64,000 nucleotides of DNA. Origin: Labilithrix sp. (GTDB lineage Bacteria > Myxococcota_A > Polyangia > Polyangiales > Polyangiaceae). How positions within the stretch are numbered: the stretch's first letter is position 1; every line of letters begins with the position of its first letter. Below are positions 1-64,000 of the stretch, in pieces. Both the position numbers and the translations under genes were made by a program. The stretch spans positions 211,627 to 275,626 of the forward strand of contig JAHBWE010000017.1 of NCBI GenBank assembly GCA_019637155.1. The letters run 5' to 3'. The notes below the pieces were generated by a model, which saw only the letters and a program-made list of their open reading frames with translations, did not search any database and was not told the DNA's origin.

Positions 1-424
1 TGTGGACCCGCTCGCCGGCGAGATCGGCGTCGAGCTCGAACGCGACGGAGACGTTGCGGTCCTCGTCGACCGCGATCGCGGTCTGCTGGAGCGCAACCCA
101 CGCCGGATGGGGATCGTGGCCCATGCTCGCGAGCAGCTCCGCGGTGGACGCGAGCTTCTTCGTCGTCCAGCGACGCTCTCCCTGGCTCGCGTTCGTCACG
201 TACCAGACGTCGTCGCCGTTCCTCACGACGGCATGAACGCCCCCCGCCCTGTCCACCGCGCTCGCGACGAGCCCGAGCCCGTCTCCGCTCATGAGCTCCT
301 TCACGCGCGGGACGGAGAACTGGCTCTCGGCGGTCACCTCCGCCGGTGGGGCCGACGCGCTGCAGGCGAGCGCGCCCGACGAGAGACCGAAGACCAGGAG
401 AGCCGGCGAAAGATGGTGGCGCAT
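1..424 (-). CDS. Putative lipoprotein, partial (C-terminus lies beyond the window start). N-terminus reads MRHHLSPALLVFGLSSGALACSAS.
   Basis: Reverse-strand reading from ATG (revcomp at 422-424) gives a signal peptide with a Cys lipobox and normal composition. The overlapping + ORF 2..871 is Arg-rich wrong-frame. Confidence 0.5.
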   Translation of the reverse strand, partial: MRHHLSPALLVFGLSSGALACSASAPPAEVTAESQFSVPRVKELMSGDGLGLVASAVDRAGGVHAVVRNGDDVWYVTNASQGERRWTTKKLASTAELLASMGHDPHPAWVALQQTAIAVDEDRNVSVAFELDADLAGERVH

Positions 425-549
425 GCCGAGACCTGGTGCACAACGTGCGCCACTTACCTACATGCAATTTGCTCGCATTTTTGGCGGATCGTCGGCGAGT
501 CGTGGAGCGCGACCGCCTCGGTTTGGGGCGCGCTATCGTGCCGGGCGCG

Positions 550-1584
550 GTGCGTGCGCTCCTTCCTCTCGTCCTGCTCGCGGCGTGCGCCGAGCCGAGG
601 GCCGTCGCGATCGCGCCGGTGCCTTCGGCGGCGCCCCTCGAGATCGCGCCGATCGACGCGGGCGCGTCGCGCGCGGACGCGGCGCCGAGCGCGCCACCGC
701 CGAGCTGCGCGCGCACGCCGTGCCTCGTGGCGTCGAACGTCGAGCTCTACACGATCGCGCGGCGGGAGCTCTTCATGGTGCGGGAGTACGCGGCCCGGAC
801 GGCGCTCGTTCGGCACGGCCTCGACGATGGGATCGACGCCGAGCTCGTCACCGATCTCCGTCCGGCGCTGAACGATTCGATCGTCGCGCTGGAGGTCGAC
901 GCGGACAGCGTCGCGATCGCGACGAGCTTCGACGTCCTCCTCGTCGATCGCGCTCGCAAGGCGTCCGTCCCCCTCTTTCACGACTCCTGGGCTATCACCG
1001 ACGTCGCCCTCGACCCGACGTCGCTCTTCGTCCTCACGCGCGACTGCGCCGTGAAGAAGGTCGCGCGCGCCGGCGGCTCGCCGATCGTCCTCGCGCGCGG
1101 GACCGGCAAGTCCTGCATGGGGCTCTCGTTACGGCTCGACGGCGACGACGTGCTCTTCTCCAGCGAGCACACGATCTCGGCGGTCCCTCGCGCCGGCGGC
1201 GCGGTACGGACGCTCGCGACGCTGCAGCCGGACTCCACGATCCTCGACATCGTGCCGAACGGCGCGTTCGTCTACGCGCTGGCGATGACGTCGCGCGGCT
1301 CGGTCCTCGTGCGCGTGCCGAGGAGCGGCGGGCGGGCCACGGACGTCGCACCGGCCGGCATGGCGACCTCCACCCACGCCTTGGCGGTCGACGAGCAGCG
1401 CGCCTTCTGGCTCGAGATCCGCGGCCCAGGGTACGCGCTGATGAGCGCGCCCAAGGACGGCGGCGAGCCCATCGTGGTCCGCCGCGGCGCCGGCTCCATA
1501 TCGAGCCTGACATCCGCACCCGACGGCCTCTACTTCCTCGTCCACACCCCCCGCAACGACCTGATGCGACTCGACAACCCCTGA
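550..1584 (+). CDS. Hypothetical lipoprotein, possibly beta-propeller-like. GTG start gives VRALLPLVLLAACAEP.
   Basis: The C-terminal 340 aa of ORF 346..1584 has normal composition. The signal peptide plus LAAC lipobox begins at the GTG at 550. The upstream part of the ORF is Arg-rich. Confidence 0.5.
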   Translation: MRALLPLVLLAACAEPRAVAIAPVPSAAPLEIAPIDAGASRADAAPSAPPPSCARTPCLVASNVELYTIARRELFMVREYAARTALVRHGLDDGIDAELVTDLRPALNDSIVALEVDADSVAIATSFDVLLVDRARKASVPLFHDSWAITDVALDPTSLFVLTRDCAVKKVARAGGSPIVLARGTGKSCMGLSLRLDGDDVLFSSEHTISAVPRAGGAVRTLATLQPDSTILDIVPNGAFVYALAMTSRGSVLVRVPRSGGRATDVAPAGMATSTHALAVDEQRAFWLEIRGPGYALMSAPKDGGEPIVVRRGAGSISSLTSAPDGLYFLVHTPRNDLMRLDNP

Positions 1585-1589
1585 CCGGC

Positions 1590-2243
1590 TCAGCAGATCG
1601 CGCCGCGCGGGATGCAGGCGAGCTGGCCCCAGCAGAACTGGCAGCTCTGGCCGTCGCTGCAGACGTCGTCGCCGCACTGATCGTCGTTCTTCGGGGGGAA
1701 CGGGAAGTCCGGCATCCGCACGACCTCGACGGTGATGCTGAAGGTCTTCGCGGCGGGAGCGTCCGCCGACTCCCACGGGCGGCGGTACTCGAGCGTGAGC
1801 GCGTGCTTGCCGATCTTCGACATGACCGGCGCGCCCGTCACGTCCGTGACCGGGTTCGTGTGCCACTTGAAGACGGCGGTGCCGCCCGAGCCGACCGGCG
1901 GGGCGATCGGCAGACCGGTGGGCTCGCCCTCGAGCGTCGGACGACCGCGCGTCGCGGCGGTCTCGTAGGTCGACGCGTACGGATACGCGAAGGTGCGGTT
2001 GGTCCGCGTGACCTTCCACTGGTAGCCCGTCGTCGCGTTGGCGGGGAGACGGAGCACGAAGTCCTGCCCCTCGTAGACGCGAACGGTCTTGCCCTCGTCG
2101 GCGTCGGTCGCGATCTCCTCGGCCGCGACGGAGAGCTCGTTCTCGCTGGCCGCGGGGGCCTCTTCGCCGCTGTCCGCAGAGCAGCCGACGGTGGAGAGAG
2201 CGAGAGCGAAGGTGCCGAGAGCGACGATGGAAAGAAGACGCAT
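1590..2243 (-). CDS. Chagasin-family peptidase inhibitor (I42) lipoprotein with a Cys-rich C-terminal extension.
   Basis: Signal peptide with lipobox (ALSTVGC). Chagasin motifs are present: NATTGYQW, GSGGTAVFKW, YRRPWE. The C-terminal 40 aa carry 8 Cys. Confidence 0.8.
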   Translation of the reverse strand: MRLLSIVALGTFALALSTVGCSADSGEEAPAASENELSVAAEEIATDADEGKTVRVYEGQDFVLRLPANATTGYQWKVTRTNRTFAYPYASTYETAATRGRPTLEGEPTGLPIAPPVGSGGTAVFKWHTNPVTDVTGAPVMSKIGKHALTLEYRRPWESADAPAAKTFSITVEVVRMPDFPFPPKNDDQCGDDVCSDGQSCQFCWGQLACIPRGAIC

Positions 2244-2409
2244 GACGATGACTCCTCAGGTGGGGCCTTGGTGACCATGTGGTTTTGACTCCTACACGCC
2301 GATTGTCGAGCGGTTTTTTCGAGAATATTTTGCGTCTCCGTGAGTCCTCCTTCGCCAGCCGGCCCATCCACGTCGCCGCGATCCGGCGGATGTCCGAAGG
2401 CCGAGCTCC

Positions 2410-4197
2410 CTACTCCCGCGTGGATCCATCTTCGTCGGGAGGGCCCGCGCGGAACGTGATCTGGAGCGTCACGTTGGTCTCGCGCGCGATCTCGACGACC
2501 TGCCTCCGCTGGCGGACGCTACGGAGGACGCAGCTCGGAAGGTCGACTGCTCCGGCGTCGGCGCTCACGCCGTCCGCGGTCGAGATGTAGCCCTCGGCGT
2601 CGACGACGAGGTGCAACACCACCGTCGCCACGTCGAGGGTTGGAGCCGACCTCCGCGCGTCGAGATAACAACGTCGAAGGGCGCGATCGCGCGTGAGGTC
2701 GCGAGCGCCGGAGTCCGGAGGAACGAAGCCGCCCGGCTTCGCCTCGAACGAGAGGTCCACCGTCGGCGTGGGACGCGCGTCGGGATCCTCGAGCACGTAG
2801 CCCGGATCCTTCCCCCGCAAGACGTCGAACACCCTCTCTTCACGTTCGGCCGTCGTGTACGGACGCATCAGCGCCTCCGCGTCGAAGGGCTCGGCGGCGG
2901 ACGACGCCGCCGGAGCTCCAGCGTCGGTCGCCTCGGTGCGCCGGCATCCGAGCAGCCCGAGCGCGAGGACGAACCCGCGCCGACGAAGGAGCGCGATCGC
3001 CGCGAGCGCGAAGACCCATCCGCCGCCGCCCGCGGCTCCGGGCGCGGTCGCGCACGAGGCGGAGCGTTTCTTCTGCTCTTCGTCGGCCGCCTCGTCGAGC
3101 TGCCGCCGCGTGTACTTCATCCTCTGGAGCACGTCGCCCTCACCGCCGGCGAGCGCGGGATCGAGCACGCCGAGGAGCACGCGATGCGCGTCCTCGTCCG
3201 CGCGCGTGAACGTCTCGTCGTTGAACAGGTTCACGAGGACGACGTCGCCGTATCCTTCTCGCGACGACTTCAAATCGCGGAACGGCTGCACCCAGAGCTT
3301 CGGCGCGCGCGGCACGATCGCGGCGAGGTCGGGGCCCAGCGCGAGGGCGACGTCCTCCGGCGTGACCTCGGGTTGCCAGCTGTACGACCACGGCCGGCGC
3401 CATCCGACGGCCTTCCCCGGCCCCGCGTCCTTCGTGCAGCGCGCGACGTCGATCATCCGATCGCGCGTGATCGTCCACCCGAGGAGCGTGCGCGGGCGAA
3501 GGAGGTCCATCCCCTTCGGATGCGTCGCGTCCATGTACGGGTAGTACGGCTTCGGCGTCTTGAAGCGGATCCGCACCGTCTCGCTCGTCATGCTCTTCGT
3601 CGCGGAGGCGGGCGCGTCGTACTTGAACGCGACGAAGAAGAACTTCAGCCTGACGTAGTGCTCGAGCCAGGAGCGCGCCTCCGTCGGGATCACGAAGCCG
3701 TTGTCGCCGAGCCACTCGTCGAACGCCCCCGCCTCCGAGGCCTGGAGCGTGAACGCGGTGAAGCTCCCGATCTTCTGCTGCGCGAGGACCTCCACCGGCT
3801 CGGCGTCCGGCTTGGCCGCCGACGCGCCCCCTCCCCCGAGGCCCGGCACGTGTTTCATCGGCGGCGGGGCCTTGTAGGGGACGTAGGGCATCCGCTGCTG
3901 CAGCCGGTCGAACGGCGGATCCTTCACCGCGAAGACCTCGGGCTTCGTCGGCGTGGGGACGACGAAGCCGAAGCCCTGCGCGGCGCGCTCGAAGCGAGCC
4001 TCGCGCACGAAGTCCTCCTCCTTCGTCTCTCGATCCCAGACGAGGAGCGTGCGCTCGACGCTCAGGTACGGCGTCTTGAGCGTGTCCTCCGTGCTCTCGG
4101 CCGAAGGCCGCGTGAACATCCCGCACGCCTTCGCGTCGGGCGGGAGGAACACGGTGAACGAGACCACGAGGACCGCGAAGCCGATGAGACGGAGCAC
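2410..4197 (-). CDS. Secreted DUF2330-like protein. It has an internal MYXO-CTERM-like segment followed by a lipobox and a TonB-C-like C-terminal domain.
   Basis: Long ORF with good composition. The probable start is the GTG at 4197 (VLRLIGFAVLVVSF), since the ATG at 4317 overlaps the divergent start at 4316. Residues 420-447 read SASCATAPGAAGGGGWVFALAAIALLRRRG. Confidence 0.65.
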   Translation of the reverse strand: MLRLIGFAVLVVSFTVFLPPDAKACGMFTRPSAESTEDTLKTPYLSVERTLLVWDRETKEEDFVREARFERAAQGFGFVVPTPTKPEVFAVKDPPFDRLQQRMPYVPYKAPPPMKHVPGLGGGGASAAKPDAEPVEVLAQQKIGSFTAFTLQASEAGAFDEWLGDNGFVIPTEARSWLEHYVRLKFFFVAFKYDAPASATKSMTSETVRIRFKTPKPYYPYMDATHPKGMDLLRPRTLLGWTITRDRMIDVARCTKDAGPGKAVGWRRPWSYSWQPEVTPEDVALALGPDLAAIVPRAPKLWVQPFRDLKSSREGYGDVVLVNLFNDETFTRADEDAHRVLLGVLDPALAGGEGDVLQRMKYTRRQLDEAADEEQKKRSASCATAPGAAGGGGWVFALAAIALLRRRGFVLALGLLGCRRTEATDAGAPAASSAAEPFDAEALMRPYTTAEREERVFDVLRGKDPGYVLEDPDARPTPTVDLSFEAKPGGFVPPDSGARDLTRDRALRRCYLDARRSAPTLDVATVVLHLVVDAEGYISTADGVSADAGAVDLPSCVLRSVRQRRQVVEIARETNVTLQITFRAGPPDEDGSTRE

Positions 4198-4315
4198 GCC
4201 CGCACGATAGATCACCGAGTCCGGCGCGGCACGGATTGGCACAGCCGCGAGCGCGCGATCGCCGGCAATTGTAGGCACCGCGAGGTGGCACCGCCCTTGC
4301 GGAAGACGGACCATC

Positions 4316-6596
4316 ATGCGTCGCTTCCCTACCCTGCTCGCCGTCCCCGTCTCCCTCGCCGCGTTCTACATCGGCTGCGCCGGCGGAGAGTCCCGAGGCC
4401 CATCCACCTTCGAAGAAGCCCAGGCGGACTACCAGCGCTGCCTCGACGACGAGCGGACACGGCTCGGTCAGTCGGCGAGCAACGGCGCGAGCGGCGAGGA
4501 CCCCAAGGGCCCGTTCGGCGCGCATCTCATCGCGACCGACACGACCACCGTCGCGAACGCGATGCGCGAGAACCTCAAGGGCTCCGTGCGCGTCAGCGTC
4601 GAGCGCGACCGCGTCGCTCGGATCGCGACGGTGCGCTGCGCTTCGCTGAAGCCGGACCCGGAGCGCTGGGCGACGGGCGACGGGCGACGGCTGGTCGGCG
4701 GACGCCGGAGCCTTCTCGTCGTCGACCTCCGGCGCGCCGGCCAGAGGGTCCGCTCCGCCGGCGGCCGAGAGCGCGAAGCAGGCGTCGGGCACCAACAACC
4801 AAGTCGCCGGCGTCGACGAGGCCGACTTCGTCAAAAACGACAACAAGTATATTTACGTCGTCAACGGCTCGCACTTCCGCATCGTCGACGCCTTCCCCGG
4901 CTCGAACATGCACCAGATCGCCGACGTGACGGTGCCCGGGACGGCGAAGAAGCTCTTCGTCGAAGGCACGCGCGCCGTCATCTACTCGTCCATCCCGCGC
5001 CAGAGCGGCGGCTACGACCCGTACGGCGGGAGCGGCGGCGAGTGCACGTACGGCTACGACGGCTGCGTCCCGTCCGGCGACGGCACCGAGACCGAAATAT
5101 CGATCTTCGACATCTCCACCCTCTCCGCGCCGCGGCTCGTGCGGAGCATCCACTCGTCGAGCTCGCTCATCGCCGCGCGTCGGGTCGGCAAGGCGATCCA
5201 CACCGTCCTCGGGCAGCCGTCCCCGTTCTCGGGCGCCGGCACGTACGTCTACGTCGACCTGCCCGAGGACGCGACCGAGGCCGCGGTCAACGCCGCGTAC
5301 GGCCGCGCCCTCGACCAGCGCCTCCGCGAGATCGACGCGCAGAAGATCGAGGGCCAGCTCCTCCCGAGCTGGAGCGACAGCGCGGGCGCGCCGATCGAGA
5401 CGGGCCTCTACACGTCGAGCATGCCCGACGGCACGGCGCTGACGAGCGTGCTCTCCGTCGACATGACGACGGCGGACAAGCTCTCGATCGCGTCGGTCAT
5501 CAGCCGCCCCGGCTGGGTCTACGCGTCGTCGGAGGCGCTCTACATGGCCGTGCCGCACCAGCAGATCTCCGGCTGGGGCTGGTACGAAGGCCGCTCCGAG
5601 AAGGAGCTCTCCACCATCCACAAGTTCGCCGTCGGCGCGGACGCGCGCGCCACCTCGTACGTCGGGTCGGGCTTCGTGAAGGGCCGCGTCCTGAACCAGC
5701 TCGCGATGGACGAGGACAAGGGCTTCCTCCGCGTCGCGACGACGACGGGCCACCTCCCCTCCCCCAACGCGCACAATACGATCTCGATCCTCGAGACGAA
5801 GAACGGCGAGCTCGTCGAGACCGGCAAAATCGATAACGTCGCGCCGTCGGAGGACATCCGCTCCGTGCGCTTCGACGGCGACCGCGGCTACATCGTCACG
5901 TTCAAGAAGACCGACCCCCTCTTCGTCTTCGACCTCGCCGATCCGCGCGCGCCGAAGACGCTCGGCGAGCTGAAGATCCCGGGGTTCTCGACCTACATCC
6001 ACATGATGGACCCGACCCACCTCCTCACGATCGGGTACGACGCGGCGGACCACGGCGACTTCGCCTACTTCACCGGCGTGCTCCTCCAGATCTTCGACGT
6101 GTCGAACCCGACCGATCCGAGGCTCACGCACAAGGAGGTCATCGGCACGCGCGGCTCGAGCTCGGAGGCGCTCACGAACCACCTCGCCTTCACCTACTTC
6201 GCGCCGAAGAACCTCCTCGCGCTGCCGATGACGGTCTGCGAGGGCGGCGACACGAACGGCGGCTACGGCACGCAGATGACGTTCAGCGGCCTCATGGTCT
6301 ACGACGTCACCGCGCAGGGCGGCTTCAAGCTCCGCGGCAAGGTCGCGCACCCGAGCGCCGTCGACGAGCAGCAGTACGGCAGCGTCAACACCTGGGGCTA
6401 CTACGACTCCGCCTGCTCGAACTGGTGGAGCAACGCGAAGAGCGAAGTGAAGCGCAGCATCGTGATGGACGACTGGGTCTACAGCGTCAGCGACACGCGC
6501 ATCAAAGCCAACGCGCTCCCGAACCTCGGCGCCGACGTGAAGGAGGTCTCCGTCGCCGACCCCGACGCGAAGCCGACGAGCCCGTACGACTACTGA
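4316..6596 (+). pseudogene. Beta-propeller domain (PF09826-like) lipoprotein, frameshifted at a 3x GCGACGG heptamer repeat. The downstream part is intact as ORF 4908..6596.
   Basis: The lipoprotein N-terminus (MRRFPTLLAVPVSLAAFYIGCAGG) is in frame 2. The conserved body (VAGVDEADFVKNDNKYIYVVNG...) is in frame 0 from ~4650. Removing one 7-mer copy fuses them cleanly. Confidence 0.6.
4669..4690 (+). repeat. Perfect tandem triplication of the heptanucleotide GCGACGG at the frameshift point.
   Basis: Direct reading of the sequence: ctgg gcgacgg gcgacgg gcgacgg ctgg. Confidence 0.7.
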
Positions 6597-6637
6597 CCCG
6601 CCGCGCCGGCGAGCGCGCTCGTCCGTCGCGACCTGAC

Positions 6638-7270
6638 TCACCACTCGCGGAGGTCGTCGAGCCAGCGCTCGGCGTCGGCGGCAGCGACGGCCATCCCGCG
6701 AGCGAGCGCGAAGTACGCGTCGGCCGCTTCGTCGCGACGGAGCGTGTCGATGGCGTGCTTCGCGTCGACGCGATTGAGCGCCTTCACGAGGTCGTCGAGC
6801 ACCACCTTCGCCTTCGGCTTCGCCGCCTTCGCGCCGAGCTTCCTCGCGGCGGCGTTGGCCTTCTTCCACGCCGCCATCGCCGCGCGGCCGAACGCGGGCT
6901 CGTCGTCTTCCCAGTGGCGGAACGGATTGCCGAGGTTTTCGGCGATCCACGCGTCGCTCTTCGCCCCGCGGATCGCGAGCGCGCCGGCGCCCTCCTGCGA
7001 CTTCGCGAGCGCCGCGGCGTCGGCCTTGTTCAGCCCGCGGATCGTGAGCCCGTCGAACCGCCAGCTCGTGGGCCAGCGCTTCGCGTCGAGCTCGTACAGC
7101 TCCGCGATCGTCAGCTCGCGGAGGCCCTTCAACGCGGCGAGACCGCTCGCGTCGGTGAGCCGGCCCGGCGCCCCACGCAGCGTGAGCTCGACGAGTTGCG
7201 TGTACTTCGCAAGTGCCTTCGTGTCGGTCTCGCGGAGCGCGCGGTACTCGACGGACCGTACGTCCTCCAT
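6638..7270 (-). CDS. Hypothetical protein.
   Basis: Normal composition with Lys present. The opposing + ORF is Ser/Ala-rich junk. Confidence 0.55.
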   Translation of the reverse strand: MEDVRSVEYRALRETDTKALAKYTQLVELTLRGAPGRLTDASGLAALKGLRELTIAELYELDAKRWPTSWRFDGLTIRGLNKADAAALAKSQEGAGALAIRGAKSDAWIAENLGNPFRHWEDDEPAFGRAAMAAWKKANAAARKLGAKAAKPKAKVVLDDLVKALNRVDAKHAIDTLRRDEAADAYFALARGMAVAAADAERWLDDLREW

Positions 7271-7429
7271 CCCTCGCGGCGGCGCCAGTTCGTACCACCG
7301 TCCTGATCCGATCGATCGTGTGGTGCCGCGGGCCCTCGAACGCGTTCCCCATGAGGATGGGCGTGCCTTGCCTAAACCCTCGTAAACACTGGCCCGCAGC
7401 CAGGCATACTACATGTAGGAGACCCCTTC

Positions 7430-10003
7430 GTGCGGTCCCTCGCTCTTCGTCTCTCGCCCTTCCTTGCCTTCGTCCTCGCCGCCTGCGCGGCCGAGAGCGA
7501 CGAGGCCGCCACCGACGAGGCCCAGCTCCAGGACCTCAAGGTGTACTTCGCCGACGCGAAGAAGCTCGATCTCTCCGACCTCACGCGGGTCGCGGTCGGG
7601 TTCGGCACCGAGGCGCTCAACGATCGGCTGAGCGTGACGGCGGGGCCGGTGCACGCCGGCATTCGCTTCGAGAAGCCGGGCGTCTTCGCGGCGCGCGCGG
7701 AGCCGAGCTCCGTCCTCCCGGACAGCGCGGAGGTGAAGGCCCTCGACACGATCGTCAGCGGCCTCGCCGCGCGCTTCGGCGAGAAGGAGCTCAGCACGCA
7801 GGTCAACGCCGCGCGCCTCGCCCACCTCGAGGGCACGGCCGACGACTACTTCATCGAGTCCGGCTTCGCGGCGAACGCGGGGCTCGTGCCGAGCTGGAGC
7901 TTCCCCGCCGGCGGCCTCGGCGTGAACCTCGGCTTCGAGGCGAGCACCGAGCTCTCGTCGCGCGTCATCGTCGCGACGAAGAACGACGGCGTCCGCTCGC
8001 TCCTCTCCGCGCCGCTCGCCGCGATGAAGGAGATGCGCGGCTTCATCTATCCGCGCTCGGTGGCGGACATCCGCGGGATGAAGCCCGGCGAGATGTTCGC
8101 GCTCCGCGGGCAGGGCAAGCTCGGCGCGAACTTCGGCGTCGGCGCGCCGATCTTCGTCGCGGGCCCGGTCGGGCCGCTCACGTACAGCATCGTCGTCTCC
8201 GGCGGCGTCGCGGGCGTCGTCTCCGGACAGATCGACGTGCAGCTCGTCCGCCTGCCGGGCGACGAGGTCGTGATCGATCTCGGCGTCGAGAAGGGCCGCG
8301 GCGTCTCGTTCCGCGCGGGCATCGGCGATCAGTTCGGCATCAAGGGGATCTGCGACGACGGCCAGCGCTGCCTCCGCGCGGTGCAGGTCGCGGGGCAGTC
8401 GCTCGATCTCGCGCAGGTCGTCGAGAAGGCGATCGAGAAGCAGGTGAACAAGTACCTGACGTTCCAGGTCGCGGCGTCCTCCGGCGTCTCGAGCTCGCGC
8501 GTCAGCCTCTCGCGCTTCCGCTTCCACCTCGATCGCGGCGCGCCGCACGAGGTCGAGGCCGCGCTCCAGCAGCTCCTCAAGTTCGACCTCCGCCTCGCGC
8601 AGGCGATGTACAACCGCGACCTCGCTCAGCCGAAGCCGCCGGTCACGGTGGACTTCGACGCCGTGCGCGCCGCGACGACGACGACGCGCAACTTCGGCTT
8701 CGAGGTCCTCGGGATGAACGTCTTCCACAAGGCGATCGTCGACCGCGAAGGCACGTTCGTGCTCCAGACGCCGGACGGAGCGAGGGCGATCCTCTTCGAT
8801 CACCTCCAGCGCGAGGAGGGCTGGTTCCAGCGGCGCCACGCGTTCTCGCGCACCGGCGTCGCAGCCGAGTCGATCGACGCGACCTCGCCGACGCACTTCA
8901 AGAGCAGCGCGAACCTGTTCATCCAGACGGTCTCCGCCGACAAGCACATGGACAACGACTTCGTCCTCGACAACGTCGACGGGCTCCTGCTCAGCCTCGG
9001 CGCGAACGAGATCGTCGACGTCCTCGACGAGCACGGCAACGAGATCGAGCGCACGCTCTGGCGCAAATGCCCCGTCCAGAACGACGCGAGCGGCGACCAC
9101 GGCGGCTCCTCCACCCCGCGCTGGGACGAGCGCTGCAACGTGCGGCTCCTCGACGATCCGAGCTTCAAGGCGATGAAGACGCGCGCCCTCGCGGCGGTGG
9201 AGGCGAAGCTCGGCCCCTATCCGGAGGACTACAAGAAGCTCGTTCGCACCGCGGCCGATCTCCGCCTGACGCTCCAGTCGGTCGGCGTCCACGGCTTCAG
9301 CGCGACGGGCGGGCCGAAGGTCGCGATCTCGTCCGACGTCCGCTTCGACGATCAGGCGCTCGACACGCTGACGGCGATGTCGAAGACGGACTACGGCCGC
9401 GCGCTCCGTTCGTACATCGGCATGGTGTCCTCGAACCGCCGCGACGTGCGCCGGCCGCAGGACCGCGACTACTTCGCGAAGATCGTCCTCGATCGCTCGA
9501 ACGGCGCCGCCGACCGCATGATCGAGCGCTTCGACGTCGAGGCGCAGGCCTACCAGCGCATCCTCCAGGCCGAGAAGAGCCTCCCCGCGGTGCTCGCGAA
9601 CCGGCCCTACGTCGCGCATCCGGTCGGCATCCGCTTCGAGGTGAGCAGCGGCAGCGCGGGCGCGCTCGAGAGCGTCGTCCTCCGCTCGACGAGCCAGGAG
9701 CGCGCGATCGTGGCGACGCGCCTCTACGACGGGCTCCGCAAGGAGGCGGAGGGCCTCGAGCTCGGCGCGGGCCTCCACGCCGAGCACGCCGCGCTCTATC
9801 CGCTCGGCTGGCTCGTTCCGGTGCAGAGCCTCGAGGTCGCGATGAAGGTCGACGCCGAGGTCGAGAGCACGTTCTTCAACCCGCGCCAGCGCTTCATCAA
9901 GGCCGGCTTCAAGAGCGTCGCCGCCTCCGCGCGCGGCGCCGACGTCGTCACCCTCGGCGCCGGCATGTTCGACATCCGCGCCATCGCGACCGCCTCGCCC
10001 TGA
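7430..10003 (+). CDS. Large lipoprotein (857 aa) of unknown function.
   Basis: Signal peptide plus lipobox (MRSLALRLSPFLAFVLAAC). Composition is consistently protein-like over 2.5 kb. Confidence 0.75.
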   Translation: MRSLALRLSPFLAFVLAACAAESDEAATDEAQLQDLKVYFADAKKLDLSDLTRVAVGFGTEALNDRLSVTAGPVHAGIRFEKPGVFAARAEPSSVLPDSAEVKALDTIVSGLAARFGEKELSTQVNAARLAHLEGTADDYFIESGFAANAGLVPSWSFPAGGLGVNLGFEASTELSSRVIVATKNDGVRSLLSAPLAAMKEMRGFIYPRSVADIRGMKPGEMFALRGQGKLGANFGVGAPIFVAGPVGPLTYSIVVSGGVAGVVSGQIDVQLVRLPGDEVVIDLGVEKGRGVSFRAGIGDQFGIKGICDDGQRCLRAVQVAGQSLDLAQVVEKAIEKQVNKYLTFQVAASSGVSSSRVSLSRFRFHLDRGAPHEVEAALQQLLKFDLRLAQAMYNRDLAQPKPPVTVDFDAVRAATTTTRNFGFEVLGMNVFHKAIVDREGTFVLQTPDGARAILFDHLQREEGWFQRRHAFSRTGVAAESIDATSPTHFKSSANLFIQTVSADKHMDNDFVLDNVDGLLLSLGANEIVDVLDEHGNEIERTLWRKCPVQNDASGDHGGSSTPRWDERCNVRLLDDPSFKAMKTRALAAVEAKLGPYPEDYKKLVRTAADLRLTLQSVGVHGFSATGGPKVAISSDVRFDDQALDTLTAMSKTDYGRALRSYIGMVSSNRRDVRRPQDRDYFAKIVLDRSNGAADRMIERFDVEAQAYQRILQAEKSLPAVLANRPYVAHPVGIRFEVSSGSAGALESVVLRSTSQERAIVATRLYDGLRKEAEGLELGAGLHAEHAALYPLGWLVPVQSLEVAMKVDAEVESTFFNPRQRFIKAGFKSVAASARGADVVTLGAGMFDIRAIATASP

Positions 10004-10086
10004 CGCTCACGACGAACGCGAGGAGCCACGCGGCGCTCAGCGCGCTACGCCCGAACCATGAGGCGCCAAGGTGGGATGCGCTCCGA

Positions 10087-10770
10087 TCAGCGCGGCACGC
10101 ACGCGTCGAGCTCGCTCACGACGCGACGCCACTCCACCGCCGCCCCGGGACCGCCGGTCGGGCCGTAGAAGTCGGCGGTGTACGGCTCGAGCCACGCGGT
10201 CAGCTCCGGAGGCTCCTTCGCTTCGCGAGGGATCCCGAACCACATGAGGCGGAGCCACGTCTTGCCGTCGGCGCGCGGCATGTCGACGAAGATCACGCCA
10301 GGGAGGTGGACCATGCCCGCCGTTCGTCCGCCGGGGAGCGCGATCTTCGGATGCCGTTTCTGGAGCTCGATCGTGTTCTCGAGCTGGAGCTTCTCCTCCG
10401 CTGTCGTCGTCGTGGCGCCGTCCCAGCGCGTCACGACGAGCGCAAAGACCTCCGCCCGCGTCGCGCGCCCTTTCGCATCGGTGAGGACGGCGTCGTGGGT
10501 CGTGTACGTGAAGCCGTCGATGACCTCACCTTGCAGGCCGAGCTCCGGCACCGTCGGGCGGAACGGCTCTCGATCGAACGCGTAGGGGCTCTTCGTGATG
10601 CGCTGAAGCGTCGTCGCGAGGAGCGGATCGCACGGCGGCGCCGCCGGCGGAGGCGCGGGGATCGACGCCCCCGTCGCGGCTCCGACGCGGATCGACTGCG
10701 GCTCCGGAGGAGGACGCGAGCCGCCGCACGAGATCGCCGCGACGACGAGAAACGCCCGCGACGTCCGCAT
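10087..10770 (-). CDS. Hypothetical lipoprotein.
   Basis: N-terminus MRTSRAFLVVAAISCGG. Good composition. Confidence 0.65.
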   Translation of the reverse strand: MRTSRAFLVVAAISCGGSRPPPEPQSIRVGAATGASIPAPPPAAPPCDPLLATTLQRITKSPYAFDREPFRPTVPELGLQGEVIDGFTYTTHDAVLTDAKGRATRAEVFALVVTRWDGATTTTAEEKLQLENTIELQKRHPKIALPGGRTAGMVHLPGVIFVDMPRADGKTWLRLMWFGIPREAKEPPELTAWLEPYTADFYGPTGGPGAAVEWRRVVSELDACVPR

Positions 10771-10869
10771 CCCAGCGAACGTATCATCGTTCGCGCGGAA
10801 CAGGCCTCGCGCCGGAGGGCCCGGCGGTGAGCGCGCGCTGCGGTGCTACCCTGCTCGGCTCCGCCCGTC

Positions 10870-12459
10870 ATGCCGCGTCGACGCTCTACTCTCTGGTTCC
10901 TCCTCGCCGCCGCGGTCGCGTGCAGCGCGCCGCCCCGCGCGCCCGCCGCGGCGGCGCCGCCGTGGGTCGCGATCGCGCCGCGCCTCGTCGAGCACGTGCG
11001 GGTCCTCTCCTCCGATCGCTTCGAAGGCCGCGCGCCGGGGACGCGGGGCGAGGAGCTCACGATCGCGTATCTCCAGGACGAGCTGCGGAAGCTGCGCCTC
11101 GCGCCGGAGGTGCAGCCGGTGCCGCTCGTCGCGATCGGGTCGCGGGCGTCCCTCGCGATCGACGGCAAGGCGTGGCGGAGCGGCGAGGACTTCGTCGCGT
11201 GGTCGTACGGCACGAGCCCGGACGTCCACCTCGAGCGCTCGGAGCTCGTGTTCGTCGGCTACGGCGTCGTCGCGCCCGAGCATGCGTGGGACGACTTCAA
11301 GGACGTCGACCTCCGCGGCAAGACGGCGGTGTTCCTCGTCGGCGATCCGCCCGTCCCCGATCCGAAGGACCCGACCCGCCTCGACGACGCGACCTTCCGC
11401 GGACGCGCGATGACCTACTACGGCCGCTGGCGCTACAAGTACGAGATCGCGGCGAAGAAGGGCGCCGCCGCCGCGCTCATCGTGCACGAGACCGGCCCCG
11501 CCGGGTACGGCTGGAACGTCGTCGCCGGCGGCGCCACGCACGAGCGCTACGAGATCGCGACCGCCGAAGCGCGCGCCGCGCACGTGCCGATCGAAGGCTG
11601 GATCCACGAGAGTCGCGCGCGAGAGCTCTTCGAGGACTTCGATCGCGCGAAGGCCTCCGCCCTCGATCGCGCGTTCCGCCCCGCGCCGATCCGCGCCGCG
11701 CGCGCCGACCTCGAGGTGCGCCTCACCGCGCGCGAGCTCGTGTCGCGCAACGTCGTCGCGAAGCTCCCCGGCTCCGATCCGCGCCTCCGCGACGAGCACG
11801 TCATGTACAGCGCGCACTGGGATCACTTCGGCAAGAGCGCGGAGGGCGTGTTCCACGGCGCGCTCGACAACGCCTCCGGCGTCGCGTGGCTCCTCGAGAC
11901 GGCGCGCCTCTACCGTGAGCTCCCGCGCGCACCGCGCCGCTCGATCGTCTTCGCCGCGTTCACCGCCGAGGAGCAAGGGCTGCTCGGCTCGAAGCACTAC
12001 GCGTCGCAGCCGCACGACCGCGTCGTCGCCGACATCAACATGGACATCATGAACCCGTGGGGCAAAACGCGCGCGATCGTCAGCGTCGGCGACGGCGAGA
12101 CGACGATGGATGAGCCGCTCCGCGAAGAGGCCGCGAAGCAAGGCCGGCGCGTCGTCCCCGATCCCGAGCCGGAGAAGGGCTACTACTTCCGCTCCGACCA
12201 CTACGAGCTCGTGAAGACGGGCGTCCCCGCGCTCTCCTTCTTGCACCCCGGCGCGGAGTGGATCGGTAAGCCGCCCGACTTCGGCGCGAAGAAACGCGCC
12301 GAATACGTCGCGCGCATGTACCACCAGCCGGACGACGTGATCCACGACGACTGGGACCTCGCCGGCGCGGCGGAGGACGTAGCGCTCCTCTTCGAGGTCG
12401 GCCGTAGGGTCGCCGACGCCGATCGTCCGCCGGCCTTCAAAGACCGCGCCGCGCGCTAA
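10870..12459 (+). CDS. M28-family aminopeptidase with PA domain (secreted).
   Basis: Signal peptide MPRRRSTLWFLLAAAVAC. M28 hallmarks: HWDH, NASGVAWLLE, FTAEEQGLLGS, DHYEL. Confidence 0.85.
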   Translation: MPRRRSTLWFLLAAAVACSAPPRAPAAAAPPWVAIAPRLVEHVRVLSSDRFEGRAPGTRGEELTIAYLQDELRKLRLAPEVQPVPLVAIGSRASLAIDGKAWRSGEDFVAWSYGTSPDVHLERSELVFVGYGVVAPEHAWDDFKDVDLRGKTAVFLVGDPPVPDPKDPTRLDDATFRGRAMTYYGRWRYKYEIAAKKGAAAALIVHETGPAGYGWNVVAGGATHERYEIATAEARAAHVPIEGWIHESRARELFEDFDRAKASALDRAFRPAPIRAARADLEVRLTARELVSRNVVAKLPGSDPRLRDEHVMYSAHWDHFGKSAEGVFHGALDNASGVAWLLETARLYRELPRAPRRSIVFAAFTAEEQGLLGSKHYASQPHDRVVADINMDIMNPWGKTRAIVSVGDGETTMDEPLREEAAKQGRRVVPDPEPEKGYYFRSDHYELVKTGVPALSFLHPGAEWIGKPPDFGAKKRAEYVARMYHQPDDVIHDDWDLAGAAEDVALLFEVGRRVADADRPPAFKDRAAR

Positions 12460-12471
12460 GCTGCCACGCGC

Positions 12472-13917
12472 ATGATCGCCTTCGACAACTCGTACGCGCG
12501 GCTGCCGGCGCGCTTCTTCGCCAAGGTCGCGCCCGCCCGCGTCCGCGCGCCCGCGCTCATCGAGGTGAACCGCGCGCTCGCGGAGGAGCTCGGCGTCCCC
12601 GCGGACGAGCTCGACGCGGAGACGCTCTCCGGCAACCGCGTGCCCGAGGGCGCCGACCCGATCGCGCTCGCGTACGCGGGTCACCAGTTCGGCAACTTCG
12701 TGCCCCAGCTCGGCGACGGCCGCGCGATCTTGCTCGGCGAGGTCGTCGGCAAGGACGGCAGGCGGCGCGACGTCCAGCTCAAGGGCGCGGGCCGCACGCC
12801 GTTCTCGCGCGGCGGCGACGGACGCGCCGCGCTCGGCCCCGTGCTCCGCGAGTACGTCGTCAGCGAGGCGATGCACGCGCTCGGAGTCCCCACCACGCGC
12901 GCGCTCGCCGCGGTGACGACGGGCGAGCCCGTCGCGCGCGAAGAGCTCCTCCAGGGCGCCGTGCTCACCCGCGTCGCCGCGAGCCACCTCCGCGTCGGCA
13001 CCTTCGAGTACTTCGCCGCGCGCGAGGACGGCGAGGCGATCGCGGCGCTCGTCTCCTATGCGCTCGCGCGCCACTACCCCGCCGCGCTCGCGGCCGCCGG
13101 CGACGCGCCGCCCGCGCTCGTCCTCCTCCAGCAGGTGATCGACGCGCAGGCCCACCTCGTCGCGCGCTGGCTCGGCGTCGGCTTCATCCACGGCGTGATG
13201 AACACCGACAACACGTCGATCTCGGGCGAGACGATCGACTACGGCCCGTGCGCGTTCCTCGACATCTACCACCCGCGCCGCAAGTTCAGCTCGATCGACC
13301 GCGGCGGCCGCTACCACTTCGCGGTGCAGCCCAAGATCATGCAGTGGAACCTCGCGCGCCTCGCCGAGACGCTGCTCCCGCTCCTCGCCGAGAGCGAAGA
13401 GGAGCAGGTCCACCTCGCGACCGGCGAGCTGAACCGCTTCGCCGACGCGTTCGACGCCGCGTACGCGCGCGTGCTCCGCGCGAAGCTCGGCCTCCACACC
13501 GAAGAGGACGGCGACCGCGCGCTCGCGAACGACCTCTTCGAGCGAATGGCCACGAACGAGGTCGACTTCACGCTATTTTTCCGGCGCCTCGGCGAGGACG
13601 CCGACGCCGCCGCGAAGCTATTTGCCAATCCCGGCGCGTTCCACGACTGGGCCGAGGCGTGGCGGCGGCGCACCGCGAAGGAGGATGTCTCTCCCTCCGC
13701 GCGCGCCGAATCGATGCGGCGCGCGAATCCCGCTTTCATTCCGCGCAACCACCGTATCGAGGAGATGATCGCCGCCGCGAACAATGGCAACTACGCGCCG
13801 TTCGAGCGCCTGAACGCGGTCCTCGCGCGACCTCATGACGATCAACCCGAGAACGCCGACTTGGCGGAGCCGCCCGGCCCCGAGCAGCACGACTACCGCA
13901 CTTTCTGTGGGACCTGA
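12472..13917 (+). CDS. selO: Protein adenylyltransferase SelO (YdiU/UPF0061).
   Basis: Conserved YdiU blocks: GHQFGNF, QLGDGRA, KGAGRTPFSRGGDGRA, MNTDN. Confidence 0.9.
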   Translation: MIAFDNSYARLPARFFAKVAPARVRAPALIEVNRALAEELGVPADELDAETLSGNRVPEGADPIALAYAGHQFGNFVPQLGDGRAILLGEVVGKDGRRRDVQLKGAGRTPFSRGGDGRAALGPVLREYVVSEAMHALGVPTTRALAAVTTGEPVAREELLQGAVLTRVAASHLRVGTFEYFAAREDGEAIAALVSYALARHYPAALAAAGDAPPALVLLQQVIDAQAHLVARWLGVGFIHGVMNTDNTSISGETIDYGPCAFLDIYHPRRKFSSIDRGGRYHFAVQPKIMQWNLARLAETLLPLLAESEEEQVHLATGELNRFADAFDAAYARVLRAKLGLHTEEDGDRALANDLFERMATNEVDFTLFFRRLGEDADAAAKLFANPGAFHDWAEAWRRRTAKEDVSPSARAESMRRANPAFIPRNHRIEEMIAAANNGNYAPFERLNAVLARPHDDQPENADLAEPPGPEQHDYRTFCGT

Positions 13918-13923
13918 CCCTCG

Positions 13924-14355
13924 ATGAGCGACGAGAACGACGAAGCGCGCGCGATCCTCGCGCTCTGCGACGGTGACAAGCTGAAGGCCTTCGAGAAGGT
14001 CGAGGCGCAGCTCGCGGTGCTCGTGCTCCGCACGCAGGTGATGCTCTCGCTGAGCGGCATCGTCATCACCGTCACCGGCTTCTCCGGCCGCGCGATCGCC
14101 GACACGGGCGCGCTCGCGCGCGGCTGCATCGCGAGCGGCCTGACCTTGGTGCTCGCCGCCGCCGCGTGCGCGATGTGGGGTGTGCTGCGGCTGAAGTGGC
14201 TGACCCAGATGCTGCGCGACGACGTGCTCGAGACGCTCCGCACCGCGATCCAGATCCGGAACCACAAGTCGCGGTTCCTCCGCGCCGCGACCGCCCTCTT
14301 CATCGCCGGCTTCTCGCTCTACGTCGCCGCGGTCGCGCAGCTCCTCGTCAAGTAG
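13924..14355 (+). CDS. Small membrane protein.
   Basis: Two hydrophobic helices. Normal composition. Confidence 0.5.
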   Translation: MSDENDEARAILALCDGDKLKAFEKVEAQLAVLVLRTQVMLSLSGIVITVTGFSGRAIADTGALARGCIASGLTLVLAAAACAMWGVLRLKWLTQMLRDDVLETLRTAIQIRNHKSRFLRAATALFIAGFSLYVAAVAQLLVK

Positions 14356-14421
14356 CCCGCTCGTGAGTCGCGGCTCTCGGGGCGCGTCTTCTCCTTCGAA
14401 CCGCCGGGCTGGCGTGCTAGG

Positions 14422-15465
14422 TTGCCGCACCCGATGCAGCAGGTCAGCCTCACCGATCCGACCTGGACCACGAGCGAGCCGAACGCGTTCCACCGCGCCT
14501 CTCTCGTCTTCATCAACGACGTACGGGACACGCCGTTCCTCAAGCTGATCGCGACGCTCCTGCTGACGGTCGTGCCGAGCGGCGTCTTCATGATCGTGAG
14601 CGGCTTCCGCTGGTGGCACGCGGCGGTGCACCTCGTCCTCGTGTTCTGGTTCCTCGGGCCGTACATCCTGATGCTCCACAACACGAGCCACCGGAAGCTC
14701 TTCAAGAAGAAGTGGGAGCGCCTGAACCACTTCATCCCGTGGTTCCTCGGGCCCTTCTTCGGCGAGACGCCGGACACGTACTTCGCCCATCACGTCGGGA
14801 TGCACCACCCCGAGAACAACATGGAGGAGGACCTCAGCTCGACCCTCCCCTACCGCCGCGACTCCGTCCGCGGCTTCGTTCGCTACTTCCTCCGCTTCTT
14901 CTTCGGCGTCATCGTCGAGCTCCCCCGCTACTTCCTGCGGAAGAACCGGCGCTCGCTCGTGGTGAAGAGCCTCGCCGGCGAGCTCTTGTTCTTCGCCGTC
15001 ACCGGCGCGCTCGCATACTTCACGGACTGGCGCGCCGTCGTCGCCGTGCTCGTCGTCCCCTACGTCTCGACGCGGTTCCTCATGATGTGCGGGAACTGGG
15101 GGCAGCACGCGTTCGTCGACGAAGCCGCGCCGGAGAACTGTTATCGGAACAGCATCACCTGCATCAACACGGGCTACAACCGGCGCTGCTTCAACGACGG
15201 CTATCACATCGGACACCACGTGAAGCAGACCCGGCACTGGACCGAGATGCCGGAGGACTTCACGAAGAACCTCGCGACCTACGCGAAGGAAGGCGCGGTC
15301 GTCTTCGACGGCATCGACTTCTTCATCGTGTGGATGTTCCTGATGCTGAAGCGCTACGACTGGCTCGCGCGCCGCTACGTGAAGCTCGACGGCGCCGAGA
15401 AATCGGAGGCGGAGATCATCGAGCTCCTCCAGAGCCGCACGCGCTGGACCCGCGCCGCGGCATGA
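14422..15465 (+). CDS. Membrane fatty-acid desaturase family protein.
   Basis: Three His boxes (HNTSHRK, HHVGMHHP, HIGHHV) with TM segments. Confidence 0.85.
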   Translation: MPHPMQQVSLTDPTWTTSEPNAFHRASLVFINDVRDTPFLKLIATLLLTVVPSGVFMIVSGFRWWHAAVHLVLVFWFLGPYILMLHNTSHRKLFKKKWERLNHFIPWFLGPFFGETPDTYFAHHVGMHHPENNMEEDLSSTLPYRRDSVRGFVRYFLRFFFGVIVELPRYFLRKNRRSLVVKSLAGELLFFAVTGALAYFTDWRAVVAVLVVPYVSTRFLMMCGNWGQHAFVDEAAPENCYRNSITCINTGYNRRCFNDGYHIGHHVKQTRHWTEMPEDFTKNLATYAKEGAVVFDGIDFFIVWMFLMLKRYDWLARRYVKLDGAEKSEAEIIELLQSRTRWTRAAA

Positions 15466-15668
15466 GCCTCGCAGCGCCTACACATCACTCCCGCGTCGAT
15501 GCACGGAGTGACGGAGGCCGAGCTGAACGGTGCGCGCCGAGCGCGCCATAAGGAGAGAAGCCACATGGCCGACAGCGCCGGTAGCGGACGAACGAGTCGA
15601 GCCGCGCGCGCTCGATCGGCCACGCGACGTGGAGCTGCAGCGCGCGTGCCGCTCAGAACGAGAGGCGC

Positions 15669-16550
15669 TCAGAACGAGAGGCGCTTCGTGCCGCGAGACG
15701 CGACGTTTGGCGCGAGGCGACCGCGGAGGGACGCGAGGGGGACGTCGACGCCGGCCGCCGTCCGCGAGATCCCGGCGTCGACGGCGACGCAGCCGCCCTC
15801 CTCCGCCCAGCCGTACGCCTGCTCGAGCGTCGTGACGTACGCGACGTCCTTTCGGCACGCGGTGCAACGGCGGATCCCTTCGATCTCGGTCGGCACCATG
15901 TCGTCCCAGCGCTGGGTGCACTCCAGCTCGAACGCGACGCGGCCGGGGCGACCGGTCGCTTGCTCGCCGCACGCCTGGACCGCCGCCATCGCGACGCGCG
16001 CCCGCCACGCGACCTCGACGAGCGGCGCGAGCTCCGCGAGCCGCGCGCTCGCCTCCGCGAAGCCTTCCGCGGCGGAGGGACCGTCCTTCCTCTTCCCGCG
16101 CGCGGCGACCTGGGTGCGGAGGAACTCGGCGTGCGCGGTCTTGCCGTGCTCCTCGAGCCAGTCGGCGTAGACGAGCCGCGTCTCGTCGTCGCGCGGATCG
16201 GCGAGGAGCGCGGCGAGGAACGCCTGCTCCTCCGGCGCCGCGACGCCTCCGAGCTCGTAGTCGTCGTGCTGGACGCGGATCCGCACGCTGCCGATCGTGA
16301 GCCAGTCGTCGGGGCGGACCACGTACGGGCCCTCGACGCGCTCGTCCCCGCGCCACACCCCGTTGGCGGAGCGGTCCTCGAGCAGCACCGCGCCGCGCGC
16401 GCGATCGAAGCGGACCTCGGCGTGAAGCCGCGAGACGCGGTCGATCTCGAGGACGAGGTCACGCTCCGGCGCGCGCCCGATCGTGACGGCGTCCTTCACG
16501 AAGGTGAAGGTCCGCGGGCCGCGACGGTCCTCGACCGTGATGCGAAACAC
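15669..16550 (-). CDS. FHA domain protein with a TIGR02996 repeat-companion domain.
   Basis: N-terminal FHA domain (TIGRAPERDLVLEIDRVSRLHAEV...NGVW). Followed by the LVYADWLEEHG motif. Confidence 0.75.
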   Translation of the reverse strand: MFRITVEDRRGPRTFTFVKDAVTIGRAPERDLVLEIDRVSRLHAEVRFDRARGAVLLEDRSANGVWRGDERVEGPYVVRPDDWLTIGSVRIRVQHDDYELGGVAAPEEQAFLAALLADPRDDETRLVYADWLEEHGKTAHAEFLRTQVAARGKRKDGPSAAEGFAEASARLAELAPLVEVAWRARVAMAAVQACGEQATGRPGRVAFELECTQRWDDMVPTEIEGIRRCTACRKDVAYVTTLEQAYGWAEEGGCVAVDAGISRTAAGVDVPLASLRGRLAPNVASRGTKRLSF

Positions 16551-16665
16551 GCCGTGAGCGTATCCGAGATGTCATTTCGAGCCAGTCGCGTGTCAGGCGC
16601 CGCCGTCGCATGGTGATTCCCGGCGGGACGTCCCGCTCCCTTTCGACTCGAGACTGGAGAACATC

Positions 16666-17079
16666 ATGACCAAGACCGTCTTCTTCGCATTGCTCGCCTC
16701 GTTCGCCCTCGTCACCGGCTGCTCCGCCGGCGACGGCGAGATCACGGTGGAGGCGGCGACGACGCCGCCGACCGACAACCCCAACGACGCGCTCTTCACG
16801 GTGAAGGTCGACGACGCGCCGGAGGAGGGCTACGCGCTCGACGGCCTCACCGTGAAGGCGCTCCGCGACGGCAAGGACGCGCTCACCGTGTCGTGCACGA
16901 CGACCGACGCCAACTCGAACGCCAAGCTCGACAAGGGCGACTCCCTCGTCTGCACCGAGGGCGCGACGAACGTGCTCGGCGCCGACGCGGCCGGGACGGA
17001 GATCGAGGTCGAGCTCTACGCGAAGGTCGACGACGAGGAGAAGCTCGTCGGCGCGGCGACCTGGACCGCCGCGAAGTGA
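16666..17079 (+). CDS. Small lipoprotein.
   Basis: MTKTVFFALLASFALVTGCSAG. Good composition. Confidence 0.6.
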   Translation: MTKTVFFALLASFALVTGCSAGDGEITVEAATTPPTDNPNDALFTVKVDDAPEEGYALDGLTVKALRDGKDALTVSCTTTDANSNAKLDKGDSLVCTEGATNVLGADAAGTEIEVELYAKVDDEEKLVGAATWTAAK

Positions 17080-17102
17080 CGTAACATCGACCCGCCTCCT
17101 CG

Positions 17103-17762
17103 ATGGTGGAATGGGTCACGGTCGAACGCGCGCGGATCGGAGCGCACGACTTCGTCCTCGCGCGGCGCGGCGACGAGTGGGTCGTGCGCGTCGACGGCCG
17201 CACGCTCATGTCGAGCCGGACCCACCAGTCCGAGATCGAGCTCGCCGCTCGAGCGATCGCGCGCGCCGCCTCACCGCGGCGCGTGCTGATCGGCGGCCTC
17301 GGGCTCGGCTTCACGCTCCGCGCCGCGCTCGATCGCCTCCCCGCGAGCGCGCGCGTCGTCGTGGCCGAGCTCGTGCCGGAGCTCGTCGCGTGGAACCGCG
17401 GCCACCTCGCCGCGGTCCACGCCGGCGCGCTCGACGATCCGCGCGTCGAGGTCGTCACCGGCGACGTCCTCGACGTGCTCGCGAGCGCGCGCGCCGCCTT
17501 CGACGTCGTCGTCCTCGACGTCGACAACGGCCCGGAGGCGCTCTCGCAAGCGGAGAACCGGCGCCTCTACACCGACCGCGGCGTGCGAGCGTGCCGCGAC
17601 GCGCTCGCCGCCGGCGGCGTGCTCGGCGTCTGGTCGGCGGGCCCGAGCGACGCCTACGCCGCGCGCCTCGCGAAGGCCGGCTTCGCGACCGAGGTGGTCC
17701 GCGTCCCGGTGCACCCCGGCTCCCGCGCGCGCCACGTCCTCTTCCTCGGGACGAAGCGATGA
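17103..17762 (+). CDS. Spermidine-synthase-like class I methyltransferase.
   Basis: Motifs VLIGGLGLGFT and DVVVLDVDNGP typical of polyamine aminopropyltransferase-like MTases. Confidence 0.7.
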   Translation: MVEWVTVERARIGAHDFVLARRGDEWVVRVDGRTLMSSRTHQSEIELAARAIARAASPRRVLIGGLGLGFTLRAALDRLPASARVVVAELVPELVAWNRGHLAAVHAGALDDPRVEVVTGDVLDVLASARAAFDVVVLDVDNGPEALSQAENRRLYTDRGVRACRDALAAGGVLGVWSAGPSDAYAARLAKAGFATEVVRVPVHPGSRARHVLFLGTKR

Positions 17763-18237
17763 CACGCTCGCCGCTCGCCCGTACCTCTTCGCATACCGGG
17801 TCAAGTCGCCCGCGATCTCCAGCGTCGGCGTCCAAGCCGCCAGTCGCTCCAGCCTCGACGACGCTCATCGGCGCGGATCCATCCATCGCGGCGTCGGGAG
17901 CTGCGACCGTTGCGCTGGCGGGCTCTCCCCCGCAGCTCTTGAATCGAGGATGGATCCATCGGCGTTGCACACTGGACGGTAAGCCCCCTGCGCGTGAGAC
18001 CACGAGAGGAGCCTCGGAGACAAGGCAGTGCGCGGCGGTCATTGCAATCGCACCCTGCCTACCATCCGCGACCAAGACCCCAAACAGCGGGGCACCAGAT
18101 CGGAGTCGGCGGCGCCGCTCCCGCTCGGCTCTCGCGCCGTTCGCCTCGGACGAACGATGCGACGAGCGCGCACGTACTCGCTCCGACAGCGAAGAGAGAC
18201 CAACCACGCATGCACCTCCGACCGCTAACAGGAACAC
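17763..18237 (-). pseudogene. 5' remnant of a trypsin-like (S1) serine protease gene. It keeps the signal peptide and the His-box region (AIAMTAAHC...IHPRF) and is truncated by the neighbouring gene.
   Basis: GTG start at 18237, then a signal-like MFLLAVGGACVVGLSSL and a TAAHC motif. The sequence runs into the methyltransferase gene with no catalytic Asp/Ser. Codon usage is atypical. Confidence 0.3.
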
Positions 18238-18725
18238 CCCGCATTAGGAATCCGCTGGCATGTTTGACCAAACTCGGCGGCCGGCACTTCCTGTCCGGAC
18301 GCATTCAAGCAGCGAAGCACCTCGCGACCGTCCGAGCACGACGCCGAGACACCACCAGGACAGCAGGCTGCAATGCGCCAGATCGACTCCGCGCACAGCA
18401 ACATGATTCTCGCGTCGGGATCGTAGCCGTACCTGATGCACGACTCGCAGACGCACTTACTATCATCATTGCCGAATACTAAGTCGGGAGAGCATTGTGG
18501 ATCGCAAGATTGACACGCTCCTCCCGCTTTCCCAACGAAAGTGAAGGTTCTATCATCCGCACACGCGGGGACGAGACTCACTGAAGCGAGCAGCGCAAAA
18601 ATGAGCCCCCCCGCGACCCGAGCCGTCCTCAGATTGCCAGCCACGGCAGTCACAGGTCGGCGTGAAGGACCTTCGATCGCGACGCGTTTACCGTTGCGGT
18701 GGGAGCCACGGTACACGAACGCCAT
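18225..18725 (-). CDS. Small secreted cysteine-rich protein (166 aa, 12 Cys in the mature part) with atypical low-GC codon usage.
   Basis: ATG at 18725. Hydrophobic signal ending LVPAC/ADD. Many A/T-ending codons (att, ttt, tca, agt, gat, aga, tta, gta, aat), in contrast to the >90% GC3 of neighbours. Confidence 0.55.
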   Translation of the reverse strand: MAFVYRGSHRNGKRVAIEGPSRRPVTAVAGNLRTARVAGGLIFALLASVSLVPACADDRTFTFVGKAGGACQSCDPQCSPDLVFGNDDSKCVCESCIRYGYDPDARIMLLCAESIWRIAACCPGGVSASCSDGREVLRCLNASGQEVPAAEFGQTCQRIPNAGCSC

Positions 18726-18760
18726 CCCTAGCACGTACCGGCGCGCTCCTGTCGTACATA

Positions 18761-20173
18761 CTACGTGACGCGGGACGGCAGCACCGCCGCGAGGCGCGTC
18801 CGCCAGGCCTCGGACCTCCAGCGATCGGGGAAGCAGCGCGCGAGGAGGTCGAGCATGATCGCGACCGCGGTCGAGGCGCCGGGGGACGCGCCGAGGAGGG
18901 CCGCGATCGAGCCGTCGGCGGCGGTGACGACCTCGGTGCCGAACTTCAGCTCGCCGCGGCCGTCGCCGGTCGCCTTGATGATCTGGACGCGGAGGCCCGC
19001 GATCTGGAGCTCCCAGTCGTCGTCCGCCGCCGCGGGGTAGTAGCGACGCAGGAGCGCCATCCGCTCTTCGACCGAGAGCATCGCCTGCCCCACGAGGTAA
19101 CGCGTGAGATCGAGGTTCTCGAGCCCCGCGCTCATCACCGCGCCGACGTTGTGGACGCCGACCGAGCGGAGCAAGTCGAGCCACGAGCCCTGCTTCAGGA
19201 ACTTCGTCGTGAACCCGGCGTACGGCCCGAAGAGGAGCTCCTGCTCGCCGCCGATCCATCGCGAGTCGAGGTGCGGCACCGACATCGGCGGGGCGCCGAC
19301 CTCCGCACATCCATAGACCTTCGCGTGATGCCGTGCGACGACGGCGCGGTTCGTGCATTTCAGCCATTGCCCACTAACAGGGAACGCGCCATAACCCGCC
19401 GCCTCCGGAATGCCACTTTGCTCCAGGAGCGAAAGCGAATATCCGCCGGCGCCGATGAATACGAACTTCGCGCGGACGGTGCGCTCGGCGCCGGTCGCGA
19501 GGTCGTGGACGTCGACGCACCACGTCTTGCCGTCGCGGCGGAGACCGCGGACCTCGTGCGAGAGGTGCAGCTCGACGTCGGAGCGCGCGGACAGATTGGC
19601 GATCAGCGCGCGGGTCAGCTCTCCAAAGTTGACGTCGGTGCCGTGGAGCACGCGCGTCGCGGCGACCGGCACGTCGCGAGCGCGCCCCTCCATCACGAGC
19701 GGGAGCCACGCCGCGAGCAGGTTCCGGTCCTCGGTCAGCTCGATGCCGGCGAACAGCTTCGTCTCGCGGAGCTGCGCGTGCCGCGCGCGCAGGAACGCGA
19801 CGTCGCCCTCGCCCCACACGAAGCTCATGTGCGGGACGGAGCGGAGGAACCGCGTGAGGTCCGGGAGATCGCCGCGCTTCACGAGCGAGTCCCACAGCTC
19901 GAGGCTCAGCGCGAACTGCGAGGCGATGAGGAGCGCCTTCGCGCAGTCCACCGTGCCGTCGGGGCGCCGCGGCGTGTAGTTCAGCTCGCAATAGCCCGCG
20001 TGGCCGGTGCCGGCGTTGTTCCAGGCGTCGGAGCTCTCCGCCGCGGCGCGGTCGAGCCGCTCGTAGATCCCGACCCGCAACGACGGATCGAGCTCGAGGA
20101 GCAGCGTCCCCAGCGTCGCGCTCATGATCCCTGCGCCGATCAGCGCGACGTCGACCGACTCCCCTTGGCTCAT
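18761..20173 (-). CDS. mqo: Malate:quinone oxidoreductase.
   Basis: N-terminal FAD motif VDVALIGAGIMSATLG. Length and blocks typical of Mqo. ATGA overlap with the downstream gene. Confidence 0.9.
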   Translation of the reverse strand: MSQGESVDVALIGAGIMSATLGTLLLELDPSLRVGIYERLDRAAAESSDAWNNAGTGHAGYCELNYTPRRPDGTVDCAKALLIASQFALSLELWDSLVKRGDLPDLTRFLRSVPHMSFVWGEGDVAFLRARHAQLRETKLFAGIELTEDRNLLAAWLPLVMEGRARDVPVAATRVLHGTDVNFGELTRALIANLSARSDVELHLSHEVRGLRRDGKTWCVDVHDLATGAERTVRAKFVFIGAGGYSLSLLEQSGIPEAAGYGAFPVSGQWLKCTNRAVVARHHAKVYGCAEVGAPPMSVPHLDSRWIGGEQELLFGPYAGFTTKFLKQGSWLDLLRSVGVHNVGAVMSAGLENLDLTRYLVGQAMLSVEERMALLRRYYPAAADDDWELQIAGLRVQIIKATGDGRGELKFGTEVVTAADGSIAALLGASPGASTAVAIMLDLLARCFPDRWRSEAWRTRLAAVLPSRVT

Positions 20174-20946
20174 GCGCGCATCGTAGACCCACACGCGTAG
20201 ACGTGAAGCCACGACCGCGCCTCGCCGGCGGGGACGAGCGTGGGATGGCAGGCGAGGTCGACGGCGCTCGCGCACAGAAAACGCGGCGGCCGCGCGAGGA
20301 GCCGCGCGAGCGCCGCCGCCAGCGTCGCGCCGGTGAACGGGATGTACATGAAGACGACGTCGGCCTCGGGAAACGCGGCGTCGCGCGCGTCGGCGAGGAC
20401 GAAGCGCGCGTCGGCCGCGAGCGCGTCCGCGGCGCCGGCCGCCATCCGATACACCGGCTCGTCCCGCTCGATCCCCTCCCCGCGCGCGCCGCACAGGAGC
20501 GCCGCGAGCAGCACCGACTTGCCCGCGCCGGCGCCCACGTCGAGGAAGCGATCGCCGGCGCCGAGCCCGGTCACGTCGAACGCGTGGACGATCTCGTCGT
20601 AGCCGCTCGGGCAGTAGGTCACGAGCTCGCGCTCCGGCGCCGGCTCCGCGAGCGGCGGGTACGCGATGCCGAGGACCTCCTCGACGAAGTGATCGCGCTC
20701 GGCGGGAGGCGGCGCCTCGAAGCACGCCCGCAGCGCCGCGCCACGCAGCGCGCCGGACGCGATCCGCGCGCGCAGGTCCGCGTGCGCGCGGGCGGCCGCC
20801 GCCGCCAGCTCCGCGTGCACGTCCTCGAGCGCGCCGCGCGCCGCGCCGGCCTTCGGCCACCGCATCCGCAGCGCGCCGTCGACGAACGCGCGGTCCGCGC
20901 CGTCGCCGCGGCGGGCGAGATCACGCAGCGTTTCGAGCTCGATCAC
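20170..20946 (-). CDS. SAM-dependent methyltransferase.
   Basis: LDVGAGAGK motif. Translationally coupled to mqo by a 4-nt ATGA overlap. Confidence 0.7.
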   Translation of the reverse strand: MIELETLRDLARRGDGADRAFVDGALRMRWPKAGAARGALEDVHAELAAAAARAHADLRARIASGALRGAALRACFEAPPPAERDHFVEEVLGIAYPPLAEPAPERELVTYCPSGYDEIVHAFDVTGLGAGDRFLDVGAGAGKSVLLAALLCGARGEGIERDEPVYRMAAGAADALAADARFVLADARDAAFPEADVVFMYIPFTGATLAAALARLLARPPRFLCASAVDLACHPTLVPAGEARSWLHVYACGSTMRA

Positions 20947-20976
20947 GGTGGCCGCTTTTTCCTATAGGCTCGCGTC

Positions 20977-21540
20977 ATGAGCGCGCAAGAGCCGCCGCGA
21001 TCGTCCGGCATCAGCCCGTCGGTCGGCTACATGGTGATGGTCCTCCTCTGCAGCGCGGGCCTCCTGTCCGTCGTCTACGCGAACAGGAACGAGGGCCCGC
21101 AGGCCGCCCCGACGACCGAGAGCCCTCCGCCGCCTGCGCCCGCGCCCGCGCCGAAGCCGTCCGCGACGCAGAGCGCGGCGCCGCCGCCGGCCGACGACGG
21201 CAAGCTCGTCATGCAGGACCTCGCGCCCGGCGCCGGGGAGGCGGCGAAGACAGGCGACAAGGTCGCGGTGCACTACGTCGGCACGCTCACCGACGGCAAG
21301 GAGTTCGACGCGTCGAAGAAGCACGGCGACAAGCCGTTCGAGTTCGAGCTCGGCGCCGGCCGCGTGATCAAGGGCTGGGACGACGGCGTCGTCGGCATGA
21401 AGGTCGGCGGCAAGCGCAAGCTCACGATCCCGCCGAGCCTCGGCTACGGCGCGCGCGGCGCCGGCTCGGCGATCCCGCCGAACGCGACCCTCGTCTTCGA
21501 GGTCGAGATGGTGAAGATCACGCCCGCCGGCGCGCCGTAG
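20977..21540 (+). CDS. FKBP-type peptidyl-prolyl cis-trans isomerase (exported).
   Basis: FKBP domain: VHYVGTLTDGKEFDAS...GWDDGVVGMKVGGKRKLTIPPSLGYG...LVFEVE. Confidence 0.85.
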   Translation: MSAQEPPRSSGISPSVGYMVMVLLCSAGLLSVVYANRNEGPQAAPTTESPPPPAPAPAPKPSATQSAAPPPADDGKLVMQDLAPGAGEAAKTGDKVAVHYVGTLTDGKEFDASKKHGDKPFEFELGAGRVIKGWDDGVVGMKVGGKRKLTIPPSLGYGARGAGSAIPPNATLVFEVEMVKITPAGAP

Positions 21541-22356
21541 CTACCCGGCGATCGCTTCGATCGCGCGGACGTCGGCGTCCGGCAGCGGCGGCGCGCGAAG
21601 GACGGCGAGGTCCGCGCGCATGTGCTCGGCGCTCGACGTGCCGGTGAGCGGCGTCATGCCGGCGTCGAGCGCGAAGCGGAAGACGAGCTGCGACGGCGTG
21701 AGGCCGTGGCGCGTCGCGAGCGCGCGGACGGCGGGGAGCGCGGTCTCTCTCCGGTTCGCGGTGAGGAGCGAGAAGCCCTGATACGCGATCCCGCGCTCGC
21801 GGCAGAGCGCGCGCATCTCGCGGTCCCACCCCTGGCTCGCGTAGCAGCGGTTCTGCACCGCGCTCGGCGTCACGCGCGCGCGGCCGAGGAGGAGCTCGAG
21901 CTGCGCCCGCGTGACGTTGCTCACCGCGAGCGCGCGCACGAGGCCGGCGGCGTGGAGCTCCTCCATCGCCTCCCACGCCTCGAGGTCCTCCCGCGCGAGG
22001 CCGACGCGCTGCGACGGACCGTGGAGGACGTACGAGTCGACGACGCGCGCGCCGAGGTGCTGGAGCGAGCTCTCGAGCGACTGCCTCACCTGTGCCGCGA
22101 CCGGCGCGTTCGCGTCGTACGGCAGACGGTGGTCCTGCCCGCCGCGATGCGTGAACTTCGTCTGGAGGAAGAGGTCCTCGCGGCGCACGACGCCGGCGGC
22201 GTAGGCGTCGGCGAGCGCCTCGCCGACCGCGGCCTCGTGGTAGTGCCTCCGCTGGTTCGCGGTGTCTATCGCGCGGAAGCCCTGCGCGAGCGCGAGCCCG
22301 ACGAGCCGCCGCGTCTCGTCCTCCTTCCACGCCGTGCCGTAGACGAACGAGGTCAT
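21541..22356 (-). CDS. Aldo/keto reductase.
   Basis: AKR blocks: AIDTANQRRHYHEAAVG, LFLQTKF, VLHGPS, SNV. ATG at 22356. Confidence 0.85.
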   Translation of the reverse strand: MTSFVYGTAWKEDETRRLVGLALAQGFRAIDTANQRRHYHEAAVGEALADAYAAGVVRREDLFLQTKFTHRGGQDHRLPYDANAPVAAQVRQSLESSLQHLGARVVDSYVLHGPSQRVGLAREDLEAWEAMEELHAAGLVRALAVSNVTRAQLELLLGRARVTPSAVQNRCYASQGWDREMRALCRERGIAYQGFSLLTANRRETALPAVRALATRHGLTPSQLVFRFALDAGMTPLTGTSSAEHMRADLAVLRAPPLPDADVRAIEAIAG

Positions 22357-23864
22357 CGCGGCCCGAGCGTGAACGTGAACGCGGCGCCTTCGCCGGGGGC
22401 GGTCGTGACCGCGAGCGTGCCGCCGTGCCGCCGCACGATCCGGTCGGCGATCGCGAGGCCGATGCCGATGCCCTCGAACTCCTTCGCGGTGTGGAGGCGA
22501 TGGAACGGGGCGAAGATCGCGCCGAGGTGCTGCATGTCGAAGCCGGCGCCGTCGTCGCGGACGCAGACAGCGTCGCCGTCGCGCGCGACGGTGATGTGCG
22601 CGGGCGCGCGGTGGCGGGAGAACTTCCACGCGTTGCCGAGGAGACACTCCATCAACGTGCGCACGAGCGCCGCGTCGCCGTCGAGGACGATGCCGTCCGC
22701 GACCGTCGCCTCGACCTGCCGCTCCGGCTCGGCCGAGTAGAGGTCTTGGAGCACCGCGCGCGCGGCGTCGGAGACGTCCACCCGCTCCTGCCTCATCTCC
22801 TGCCGCGTGATGCGCGAGAGCGAGAGGAGCGCGTCGATGAGCTCCCCCATGTGCACCGCGCTCGCGATGACGCGACCGAGCTCCCGCTTCACGTGCGCGT
22901 CGAGGCGATCGCCGTGGTCTTCGATGACCCCCTTCGCGAGGCCGTTGATCGCGCGGAGCGGCGCGCGGAAGTCGTGCGCGACGGAGGCGCTGAACAACGT
23001 GAGCTCGGCGCGGAGCTGCTCCTCCGCCGCCTTCCGCCGCTCGACCTCGCGCTGCAGCTCGAGGTACCGCGCGTGGAGGTCGTCGTTCGCGCGCTGCAGC
23101 TCCGCCGCCGCCGCGCGCGCCGCGACGATCCACGAGACGCGCTTCCGCGCGCGGCTGGCGAGGCCTCGCTCCTCCGGCAGCTCGATCAGGTAGCTCGCCG
23201 CGGTCTCGGTCGCCTCGTAGGTCACGGTCGCGGGCGGGAGCCCGAACGCGCGCGGGACGCCGCGGATGACGCCGAGCCGCACGAGCCAGAACTCGCGCAC
23301 GGCGGTGTAGCCGGGCTTCATCTGGACGTCGAACCGGAGGCGGCGCTCGCCGAGCTGCGTCACGGACATGTCGGCGACCGCCATCATCTGCGCGACCGGC
23401 GCGTCGGGCCGCGCGCCCCAGCGATAGAGGTCGACGAGGGAGAAGAGGAGCCGGCCCGGCAGCATCAACGCGCGCGCGACCGGGGTCTCGAGCACCGCCG
23501 CCCCCGCGCGGACGAGCTCCTCGTCCGAGAGGACGCGCCCGAAGCTCGAGAGCACACGCGTGAACGCCGGCCACGAGATGCGCGCGCGCGGGTCGCGGAG
23601 CTCCGCCGCCGAGCAGCCGGTGCCCTCCGCGATCGCGTCCGCGGAGCTCCCCTTGCGCGCCGCCGCCTCGAAGAGCGGCGCCAGGAAGCGCACGGTGGCT
23701 TCGCGTCCTCGCAGCTCGACGGGGACCTCGGTCGACAAAGTGGGGCCGAGCGTACTACGTAGGCCGGCGCGGATGTATCGAAGCGCGCCGTCCCTCTCGT
23801 CGCTCCTCGCCGAGCGCCTCGGCCCGCTCGGCTTCGCCGAGGTCGCGCCCGACGACGAGCGCAA
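22353..23864 (-). CDS. Cytoplasmic sensor histidine kinase.
   Basis: HisKA H-box SASVAHDFRAPL plus HATPase N/G boxes (NAWKF, RDDGAGF, GIGIGLAI). ATGA overlap with the AKR gene. The true start may be internal. Confidence 0.75.
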   Translation of the reverse strand: MRSSSGATSAKPSGPRRSARSDERDGALRYIRAGLRSTLGPTLSTEVPVELRGREATVRFLAPLFEAAARKGSSADAIAEGTGCSAAELRDPRARISWPAFTRVLSSFGRVLSDEELVRAGAAVLETPVARALMLPGRLLFSLVDLYRWGARPDAPVAQMMAVADMSVTQLGERRLRFDVQMKPGYTAVREFWLVRLGVIRGVPRAFGLPPATVTYEATETAASYLIELPEERGLASRARKRVSWIVAARAAAAELQRANDDLHARYLELQREVERRKAAEEQLRAELTLFSASVAHDFRAPLRAINGLAKGVIEDHGDRLDAHVKRELGRVIASAVHMGELIDALLSLSRITRQEMRQERVDVSDAARAVLQDLYSAEPERQVEATVADGIVLDGDAALVRTLMECLLGNAWKFSRHRAPAHITVARDGDAVCVRDDGAGFDMQHLGAIFAPFHRLHTAKEFEGIGIGLAIADRIVRRHGGTLAVTTAPGEGAAFTFTLGPR

Positions 23865-24240
23865 GGCGAGCGGGGTCCTCGCCCTCTACCGGCGGAAGAC
23901 GTGGAGCACGAACCGCGGCGTGGTGCTCGCGGCGCCGACGACGCCCGATCTCCGCGCCTACGTCGAGACGATGCGCGCGAGCGCGGGCGGCTTCCTCGGA
24001 TCGTCGTGGTGGAATCAGCTCGGCTTGCAGGTCGTGCTCGAGGTCGCGGGACCACCGCCGCCGAGCACGGAGCTCGATCGCTACGTCGACAAGGTCAACA
24101 CGCAGGGCATCCTCGTCCAGAGCGTCTTCGCCTACGACCGGACGACGAGGCAGAGCACGAGCGCGCGGACGTGGGGCCAGGTCTTCACCGGCCGCTTCCA
24201 GGACGCGATCCAGGGCGCGCTCGACGCGCTCGCTCGATAG
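23773..24240 (+). CDS. Hypothetical protein (155 aa).
   Basis: Good composition from ATG 23773. Upstream part of the ORF is junk. Confidence 0.5.
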   Translation: MYRSAPSLSSLLAERLGPLGFAEVAPDDERKASGVLALYRRKTWSTNRGVVLAAPTTPDLRAYVETMRASAGGFLGSSWWNQLGLQVVLEVAGPPPPSTELDRYVDKVNTQGILVQSVFAYDRTTRQSTSARTWGQVFTGRFQDAIQGALDALAR

Positions 24241-24284
24241 CCGCCCGTGATCGCGTATCGCTCGCACGCTCGCGTTCGCACGCG

Positions 24285-24953
24285 TCAGGCGAGCGCGAAG
24301 AGCTCGTGGTTCTCGACCACCTTCACCCCCGGCGTCTCGTCCTTCGCGAGCGCGATCATCGCCCCCGCGACCGTGCGGACGGAGACGGGGCGGTACCGCG
24401 CGATGCCGGGCAGCTTCCCGAGCCCGTGCATGATCCACATACCGACCTTCTCGCCGGGACGCGACTCCTCGCGGTCGCCGTCGAGGAAGCTGGGGCGCAC
24501 GATGCGCGTCCGCGCGAAGCCGAGCGCGATCACGTCGCGTTCGAGCTCGCCCTTCATCCGCGTGTAGAAGCTCCGGGCGTCGGGGCTCGCGCCGAGCGAC
24601 GAGCACAGCGAGACGGTCGCGACGCCCGCCGCCTTCGCCGCCTTCGCGACCTCGTACTGGAACGTGTAGTCGACCTCGTATTGCGCCTCCTTGCTCCCCG
24701 CCGTCTTGAGCGTGGTGCCGAGCGCGGAGAAGAGGACGTCGGCCGCGTTCGGGGAGGCAGCGGCGAGCTTCTCCGCGAAGCTCGCGGGCTCGCGGAAGTT
24801 GGTCACGCGCACCTCGGTCTTCTTCGCGAGCGCGCGATCGGGCGCGCGGCGCACGAGCAGCACGACGCGCTCCACCGCCGGATCCTGCTCGAGCAGAGCG
24901 ACGATCTCTCGGCCCACGAGGCCGGTCGCGCCGAGGACGATCGCCGATTGCAT
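24285..24953 (-). CDS. NAD(P)H-binding oxidoreductase, atypical SDR / NmrA-like.
   Basis: N-terminal Rossmann motif MQSAIVLGATGLVGREIV. Confidence 0.8.
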   Translation of the reverse strand: MQSAIVLGATGLVGREIVALLEQDPAVERVVLLVRRAPDRALAKKTEVRVTNFREPASFAEKLAAASPNAADVLFSALGTTLKTAGSKEAQYEVDYTFQYEVAKAAKAAGVATVSLCSSLGASPDARSFYTRMKGELERDVIALGFARTRIVRPSFLDGDREESRPGEKVGMWIMHGLGKLPGIARYRPVSVRTVAGAMIALAKDETPGVKVVENHELFALA

Positions 24954-24999
24954 GACTTCCTCCGTGGACCGACCCTAACACGGCAGGGTAGAAAACGCG

Positions 25000-25614
25000 T
25001 TGATGGCGCAGACGCGGTACAGGGTCGAGGACGGGAAGTCGTGCATCGACATCCAGCTCCGTTCGGCGCGCCAGCTCTTCGATCTGCGCGACCCCGCTCC
25101 GTTCCGCGAGCGCGACCTCGATCCCGGCGCGGTCGATCACCTCCTCACGTCCGTGCGCGAGATCGGGCTCCGCACGCCGGTGAAGATCAACCTCCACATC
25201 GCCGCCACGGGCGGAGACGACATTCCCCACGCCGTCCTCGCGGAGGCGATCCGCGCGCACCTCCGCCACGAGCGCAACGTCGTCCAGCGCGCGATCCGGC
25301 AGAACTTCCGGCACGGGCGGCAGCTCTTCTTCATCGGCGCGGTCGTGCTCGGGTTCTTCCTCACCCTCGCGAAGGTCGGCGGCGATCTGCTCGCGCACCT
25401 CGGCCTCGTGAGCGCGGTCCTGCGCGAGGGGCTCGTGATCACGGGCTGGGTCGCGATGTGGCGGCCGGCCGAGGTCCTGCTCTACGACTGGTGGCCGCTC
25501 TACGAAGATCGCCGCTTCATCGAGAAGCTGATCGACAGCGAGATCGAGATCGACGAGATCGCGACGTCGGTCGCGCCCGCGTCGCTCTCCGGCGCTGGCT
25601 CGACGCGCGCCTAG
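25000..25614 (+). CDS. Hypothetical membrane protein.
   Basis: Normal composition. Two TM helices. Confidence 0.55.
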   Translation: MMAQTRYRVEDGKSCIDIQLRSARQLFDLRDPAPFRERDLDPGAVDHLLTSVREIGLRTPVKINLHIAATGGDDIPHAVLAEAIRAHLRHERNVVQRAIRQNFRHGRQLFFIGAVVLGFFLTLAKVGGDLLAHLGLVSAVLREGLVITGWVAMWRPAEVLLYDWWPLYEDRRFIEKLIDSEIEIDEIATSVAPASLSGAGSTRA

Positions 25615-26552
25615 TTCGACTCGCACTTGGGCGCGCCGCAGTGCCCGGTGCGCTGCTTTCCGTAGCGCCAGTAGTTGTAGCGCGCGCACGTGCACGGCCA
25701 CTTCGGGTCGAGGTCGGTCGCGGCCTTGAGCGCGGTGCAGTCGACGACGCCCTGCGCGTGCGCGGCCTGCACGTACGCGTAGCCGGCGCAGCCGCACGGA
25801 TCGAGGTGGTGCTCGCAGAGGAGCTGGAGCGGCTCGAGCGACACCTTCTTCTCGTCGTTCTGCGAGTCCTCCCCCGCGACGACGAGCCAGCAGCTCTTCG
25901 GATCGTCGTTGCGGCACCGCTCGAGCGCCGCGTTCGCGGGCGGCCGCAGGAAGACGAAGTAGAAGACGACGATCAGGACGTACGACGTGACGATCCCCGC
26001 CTTGAGGAAGAAGCGATCGGTCCGCTTGTGGATCGGCAGCGCGCGCCGCTCGAAGTCGGTCTTGCTCGGCTCGTCCGGCGGGATGAGGCGCTTGCTCCCG
26101 CGATCGGAGGAGACCGCGGGCTTCGCCTTCTCCTCGCTCTTCTTCTCGGCCTTCTCTTCGGCCTTCTTCTCCTCCGTCTTCGCCTTCGGCTTCTCCTCCT
26201 CGACCTCGACGTCGGCGAGCTCGACGAGCGCGGCCTCGACGTCCTTGATCATCGCGTCGACGGCGTCGCGCGCGGCCTCGTCGACCTTGATGAGCCCGAG
26301 GAGCTCCTTCGCGGTGGTGACGACGTCGCGGTTCTTCGACGCGCCGTGCTCGTCGAGGTCCTTCGCGAGCGCGTCGCGATGCTCGTCCGCCTTGGGATCG
26401 GCCTCGACGTCCGCGACGCGGATCTTGTCGCTCTTCTTCGCGATCGCGCGCTTGAGCTCCTTGAACCGATCCTGGACTGCCGCGCCCGTTTCTTTCTTGG
26501 ATGCGATCGCCCCGGCGGCGACGGCGACTGCGATGTGGCGACCGATGGCCAT
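25611..26552 (-). CDS. Hypothetical membrane protein with a Lys/Glu-rich low-complexity region and a Cys-rich C-terminal domain.
   Basis: ATG at 26552 (MAIGRHIAVAVAAG). KAKTEEKKAEEKAEKKSEEKAKP tract, a TM helix, and 10 Cys in the last 90 aa. Confidence 0.6.
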   Translation of the reverse strand: MAIGRHIAVAVAAGAIASKKETGAAVQDRFKELKRAIAKKSDKIRVADVEADPKADEHRDALAKDLDEHGASKNRDVVTTAKELLGLIKVDEAARDAVDAMIKDVEAALVELADVEVEEEKPKAKTEEKKAEEKAEKKSEEKAKPAVSSDRGSKRLIPPDEPSKTDFERRALPIHKRTDRFFLKAGIVTSYVLIVVFYFVFLRPPANAALERCRNDDPKSCWLVVAGEDSQNDEKKVSLEPLQLLCEHHLDPCGCAGYAYVQAAHAQGVVDCTALKAATDLDPKWPCTCARYNYWRYGKQRTGHCGAPKCESN

Positions 26553-26587
26553 GCGCCGACCGTATCGGCGTGGCTCTTCGATCGTCA

Positions 26588-26710
26588 ATAAGCCTCGCGG
26601 CGGCGGCGTCCGATGACGAGGGCCAGGGCGACCGCGAGCGGGCCGTGGGCGCTCGCCCCGCTGCAAGCCCCGACCATGATCCCGACGACGACGACGAAAC
26701 GTTTCGGCAT
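26588..26710 (-). CDS. 41-aa stand-alone MYXO-CTERM-like peptide (MPKRFVVVGIMVGACSGASAHGPLAVALALVIGRRRREAY).
   Basis: Small ORF 34 nt upstream of the preceding gene on the same strand. Cys-Gly-rich stretch, hydrophobic helix and RRRR match the MYXO-CTERM architecture. Too short for the ORF track. Confidence 0.25.
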
Positions 26711-26850
26711 GGAACGTCCCCGACAGCAACGCCCATACCCCGTGCGTCCTCACCGCAAAATGCCGCCATTTTAGGGACGAACGACGCGATCGCGGCCTCT
26801 GCGATCCACGACGAGCGACGGGGTGATCTGCCCGCTACAATGCTCGGCCG

Positions 26851-27186
26851 ATGTCCTCGCAGAACGACGGTGACGGCGACGGCGACGTCCTCGTCGTCCA
26901 GGATCCGAAGGTCGGACGCGCGCGACGGTGGGGGGTCGTCTTCTACAACGACGACTACACGACGAAGTGGTTCGTCGTGGAGGTGCTGCAGCGCTTCTTC
27001 CGCATGGATGAGACGACGGCGACCAACTTCATGATGTCGGTGCATCGAAAGGGCAAGGGCGCCGCCGCGTTCTACACGCGCGACGTCGCCGAGACGAAGG
27101 CCGCCGCGGTCATGGACTACGCGCGCGAGCTCGGCATGCCGCTCCTCGTCACCGCCGAGCCGGAGGAGCCCGACGACGATCCGTAG
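26851..27186 (+). CDS. clpS: ATP-dependent Clp protease adaptor ClpS.
   Basis: VVFYNDDYTTKWFVVEVLQRFFRMDETTATNFMMSVHRKGKGAAAFYTRDVAETK is the canonical ClpS core. Confidence 0.9.
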   Translation: MSSQNDGDGDGDVLVVQDPKVGRARRWGVVFYNDDYTTKWFVVEVLQRFFRMDETTATNFMMSVHRKGKGAAAFYTRDVAETKAAAVMDYARELGMPLLVTAEPEEPDDDP

Positions 27187-27209
27187 CGCTCTCTGCGCTC
27201 TCCGCGCGC

Positions 27210-28439
27210 TCAGAACGTGGCCGGCACGCGCTTCGCTTCGTCGCCGGTCGTCACGAGCTGGCGGAGCCACTCCGTGAGGGCGACGCCGTCCGCGGTCGCG
27301 CCGTACATCGCGTCGTCTTTCGTGAAGTAGGTGTGGCCGGAGCCGGGGCCGTAGAAGGTCGAGAAGTTGGGGCTGTCGATCGTGCGGATGTCGCGGAGGC
27401 CGTCGGCGAAGAACTGCGCGCTGAGGAGGCCGGGCGCGCCGCAGCTCCGCGTGTGACCGATGCCGTGGAAGTAGCGCATCACGAGGTCGTGCTCGTGCGA
27501 GACGAACGCGAACTTGTTCTTCGGGTGCTTCGCGATCACCTCCTTCACGAGCGCCTTCAGCCCCGGCCCCGCGACGCCGCTCGTCCTGTCGAAGCCGAGC
27601 GGAAACGGACCCTCGACCGGCGACGTCTCTTCCATGAGCCAGGTCTGCTTCCATTTCTGCTGGAGGCACGGCGTGGTGAAGTCGGAGGAGAGCGGCGGCC
27701 CCGAGTCGTCGATCATGGTGACGTCGAGCCAGTGGAAGGCCTTCTGGACCTGCACGAAGTTGTAGGCCGCGCCGTAGCCGCCTGCGCTCATGCCGGTGAG
27801 CACGAGCTGATCGGCGTCGCGAAACGTCGAGACGACGCGCGGGAGGTATGCGGCGACGTTCTTGAACCCGACCTGCGGCCGCCCCTTGAAGCCGGCGGGG
27901 TTCGCGCCGGCGAAGGTGTCGCCCGAGCAGTAGGGCACGTAGACGTAGTTCCAATCGCGGAACGGGTTCTCGGGGCGTTCGCGGTTCATCACCGCCGACT
28001 TGCCGTCCGTCGTCGACCACGTCGCGAAGTCCTCCGCGTTCGCGTGGTTCGCGGAGAGCGCACGGTCGGCGATCGCGCACGTCTGGCCGTCGAAGCAGGC
28101 GCCGCCCCCCATCATGAAGACGAGCACCTTCTTCGATCCGGTCGGCGATCGATTGACGCCGAGCCCCGTCTTCGAGCCGTCCATGCACTGCGGAGCGCCG
28201 TCGAAGTGCTGCTCGTCGAGCCACTTCCATTCGCCCGGCCCGCTCGCCGGCAACGCCTCCGCGAGCTCCTCCGGATTCGCGGGCGCCGCGGTGTCGGCAT
28301 CGCCGTCGTCCTTCACGTCGCCCGCGCGCTTCTCCGACGACGCAGGCGTCTCGCCCGCGCCCAGCGAAACCGGCGCCGCGGCATCAGCCGCACACGCGGC
28401 GAGAAAGAGAGCCGCGATCGCAAACGCCACTTTCGTCAT
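27210..28439 (-). CDS. Pectin acetylesterase-family (PAE/Notum-like) lipoprotein.
   Basis: Signal peptide MTKVAFAIAALFLAAC. PAE blocks: VLVFMMGGGACFDG, YVPYCSGDTFAG, LTGMSAGGYGA. Confidence 0.75.
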   Translation of the reverse strand: MTKVAFAIAALFLAACAADAAAPVSLGAGETPASSEKRAGDVKDDGDADTAAPANPEELAEALPASGPGEWKWLDEQHFDGAPQCMDGSKTGLGVNRSPTGSKKVLVFMMGGGACFDGQTCAIADRALSANHANAEDFATWSTTDGKSAVMNRERPENPFRDWNYVYVPYCSGDTFAGANPAGFKGRPQVGFKNVAAYLPRVVSTFRDADQLVLTGMSAGGYGAAYNFVQVQKAFHWLDVTMIDDSGPPLSSDFTTPCLQQKWKQTWLMEETSPVEGPFPLGFDRTSGVAGPGLKALVKEVIAKHPKNKFAFVSHEHDLVMRYFHGIGHTRSCGAPGLLSAQFFADGLRDIRTIDSPNFSTFYGPGSGHTYFTKDDAMYGATADGVALTEWLRQLVTTGDEAKRVPATF

Positions 28440-28609
28440 CCAAGCCGACCTCACGCAATCCCGATGCCGTCGAGAAACCCCGTCAAAACCCGACGATCCG
28501 CGGCTATTCCGTGTAATGACCTCGTTACACGCCGATCACCCGTAGCCCACACGGAGACGCGAGCCGCGAGCACGCTGGGCTCCGTTGAAGGTTCGGGGGC
28601 GCGCGAGGC

Positions 28610-30199
28610 TCACGCCTTTGCGCGGGGGGTCGGGCGGGGGATGCGGGCCGAGGAGGGGGGTGGGTGCGCGGCGGTGCGGGTTACTGCCTGGGCGTGCTTG
28701 AGGCGGGCTTGGGCCTCCTTCAGCTTGGCTTCGCGGAGGGCGGCGGCTCGCTTCTCCTCTTCGCGGGCCTTGCCGTCGCGGGACTCCTTCGCCGTCTTCT
28801 TCTCCGAGTACATGCGCTCGTCGGCGAGGGTGAGGAGCTCGTCGATCGTCGCCTTGCCGCCGGCGGGCTGGAACGCGGCGCCGGTGCTGCTGTGAAGACG
28901 ATACGGCGTGTCGTGTTGCTTCGCGTCCTTGTCCATCTCGGCGCGGAGGCGGTCGAGGACGGTCGCGATCGAAGACTCGTCCGCGCCGTCGACGAGCGCG
29001 ACGTACTCGTCGCCGCCGAGGCGCGCGACGATGTCCGACTCGCGGAACGTCGCCTTCAACACCGCGGCCATGCGCTGGATCGCGTCGTCGCCCGCCTCGT
29101 GGCCGTACGTGTCGTTGATCGTCTTCAGGCCGTTGAGGTCGCAGAACAGGATCGCGAAGGGACGGTTCGCGCGGATCGCGGTGCGGGCGTACTGGTTCGA
29201 GAGGACGGTGAAGCCGCGACGGTTGTAGAGGCCGGTGAGCTCGTCGCTGAGCGATTGCACCTGGAGCTCGGCCGCTTGCAGCGCGAGGAGCTCGAGGTCG
29301 TTTCGCTCGCGCGTCACGTCGCGGAAGACGACGACGCCGGCGAGGACCTCGCGCCGCTCGTTGCGCACCGGGCGGCTGGTCGCGCTGAGATGGACGCGCT
29401 CCTTCCCGTCGGAGGGGAGCGTCACCTCGAGGTTGTCGAGCGCCTCGCCGCGGAGCGCGCGGCCGAACGGGCCGTCGCCGAAGTCGAACGGCGTGCCGTC
29501 GACGCGGCGGACGCCGTTCCGGATCGCCTCGTCGATCCCGATCTGTCCCTGCCCGAAGCCGACCCCGAACATGCGCCGGAACTCCGCGTTCACGACGACG
29601 CACTTGCCGTCGCGGTCGACCGCCGCGACCGCGTCGCCGATGCTGTCGAGGATCGAGCCGAGGAGCGCGTTCTGGCGCTTCATGTCCTGCCGTCCGCTCT
29701 GGATGACGAAGTAGGCCGCCGCCGCGAAGGCGAGCGCGAAGAAGGTGCAGAAGAGCAGCACCATCCCCTCGACGTTGCGCTTGCTCCGCGCGTCCGCCTC
29801 GAGCACCGCGAGCGCGGCGTCCTCGTCGCCCCTCATCACGTCGAGCTGGATGCGCACCGCGCGGACGTTCGCCTCGTCGTAGCGGAGCGCGTCCGCGCGC
29901 GCCTGCTGCCGCGCGTCGTCCGCCGTGAGATCGTGGAGCCGCTTGAACGCCTCCTTCGCGCGATCGGGCCGCGCCTCGTCGACCGCGATGCGCGCCTCCG
30001 CGATCGTGAGCTTCACCTCCGTCGAGCGCGTGACCTGATCGACCGCGCGGAGGTACGCGCCGCGCGAGATGCTGAGCGCGAGGAGAGAGAGGAGGAGCCC
30101 GAGCGTGAGGAAGAGGAGAACGCCGGTCGGGGTCTGGTCGCGAAGGCCACCTTCGCGCGGGCTCGCGCCGAGCACCTGTTCTTCGGTCGACCGTTCCAA
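28610..30199 (-). CDS. Membrane-anchored PAS-GGDEF diguanylate cyclase.
   Basis: Two TM segments and a PAS-like region. GGDEF domain present: LTGLYNRRGF, RLGGDEY, HEAGD. Confidence 0.8.
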   Translation of the reverse strand: MERSTEEQVLGASPREGGLRDQTPTGVLLFLTLGLLLSLLALSISRGAYLRAVDQVTRSTEVKLTIAEARIAVDEARPDRAKEAFKRLHDLTADDARQQARADALRYDEANVRAVRIQLDVMRGDEDAALAVLEADARSKRNVEGMVLLFCTFFALAFAAAAYFVIQSGRQDMKRQNALLGSILDSIGDAVAAVDRDGKCVVVNAEFRRMFGVGFGQGQIGIDEAIRNGVRRVDGTPFDFGDGPFGRALRGEALDNLEVTLPSDGKERVHLSATSRPVRNERREVLAGVVVFRDVTRERNDLELLALQAAELQVQSLSDELTGLYNRRGFTVLSNQYARTAIRANRPFAILFCDLNGLKTINDTYGHEAGDDAIQRMAAVLKATFRESDIVARLGGDEYVALVDGADESSIATVLDRLRAEMDKDAKQHDTPYRLHSSTGAAFQPAGGKATIDELLTLADERMYSEKKTAKESRDGKAREEEKRAAALREAKLKEAQARLKHAQAVTRTAAHPPPSSARIPRPTPRAKA

Positions 30200-30349
30200 G
30201 CTCGAACCGAGACTATCGCAGGGACGCGCACACCATGATCGGACCGATCGAACCCACGAATTTCAGGTTTTTGAGCCGCCCAACCATCGAGAATCCTTCA
30301 GCACGCACTCTGTCCCACCTGTGGTACCCATGTTGCTTCGTAGGTGGGC

Positions 30350-30931
30350 ATGCGGCCGCTCCACGCGATCTTTTGCCTCGTGCTCCTCCCCTCCGCCGTC
30401 GCGTGCACGAGCGCGAACGACGAACCCACGACGTCGTCGGAGGCGCAGATGACCGACACCGGTCCCGTCCTCGACTGCACGAAGCCCGGCTCGTTCCCGG
30501 AAGAAGCGATGCTCGCGCTGCCCGGCACCTACGAGCGCGTCGGGGCGTCGGCGGCGAACACGATGCGAGGGTTCACGATCGGCGCGCTCGAGGACATCGC
30601 GGGCTGGGCGGGCAAGAACGCGAGCTACACGCGCGACGTGACCGCGCCGTGCATGGACTTCGTCGCGATCGGCGACGGCTCGAGCCTCACGAAGGACAGC
30701 CCGCTGCCGATGACGAGCGACGCGTGCGCGGGACAAACGGGTACGATCACGACGCTGATGGACAACCCCGCGCTCGGCGCGTTCCTCTCGTTCGAAGACG
30801 CGTCCGGCCTGCCGTTCGGCAAGGACTTCTACTTCGTGACGAGCTCGCGGATCGAAGACGACAAGCTCGTCGCGATGTGCCTCTCGAGCGCGAGCGGCGA
30901 GCAGTTCCTCGTGACACGCAAGGGGCCGTGA
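30350..30931 (+). CDS. Hypothetical lipoprotein.
   Basis: MRPLHAIFCLVLLPSAVAC signal peptide with lipobox. Normal composition. Confidence 0.6.
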   Translation: MRPLHAIFCLVLLPSAVACTSANDEPTTSSEAQMTDTGPVLDCTKPGSFPEEAMLALPGTYERVGASAANTMRGFTIGALEDIAGWAGKNASYTRDVTAPCMDFVAIGDGSSLTKDSPLPMTSDACAGQTGTITTLMDNPALGAFLSFEDASGLPFGKDFYFVTSSRIEDDKLVAMCLSSASGEQFLVTRKGP

Positions 30932-31046
30932 GCTGCTCTCGCCGGTCCTGATCGACGATCCGGAGCGGCTGCGCGCGCTCGCGACCGACTGGGCCGCGCT
31001 CCTCGAGGAGAGCGCGACGAACGAGATCACGCTCCATCCGACCTGG

Positions 31047-32066
31047 ATGCTCGCGTGGTGGGACGCGTTCGGCGACGCCGGCGGCCGCCGCCTCTGCACG
31101 ATCGCGTTCTACGAAGGCAGCCGCCTCGTCGGGCTCGCGCCGCTGCTCGCGCGGCCGTTCGTCCATCCCCCGCGCCTCCGCTTCCGCCGCCTCGAGTCCC
31201 TCGCGTCGGGCGAGGACGAAGCCGACGAGACGTGCTCGGAGCACCTCGGCCTCATCGCCGCGCGCGGCGCGGAGGGCGCGGTGGTGTCCGCCTTCGCGCG
31301 CACGCTCCGCGACGGCCGCTTCGGAGCGTGGGACGAGCTGGTGATCCCGGGCATGAACGACGAGAGCGCGCTCACGGAGCGACTCGCGTCCGAGCTCGAG
31401 GCGCGGCGCCTCTTCGTCGCGGTGGAGGAGCGCGCGATCGCGCCGTGGATCCCGCTCCCGCGCACGTGGGACGAGTACCTCGCGCAGCTCGACCCGCCGC
31501 GCCGCGAGCGCCTCACGCGCTGGCTCGACGCGCTCGAGCGCTGGGGCGCGCCGGCGCTCGTGCGCGCGCGCACGGCGGAGGAGCTCGCGGAGGCGCGCCG
31601 CGTCCTCGAGGCGCTCCATCGCGCGCACCACCCCGGCGGCGGCGTGTACGCGTCCGCCCGCTTCCGCCGCTTCCACGAGCGCGTGATGCCGGAGCTCCTC
31701 GCCCTCGGCGCGCTCGACGCCGGGTGGCTCTCCGTCCGCGGCGAGCCAATCGCTGCGTTCTACAACCTTCGCTGGAACGGCCGCGCGTGGCACTACCAGA
31801 GCGGGCACGCGCGCGGCGTCCCGGAGGACGTCCGCGTCGGGGTGACGCTGCAGGCGCTCCTCGTCCGCGCCGCGATCGAGGACGGCCTGCGCGAGTACGA
31901 CTTCCTCGCCGGCGTCCTCGACTACAAGACGGCGCTCTCGCTCGAGCGGCGCCGCCTCGTGACGCTGCGCGCGGCGCGCCCTTCCCTCGTCGAGTCGGGG
32001 CGCCGGCTGACGTCGCTCCTCCGCCGCGTCGGCAAGGGGATGCGGCATCGCTCCGAGAGCCGCTAG
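31047..32066 (+). CDS. GNAT-family (FemAB/CelD-like) acetyltransferase.
   Basis: The CelD/BioF2-like N-terminal pattern (WMLAWWDAFG) actually begins upstream of the first ATG (VLIDDPERLRALATDWAALL...). That stretch has no canonical start. Confidence 0.65.
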   Translation: MLAWWDAFGDAGGRRLCTIAFYEGSRLVGLAPLLARPFVHPPRLRFRRLESLASGEDEADETCSEHLGLIAARGAEGAVVSAFARTLRDGRFGAWDELVIPGMNDESALTERLASELEARRLFVAVEERAIAPWIPLPRTWDEYLAQLDPPRRERLTRWLDALERWGAPALVRARTAEELAEARRVLEALHRAHHPGGGVYASARFRRFHERVMPELLALGALDAGWLSVRGEPIAAFYNLRWNGRAWHYQSGHARGVPEDVRVGVTLQALLVRAAIEDGLREYDFLAGVLDYKTALSLERRRLVTLRAARPSLVESGRRLTSLLRRVGKGMRHRSESR

Positions 32067-32078
32067 ACTGCCGCCTCG

Positions 32079-32693
32079 GTGAAGCGCTACGTCGCGGTGG
32101 CGGGGACGATCGGATCGGGCAAGAGCTCGCTCGTGGCGTGGCTCGTGAAGCGGTACGGCCTCGTCCCATACTACGAGCCCAACGACGAGAACCCGTACCT
32201 CGCCGACTTCTATCGCGACATGAAGACCTGGGCCTTCCACTCCCAGATGTTCTTCCTCGCGCACAAGCTCGCGCTCCATCAGGAGCTCCTCGCGAGCACG
32301 GCGCCCGCCGTGATCGACCGCACGATCTACGAGGACGCGGAGATCTTCGCGCGCAGCCTCAAGGACCAGCGCTACCTGAGCGCCCGCGACTGGAAGGTCT
32401 ACGAGAAGCTCTACGAGGGCATCAAGCGGACGCTCCCGCCGCCCGACGTGCTCATCGCCGTCACCTGCAGCCTCGCGACGTCGAAGAAGCGCATCGCCCG
32501 CCGCGGCCGCGAGATGGAGCAGGCGATCCCGACGCCCTACCTCCGCCGCCTCCACCGTCTCTACAGCGCGTGGTTCGACGGCTACGACCTCGGCCCGATC
32601 GTCCGCATCGACACCACCGACCTCGACTACGTCGAGAACCTCGTCGACCTGATCGAGCTCCAGCAGACCCTCGACCGCGTGCTCCTCGTCTGA
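32079..32693 (+). CDS. Deoxynucleoside kinase.
   Basis: P-loop GTIGSGKSS. Blocks YYEPNDENPYL, ERTIYED, RIARRGREME are typical of dNK-family kinases. Confidence 0.85.
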   Translation: MKRYVAVAGTIGSGKSSLVAWLVKRYGLVPYYEPNDENPYLADFYRDMKTWAFHSQMFFLAHKLALHQELLASTAPAVIDRTIYEDAEIFARSLKDQRYLSARDWKVYEKLYEGIKRTLPPPDVLIAVTCSLATSKKRIARRGREMEQAIPTPYLRRLHRLYSAWFDGYDLGPIVRIDTTDLDYVENLVDLIELQQTLDRVLLV

Positions 32694-32716
32694 CGAGGTA
32701 GGATCGAAGCGCGACC

Positions 32717-33547
32717 ATGCCGACTCGTGCCTCCGGTCTCCGTGAGCTCGCGCCGAGGTTCGATGCGTTCTTCGTGGACGTCTGGGGCGTCCTTCATCAT
32801 GGCGACGGGCCCTTCGACGGGGTCGTCGGCGCGCTCGAAGGGCTCGCCGCGGCGGGGCGCGAGGTCGTCCTCCTCACCAACACGTCGCGGCTCGGTAACG
32901 CGGTCGCGGCGACGCTCGGCGGGATGGGGATCGATCGCGCGCTCTTCCACGACGTCGTCACCGCCGGCGACGTGACGCGCGCCGCGCTCGCCCTCCGCGC
33001 GCCGCCGCTGCCGCGCGCGCCGCGCTGCTATCACTACGGCGCAGCGTCGTTCGTGCCGTGGCTCTTCGCGCTCGATCTCGCCTTCACCGACGACGTCGCC
33101 GACGCCGACCTCGTCGTCGCGACTGGCGCGGTGGCGGACGACGCCGAGCTCGACGCCGCGCGCGCGCACCTCGCGAGCGCCGCCGCGCGCAAGGTGCCGC
33201 TCGTGTGCACGAACCCCGATCGCGTGATCCCGACCGCCGGCGGTCCGAAGCTCGGGCCCGGCGCGGTCGCGCACGCCTACGCCGAGCTCGGCGGCCCGAT
33301 CTTCCTCTACGGCAAGCCGTACGCGCCGATCTACGCCGAGGCGCGGCGGCGGATCGACGCGACGCGCATCCTCGCGCTCGGCGACACGCTCGAGACCGAC
33401 GTCCGCGGCGCCCGCGACGCCGGGCTCCCCTCCGCCCTCGTCGCGCGCTCCGGCGTGCACGCCGGCGTGGCCCCCTCCGCCCTCGACGCCCTCTTCGAGC
33501 GCGAGCACGTCACCCCCGACTTCGTCCTCGACCGATTCGTTTGGTAG
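32717..33547 (+). CDS. HAD-superfamily class IIA hydrolase.
   Basis: FFVDVWGVLHHG (the DxWG/DxDG motif) and the C-terminal GDTLETDVRGA motif. Confidence 0.8.
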   Translation: MPTRASGLRELAPRFDAFFVDVWGVLHHGDGPFDGVVGALEGLAAAGREVVLLTNTSRLGNAVAATLGGMGIDRALFHDVVTAGDVTRAALALRAPPLPRAPRCYHYGAASFVPWLFALDLAFTDDVADADLVVATGAVADDAELDAARAHLASAAARKVPLVCTNPDRVIPTAGGPKLGPGAVAHAYAELGGPIFLYGKPYAPIYAEARRRIDATRILALGDTLETDVRGARDAGLPSALVARSGVHAGVAPSALDALFEREHVTPDFVLDRFVW

Positions 33548-33559
33548 CTCAAATCAGAA

Positions 33560-34792
33560 TCAGAGCGCGTCGAGCCGGAGGACGTTTCCTTGCTTTCGAT
33601 CCGTCAGCCAGATCTTCCCGTCCGGCCCGAAGGTAAATCCGGAGAGCGCGCCGCGGCCGAGGCCGGTGTCGAGGGAGCGCAGCGGGTTGCCGGATTTGTC
33701 GAACGCGTAGAAGGCCCCCGTCGCCGCGTCGGTGACGTAGATGACGCCGCGGCGGACCTCGAGGCCGCTCGGGTGCGTCAGGAAGCCGGGCGCGACCACC
33801 TCCTCGACCGCGGTGCCGTTCATCACGACACCCTTCTTCAGGATCTCGTTCTTGCGCGGGAGCTCCTTGCCTTCGGTGCCCTTGGTCGTGTCGAGCCGGA
33901 CGATGCGGGCGTTGCCGGTGTCCGCGACGTACAAGAACCGGTCGGCGGGATCGTAGAAGACGTGGCTCGAGACGCCGTCGACGCCCTTCACCTGCTCGAC
34001 CGCGTACCGGTAGATCTCGCCGTCGCTGTGGTCGTCCTCGCCCGGACCGTGGGGCTTGTTGAAGTTGTAGCGCTCGAGCGCGCCGAGCTCGCCGTTGAAC
34101 ACCCAGAACACGTTCCTCTCGACGTGCGCGATGCCGCGGCACATCGACGTGTTGTGCAGCATGTCGTAGTGGGAGCCGAGCCCGCCCGGCGTGGGCTTCG
34201 CGAAGACCGAGAGGTCCGACGTGAAGAGCGCCGGGCCCATGAAGTAGTTGCCGAGGAGGCGCGGATCGTTCTGCGCGTTGTCGTTGTCGCCGCAGATGCC
34301 CCAGAAGCCGTTCGCTCCCCACGCGAACGCCGGCGGCTTGTGCATGAAGTGCACCGCCGCGGGATCGATGATCTCTTCCCACGTCCCCGGCGACGTCTCC
34401 GAGATCCCCTTGCCGACGTGAACGGAGTCGTTGCCGTAGCCGATCGCCCACGCCTCGGTCGGATCGTCGCCGTTGAACTGGACGTCGACGAGCTGCACCG
34501 CGGCGCCCTTCTCCGCGGTGTAGATCGTCGTCAGCTTGACCGAGCCGGGCGTCCCGTCGCCGGTGCCGATCTCGCTGCCGTCGCCGATCGGCACGCACGT
34601 CGCCGCCGCGACGTCGCACGTCTCGCCTTCGACCGGACACTCCTCGTCGAGGGCGCACGCCGCGGGCTCGAGCGGCCCGGCGTCGGGCGGGACCGAGACG
34701 TAGACGACCTTCTTGTCGGACCCGCACGCGAAGCCGATCGCTCCGAGGAGGAGGACGCCGGCGACCAAGGGAAAGCGTGCAAGATTCGACAT
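33560..34792 (-). CDS. NHL/beta-propeller repeat lipoprotein.
   Basis: MSNLARFPLVAGVLLLGAIGFACGS. Repeated Y-V-A/TD..NxRIxR-type blades. Confidence 0.7.
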   Translation of the reverse strand: MSNLARFPLVAGVLLLGAIGFACGSDKKVVYVSVPPDAGPLEPAACALDEECPVEGETCDVAAATCVPIGDGSEIGTGDGTPGSVKLTTIYTAEKGAAVQLVDVQFNGDDPTEAWAIGYGNDSVHVGKGISETSPGTWEEIIDPAAVHFMHKPPAFAWGANGFWGICGDNDNAQNDPRLLGNYFMGPALFTSDLSVFAKPTPGGLGSHYDMLHNTSMCRGIAHVERNVFWVFNGELGALERYNFNKPHGPGEDDHSDGEIYRYAVEQVKGVDGVSSHVFYDPADRFLYVADTGNARIVRLDTTKGTEGKELPRKNEILKKGVVMNGTAVEEVVAPGFLTHPSGLEVRRGVIYVTDAATGAFYAFDKSGNPLRSLDTGLGRGALSGFTFGPDGKIWLTDRKQGNVLRLDAL

Positions 34793-34840
34793 GCCGACCT
34801 TTGGATTTATCGCCCGCTCGCCGCCGCGGCAACTCCTCCA

Positions 34841-35980
34841 TCAAAGCTCGCGGAGGCGCCTCTCGACGACGTCGTCGGCGCCGTCCGCCATCGCGTCGAG
34901 GACCACGCGGACGCGATCGTCCGCCGTAGCCACCGCCGCGCGGCGGACCGGCTCGACGTCGCCGGCCACGCGGAGGGCGAGGGCCGCGCCGACGCGCTCG
35001 TCCGGCGTGACGTCGGCGCTCGCGAGCACCGACCGCGCGAGCTCGGTGACGTTGCCGCTCGCGCGGTAGCCGCCGTCCAGCGCGGAGACGATGCGCGCGC
35101 GCCACTCCGGGAGCGAGAGGCCGCCGCGCTCGAAGAGCGCGCCGATCGCCGCGCCGCCGCCCACGGCGCGCTCGCGAGCGGCGTGGACGACGGCGTCGAC
35201 GCGAGCGCCGTCGACGCCGATCCCGCGAAGGACGTTCGGAAGGGCGGGGTCGCCGGCGCGGTACGCCTTCCGCTTCCAGCCGCGCTCGACGAGGACCCCG
35301 TCACGACCGACGACCACGCGCGGCGCGGCGAGCAGCTTCACGAGCGGCACGTAGAGCGCCATCTGGAGGAGCGCGCTCCCGGCCTGGAGCGCGTCGACCT
35401 CCCGGCCCCGCGAAGCGGCGAGAAGGAAAGCGGACACGACCATCGCGAAGGCGTAGACGCCGAACCCGAGCAAGAGGTGGAGCCACCGCCGCGACGGCAT
35501 CGCGAGGTCGACAGGGAGGCGCGCGCCCTCGGGCCCGAAGCCGAGCGCGCTCACGATCGTCGCCGCCGCGGCGGCGTCGTTCAGGCGGAGGTGGAGGCGG
35601 TCGCCGTTCGCGAGCGTGAGCTCCACGGTGGAGACGTGGACGCCGGGGTGCGGGCGATGGACCGCGAGCGCGCTCACGATCGACGAGCGCGGGACGATGC
35701 GCGTCCCCTTCCGCTCGCGCCGGAGGACGACCGCGTCCGGCGTCACCTCGACCTCGCCGCGATGGAACGAGTCGACGAAGGAGAGGACGAAGCTCGCGAC
35801 GATCGCGACGAAGCTCGTCACCGACACGAGCCCGTAGACGGAGTACAGATCCGGGCCGAGCCAATTGAACCGGAGCGCCACCATCAAGAGGCCGTTGAGG
35901 ACGTAGAGGCCCTTGAAGATCCGCGAGAAGAGCCGCGGCAGCGCGACGCGATTCACGCTGAGATAGGCCGGAAACCGCAT
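34841..35980 (-). CDS. Hypothetical polytopic membrane protein.
   Basis: Several TM helices. Acceptable composition. Confidence 0.55.
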   Translation of the reverse strand: MRFPAYLSVNRVALPRLFSRIFKGLYVLNGLLMVALRFNWLGPDLYSVYGLVSVTSFVAIVASFVLSFVDSFHRGEVEVTPDAVVLRRERKGTRIVPRSSIVSALAVHRPHPGVHVSTVELTLANGDRLHLRLNDAAAAATIVSALGFGPEGARLPVDLAMPSRRWLHLLLGFGVYAFAMVVSAFLLAASRGREVDALQAGSALLQMALYVPLVKLLAAPRVVVGRDGVLVERGWKRKAYRAGDPALPNVLRGIGVDGARVDAVVHAARERAVGGGAAIGALFERGGLSLPEWRARIVSALDGGYRASGNVTELARSVLASADVTPDERVGAALALRVAGDVEPVRRAAVATADDRVRVVLDAMADGADDVVERRLREL

Positions 35981-36030
35981 CGCCCTCGATCACTATACAG
36001 CTGATGCCAGCGTGAACCCGCCGTGCTCCA

Positions 36031-36639
36031 ATGGATCGTCGGATGACGCCGGAGCAGGAGGAGTGGATCTCGACGATGGTCCGTGGCGGCTACCTCACGG
36101 CCGATCAGATCGTGCGCGCGCTCATGGAAGACGAGGTCGATCGCGAGGACCTCGAGATCGACGAGAGCCAGCTCGCGGAGCTCGTCGACGCGAAGATGCG
36201 GGAGCGGCGACGGGAGCTGCAGCTCGCCGGCGCGTCGGCCTACGATCGTCTGAGCGACGTCTTCGACCTCCTCGAAGACAGCGGCATCTTCGCGCGCGAG
36301 AACTACTGGTGCTGCCAGTCGTGCGCGTACGCCGCGATCGACGAAGAGATCGCGGAGGCGCTCGAGGCGGGCGAGGAGGTGCGCGGCTACGTCTACTTCC
36401 ACTCGCAAGACACCGACCGCGCGGTCGAGAGTGGCGAGCTCCTCTTGCGGTTCGGCGGGCTGAGCGGAGAGCCGCTCCGCCTCGAGAGGGAGGCGACGCA
36501 GCAGATCGGCGAGGAGGTCACGACCGCGCTCGAGGACGCCGGCTTCGAGGTCCGCTGGTCCGGCTCGCCGGGGGAGGCGATCACGATGACGATCGCCTGG
36601 GACAAACCTCCCCCCGCGGCGGCGCGCGACCTTCACTGA
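36031..36639 (+). CDS. Hypothetical acidic cytoplasmic protein.
   Basis: Normal, acidic composition. The opposing ORFs are junk. Confidence 0.55.
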   Translation: MDRRMTPEQEEWISTMVRGGYLTADQIVRALMEDEVDREDLEIDESQLAELVDAKMRERRRELQLAGASAYDRLSDVFDLLEDSGIFARENYWCCQSCAYAAIDEEIAEALEAGEEVRGYVYFHSQDTDRAVESGELLLRFGGLSGEPLRLEREATQQIGEEVTTALEDAGFEVRWSGSPGEAITMTIAWDKPPPAAARDLH

Positions 36640-37256
36640 CCCAAGCCGTGCTCCTTCGCGATCGCGGCGTTCTTCTCGTCCGCGCGCTTCAGCGCGGGGC
36701 GCGCGTCGAGGCGCTCGACGTACGCGGTGAAGGCGGGGCGCGCGTCGAGCATCTTCGTCATGAGCATGTAGCGGACGGTGCCGCCGAAGATGACGTCGGC
36801 CATCGAGAAGGTGGAGCCGAGGAGGAAGTCGCGACCGGTGACCGCCTTCTCCATCGCCGCGAGCATCGCGTCGTACGTGCCCCAGCCGACCTGGCTGTCC
36901 TTGAGCTGCCAGCCGCCCATCTTCGCCGTCACGCCGGGCTCGACGACGGAGGGCGCGAAGAACGACCAGCGGAGGTACGTCCCGCGCGCGGGGTCGTCCA
37001 TCTTCGGCGACAGGCGGCCGTACGCGTACCTGTCCGCGAGGTAGAGGTCGATCGCGGCGCACTCGGTGACGACGGCGTCGCCGTCGACGAGGACGGGCAC
37101 CTTGCCCATCCCGTTGAGCGCGACGTAGTCGGCGGACTTCTGCTCGCCTTTCATGATGTCGACCCAGCGAAGCTCGTACGGCTCGCCGACCTCTTCGAGC
37201 GCCCAGACGACGCCGGCCGCGCGCGAGTACGGATGGTGATGGAGGACGATGGACAT
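36633..37256 (-). CDS. Glutathione S-transferase.
   Basis: GST N- and C-domain blocks: LHHHPYSRAAGVVWALEE, NGMGKVPVLVDGD, LYLADRY. Confidence 0.85.
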   Translation of the reverse strand: MSIVLHHHPYSRAAGVVWALEEVGEPYELRWVDIMKGEQKSADYVALNGMGKVPVLVDGDAVVTECAAIDLYLADRYAYGRLSPKMDDPARGTYLRWSFFAPSVVEPGVTAKMGGWQLKDSQVGWGTYDAMLAAMEKAVTGRDFLLGSTFSMADVIFGGTVRYMLMTKMLDARPAFTAYVERLDARPALKRADEKNAAIAKEHGLGQ

Positions 37257-37352
37257 GGTGACCGCCTTTCGCGGCGAAGGTAGCTCCATCCGGATCCTCG
37301 AGGCTGAGGCTCGATGCCGCCGTTTCGGAACGATGCTATGCGGGGCCGGAGA

Positions 37353-38042
37353 ATGGAGTGTCGTCGCGTCGCGGTCGTCGTCGCCCTTGGCGTGCTCGCG
37401 CTCGTCGCGGCGTCGTGCGACGAGCATCTTCCGGCGCGCCTCGACCGGCCCGGCGCCGCGCCACCGGACGCGGGCGGCGTCGACGCGGATCCCCCGGTCG
37501 ACGCCGGCGCCGACGCGCCGGTCGACGCGGCGGACGACGTCCTCGTGGTGCCGCTCGACGGCGGGCCGTGCAACGTCCGCGTCGACGCGCCGCCGATCAC
37601 GGGCGCGAACCACGTCGCCGTGGGGACGCCGATCGTGTACGCGTCGAACCCGCCTTCGAGCGGCGAGCACTACGGGGCGTGGGCGAACTTCCAGGAGTAT
37701 AGCCGCGAGATCGACGACGGCTACCTCGTCCACAGCATGGAGCACGGCGCGGTGGTCCTCTTCTACGAGTGCGACGACGACGCGAGCGCGGCCTGCGCCG
37801 ACATGGTCACGCAGCTCCGCGCCGTCCGCGCCGCGGTGCCGACCGATCCGTCGTGCAGCGAGGCGATCCGCGTCCGCGTGATCATCGCGCCGCGCTCGTC
37901 GAACGACGTCCCCGTCGCCGCCGCCGCGTGGGGCCACACCTACCGCGCCGACTGCGTCGACCCCCTCACGCTCGGCGCCTTCATCCAGGCTCACTACGCG
38001 AAGGCCCCCGAGGACTTCTGCTTCGCGGGCAGCGTGTTCTAG
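37353..38042 (+). CDS. DUF3105-family lipoprotein.
   Basis: MECRRVAVVVALGVLALVAASC. The conserved PPSSGEHYGAWANFQEY and HSMEHGAVV motifs are present. Confidence 0.7.
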   Translation: MECRRVAVVVALGVLALVAASCDEHLPARLDRPGAAPPDAGGVDADPPVDAGADAPVDAADDVLVVPLDGGPCNVRVDAPPITGANHVAVGTPIVYASNPPSSGEHYGAWANFQEYSREIDDGYLVHSMEHGAVVLFYECDDDASAACADMVTQLRAVRAAVPTDPSCSEAIRVRVIIAPRSSNDVPVAAAAWGHTYRADCVDPLTLGAFIQAHYAKAPEDFCFAGSVF

Positions 38043-38152
38043 GGGTGCAGCATTCCGGCGGCGGCGGCGCGGAAATCTGAAATGAAAGCGCGCCCCGAGA
38101 AATCCGCGGGCGTGCGGTTGCGCGGCCCACATCGTCGTACATAGATACTCTC

Positions 38153-39331
38153 ATGTTTTCATGCTCGCGCGGGTGGATGTGGACGTGCCTTCTTCCTCTC
38201 GCCCTCGCGGGCAGCGCCTGCGTGGCGGACGACGGCGACGCCGACGCCGACGGCGCGGACGAAGGCGCGATCGCGAACGGGACGCGCGAAGAGGGGCGCG
38301 TGCCCGTCGCGTCGTACGGCACCGTGTGCACGGCGACGTTCGTCTCGCGCGCGCGCTGCCTCATCACGGCGGCGCACTGCAGCGGCGGGTCGCTCCAGAT
38401 GGGGCCGGACGTGAACGTCGGGCTCTCCGACCCGCGCCTCAAGACGACGTTCAGCGCGCGCAGCCTCTCGCTCCGCGACTCGACCCCGCTCCCGCGCTAC
38501 GCCGGCGGCTCCTTCGACTGGAGCCCCGCCGACGACATCAAGATCCTCTGGGCGTCGGCCTCCGCGAGCCCCGGTCCGCGCACGGTCGATCACCGGAGCG
38601 ACTACAGGCCGATCCCGCTCGACTTCTCCACCCCCGTGCGGAACGACCCGTACACGATCCACGGCTACGGCTTCAACGTGTGCGACGAGACCGGCGACGG
38701 CGTCCTCCGCTACGGCTTCTTCCGCGGCGGCAACGTCACGAACTCCACCGGCGGCGCGATCCCCGGCGTGCGCGTCGCGAGCACGCCGACGCTCCTTCGC
38801 CTCAGCGGGAGCAACGGCCGCTACGGGATCTGCCAGGGCGACAGCGGCGCGTCGGTGCGCTCGAACCTCGGCGTCCGCGGCGTCATCGGCTGGAGCCTCA
38901 ACGGCTCGAACGACGGCTACGCCACGACCCTCGCGCCCTACCGCCCGTGGTTCGAGCGCAACGTGCTCGGCGCGGGGGCGCGCTTCTGCAACCCGAGCTG
39001 GCCCGTCGTCGTGCGAGGGCCCGGCGCGGTCGACCTCGCGATCGAGGGCGGCGTGGTCGCGCGCCACCGCACGACCGGCGGCGACGTGAACCCGTGGGAC
39101 GCGAACGCGATCGAGTCCGCGGGCGCGACCGGCCTCGCGGCGACGAACGGCGCGGCGGTGCGCGTGCGCGGCAACGATCCGCTCGCGCCGGTGCGCCTCC
39201 GCGTCACGACGCGCGCGAACGTGACGTGGCCCGCCGGCCAGTGCGTCGAGTCGACGAGCACGACCTGCACGGTGACGCTCGATCCCACCGTCGAGGACCG
39301 CACGGAGCTCACGTTCGCGGCGGCGCCCTGA
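38153..39331 (+). CDS. Secreted trypsin-like (S1) serine protease with a C-terminal extension.
   Basis: Signal peptide with lipobox-like LAGSAC. Catalytic His motif CLITAAHC. Catalytic Ser motif CQGDSGAS. Confidence 0.8.
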   Translation: MFSCSRGWMWTCLLPLALAGSACVADDGDADADGADEGAIANGTREEGRVPVASYGTVCTATFVSRARCLITAAHCSGGSLQMGPDVNVGLSDPRLKTTFSARSLSLRDSTPLPRYAGGSFDWSPADDIKILWASASASPGPRTVDHRSDYRPIPLDFSTPVRNDPYTIHGYGFNVCDETGDGVLRYGFFRGGNVTNSTGGAIPGVRVASTPTLLRLSGSNGRYGICQGDSGASVRSNLGVRGVIGWSLNGSNDGYATTLAPYRPWFERNVLGAGARFCNPSWPVVVRGPGAVDLAIEGGVVARHRTTGGDVNPWDANAIESAGATGLAATNGAAVRVRGNDPLAPVRLRVTTRANVTWPAGQCVESTSTTCTVTLDPTVEDRTELTFAAAP

Positions 39332-40754
39332 GCTCACGCCGGAGCGCGCTCCTGGCGGCGTGATAGCCACACATCCCGTGGACCCCTGCCCCCGGCGGCG
39401 TCGACGAGGAGCATAGATAAATACCCCGCGCCGGCGTCGAATACGGATCGCACGCCGGCACGGGCCTGAAGAAGAGCGAGCCGAGCCCGCCGCTGATGTC
39501 GCCGCCGGCGAAATTGGCGTCATGCGCTTCGAGCTCGCGCGGCCCGAGCACCGCGCGCGCGAGGACGACGTCGCGGAAGCCGGGCGCGAATCGCTCTATC
39601 TGCGCTTCGATAGCCTCTCTCATATCCAAAGTAGAGCCGTTCGGTACATGGCAATACGCCCAGAGCGTATGCCGCTCCGGCGGGGCGCGCGTGTCGTCGA
39701 AGAGGCTCGGCTGCGCGACGAGGACGAAGGGGCGCTCGGGGTGCTCGCCGCGCGTGACGGCCGCCTCCGCCGCCGCGATCTCCTCGAACGTCCCGCCGAC
39801 GTGCACCGTCCCCGCGCGCCGGCACTCCTCCGCCCGCCACGGCACCGGCGCGCGGAGCGCATAGTCGATCTTGAAGGCGCCGGGACCGCGCTCCCAGCGG
39901 CGGAGGCGCGCGCGGTAGCGCTCCGGCAGCCGCGCCGCCGCGACCTGCTCCAGGATCGCCGGCGACGTGTCGAACAGCACCGCGCGCGCGGCGAGCGAAT
40001 CCAGGTCCCGGACGCGCACGCCGCCGGTGACCTCGCCGCCGTGCGTCCGCAGCACCGAGACGAGCGCCTCCGCGATCCGCTGCGAGCCGCCGCGCGCGAA
40101 CGGCCAGCCGCACGCGTGCGCCGACGCGGCGAGGAGGAGCGCAAACGACGCTGTGAACGGCGCGTCGAGCGGCAAGAACGAGTGCGCCGCGAGCCCGGCG
40201 AAGAGGGCCCGCGCCCGCGCGCCCTCGAAGGCGCCGCGCGCGAGCATGCGCGCGGAGAGCGCGGCGCGGAGCCCGAACCGCGCGAGCTTCAGCGGATGCC
40301 GCGGCACGTGCAACACCGGCGCGAGAACGTCGCCGGCGAGCGCGCGAAGGTCCCGCGCGAGCGGCCGGATCACGATGCGGTACGCCGCGCCGTCGCCGCC
40401 CAGCGCGCGCGCCGTCTCGTCGACCGACGCGAAGAGCGCGCCCGCGCCGCCGTCGTCGAGCGGGTGCGCGACCGCGATCGGCGGCTGCGCCCAGCGGAGC
40501 CCGTGCTCCGCGAGCGGGAGCGTCGCGAAGAACGGCGACAGCACCGCGAAGGGATGCACCGCCGAGCAGACGTCGTGGCGATACCCCGGCTCCGTGAGCG
40601 CGGCCGTGCGCGTCCCGCCGCCGATCGTGGGCTCCGCCTCGAGGACGCGGACGCGGACGCCCGCGCGGGCGAGCACGATCGCGGCAGCGAGGCCGTTCGG
40701 CCCACTGCCGACCACGACCGCGTCGTCGTTACCGCGAGTGTGGCGCTGACCCAT
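39309..40754 (-). CDS. FAD-dependent oxidoreductase, phytoene-desaturase (CrtI/CrtD-like) family.
   Basis: N-terminal DAVVVGSGPNGLAAAIVLARAG. C-terminal CrtI-like block GIYLCSSSTPPGAGVHGMCGYHAA. Confidence 0.75.
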   Translation of the reverse strand: MGQRHTRGNDDAVVVGSGPNGLAAAIVLARAGVRVRVLEAEPTIGGGTRTAALTEPGYRHDVCSAVHPFAVLSPFFATLPLAEHGLRWAQPPIAVAHPLDDGGAGALFASVDETARALGGDGAAYRIVIRPLARDLRALAGDVLAPVLHVPRHPLKLARFGLRAALSARMLARGAFEGARARALFAGLAAHSFLPLDAPFTASFALLLAASAHACGWPFARGGSQRIAEALVSVLRTHGGEVTGGVRVRDLDSLAARAVLFDTSPAILEQVAAARLPERYRARLRRWERGPGAFKIDYALRAPVPWRAEECRRAGTVHVGGTFEEIAAAEAAVTRGEHPERPFVLVAQPSLFDDTRAPPERHTLWAYCHVPNGSTLDMREAIEAQIERFAPGFRDVVLARAVLGPRELEAHDANFAGGDISGGLGSLFFRPVPACDPYSTPARGIYLCSSSTPPGAGVHGMCGYHAARSALRRELRAPPRT

Positions 40755-41826
40755 CGCCTGCAGCATCTGCACGCGGGGGGCCAACGGTGAGGACCAGCTT
40801 GCCGGTCGTGGTGCCGCTCTCGATCGCGCGGTGCGCGTCGGCGACGGCGTCGAACGGGAACGCGCGCGTCGCGGGCGGCGTGATCGCGCCGCGGTCGGCG
40901 AGCGCCATCAGGCGCGCCCTCGCCTCGTCGATGAGCGCGCGCTCCTCGAACAGGTAGCTCAGGTTGAACGCCATCACGCTCTTGTTGTCGTTCGTGAGGT
41001 CGAGCGGGTTGAACCGCGGCGTGCGGAGCCAGTCGAGCGCGAGCTTCGGCCAGCTCGGGGTGCCCGGGCCGCCGCGCCGCATCATCGTGTGGAACCCGTA
41101 GACGACGAGGCGCCCGGTCGGACGGAGGTGCTCGTAGCTCCCTGCGAGCGTCTCGACGCCGTTCGCGTCGAGCACGACGTCGTAGCCCTTCGGCGCGTAC
41201 CGCTCCGCCGCCGCCCAGAGGTCCTCGCTACTCTTGTCGATCACGTGCTCCGCGCCCTGCTCCTTCGCGACCTTGACCTTGTGCGGCGCGCCGACGACGC
41301 CGATCGCGCGGAGCTCGTACGCGCGCGCGAGCTGGAGGAGCGCGGTGCCGACGCCGCCGGCGGCGGAGTGGACGAGGAGCGAGGCGCCCTTCCGCGGGTG
41401 CGCGAGCTCCGAGAGCGCGTAGTCCGCGGTGAAGAACACGACCGCGAAGCCCGCCGCCGCTTCCATCGACCACGCCGCGGGGAAGCCGAACGCCTGATGC
41501 TCGGGAACGACCACGCTCGTCGCGTAGCCGTCGAAGCGCGTGAGCCCGATCACGCGATCGCCGACGCGGTGCCGCGTGACGCCCTCGCCCACGCGATCGA
41601 CGCGCCCCGCGACCTCGAAGCCCGGCGTGATCGGCCAGCCGACGTACTCCTTCGCCGACGCGTAGAGGCCCATCCGCACGATGCAGTCGGCGAAGTTCAC
41701 GCCGATCGCCTCCACCGCGATGCGGACCTCGCCCTGCGCCGGCTCGCGCGCGGCGACCTCCTCGATCTCGAGCTTCTCGTAGCCCCCCGCGGAGCGGATC
41801 CGGACGCGCTTCACGATGACGAACAT
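40729..41826 (-). CDS. Zn-independent MDR-family quinone oxidoreductase / alcohol dehydrogenase.
   Basis: ATG at 41826 (MFVIVKRV). NAD-binding LVHSAAGGVGTALLQLA. Confidence 0.8.
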   Translation of the reverse strand: MFVIVKRVRIRSAGGYEKLEIEEVAAREPAQGEVRIAVEAIGVNFADCIVRMGLYASAKEYVGWPITPGFEVAGRVDRVGEGVTRHRVGDRVIGLTRFDGYATSVVVPEHQAFGFPAAWSMEAAAGFAVVFFTADYALSELAHPRKGASLLVHSAAGGVGTALLQLARAYELRAIGVVGAPHKVKVAKEQGAEHVIDKSSEDLWAAAERYAPKGYDVVLDANGVETLAGSYEHLRPTGRLVVYGFHTMMRRGGPGTPSWPKLALDWLRTPRFNPLDLTNDNKSVMAFNLSYLFEERALIDEARARLMALADRGAITPPATRAFPFDAVADAHRAIESGTTTGKLVLTVGPPRADAAGDGSAPHSR

Positions 41827-41875
41827 TATGCGCGCCTCGCGCCCGCGTCGCGTCGCATTCGGATACCTTGCGGCG

Positions 41876-44800
41876 ATGGAGCTCGCGACCCTCGAACAGC
41901 TCGCGCTCGGCGATCGCGCCGCCGCGCTCGCCACGCTGCTGCCCGGCACGGTGGATCACGACTACTGGCGCGGCGTCCTCCTCCAGCACGACGGGCGCCT
42001 CGACGAGGTCGACGCGCTCCTCGCGAGCTGGGAGGACCGCCACGGCCGGCAAGAGCAGCGCTACGTCACCCTCGCGCGACGCCAGCTCCTCCTCAAGATG
42101 CAGCGCGATCTGCCGGCGGCCTCCGAGGAGGTCCGGCGCGAGACCGACACGAGGCTCGACGATCGCGCCGAGGTCGTCGCGCAGGCGCAGCGCTTCCCGA
42201 CGCGGCTCGACCCGCTCGACGACCGCGCCGTCCTCGCCGACGCGCTGCGGCGGCGCCAGAACCTCGACGACGTCACCGACGCCGCGCTGCCGGACCTCCT
42301 GCGCGATCCCTCGTTCGACGCGCGGCGGTACCGGCGTCCGCTGCTCGCGCGCCTCCGCCGCGCCGACCTCCCGCGCGTGCTCGACCTCGTCGCGGACGAC
42401 CTCGTCGACAAGAACGGATCGAGCGGGCGCTTCGGCGCGCTCGCCATCCACTCGCTCCTGACGCTCGCGCAGCTCCACGACCTCGCGGCGCGCCTCTCGT
42501 GGCTGCGCGAGCAACGTTCGTGGGTCGACGCCGTCCTCGCGCGCCTCGCCCCTCCTTCGTGGATCGACGTGCGCGTCGATCGCGACGAGCGCGCCCGGCT
42601 CCTCGAGCGCGCGCTCGCGTTCGCGGAGCCGCTCGCGCCCGCGTTCAACACGCTGAAGGCGACCCTCCTCTACCATCGCCTCGAGCTCGATCGCGAAGCC
42701 GGCATCTACGATCGCCAGCGCTTCCGCGCCTACCTCGAGCTCCCGCGCGTCGCGGAGTGGGTCCTCCGCGCGCGCGTCGAGTCGGTCCCGCAGGACCGCT
42801 TCGTCGTCCCCGGCAACGCCGCCGCCGGCGCGCTCGGGCTCTCCGAGATCGGAGACGACGCGCCGCTCGTCCGCGACTACCTCGCGCGCTTCCTCGAAGG
42901 CGAGGACCCGAGCGCGTTCAGCGACCTCCTCGATCGCGACTGGCTCGCGCGCCACTGGGCCGCGACGCGCCTCCTCGCCGGAGCGAGCGGCGCGGAGGCG
43001 GAGCGCTGCGCGAAGGTGCTCGCCGCGGGCGAGCGCGAGGCGCTGCGCGATCGCGTCGACATCGAGCTCGCGCCGCAGAACCCGCGCACCTACGGCGCGG
43101 ACGACGACGTCGCGCTCGACGTCGACGTGAAGAACGTCCCCGAGCTCGAGGTGAAGGTGTTCCGCATCGACGCGCTCGCGTACTGGATCGCGCGGAGCGC
43201 CGAGGTCGACACGAGCATCGACCTCGACGGCATGGTCGCGAGCGGCGCGGAGAAGAAGCTCGCCTTCGATGACCCGCCGATCCGCCGCCGCCGCATCCGC
43301 GTCGAGCTGCCCGAGTGCAAGGTGCCCGGCACGTACGTCGTCGAGCTGATCGGCAACGGCCGCTCGAGCCGCGCGCTCGTGCGAAAGGGCTCGCTCCGCC
43401 ACCTCGCGCGCACGACCGCGGCCGGGACGAGCGTGACGATCACGGACGAGCGCGGCGCGCCGCTCCCGGCCGCGCGGCTGTGGCTCGGCGCGCGCGAGCT
43501 CACCCCGCGCGACCCCGCCGAGGGCGGCGGGATCACGATCCCGTTCGCGACGAGCGGCGGGGTCGTCGCCGCGCTCCTCGTCCATGGAAGCGTCGTCCAG
43601 CGCATCACGATCGATCGCCCGTACGAGCAGCCCGTCCTCGCCGCCGGCTTCCACGTCGAGCGCGAGTCGCTCGTCGCGAACCAGGACGCGCGCCTCCTCT
43701 GCCGGCCGAAGCTCACCCTCGGCGGCGCGCCGGTCTCGCTCGCGCTGGTCGAGGACGCGCGGATCGAGATCACGGCGTCGGACCTCTCCGGCACCTCCAC
43801 CTCGCGCACGCAGCCCGTCGTCCTGCGCGACGACGAGGACGTCACGGTCGATCTCAACGTCCCCGACGGCACGATCCAGCTCTCGCTCCAGCTCCGCGGC
43901 CGCGTCCGCGTCGCGTCGCGGCAAGAGACGGTCGAGGTCGCGGACGGCGCGTACGGTCCGCTCAACGTCATCCAGTCGACCGAGATCACGTCGTCGCTGC
44001 ACCTCGCGCGCGTCGCGTCGGCGCCGGGAGAGGATCGCTTCGTCCTCTCCTTCCTCGGGAAGACGGGCGAGCCGCTCGCCGGCCGCGCGATCGCGATCGC
44101 GCTCCAGCATCGCATCACCGCGACGCTGCTCCAGACCACGCTCGAGACCGACGAGCGCGGCGAGATCGACCTCGGGCCGCTCGCGGGCAAGGTCATGCGC
44201 GTCGTCGCGACGTGGCCGGTCGGGCAGCGCACCTTCTGGCTCGGCGCCGCGGCCGAGGTCCCGCCTCCCGCGGTCCACGCGCTCGAGGGCGAGCCGATCG
44301 TCCTGCCGCGCCCGCGCGAGACGCGCTCCGTCCTCGATCTCTCGCTCATGGCCGTGCGCCAGGGCGCGAACGTCGGCGACGAGAGCGCGCACGCCTCGCT
44401 CGTCGACCGAACGATCGCGATCGAAGGCCTCGCCGCCGGCGACTATCGACTCGACGTCGACGGCGCGACGACGGCGATCACGGTCGTCCCGCGCGCCGGC
44501 GAGGTCCACGCCGCCGCGCACCCGTCGGCCGCCGCGCGCGCGTGGGTCCAGGCCGGCGAGATGCTCCTCGAGCTCCCGCCTCCGCTCCCCGTCGTGCGCC
44601 GGCTCGAGGCCGACGGCGACGCGCTCGTCCTCCACGTCGCGAACGCGACGCCGTCGACGCGCGTGCACTTCGTCGCGACGCGCTTCCTCGCCGATCCCGT
44701 CATCGCGCCCTCGGGCACGCCGCCGCGACCGCGCGCGCCGCTCGCGTTCCGCGCCGAGCGCGCGACGGCGCGCTACGTCTCGGGCCGCGACATCGGCGAC

Positions 44801-47800
44801 GAGTACCGCTACGTCCTCGAGCGGCGGAAGGCGCAGCGCCGGCCGGGCATGATGCTCGAGAAGCCGAGCCTCCTCCTCCACCCGTGGCCGCTCCGCACCA
44901 CCTCGACCAAGCGGCAGGAGGCCGCGAGCGGCGGCGTCTACGCGGCCGCCCCTCCGCCGCCGCCGGGGCCGGCCATGCGCCCCGCGCCCTCGATGCCGGC
45001 GCGCGCGATGCGCAGCATCGCGCCACAACGCGAACGCAGCGCGACGGAGCAGCCCGGGTTCCCGACGGTCGACTTCCTGCCCGCGAGCGCGGTCGTGCTC
45101 TCGAACCTCCGCCCCGACGCGGACGGCGTCGTGCGCGTGCCGCGCGCGGACCTCGGCGCGAGCGCGCAGCTGCTGCTCGCGTTCGTGCTCGATCCCTCGC
45201 TCCCGGCGCCGCTCCACGCCGACGTCGCGCTCCCGCCCGCTCCGCTCCGCGCGCGCGATCTCCGCCTCAAGCTCGCGCTCGATCCCGCGCGTCACTTCGC
45301 CGAGCAGCGCCGCATCGACGGCGCCCCCGCCGGCACGCCCCTCGTCGTGCCCGACGTGCGGAGCGGGAAGATCGAGCTCGTCGACACGCTCGCGCGCGCG
45401 CATCAGCTCCTGACGACGCTCACCTCCGACCCGACGGAGCTCCGCGAGCTCTCGTTCGTCACGGAGTGGGCGGCGCTCGACGAGGCGACGCGGCGCGCGC
45501 GCTACAGCAAGTACGCGTGCCACGAGCTACACCTCTTCCTCTGGAAGAAGGACCGCGCCTTCTTCGACGCGGTCGTGCGCCCCGCGCTCGCGAACAAGCG
45601 CGAGAAGGCGTTCGTCGATCGCTTCCTCCTCGGCGCCGACCTCGGATCGTTCCTCGAGCCGTGGGCGTTCGGTCGCCTGAACACGGTCGAGCGCATCCTC
45701 CTCGCCTCGGCGGTGCCCTCCCTCCGCCCGTCGCTCGCGCGCCTCGTCGGCGACACCGTCGACCTGACGCCGCCCGATCCCGAGCGCGACGCGCGGCTCG
45801 TCGCGACTCTCCTCGGCGCCGCGGCGCTCGAGGAGGGCGGGGGCGAGCTCGCCGAAGCGGCCCCGGAGATGGCCTTCCTCGAAGAGCGCTCGGCCTACGA
45901 CGAGGACGAGGCGCCGAAGCGCAAGAAGGGAGGGCGCGCGCGCCAGGAGGGCGACACCGATCGTCCCGTCGCGATCGGTGGTCCTGGCGGCGGCGGCGCC
46001 GACGGCCTCCGCTCCGACCTCCTCGAGCGCAAGCGCGCCGCGCCGCTCTACCGCGGCGCCGACAAGACGCAGGAGTGGGCCGAGGTCCAGTGGTGGAAGC
46101 GGCGGCGTGACGAGATCGACGAGTCGCTCATCGCGCCGAACCGCTTCTGGCGCGACCTCGCCGAGCACGTCCGCGCCGGCGGCGACGGCCCGTTCCTCTC
46201 CCCTCACGTCGGCGACTGCGCGGCGAGCTTCGCCGAGGCGATGTGCGCGCTCGCGTTCCTCGACCTGCCGTTCGTCGCGGCGAAGCACACGACCGAGCTC
46301 GAGGAGACGCGCCTCACCGTGGTCCCGGCGAGCCACGCCCTCGCCGCGCGGTCGTCGCTCGTCGAGATCGCCGCGCGCGCCAAGGACGCGCCGCCGCCCG
46401 CCGTCCTCGTCGGTCAGAGCTACGTGCGGAGCGACGATCGCTGGGAGTGGGACGGCGCGGAGCAGCGCGAGAAGCGCGTCGCGGGCGAGATGATCGCCGG
46501 CGTCGTCTACCGCTGCCTCGTCGTCGTCACGAACCCGACGAGCGCGAGCGAGAAGCTCGACGTGCTGATGCAGATCCCGAAGGGCGCGCTCCCGGTCGCG
46601 AGCGGTTTCCTCACCCGCACGGTGACGGTCCACCTCTCGCCCTACGGCACGCAGTCGCTCGAATACGCCTTCTATTTCCCCCTCCCCGGCCGCTTCTCGC
46701 ATTTCCCGGCCCACGTCACGCGGGGCGGCGCGCTCCTCGTCGCGGCGGAAGCTCGCGAGCTCGAGGTCGTGCGCGAGCCCTCCACCGTGGACCAGGCCTC
46801 GTGGTCGCACGTCTCCCAGCGCGGCTCCCTCGCCGAGGTGCTCGCGTTCCTCGAGGGCGCGAACCTCGGGCGCGTCGACCTCGAGCGCGTCGCCTGGCGC
46901 ATGCACGATCGCGAGGCGTTCACGCGCGTCACCGAGCTCCTCGCCGCGCGCCGCGTCTACGACGATCGCCTCTGGGCCTACGCGCTCTTGCACCACGACC
47001 GCGGTCGCGCCGGCGAGTGGCTGCGGCATCAGGAGGACTTCCTCCGCGAGGGGGGCCCGGAGCTCGACGGCGTCGTCGATCCGGTCGAGCGCGCGTGGTT
47101 CCAGCACCTCGAGTACGCGCCGCTCATCAACGCGCGCGCGCATCGCCTCGGCGCGCAGCGGCGCATCCTCAACGACGGGCTCGACGCGCAGTACCGCGCC
47201 TTCCTCGACGTCGTGGCGCACCGCGCGAAGCCGGCGAGCGACGCGCTCCTCGCGGCGGCGCACTACCTCCTCTGCATGGACCGCGTCGAGGACGCGATCG
47301 CCTTGCTCGATCGCGTCCGCCCCGGCGAGATCGAGGCGAAGCTGCAGCACGACTACCTCGCGGCGTACGTCGCCTGCTACCGCGGCGACCTCGCGGCGGC
47401 GCGCCGCCTCGCGACGCCGTGGGCGACCGTCGCGATCGATCGCTGGCGCAGCCGCTACGGCGCGCTCGTGGAGATGCTCGACGAGGTCGAGGGCACCGGC
47501 GCCCCGCCGCCGGAGGCCACCTCCGTCGACGCCGATCAGCGCGACCGGCAGATGACGCAGGCGGCGGCGCGCCAGGCGTCGCTCGACATCGCGGTCCGCG
47601 GCGGCGACATCACGATCACGCACGCGAACCTCGCCGAATGCCGAGTTCGATTCTTCAAGATGGATATCGAGCTCGTCTTCTCGCGCCAGCCGTTCGTCCA
47701 GAGCGACGTCGACCGATTCTCGTTCATCGAGCCGGGCCTCGTCCTCGACGTCGCGCTCACCGCCGGCGCGGCGACGACGGCGGTGCCGATCCCGCCGTCC

Positions 47801-48148
47801 CTCCACGGCGCGAACCTCGTCATCGAGGCGGTCGCGCCGGGCCTCCGCCGCTCCGTCGCGCACTACGCGCACGACCTCGGCGTCCAGGTCGCGCACGCGT
47901 TCGGCCAGCTGCGCGTCGTCCGCGCGTCCACCGGCGCGTCGCTCCCGGCGGTGTACGTGAAGGTCTACGGCCGCGAGCGCGGCGGCCGCGTCGCGTTCTT
48001 CAAGGACGGCTACACGGACCTCCGCGGCCGCCTCGACTACGCGACGCTCTCGACCGACGACCTCGATCGCGTCGAGCGCTTCGCGATCCTCGTCGCGTCC
48101 GACGACGCGGGCGCGACGATCGTCGAGGCCCCACCTCCGACCCGCTGA
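41876..48148 (+). CDS. Giant conserved hypothetical protein, about 2090 to 2110 aa. No signal peptide and no P-loop.
   Basis: 6.3 kb without stops. Composition is protein-like throughout: N-terminal helical region, then repeated beta-rich segments, then a second helical region. All overlapping frames are Arg/Ala-rich junk. Start is uncertain (ATG candidates at 41816, 41828 and 41876). Confidence 0.7.
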   Translation: MELATLEQLALGDRAAALATLLPGTVDHDYWRGVLLQHDGRLDEVDALLASWEDRHGRQEQRYVTLARRQLLLKMQRDLPAASEEVRRETDTRLDDRAEVVAQAQRFPTRLDPLDDRAVLADALRRRQNLDDVTDAALPDLLRDPSFDARRYRRPLLARLRRADLPRVLDLVADDLVDKNGSSGRFGALAIHSLLTLAQLHDLAARLSWLREQRSWVDAVLARLAPPSWIDVRVDRDERARLLERALAFAEPLAPAFNTLKATLLYHRLELDREAGIYDRQRFRAYLELPRVAEWVLRARVESVPQDRFVVPGNAAAGALGLSEIGDDAPLVRDYLARFLEGEDPSAFSDLLDRDWLARHWAATRLLAGASGAEAERCAKVLAAGEREALRDRVDIELAPQNPRTYGADDDVALDVDVKNVPELEVKVFRIDALAYWIARSAEVDTSIDLDGMVASGAEKKLAFDDPPIRRRRIRVELPECKVPGTYVVELIGNGRSSRALVRKGSLRHLARTTAAGTSVTITDERGAPLPAARLWLGARELTPRDPAEGGGITIPFATSGGVVAALLVHGSVVQRITIDRPYEQPVLAAGFHVERESLVANQDARLLCRPKLTLGGAPVSLALVEDARIEITASDLSGTSTSRTQPVVLRDDEDVTVDLNVPDGTIQLSLQLRGRVRVASRQETVEVADGAYGPLNVIQSTEITSSLHLARVASAPGEDRFVLSFLGKTGEPLAGRAIAIALQHRITATLLQTTLETDERGEIDLGPLAGKVMRVVATWPVGQRTFWLGAAAEVPPPAVHALEGEPIVLPRPRETRSVLDLSLMAVRQGANVGDESAHASLVDRTIAIEGLAAGDYRLDVDGATTAITVVPRAGEVHAAAHPSAAARAWVQAGEMLLELPPPLPVVRRLEADGDALVLHVANATPSTRVHFVATRFLADPVIAPSGTPPRPRAPLAFRAERATARYVSGRDIGDEYRYVLERRKAQRRPGMMLEKPSLLLHPWPLRTTSTKRQEAASGGVYAAAPPPPPGPAMRPAPSMPARAMRSIAPQRERSATEQPGFPTVDFLPASAVVLSNLRPDADGVVRVPRADLGASAQLLLAFVLDPSLPAPLHADVALPPAPLRARDLRLKLALDPARHFAEQRRIDGAPAGTPLVVPDVRSGKIELVDTLARAHQLLTTLTSDPTELRELSFVTEWAALDEATRRARYSKYACHELHLFLWKKDRAFFDAVVRPALANKREKAFVDRFLLGADLGSFLEPWAFGRLNTVERILLASAVPSLRPSLARLVGDTVDLTPPDPERDARLVATLLGAAALEEGGGELAEAAPEMAFLEERSAYDEDEAPKRKKGGRARQEGDTDRPVAIGGPGGGGADGLRSDLLERKRAAPLYRGADKTQEWAEVQWWKRRRDEIDESLIAPNRFWRDLAEHVRAGGDGPFLSPHVGDCAASFAEAMCALAFLDLPFVAAKHTTELEETRLTVVPASHALAARSSLVEIAARAKDAPPPAVLVGQSYVRSDDRWEWDGAEQREKRVAGEMIAGVVYRCLVVVTNPTSASEKLDVLMQIPKGALPVASGFLTRTVTVHLSPYGTQSLEYAFYFPLPGRFSHFPAHVTRGGALLVAAEARELEVVREPSTVDQASWSHVSQRGSLAEVLAFLEGANLGRVDLERVAWRMHDREAFTRVTELLAARRVYDDRLWAYALLHHDRGRAGEWLRHQEDFLREGGPELDGVVDPVERAWFQHLEYAPLINARAHRLGAQRRILNDGLDAQYRAFLDVVAHRAKPASDALLAAAHYLLCMDRVEDAIALLDRVRPGEIEAKLQHDYLAAYVACYRGDLAAARRLATPWATVAIDRWRSRYGALVEMLDEVEGTGAPPPEATSVDADQRDRQMTQAAARQASLDIAVRGGDITITHANLAECRVRFFKMDIELVFSRQPFVQSDVDRFSFIEPGLVLDVALTAGAATTAVPIPPSLHGANLVIEAVAPGLRRSVAHYAHDLGVQVAHAFGQLRVVRASTGASLPAVYVKVYGRERGGRVAFFKDGYTDLRGRLDYATLSTDDLDRVERFAILVASDDAGATIVEAPPPTR

Positions 48149-48153
48149 CCACC

Positions 48154-64000: not shown

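Follow-up and report, generated by a model that had tools for sequence, protein, structure and literature searches.

In Haemophilus influenzae the heptamer repeats associated with hmw lie in the promoter. Heptamers drive the phase variation of the Haemophilus HMW adhesins, according to work cited in PMC5953494, and the CATTTCT tracts of Neisseria are present in 3-22 and 10-26 copies, with numbers that vary among strains (PMC5953494). The (CTGG)3 sequence within lacI of E. coli is a hotspot of spontaneous frameshifting at which one unit is gained or lost (Farabaugh et al. 1978, as recounted in PMC12606429). In the pneumococcal type 3 capsule, cap3A undergoes phase variation by tandem duplication, and the account in PMC11163986 describes an experimental demonstration of the switching (Waite et al. 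2001). Of the known systems lacI and cap3A are mechanistically the nearest; their short duplications arise and revert by slippage without a long tract, and we have therefore treated the array described below as slippage-prone and possibly able to revert, short of a demonstrated contingency locus.

Within the window, by which we mean the whole 64-kb stretch of DNA analyzed here, the sequence GCGACGG is repeated three times in perfect tandem on the plus strand at positions 4670-4690, as seen in the sequence itself, by Tandem Repeats Finder and in our own repeat scan. The sequence-only reading had put a perfect three-copy tandem of 7 nt at about 4669-4690, and its observation as a whole is borne out in all details. 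Tandem Repeats Finder returns the interval 4668-4690 with a period of 7, 3.3 copies and 100% matches, and a GG dinucleotide lies directly 5' of (GCGACGG)x3. The G+C content of the window is 71%. A first-order Markov model of the window predicts 0.013 three-copy perfect heptamers per 64 kb, and three perfect copies are well above this chance expectation; the same model predicts about 14 two-copy heptamers, and 11 are observed. The array is the sole perfect repeat in the window of at least three copies with a period of 4, 5, 7, 8, 10 or 11. The window also contains a single perfect hexamer triple, (GGACGC)x3 at 40643-40660, which lies in-frame within the minus-strand coding segment 39675-40730.

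The array falls where a reading frame is broken. Translation from ATG 4316 (position mod 3 = 2) gives MRRFPTLLAVPVSLAAFYIGC...PDPERWATGDG and then becomes Arg-rich. The start codon, signal peptide and lipobox (…FYIGC) take up 4316..4378 of the plus strand in the translation, ending with the TGC codon of Cys21 (4376-4378), a residue shared by all 25 aligned family members. There follows in the same upstream frame an N-terminal domain of residues 22-118 (4379..4669), recognized by homology and predicted by the structural model to be a helical hairpin, the last residue of which is Trp118 (TGG, 4667-4669). The upstream frame reads as ordinary protein sequence to ...KPDPERWATGDG, and past the array as Arg-rich nonsense up to a stop at 5834..5836. 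The product of the three-copy allele (ORF 4316..5836) is thus 506 aa in length, comprising 123 native residues and 383 Arg-rich residues that are out-of-frame. The mod-0 frame, by contrast with this nonsense, is open from 4650, passes through the array and continues to the true stop of the gene, TGA at 6594..6596. It encodes the remainder of a low-complexity, Ser/Gly/Ala-rich linker (WSADAGAFSSSTSGAPARGSAPPAAESAKQA, 4691..4784), assigned from its likeness to homologue linkers such as QDGGAFSS and DAGA and predicted from pLDDT to be disordered, and then the PF09826 beta-propeller domain identified by Pfam (4785..6524, residues 155-734 of the repaired protein).

Removal of one heptamer, whichever unit is taken, creates a continuous ORF of 757 aa in which the junction reads ERWATGDGWSADAGAFSSSTSGAP, and the frame is restored equally by five copies. 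The array corresponds to codons 119-125 of 757. The repaired two-copy linker is 41 residues long, compared with 42 in the closest relative, P0001. From the sequence it had been proposed that either two or five copies would give one continuous protein of about 750 aa, and both counts, the approximate length and the exact junction peptide are reproduced.

The position of the frame change can be bracketed closely. A TGA stop in the propeller frame at 4647..4649 sets the upstream limit. When six homologues were used as tblastn queries, the match in frame +2 stopped at 4666-4684 for five and at 4795 for the sixth. The downstream frame begins to resemble homologue linkers from about 4697, where DAGAFSS can be compared with QDGGAFSS in P0018. 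Stop codons and homology together confine the change to approximately 4650-4697, some 50 nt, and the array accounts for 21-23 nt of these. This agrees with the earlier claim that the +1 offset between leader and propeller maps onto the array. That the sole perfect non-triplet repeat (period 4-11) of 64 kb should lie inside this interval of about 50 nt by coincidence is very unlikely.

Might the two frames simply be two adjacent genes, a small lipoprotein followed by a leaderless propeller? The first ATG, GTG or TTG of the downstream frame is the ATG at 4908..4910, and it does open an ORF of 562 aa. However, this ATG is within the conserved propeller, 41 codons past the start of the Pfam match, and is therefore implausible as a native start. 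Upstream of 4908 the same frame encodes the conserved motif SGTNNQVAGVDEADFVKNDNKYIY and the initial 41 residues matched by Pfam, without a start codon to serve them; none of ATG, GTG or TTG occurs in this frame between 4650 and 4908. A start for the downstream part is what the sequence-only reading had proposed to look for, and its single broken gene holds. Moreover, the last 383 codons of the supposed upstream gene are Arg-rich out-of-frame sequence, and every aligned full-length homologue fuses both parts. The conserved sequence ahead of ATG 4908 contradicts a pair of genes, and we consider this reading scarcely credible.

The repaired protein is a clear member of PF09826 (Beta_propel), with E = 8.3e-128 and a score of 427.8 bits against a gathering cut-off of 22.4; the match extends over residues 155-734 and covers positions 2-494 of the 495 in the model. 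A search of 5.8 billion proteins returned 900 homologues, the best at 74% identity. The best 120 of the 900 are mostly 700-776 aa in length and come from Myxococcota metagenome bins labelled Labilithrix, Myxococcales, Polyangiaceae or Pendulispora. We aligned 24 of these 120, and all 24 are continuous across the junction. They have a common architecture of signal peptide with an invariant Cys, N-terminal domain, variable low-complexity linker and propeller, the last opening with the invariant motif SGTNNQVAGVDEADF. Since all 24 share this single architecture, the two reading frames in the window are one gene. Within the N-terminal domain Y39, C42, L71 and C108 are invariant, and residues 22-118 are 56.5% identical to those of P0001.

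The leader MRRFPTLLAVPVSLAAFYIGC together with Cys21 constitutes a plausible, predicted lipoprotein signal by the lipobox criterion. The Tyr at position -3 of the lipobox is atypical, but P0001 also has Tyr there, and several of the homologues are called 'putative lipoprotein' by their source. The AlphaFold model, with a mean pLDDT of 73.6, contains an N-terminal helical hairpin (helices 32-57 and 76-107), a disordered stretch and a beta-propeller, and the pLDDT falls below 50 at residues 118-148, corresponding to the linker. A sequence search of the PDB with the repaired protein found no relative, NCBIfam has no matching model for it, and Foldseek against the PDB gave generic propellers only, such as DDB1, with TM-scores of about 0.28. 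The literature search on the function of PF09826 gave no functional lead. The gene is flanked by a divergent DUF2330 gene and unannotated ORFs, and there is no paralogue of the propeller gene in the 64-kb window.

Two observations were made on other members of the family. The 90% cluster of P0061 mixes 716-aa propeller proteins with many members of 300-340 aa and one of 1068 aa. Two of its members have the adjacent locus tags BGO98_14435 and BGO98_14440, which suggests that one assembly has the propeller gene fused to a neighbor. In contig L031 (PVBE010418434.1) a perfect octamer array, (CCCCCTCA)x4 at 15-46, precedes the start of another PF09826 homologue by approximately 85-115 nt; it is at the extreme end of the contig and could be either a promoter-proximal repeat or a contig-end artefact.

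We have sought signs of decay in the sequence beyond the break. Of 195 residues without variation among the 24 homologues, the downstream frame retains 194, the one exception being a change of Val to Ile. It retains 277 of the 282 positions conserved at 92% or more, a proportion within the range of 0.968-0.996 given by intact homologues. Identity to outgroups is 68.0% for the window protein and 66.6% for its sister P0001, so there is no acceleration of rate. With the downstream frame undecayed, the frameshift is of very recent date, spurious or reversible.

The linker in which the array lies is itself variable in length. In one 90% cluster there are 11 homologues from different samples that are 98-100% identical, and these have three internal indel sites, all of them within the equivalent linker and directly before SGTNNQ; outside the linker no internal indel was found in the 708 columns of these 11 sequences. 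This indicates that slippage is common in the low-complexity GC-rich segment. In-frame indels of the linker would be tolerated because the segment is disordered; the indel in the window is of the out-of-frame kind.

Taking these results together, we consider it probable that a very recent slippage duplication, from two copies to three, has inactivated a PF09826 lipoprotein gene, and that the event was incidental, with no evolved switch. The ancestral linker would have opened with GCGACGG twice in succession, an arrangement due to chance. Slipped-strand mispairing in replication could then have generated the third GCGACGG, adding 7 bp. On the resulting mRNA the ribosome would leave the native frame after Gly123 to make the 506-aa product with its Arg-rich nonsense tail. 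The propeller would be left without a start codon or signal peptide, and we therefore take the gene to be inactive. Reversion through loss of one unit may be possible, perhaps at a rate somewhat above background. Given two copies already present by chance, a single +7 event is enough to account for the array and the frameshift together.

Two other histories were considered and rejected. If the three-copy array were ancestral and in frame, with a 1-nt insertion nearby, a very improbable array and a second independent event within the same stretch of about 50 nt would both be required, and this is less parsimonious. The footprint of transposon excision, with a 7-bp target duplication, was set aside as there are no remnants of an element and slippage is simpler for the perfect register.

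We looked for the presumed two-copy ancestor among relatives. No protein of greater than 74% identity is present in the searched collections, whether by protein search or by a scan of metagenome proteins (best 74%), and the scan of genome contigs for relatives reached 61% identity at best. A DNA pattern of the left flank plus two heptamer copies had 0 matches in metagenomes. The closest relative, L028/L029 (74%), has a linker sequence and neighbors that differ from those of the window and so is uninformative about the heptamer repeat. With nothing closer than 74% amino acid identity, we infer the two-copy ancestor rather than observe it directly.

A wholly undecayed downstream ORF is also what would be expected if the natural gene were intact with two copies, and the third copy were an artefact of sequencing, assembly or polishing, or a minority or lab-acquired variant fixed in culture. 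The allele has no second independent sequence in the searched collections, covered by exact look-ups of four window proteins and by the DNA pattern, and this is consistent with such an origin. Common sequencing platforms err mostly by homopolymer indels or substitutions, rather than by clean 7-bp duplications. A clean tandem duplication of 7 bp would thus be an atypical platform error. Furthermore, a screen by GC3 and start codon found no other clearly split gene among the approximately 53 coding segments of the window. The error-prone contig L054 looks different, with two split genes in 9.5 kb. On balance we regard an artefact or culture variant as unlikely, if still deserving of some weight.

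The split genes of L054 (ENA ERZ25039496 contig_5691) can be described as follows. At 3333-5524 a PF09826 homologue of 71% identity is divided into adjacent ORFs of 218 aa and 507 aa; the split is at a different site, within the propeller, and the neighboring PepQ_N/Peptidase_M24 gene is split too. These splits probably reflect indel errors in that assembly. Elsewhere in the window, a GNAT acetyltransferase gene (PF13480) at 30915-32066 on the plus strand shows coding signal starting at about 30930, yet lacks an ATG, GTG or TTG before 31047. An in-frame CTG at 30933 follows AAGGGG (30921-30926), which suggests a CTG start rather than a clear frameshift, and this start would overlap the stop of the preceding lipoprotein-like ORF at 30344-30931.

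An undecayed ORF might alternatively indicate a reversible OFF state. In this case the array would be an evolved simple-sequence contingency locus, its copy number changing at high frequency, with the surface lipoprotein ON at two or five copies and OFF at three or four, and the genome sequenced in the OFF state. Several properties of the locus are of the kind expected. The 7-nt unit is not divisible by three and lies inside an ORF, which is intact apart from the repeat. The array falls in the 5' sixth of a gene for a surface lipoprotein, and both position and product are typical of contingency genes. The three perfect copies exceed chance, heptamers have the Haemophilus HMW precedent given above, and three copies is the cut-off applied by PhasomeIt to units of 6-9 nt (PMC5953494). 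It is, however, the bare minimum; the heptamer loci of Neisseria have up to 22-26 copies, and the more copies there are, the higher the mutability (PMC5953494).

Comparison with relatives also argues against a switch. The linker DNA of all 11 Myxococcota relatives lacks a heptamer or any other non-triplet repeat, and in the 600-nt regions upstream of the motif in these 11 relatives the single match was a pentamer run of 12 nt in L006. A comparison of orthologues had been suggested as a check on the original observation, and the outcome is that the 24 aligned homologues are continuous and none of the 11 relatives has the heptamer repeat. There is no second perfect non-triplet repeat (period 4-11) of at least three copies in the 64 kb. 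In the OFF frame translation would continue for 383 codons to make a costly aberrant protein. Among the top-ranked literature matches there was no report of phase variation by simple sequence repeats in Myxococcus. We therefore judge an evolved contingency locus to be quite unlikely.

The sequence-only reading had offered a phase-variation switch and a fresh duplication that killed the gene as alternatives, and these have fared differently. The switch gained no positive support beyond passing the lowest in-silico cut-off (PMC5953494), and its repeat is missing from the 11 relatives. The recent duplication fits best, because the downstream frame is undecayed and the linker holding the repeat is a hotspot for indels. 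The third alternative offered, a sequencing or assembly error, is the artefact weighed above.

Finally, some full-length protein (…ATGDGDGWSADAG…) might still be made from the three-copy allele, if ribosomes shift by +1 at GGG-CGA. This is conceivable because CGA is rare, with 1.6 per 1000 codons in confident genes. With the rare Arg codon CGA waiting in the A site, the Gly-tRNA would slip from GGG to GGC, and GGG followed by C should allow partial +1 re-pairing, judging from known +1-prone sites. Against this, the rare CGA is a mere by-product of the duplication, and the site has neither a Shine-Dalgarno-like stimulator nor an in-frame stop. The aligned homologues are single-frame and do not conserve the site, there is no Rfam match, and the downstream RNA folds no better than shuffled sequence (z = 0.35). 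With no Rfam element, no unusual RNA structure and single-frame homologues, programmed recoding was rejected, and we think +1 frameshifting at this site very improbable.

The most likely explanation is thus a fresh frameshift allele generated by slippage from two copies to three in a hypervariable linker, an ordinary event of a known kind. Nothing suggests that the heptamer array evolved as a switch. More generally, disordered low-complexity linkers encoded in GC-rich DNA act as slippage hotspots, where in-frame indels accumulate without harm and the gene is lost when an indel is occasionally out of frame. The locus is best annotated as one frameshifted PF09826 lipoprotein gene, either a pseudogene or a variant allele, and not as two ORFs or as long spurious ORFs. 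Long Arg-rich ORFs overlap real genes in this region, of 772 aa at 2611-4929 (plus strand), 568 aa at 3140-4846 (minus strand) and 919 aa at 4593-7352 (minus strand). These are typical of the spurious ORFs found at 71% GC, and could mislead gene callers near the frameshift.

There would be wider consequences if the array functioned as a contingency locus in this environmental myxobacterium of high GC, with changes between two, three and five copies toggling a surface beta-propeller lipoprotein, but we regard that as improbable. Such toggling could serve in the evasion of phage or predators, for example. Repeat-driven phase variation, familiar from host-adapted pathogens, would then also take in soil Myxococcota and very short arrays. 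Only a heterogeneous copy number, in reads or among strains, would make the locus a candidate phase-variable gene beyond the usual pathogens.

How does the locus compare with the known systems? Like the secreted beta-propeller proteins of PF09826 in bacteria and archaea, the gene in the window matches the full model, and it has the layout of leader, N-terminal domain, linker and propeller common to its Myxococcota relatives; it differs from the family in that this copy is frameshifted. With H. influenzae hmw and the CATTTCT tracts of Neisseria it shares a heptanucleotide tandem at the gene for a surface protein, where copy number alters expression. Those loci can reach much higher copy numbers, which vary among strains, whereas the array in the window has three copies and is not conserved in relatives. 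The resemblance to cap3A is that a tandem duplication within the ORF corresponds to OFF and its precise loss to ON, but in cap3A the switching has been shown by experiment, while the locus in the window is known from one state only. In lacI, as here, a non-triplet unit is present in three copies within an ORF, and slippage at this incidental hotspot shifts the frame and inactivates the gene. The unit in lacI is of 4 nt and its three copies are the wild type, whereas in the window the unit is of 7 nt and the three copies are the mutant.

Follow-up and report, generated by a model that had tools for sequence, protein, structure and literature searches.

Bacterial gene pairs formed by a protease and its cognate small inhibitor include those of ecotin, of the Streptomyces subtilisin inhibitor and of the chagasin-like ICP. 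We analysed a locus of similar layout in a stretch of 64,000 nucleotides from Labilithrix sp., referred to as the window. As in these pairs, the gene of a small exported disulfide-containing protein lies beside that of an exported protease, the two are probably co-translated, and an orphan copy of the small gene outlasts the protease. The locus differs from them in that both partners are lipoproteins and that the small protein resembles no known inhibitor in sequence or fold, inhibition being here putative. Small horizontally acquired islets in high-GC genomes offer a second comparison. Such islets and our locus have in common a sharp fall in GC and GC3, the presence of a truncated gene and the location of homologues near IS fragments, but our locus is very small (<1 kb) and has no integrase, tRNA or border repeat. 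Considering all the data, the best explanation, which we regard as likely, is that the 0.8-1 kb separating mqo from a methyltransferase gene is the leftover of a horizontally acquired gene cluster.

An interval of aberrant composition between two native genes

The interval 17763-18760 is bounded by two convergent native genes, with the stop codon of the methyltransferase gene on one side and that of mqo on the other. Its features and those of its flanks are listed below.

17103-17762, plus strand: Spermine_synth-like methyltransferase (Pfam PF01564, 1.2e-8; GC3 0.95, host-like), convergent with the protease stub
17763-17922, no strand: 160 bp that separate the protease homology from the methyltransferase stop, GC 0.71
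17923-18237, minus strand: 5' stub of a trypsin-like lipoprotein protease, about 105 codons, pseudogene; GTG start at 18237, 13-nt overlap with the small gene
18225-18725, minus strand: small Cys-rich lipoprotein gene, intact, 166 aa; ATG at 18725, stop TAG at 18227-18225
18228-18275, minus strand: C-terminal extension of the small protein, AEFGQTCQRIPNAGCSC, with 3 further Cys; subtype marker (alignment A1)
18276-18557, minus strand: conserved domain of the small protein, about 90 aa, with 10 conserved Cys; C-x2-C; C-x-C-x2-C...YD; W-x5-CPGGVS-x-x-C...CL-x-x-x-G
18561-18629, minus strand: signal peptide of the small protein, RTARVAGGLIFALLASVSLVPA, then lipobox Cys55 (codon 18563-18561)
18761-20170, minus strand: mqo, malate:quinone oxidoreductase (Pfam Mqo, 2.6e-207; GC3 0.93, host-like)

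The preliminary description of this DNA had singled out a low-GC segment of about 1 kb between two core genes. This segment is indeed the lowest-GC kilobase of the 64-kb window (the minimum starts at 17751) and its coordinates are correct. The GC content is 0.637 over the interval and 0.597-0.598 over the small ORF, against 0.712 for the whole window, and the lowest 300-bp value in all 64 kb, 0.573, is found at start 18301 (mean 0.712, sd 0.038). The stretch 17760-18731 is also among the largest in the window without host GC3 signal. The GC3 of host genes is 0.946 ± 0.017 with a minimum of 0.879 (n=49), while that of the small ORF is 0.63 and that of the first 105 codons of the protease stub is 0.66 (GC 0.657), both far outside the host range. 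The small ORF had also been described as rich in A/T-ending codons foreign to this genome, and this was borne out by the counts: 62 of its 166 codons end in A or T, compared with 5% of those in host genes. The small ORF and the stub each have a CAI-like index of 0.21, against 0.706 ± 0.055 and a minimum of 0.58 for the 49 host genes. The GC and codon statistics proposed in the preliminary description as a check thus lie far outside the host range, and the aberrant composition of the interval is confirmed to be far beyond chance.

A native segment might also show such a composition, if its low GC were that of an intergenic region together with a short, poorly expressed gene of unusual amino-acid content. 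Other low-GC gaps without host GC3 signal do exist in the window (49577-50235, 52932-53374 and 54149-55402), as this would predict. However, GC3 falls below 0.88 in 0 of the 49 host genes measured, and specific homologues of both ORFs, with the same order and composition, occur in genomes of 60-65% GC. Moreover, the mqo loci of the nearest relatives contain no homologue of either gene. We therefore consider a native origin of the segment to be very improbable.

The flanking mqo gene matches its relatives over its full length. Its stop codon is located 35 nt before the ATG of the small gene, on the same strand. Since only these 35 nt separate the two genes and no terminator was seen between them, the small gene is probably transcribed by read-through from mqo. 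Alternative in-frame GTG starts of the small gene are found at 18716, 18653 and 18644; no convincing ribosome-binding site precedes any of the candidate starts. At the other end of the interval, the 160 bp next to the methyltransferase gene may be either a decayed remnant or host intergenic DNA: they gave no Pfam match in any ORF, no HMM match and no likeness to other loci. A hairpin at 17872-17964 is no more stable than shuffled sequences (z = -1.5), and the Rfam search found nothing.

The small Cys-rich protein and its family

Both the 166-aa ORF at 18225-18725 and its 13-nt overlap with a GTG-started ORF, reported in the preliminary description, are present. The openness of the small ORF is by itself weak evidence, as 98 of 2000 dinucleotide shuffles reach the same length of open frame. 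Its content of Cys is more telling, with 15 residues against 6.4 ± 2.2 in shuffles. The protein had been described as secreted, with a signal peptide followed by a 12-Cys domain. The signal peptide stands, while the count does not: the 15 Cys comprise the lipobox residue Cys55 and 14 residues in the mature part. The protein reads ...GGLIFALLASVSLVPA immediately before C55, so that the signal peptide ends in the lipobox-like sequence LVPA followed by Cys, from which we conclude that the small protein is a lipoprotein. The Pro at position -2 of the lipobox is atypical, but it is common to the family member P0011 (LIPAC). The Cys55 column is conserved in at least 90% of the 39 sequences of alignment A1, and typical lipoboxes of the homologues at this position are VGC, LSC, GAC and IPAC. 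The small protein would then be exported by Sec and lipidated at Cys55, and up to seven disulfides may stabilise it in the envelope.

The word-index protein search, Pfam and NCBIfam gave no match to the small ORF, and no match was found in a single-protein scan of metagenome contigs. A motif pattern search returned 9 loci, 4 of them true family members. A whole-library HMMER search against 1.84 billion cluster representatives detected 42 matches at E<=1e-3, of which 41 are family members, and 7 matches at E<=1e-10, the best E being 7.6e-14 (phmmer). The top HMMER match, P0001 (2278 aa), is spurious: it is a fasciclin-repeat protein whose repeated matches cover only the signal-peptide/hydrophobic leader region.

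The 41 true members are about 100-190 aa long, with a tandem form of 233 aa. Alignments A1 and A2 show that they share a signal peptide with a lipobox Cys and, after it, a domain of some 90 residues. Ten Cys are conserved in this domain, and its motifs are C-x2-C, C-x-C-x2-C...[GA]YD, W-x5-CPGG[VG]S..C and CL-x-x-x-G. Retained in the window protein are the invariant residues C74, C93, C96, L109, C122 and G124 of alignment A1, as well as the near-invariant C71, C78, C91, D102, C111, W116, P123, G125, C130 and C139. We built a family HMM without the window sequence. It gives the window protein 91.2 bits (E 1.6e-27) and matches no other of the 804 six-frame ORFs of the window. Whether the Cys-rich ORF is conserved anywhere, on which its standing had been made to depend, is answered by these 41 members and by this score obtained without self. 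Its sequence thus places the small protein in an unnamed, uncharacterised family (P0002-P0042, e.g. MET0594176.1, a 'hypothetical protein' of a Polyangiaceae MAG), with which it shares the lipobox, the 10 Cys, C-x-C-x2-C..YD and CPGGVS. We regard the small ORF as a real, conserved gene. The window copy differs from its relatives by the high GC of its host (0.71), by the missing upstream cluster genes and by the truncated protease.

The closest relative found lies at 2563-2991 of L096. It is 46% identical to the window protein (E 2e-35) and has the same C-terminal tail, ending in ...EYERTCRPIANGGCAC. The two proteins belong to a subtype defined by an 'ACC-PGG' doublet and by the C-terminal tail E[FY]..TC..I.N.GC.C. 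The L096 member shares with the window protein not only the subtype-specific ACC and this tail but also a place upstream of a trypsin-like gene, with overlapping frames. The C-terminal extension is present in full in the L096 member, P0011, P0019 and P0034, and in part (F/Y-G-x-TC only) in P0010 and P0024. No paralogue of the small gene, of the protease stub or of the other cluster genes was found in the window.

Comparison of the family with Pfam, NCBIfam and PADLOC revealed nothing meaningful, Pfam giving only four scattered single-member matches (E 0.012-0.083), and the family profile had no match in the PDB at E<=10. Across these four resources, no likeness in sequence or fold to a known inhibitor, toxin or Cys-rich scaffold was seen. 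The small domain is related neither to the protease's Cys-rich tail nor to the 261-aa protein of the cluster described below. An AlphaFold2 model calculated from a 39-sequence alignment is beta-rich, with a pLDDT of 83-94 in the domain core. Both structure searches rank the fungal proteins PAFC (PDB 6trm) and bubble protein (PDB 1uoy) first, which is a lead rather than a result; these top-ranked neighbours are likewise small, beta-rich and disulfide-locked. A weak PDB match of the small ORF (Leishmania, E 7e-4, three co-linear pieces) had raised the possibility of a decayed class I fumarate hydratase beside mqo. We dropped this reading because the family profile has no PDB match and the ORF is a member of another, well-defined family.

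The protease remnant and the gene cluster on other contigs

The ORF that overlaps the small gene had been described as a 5' fragment of an S1 protease. It begins with a lipobox-like N-terminus (FLLAVGGAC). TAAHC, the motif of the catalytic His, is found at 18039-18025 and RRWIHPRF at 17961-17941, IHPRF lying 25 residues after TAAHC. T[AS]AHC has just two occurrences in the window when all six frames are translated, one in the stub and one in the S1 protease that starts at 38153. The latter (38153-39331) is a genuine S1 protease (Pfam Trypsin 6.7e-9), but only six residues around TAAHC match the stub in BLASTP. The stub itself gave no Pfam Trypsin match, no PDB match and no word-index match, even at E<=10.

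We built a clade profile from four protease sequences neighbouring family genes and searched it against the 804 six-frame ORFs of the window. The ORF containing the stub (-_17458_18243) is the top match with an E of 1.3e-5, while the next best reaches 0.26 and the window's own S1 protease only 3.4. The alignment covers residues 54-105 of the stub and profile positions 88-145 only. In BLASTP, the stub and the L096 protease are 40% identical over 58 aa (E 9e-7), with GVLVADGRQGAIAMTAAHC...VQRRWIHPRF of the stub aligned with GLAVANTATGTLILTAAHC...VVRRWVHPRF of the L096 protease. Relative to the latter, about 10 aa are deleted in the stub between the His motif and HPRF. Alignment A4 retains as invariants G53, T67, A69, H70, C71, H96, P97, R98 and F99. 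The stub lies below the Pfam threshold of family S1 and has no Ser195, but it is recovered by the clade-specific profile. Its homology is visible only via the gene context, because the generic Pfam, PDB and word-index tests gave none. These matches, together with the presence of TAAHC and IHPRF, uphold its description as a 5' fragment of an S1 protease.

Within family S1 (PF00089), the stub resembles a divergent lipoprotein clade (L099 7391-8542, L096 1500-2612) by TAAHC, by RRW[IV]HPRF, by its lipobox-like N-terminus and by lying in the same position and on the same strand with respect to the small gene. It differs from this clade in having only about 105 of about 375 codons, without the Ser195 motif or the Cys-rich tail, and in the deletion of about 10 aa. 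Of the catalytic triad, the His is present and the Asp is only arguable (PDAAM against YDVAL), while the GDSG/Ser195 region and the Cys-rich tail are absent in every frame. Since the catalytic Ser is lost, the protease must be dead. By its sequence, the stub is a true 5' remnant of the cluster's trypsin-like protease and a pseudogene. The preliminary description had the protease cut off by the methyltransferase gene, which is not the case: homology fades after about residue 105, near 17923, some 160 bp before the methyltransferase stop. The truncation is therefore due to a deletion and not to a literal cut by this gene. The preliminary description also advised looking for an intact paralogous pair, for example beside the S1 protease at 38153; no family match is found there, and this protease belongs to a different clade and has a host-like composition.

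The cluster from which the stub would derive is fullest in L099/L100. It comprises four lipoprotein genes in one direction, often overlapping, in the order: 1525-aa protein, 261-aa Cys-rich protein, small protein and 383-aa trypsin-like protein. The 1525-aa protein of L099 gives weak matches to PKD, CarboxypepD_reg and DUF7305, and all four L099 proteins begin with lipoprotein signal peptides. In general terms, the large PKD/CarboxypepD_reg-like protein of the cluster measures about 1500 aa, the Cys-rich one about 260 aa and the small one about 120-145 aa; the protease has about 370-380 aa and a Cys-rich tail. L096/L094 show the order large-protein homologue, small protein and 371-aa trypsin-like ORF. 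In L097/L098/L089, a 278-aa homologue of the 261-aa protein is followed by the small protein and by a 214-aa trypsin-like ORF without the Ser region, which abuts a PIN gene; the small gene is intact. L082 has the Cys-rich tail of a trypsin-like protease directly upstream of the small gene; in L083 and L084/85, the C-terminal part of the large protein is retained upstream of it. With 26.9, 27.3 and 22.4 bits, the three neighbouring proteases that were scanned exceed the Pfam Trypsin cut-off of 20.6. The small gene adjoins the protease in only 5 of about 12 independent contexts. The pairing is thus frequent but not obligatory.

Only two pieces of the cluster are retained in the window, the intact small gene and about 105 codons from the start of the protease gene. 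The order, the strand and the overlapping start of the stub are the same as in L096 and L098.

The loss of the partner genes raises the possibility that both ORFs are dead, the interval being the decaying junk of an old insertion in which the small ORF is still open only for lack of time. The small gene has no clear ribosome-binding site, and its openness is only marginally unusual in the shuffles mentioned above. Its GC3 of 0.63 is also the lowest among the family members examined, as AT-biased decay would give. Against this, the small ORF has kept all invariant and near-invariant positions of the family, including the conserved Cys and the lipobox, and reaches 91 bits without self, while the adjacent stub is visibly decayed, with its deletion of about 10 aa and the loss of homology after about 105 codons. 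Moreover, L097/L098/L089 independently retain an intact small gene beside a truncated protease. We hold it unlikely that both ORFs are dead.

Probable acquisition of the locus and possible role of the small protein

Homologous gene pairs sit on contigs of 60-68% GC. The small gene and the protease have a GC of 0.606 and 0.679 and a GC3 of 0.69 and 0.72, respectively, in L096; in L099 the values are 0.56 and 0.61 for GC, and 0.65 and 0.64 for GC3. The composition of the window ORFs matches that of the homologous pairs, or of donors of about 60-65% GC. Those carriers that can be placed, at least two contigs, belong to the Polyangiaceae: a Polyangiaceae MAG is the source of P0024 and its neighbour, and the rpoC of L097 clusters at 90% identity or more with sequences from MAGs of Polyangiaceae and Myxococcales. 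The cluster is typical of lower-GC (about 60-65%) Polyangiaceae-like myxobacteria. The best mqo matches of the window host, at 75-76%, are those of a Labilithrix MAG and of a Kofleriaceae MAG. The window host is thus a myxobacterium of the same broad group as the carriers, much richer in GC.

The cluster looks foreign in other hosts too, since fragments of IS66 and rve are found beside family members in L084 and L096, and the cluster genes of L097 have a GC3 of 0.64-0.68 against 0.85 for its rpoC. At the borders of our interval, no mobility gene, integrase, IS, tRNA, target-site duplication or terminal or direct repeat was found, which counts against transfer. The mqo loci of relatives (L001-L007) contain neither gene, although synteny is not conserved there and the nearest mqo is only 75-76% identical. 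The nearest relative, L001, is without the methyltransferase gene and has a different gene order around mqo. Its mqo-to-p137 interval contains a catalase and a small membrane protein instead, showing that this interval is variable. These data are best read as a horizontal acquisition after which most of the cluster was deleted. This agrees with the preliminary description, which saw in the segment a decayed horizontally acquired secreted effector/protease module; composition, family membership and stub homology all support it.

The window locus thus provides a tidy case, of an ordinary kind, of a horizontal-transfer scar of less than one kilobase in which a single gene has survived: a 'hypothetical' low-GC ORF appears as a real gene and its neighbour as a pseudogene. 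It also points to an undescribed, recurrent all-lipoprotein cluster in Polyangia-type myxobacteria, in which a large PKD/CarboxypepD_reg protein and a divergent S1 protease accompany two Cys-rich proteins. The Cys-rich members of the cluster have no Pfam or NCBIfam model and no solved-structure neighbour. At present, these observations are of interest mainly for annotators and for specialists in myxobacterial surface proteins.

In complete clusters, the small protein could be the protease's stoichiometric partner, the most plausible role being that of an inhibitor or a regulator. A partner role, as inhibitor, regulator or co-factor, is the most economical guess because the small gene is adjacent to the protease gene in the 5 contexts counted above, often with overlapping frames. 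If the small protein is indeed a protease partner or inhibitor, it would represent a new scaffold for bacterial protease regulation. The window copy would be the orphan of such a pair. Extending this idea, the family might constitute a new class of fold for inhibitors or immunity proteins that are anchored in the envelope and directed at a clade of lipoprotein trypsin-like proteases that myxobacteria deploy at their surface or exchange between cells, the window and L097-type copies being orphan immunity genes against the proteases of neighbours. We consider this proposal rather unlikely.

Alternatively, the small protein may be a stand-alone secreted or surface weapon, antimicrobial or antifungal like bubble protein and PAFC, the protease serving only to process it or being unrelated. 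The rank of these two small disulfide-rich beta proteins at the top of both structure searches points in this direction, as do the membership of the host in a predatory group and the survival of the small gene without an intact protease here and in L097/L098. We think such a weapon rather unlikely. In two lineages, that of the window and that of L097/L098/L089, the small gene is intact and the protease next to it truncated. This pattern fits a role without the protease, either as an orphan inhibitor or immunity protein or, equally, as a stand-alone activity.

The complete cluster and its relatives with a short protease

The cluster that encodes a large 1525-aa protein, a 261-aa Cys-rich protein, the small Cys-rich protein and a trypsin-like protease is complete on contig L099, and its protease was also located on three contigs of a Polyangiaceae-type lineage (L097, L098 and L089).

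L099 1612-8542: complete cluster, four lipoprotein genes
L097 7330-7971; L098 938-1582; L089 1659-2300: cluster protease copies, L097-type lineage

All four proteins of the L099 cluster open with lipoprotein signal peptides (IVVGC, TVGC, LSC and VVAC). The 1525-aa protein matched PKD, CarboxypepD_reg and DUF7305, all weakly, and nothing else, and no NCBIfam model was found for it. Downstream of the cluster lie a sensor kinase and a sigma-54 activator.

In the L097-type lineage the protease is just 214 aa long, lacks the Ser195 region and is abutted by a PIN-domain gene on the opposite strand. The small gene upstream of it is intact and identical across contigs of several samples. On L097, the GC3 of the cluster genes is 0.64-0.68, while the contig's rpoC reaches 0.85.

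Loci of other family members

L087 8001-8702: P0016, a family member, a two-domain tandem form of the small protein
L084 209-628 and 4277-4705; L096 83-364: IS66 and rve transposase fragments

The second domain of P0016 runs on in a different frame (L087 8359-8613), which indicates a frameshift. On L084 and L096, the IS66 and rve transposase fragments lie no more than a few kb from the family members, and at L084/85 an upstream homologue of the large protein is split into three frames.

Surroundings of the foreign segment

The closest relative found is a Labilithrix MAG. There, the stretch from mqo to the homologue of p137 (L001 9531-12302) has neither the methyltransferase nor the foreign segment; it encodes a small membrane protein along with a large catalase. 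Its contents thus differ from those of the window, showing that the mqo-p137 interval is variable. At its end, the protease stub of the window overlaps with an inverted repeat.

17872-17905 / 17931-17964: imperfect inverted repeat, 34 nt, core GGATCCATCC / GGATGGATCC

Its fold energy is ordinary (z about -1.5), and an Rfam search with it returned no match.

The S1 protease and other gaps in the window

38153-39331, + strand: genuine S1 protease (Pfam Trypsin, 6.7e-9)
49932-50002, - strand: tRNA-Ser(GCT), inside gap 49577-50235
54811-55028: tandem repeats, units of 15, 30 and 51 nt, consensus AGCACTCGCGGCCTG..., within gap 54149-55402

The preliminary description had proposed looking for an intact paralogous pair of protease and Cys-rich protein elsewhere in the genome, for instance at 38153; no Cys-rich family gene adjoins the S1 protease there. 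This protease has a host-like GC3 of 0.97 and falls outside the protease clade of the cluster (clade HMM, E 3.4).

The gap at 49577-50235, which houses the sole tRNA of the window, is low in GC and lacks the host GC3 signal. The largest other stretch of the window without host coding signal, 54149-55402, is partly occupied by the tandem repeats, whose translation gives PERSR-like repeats.
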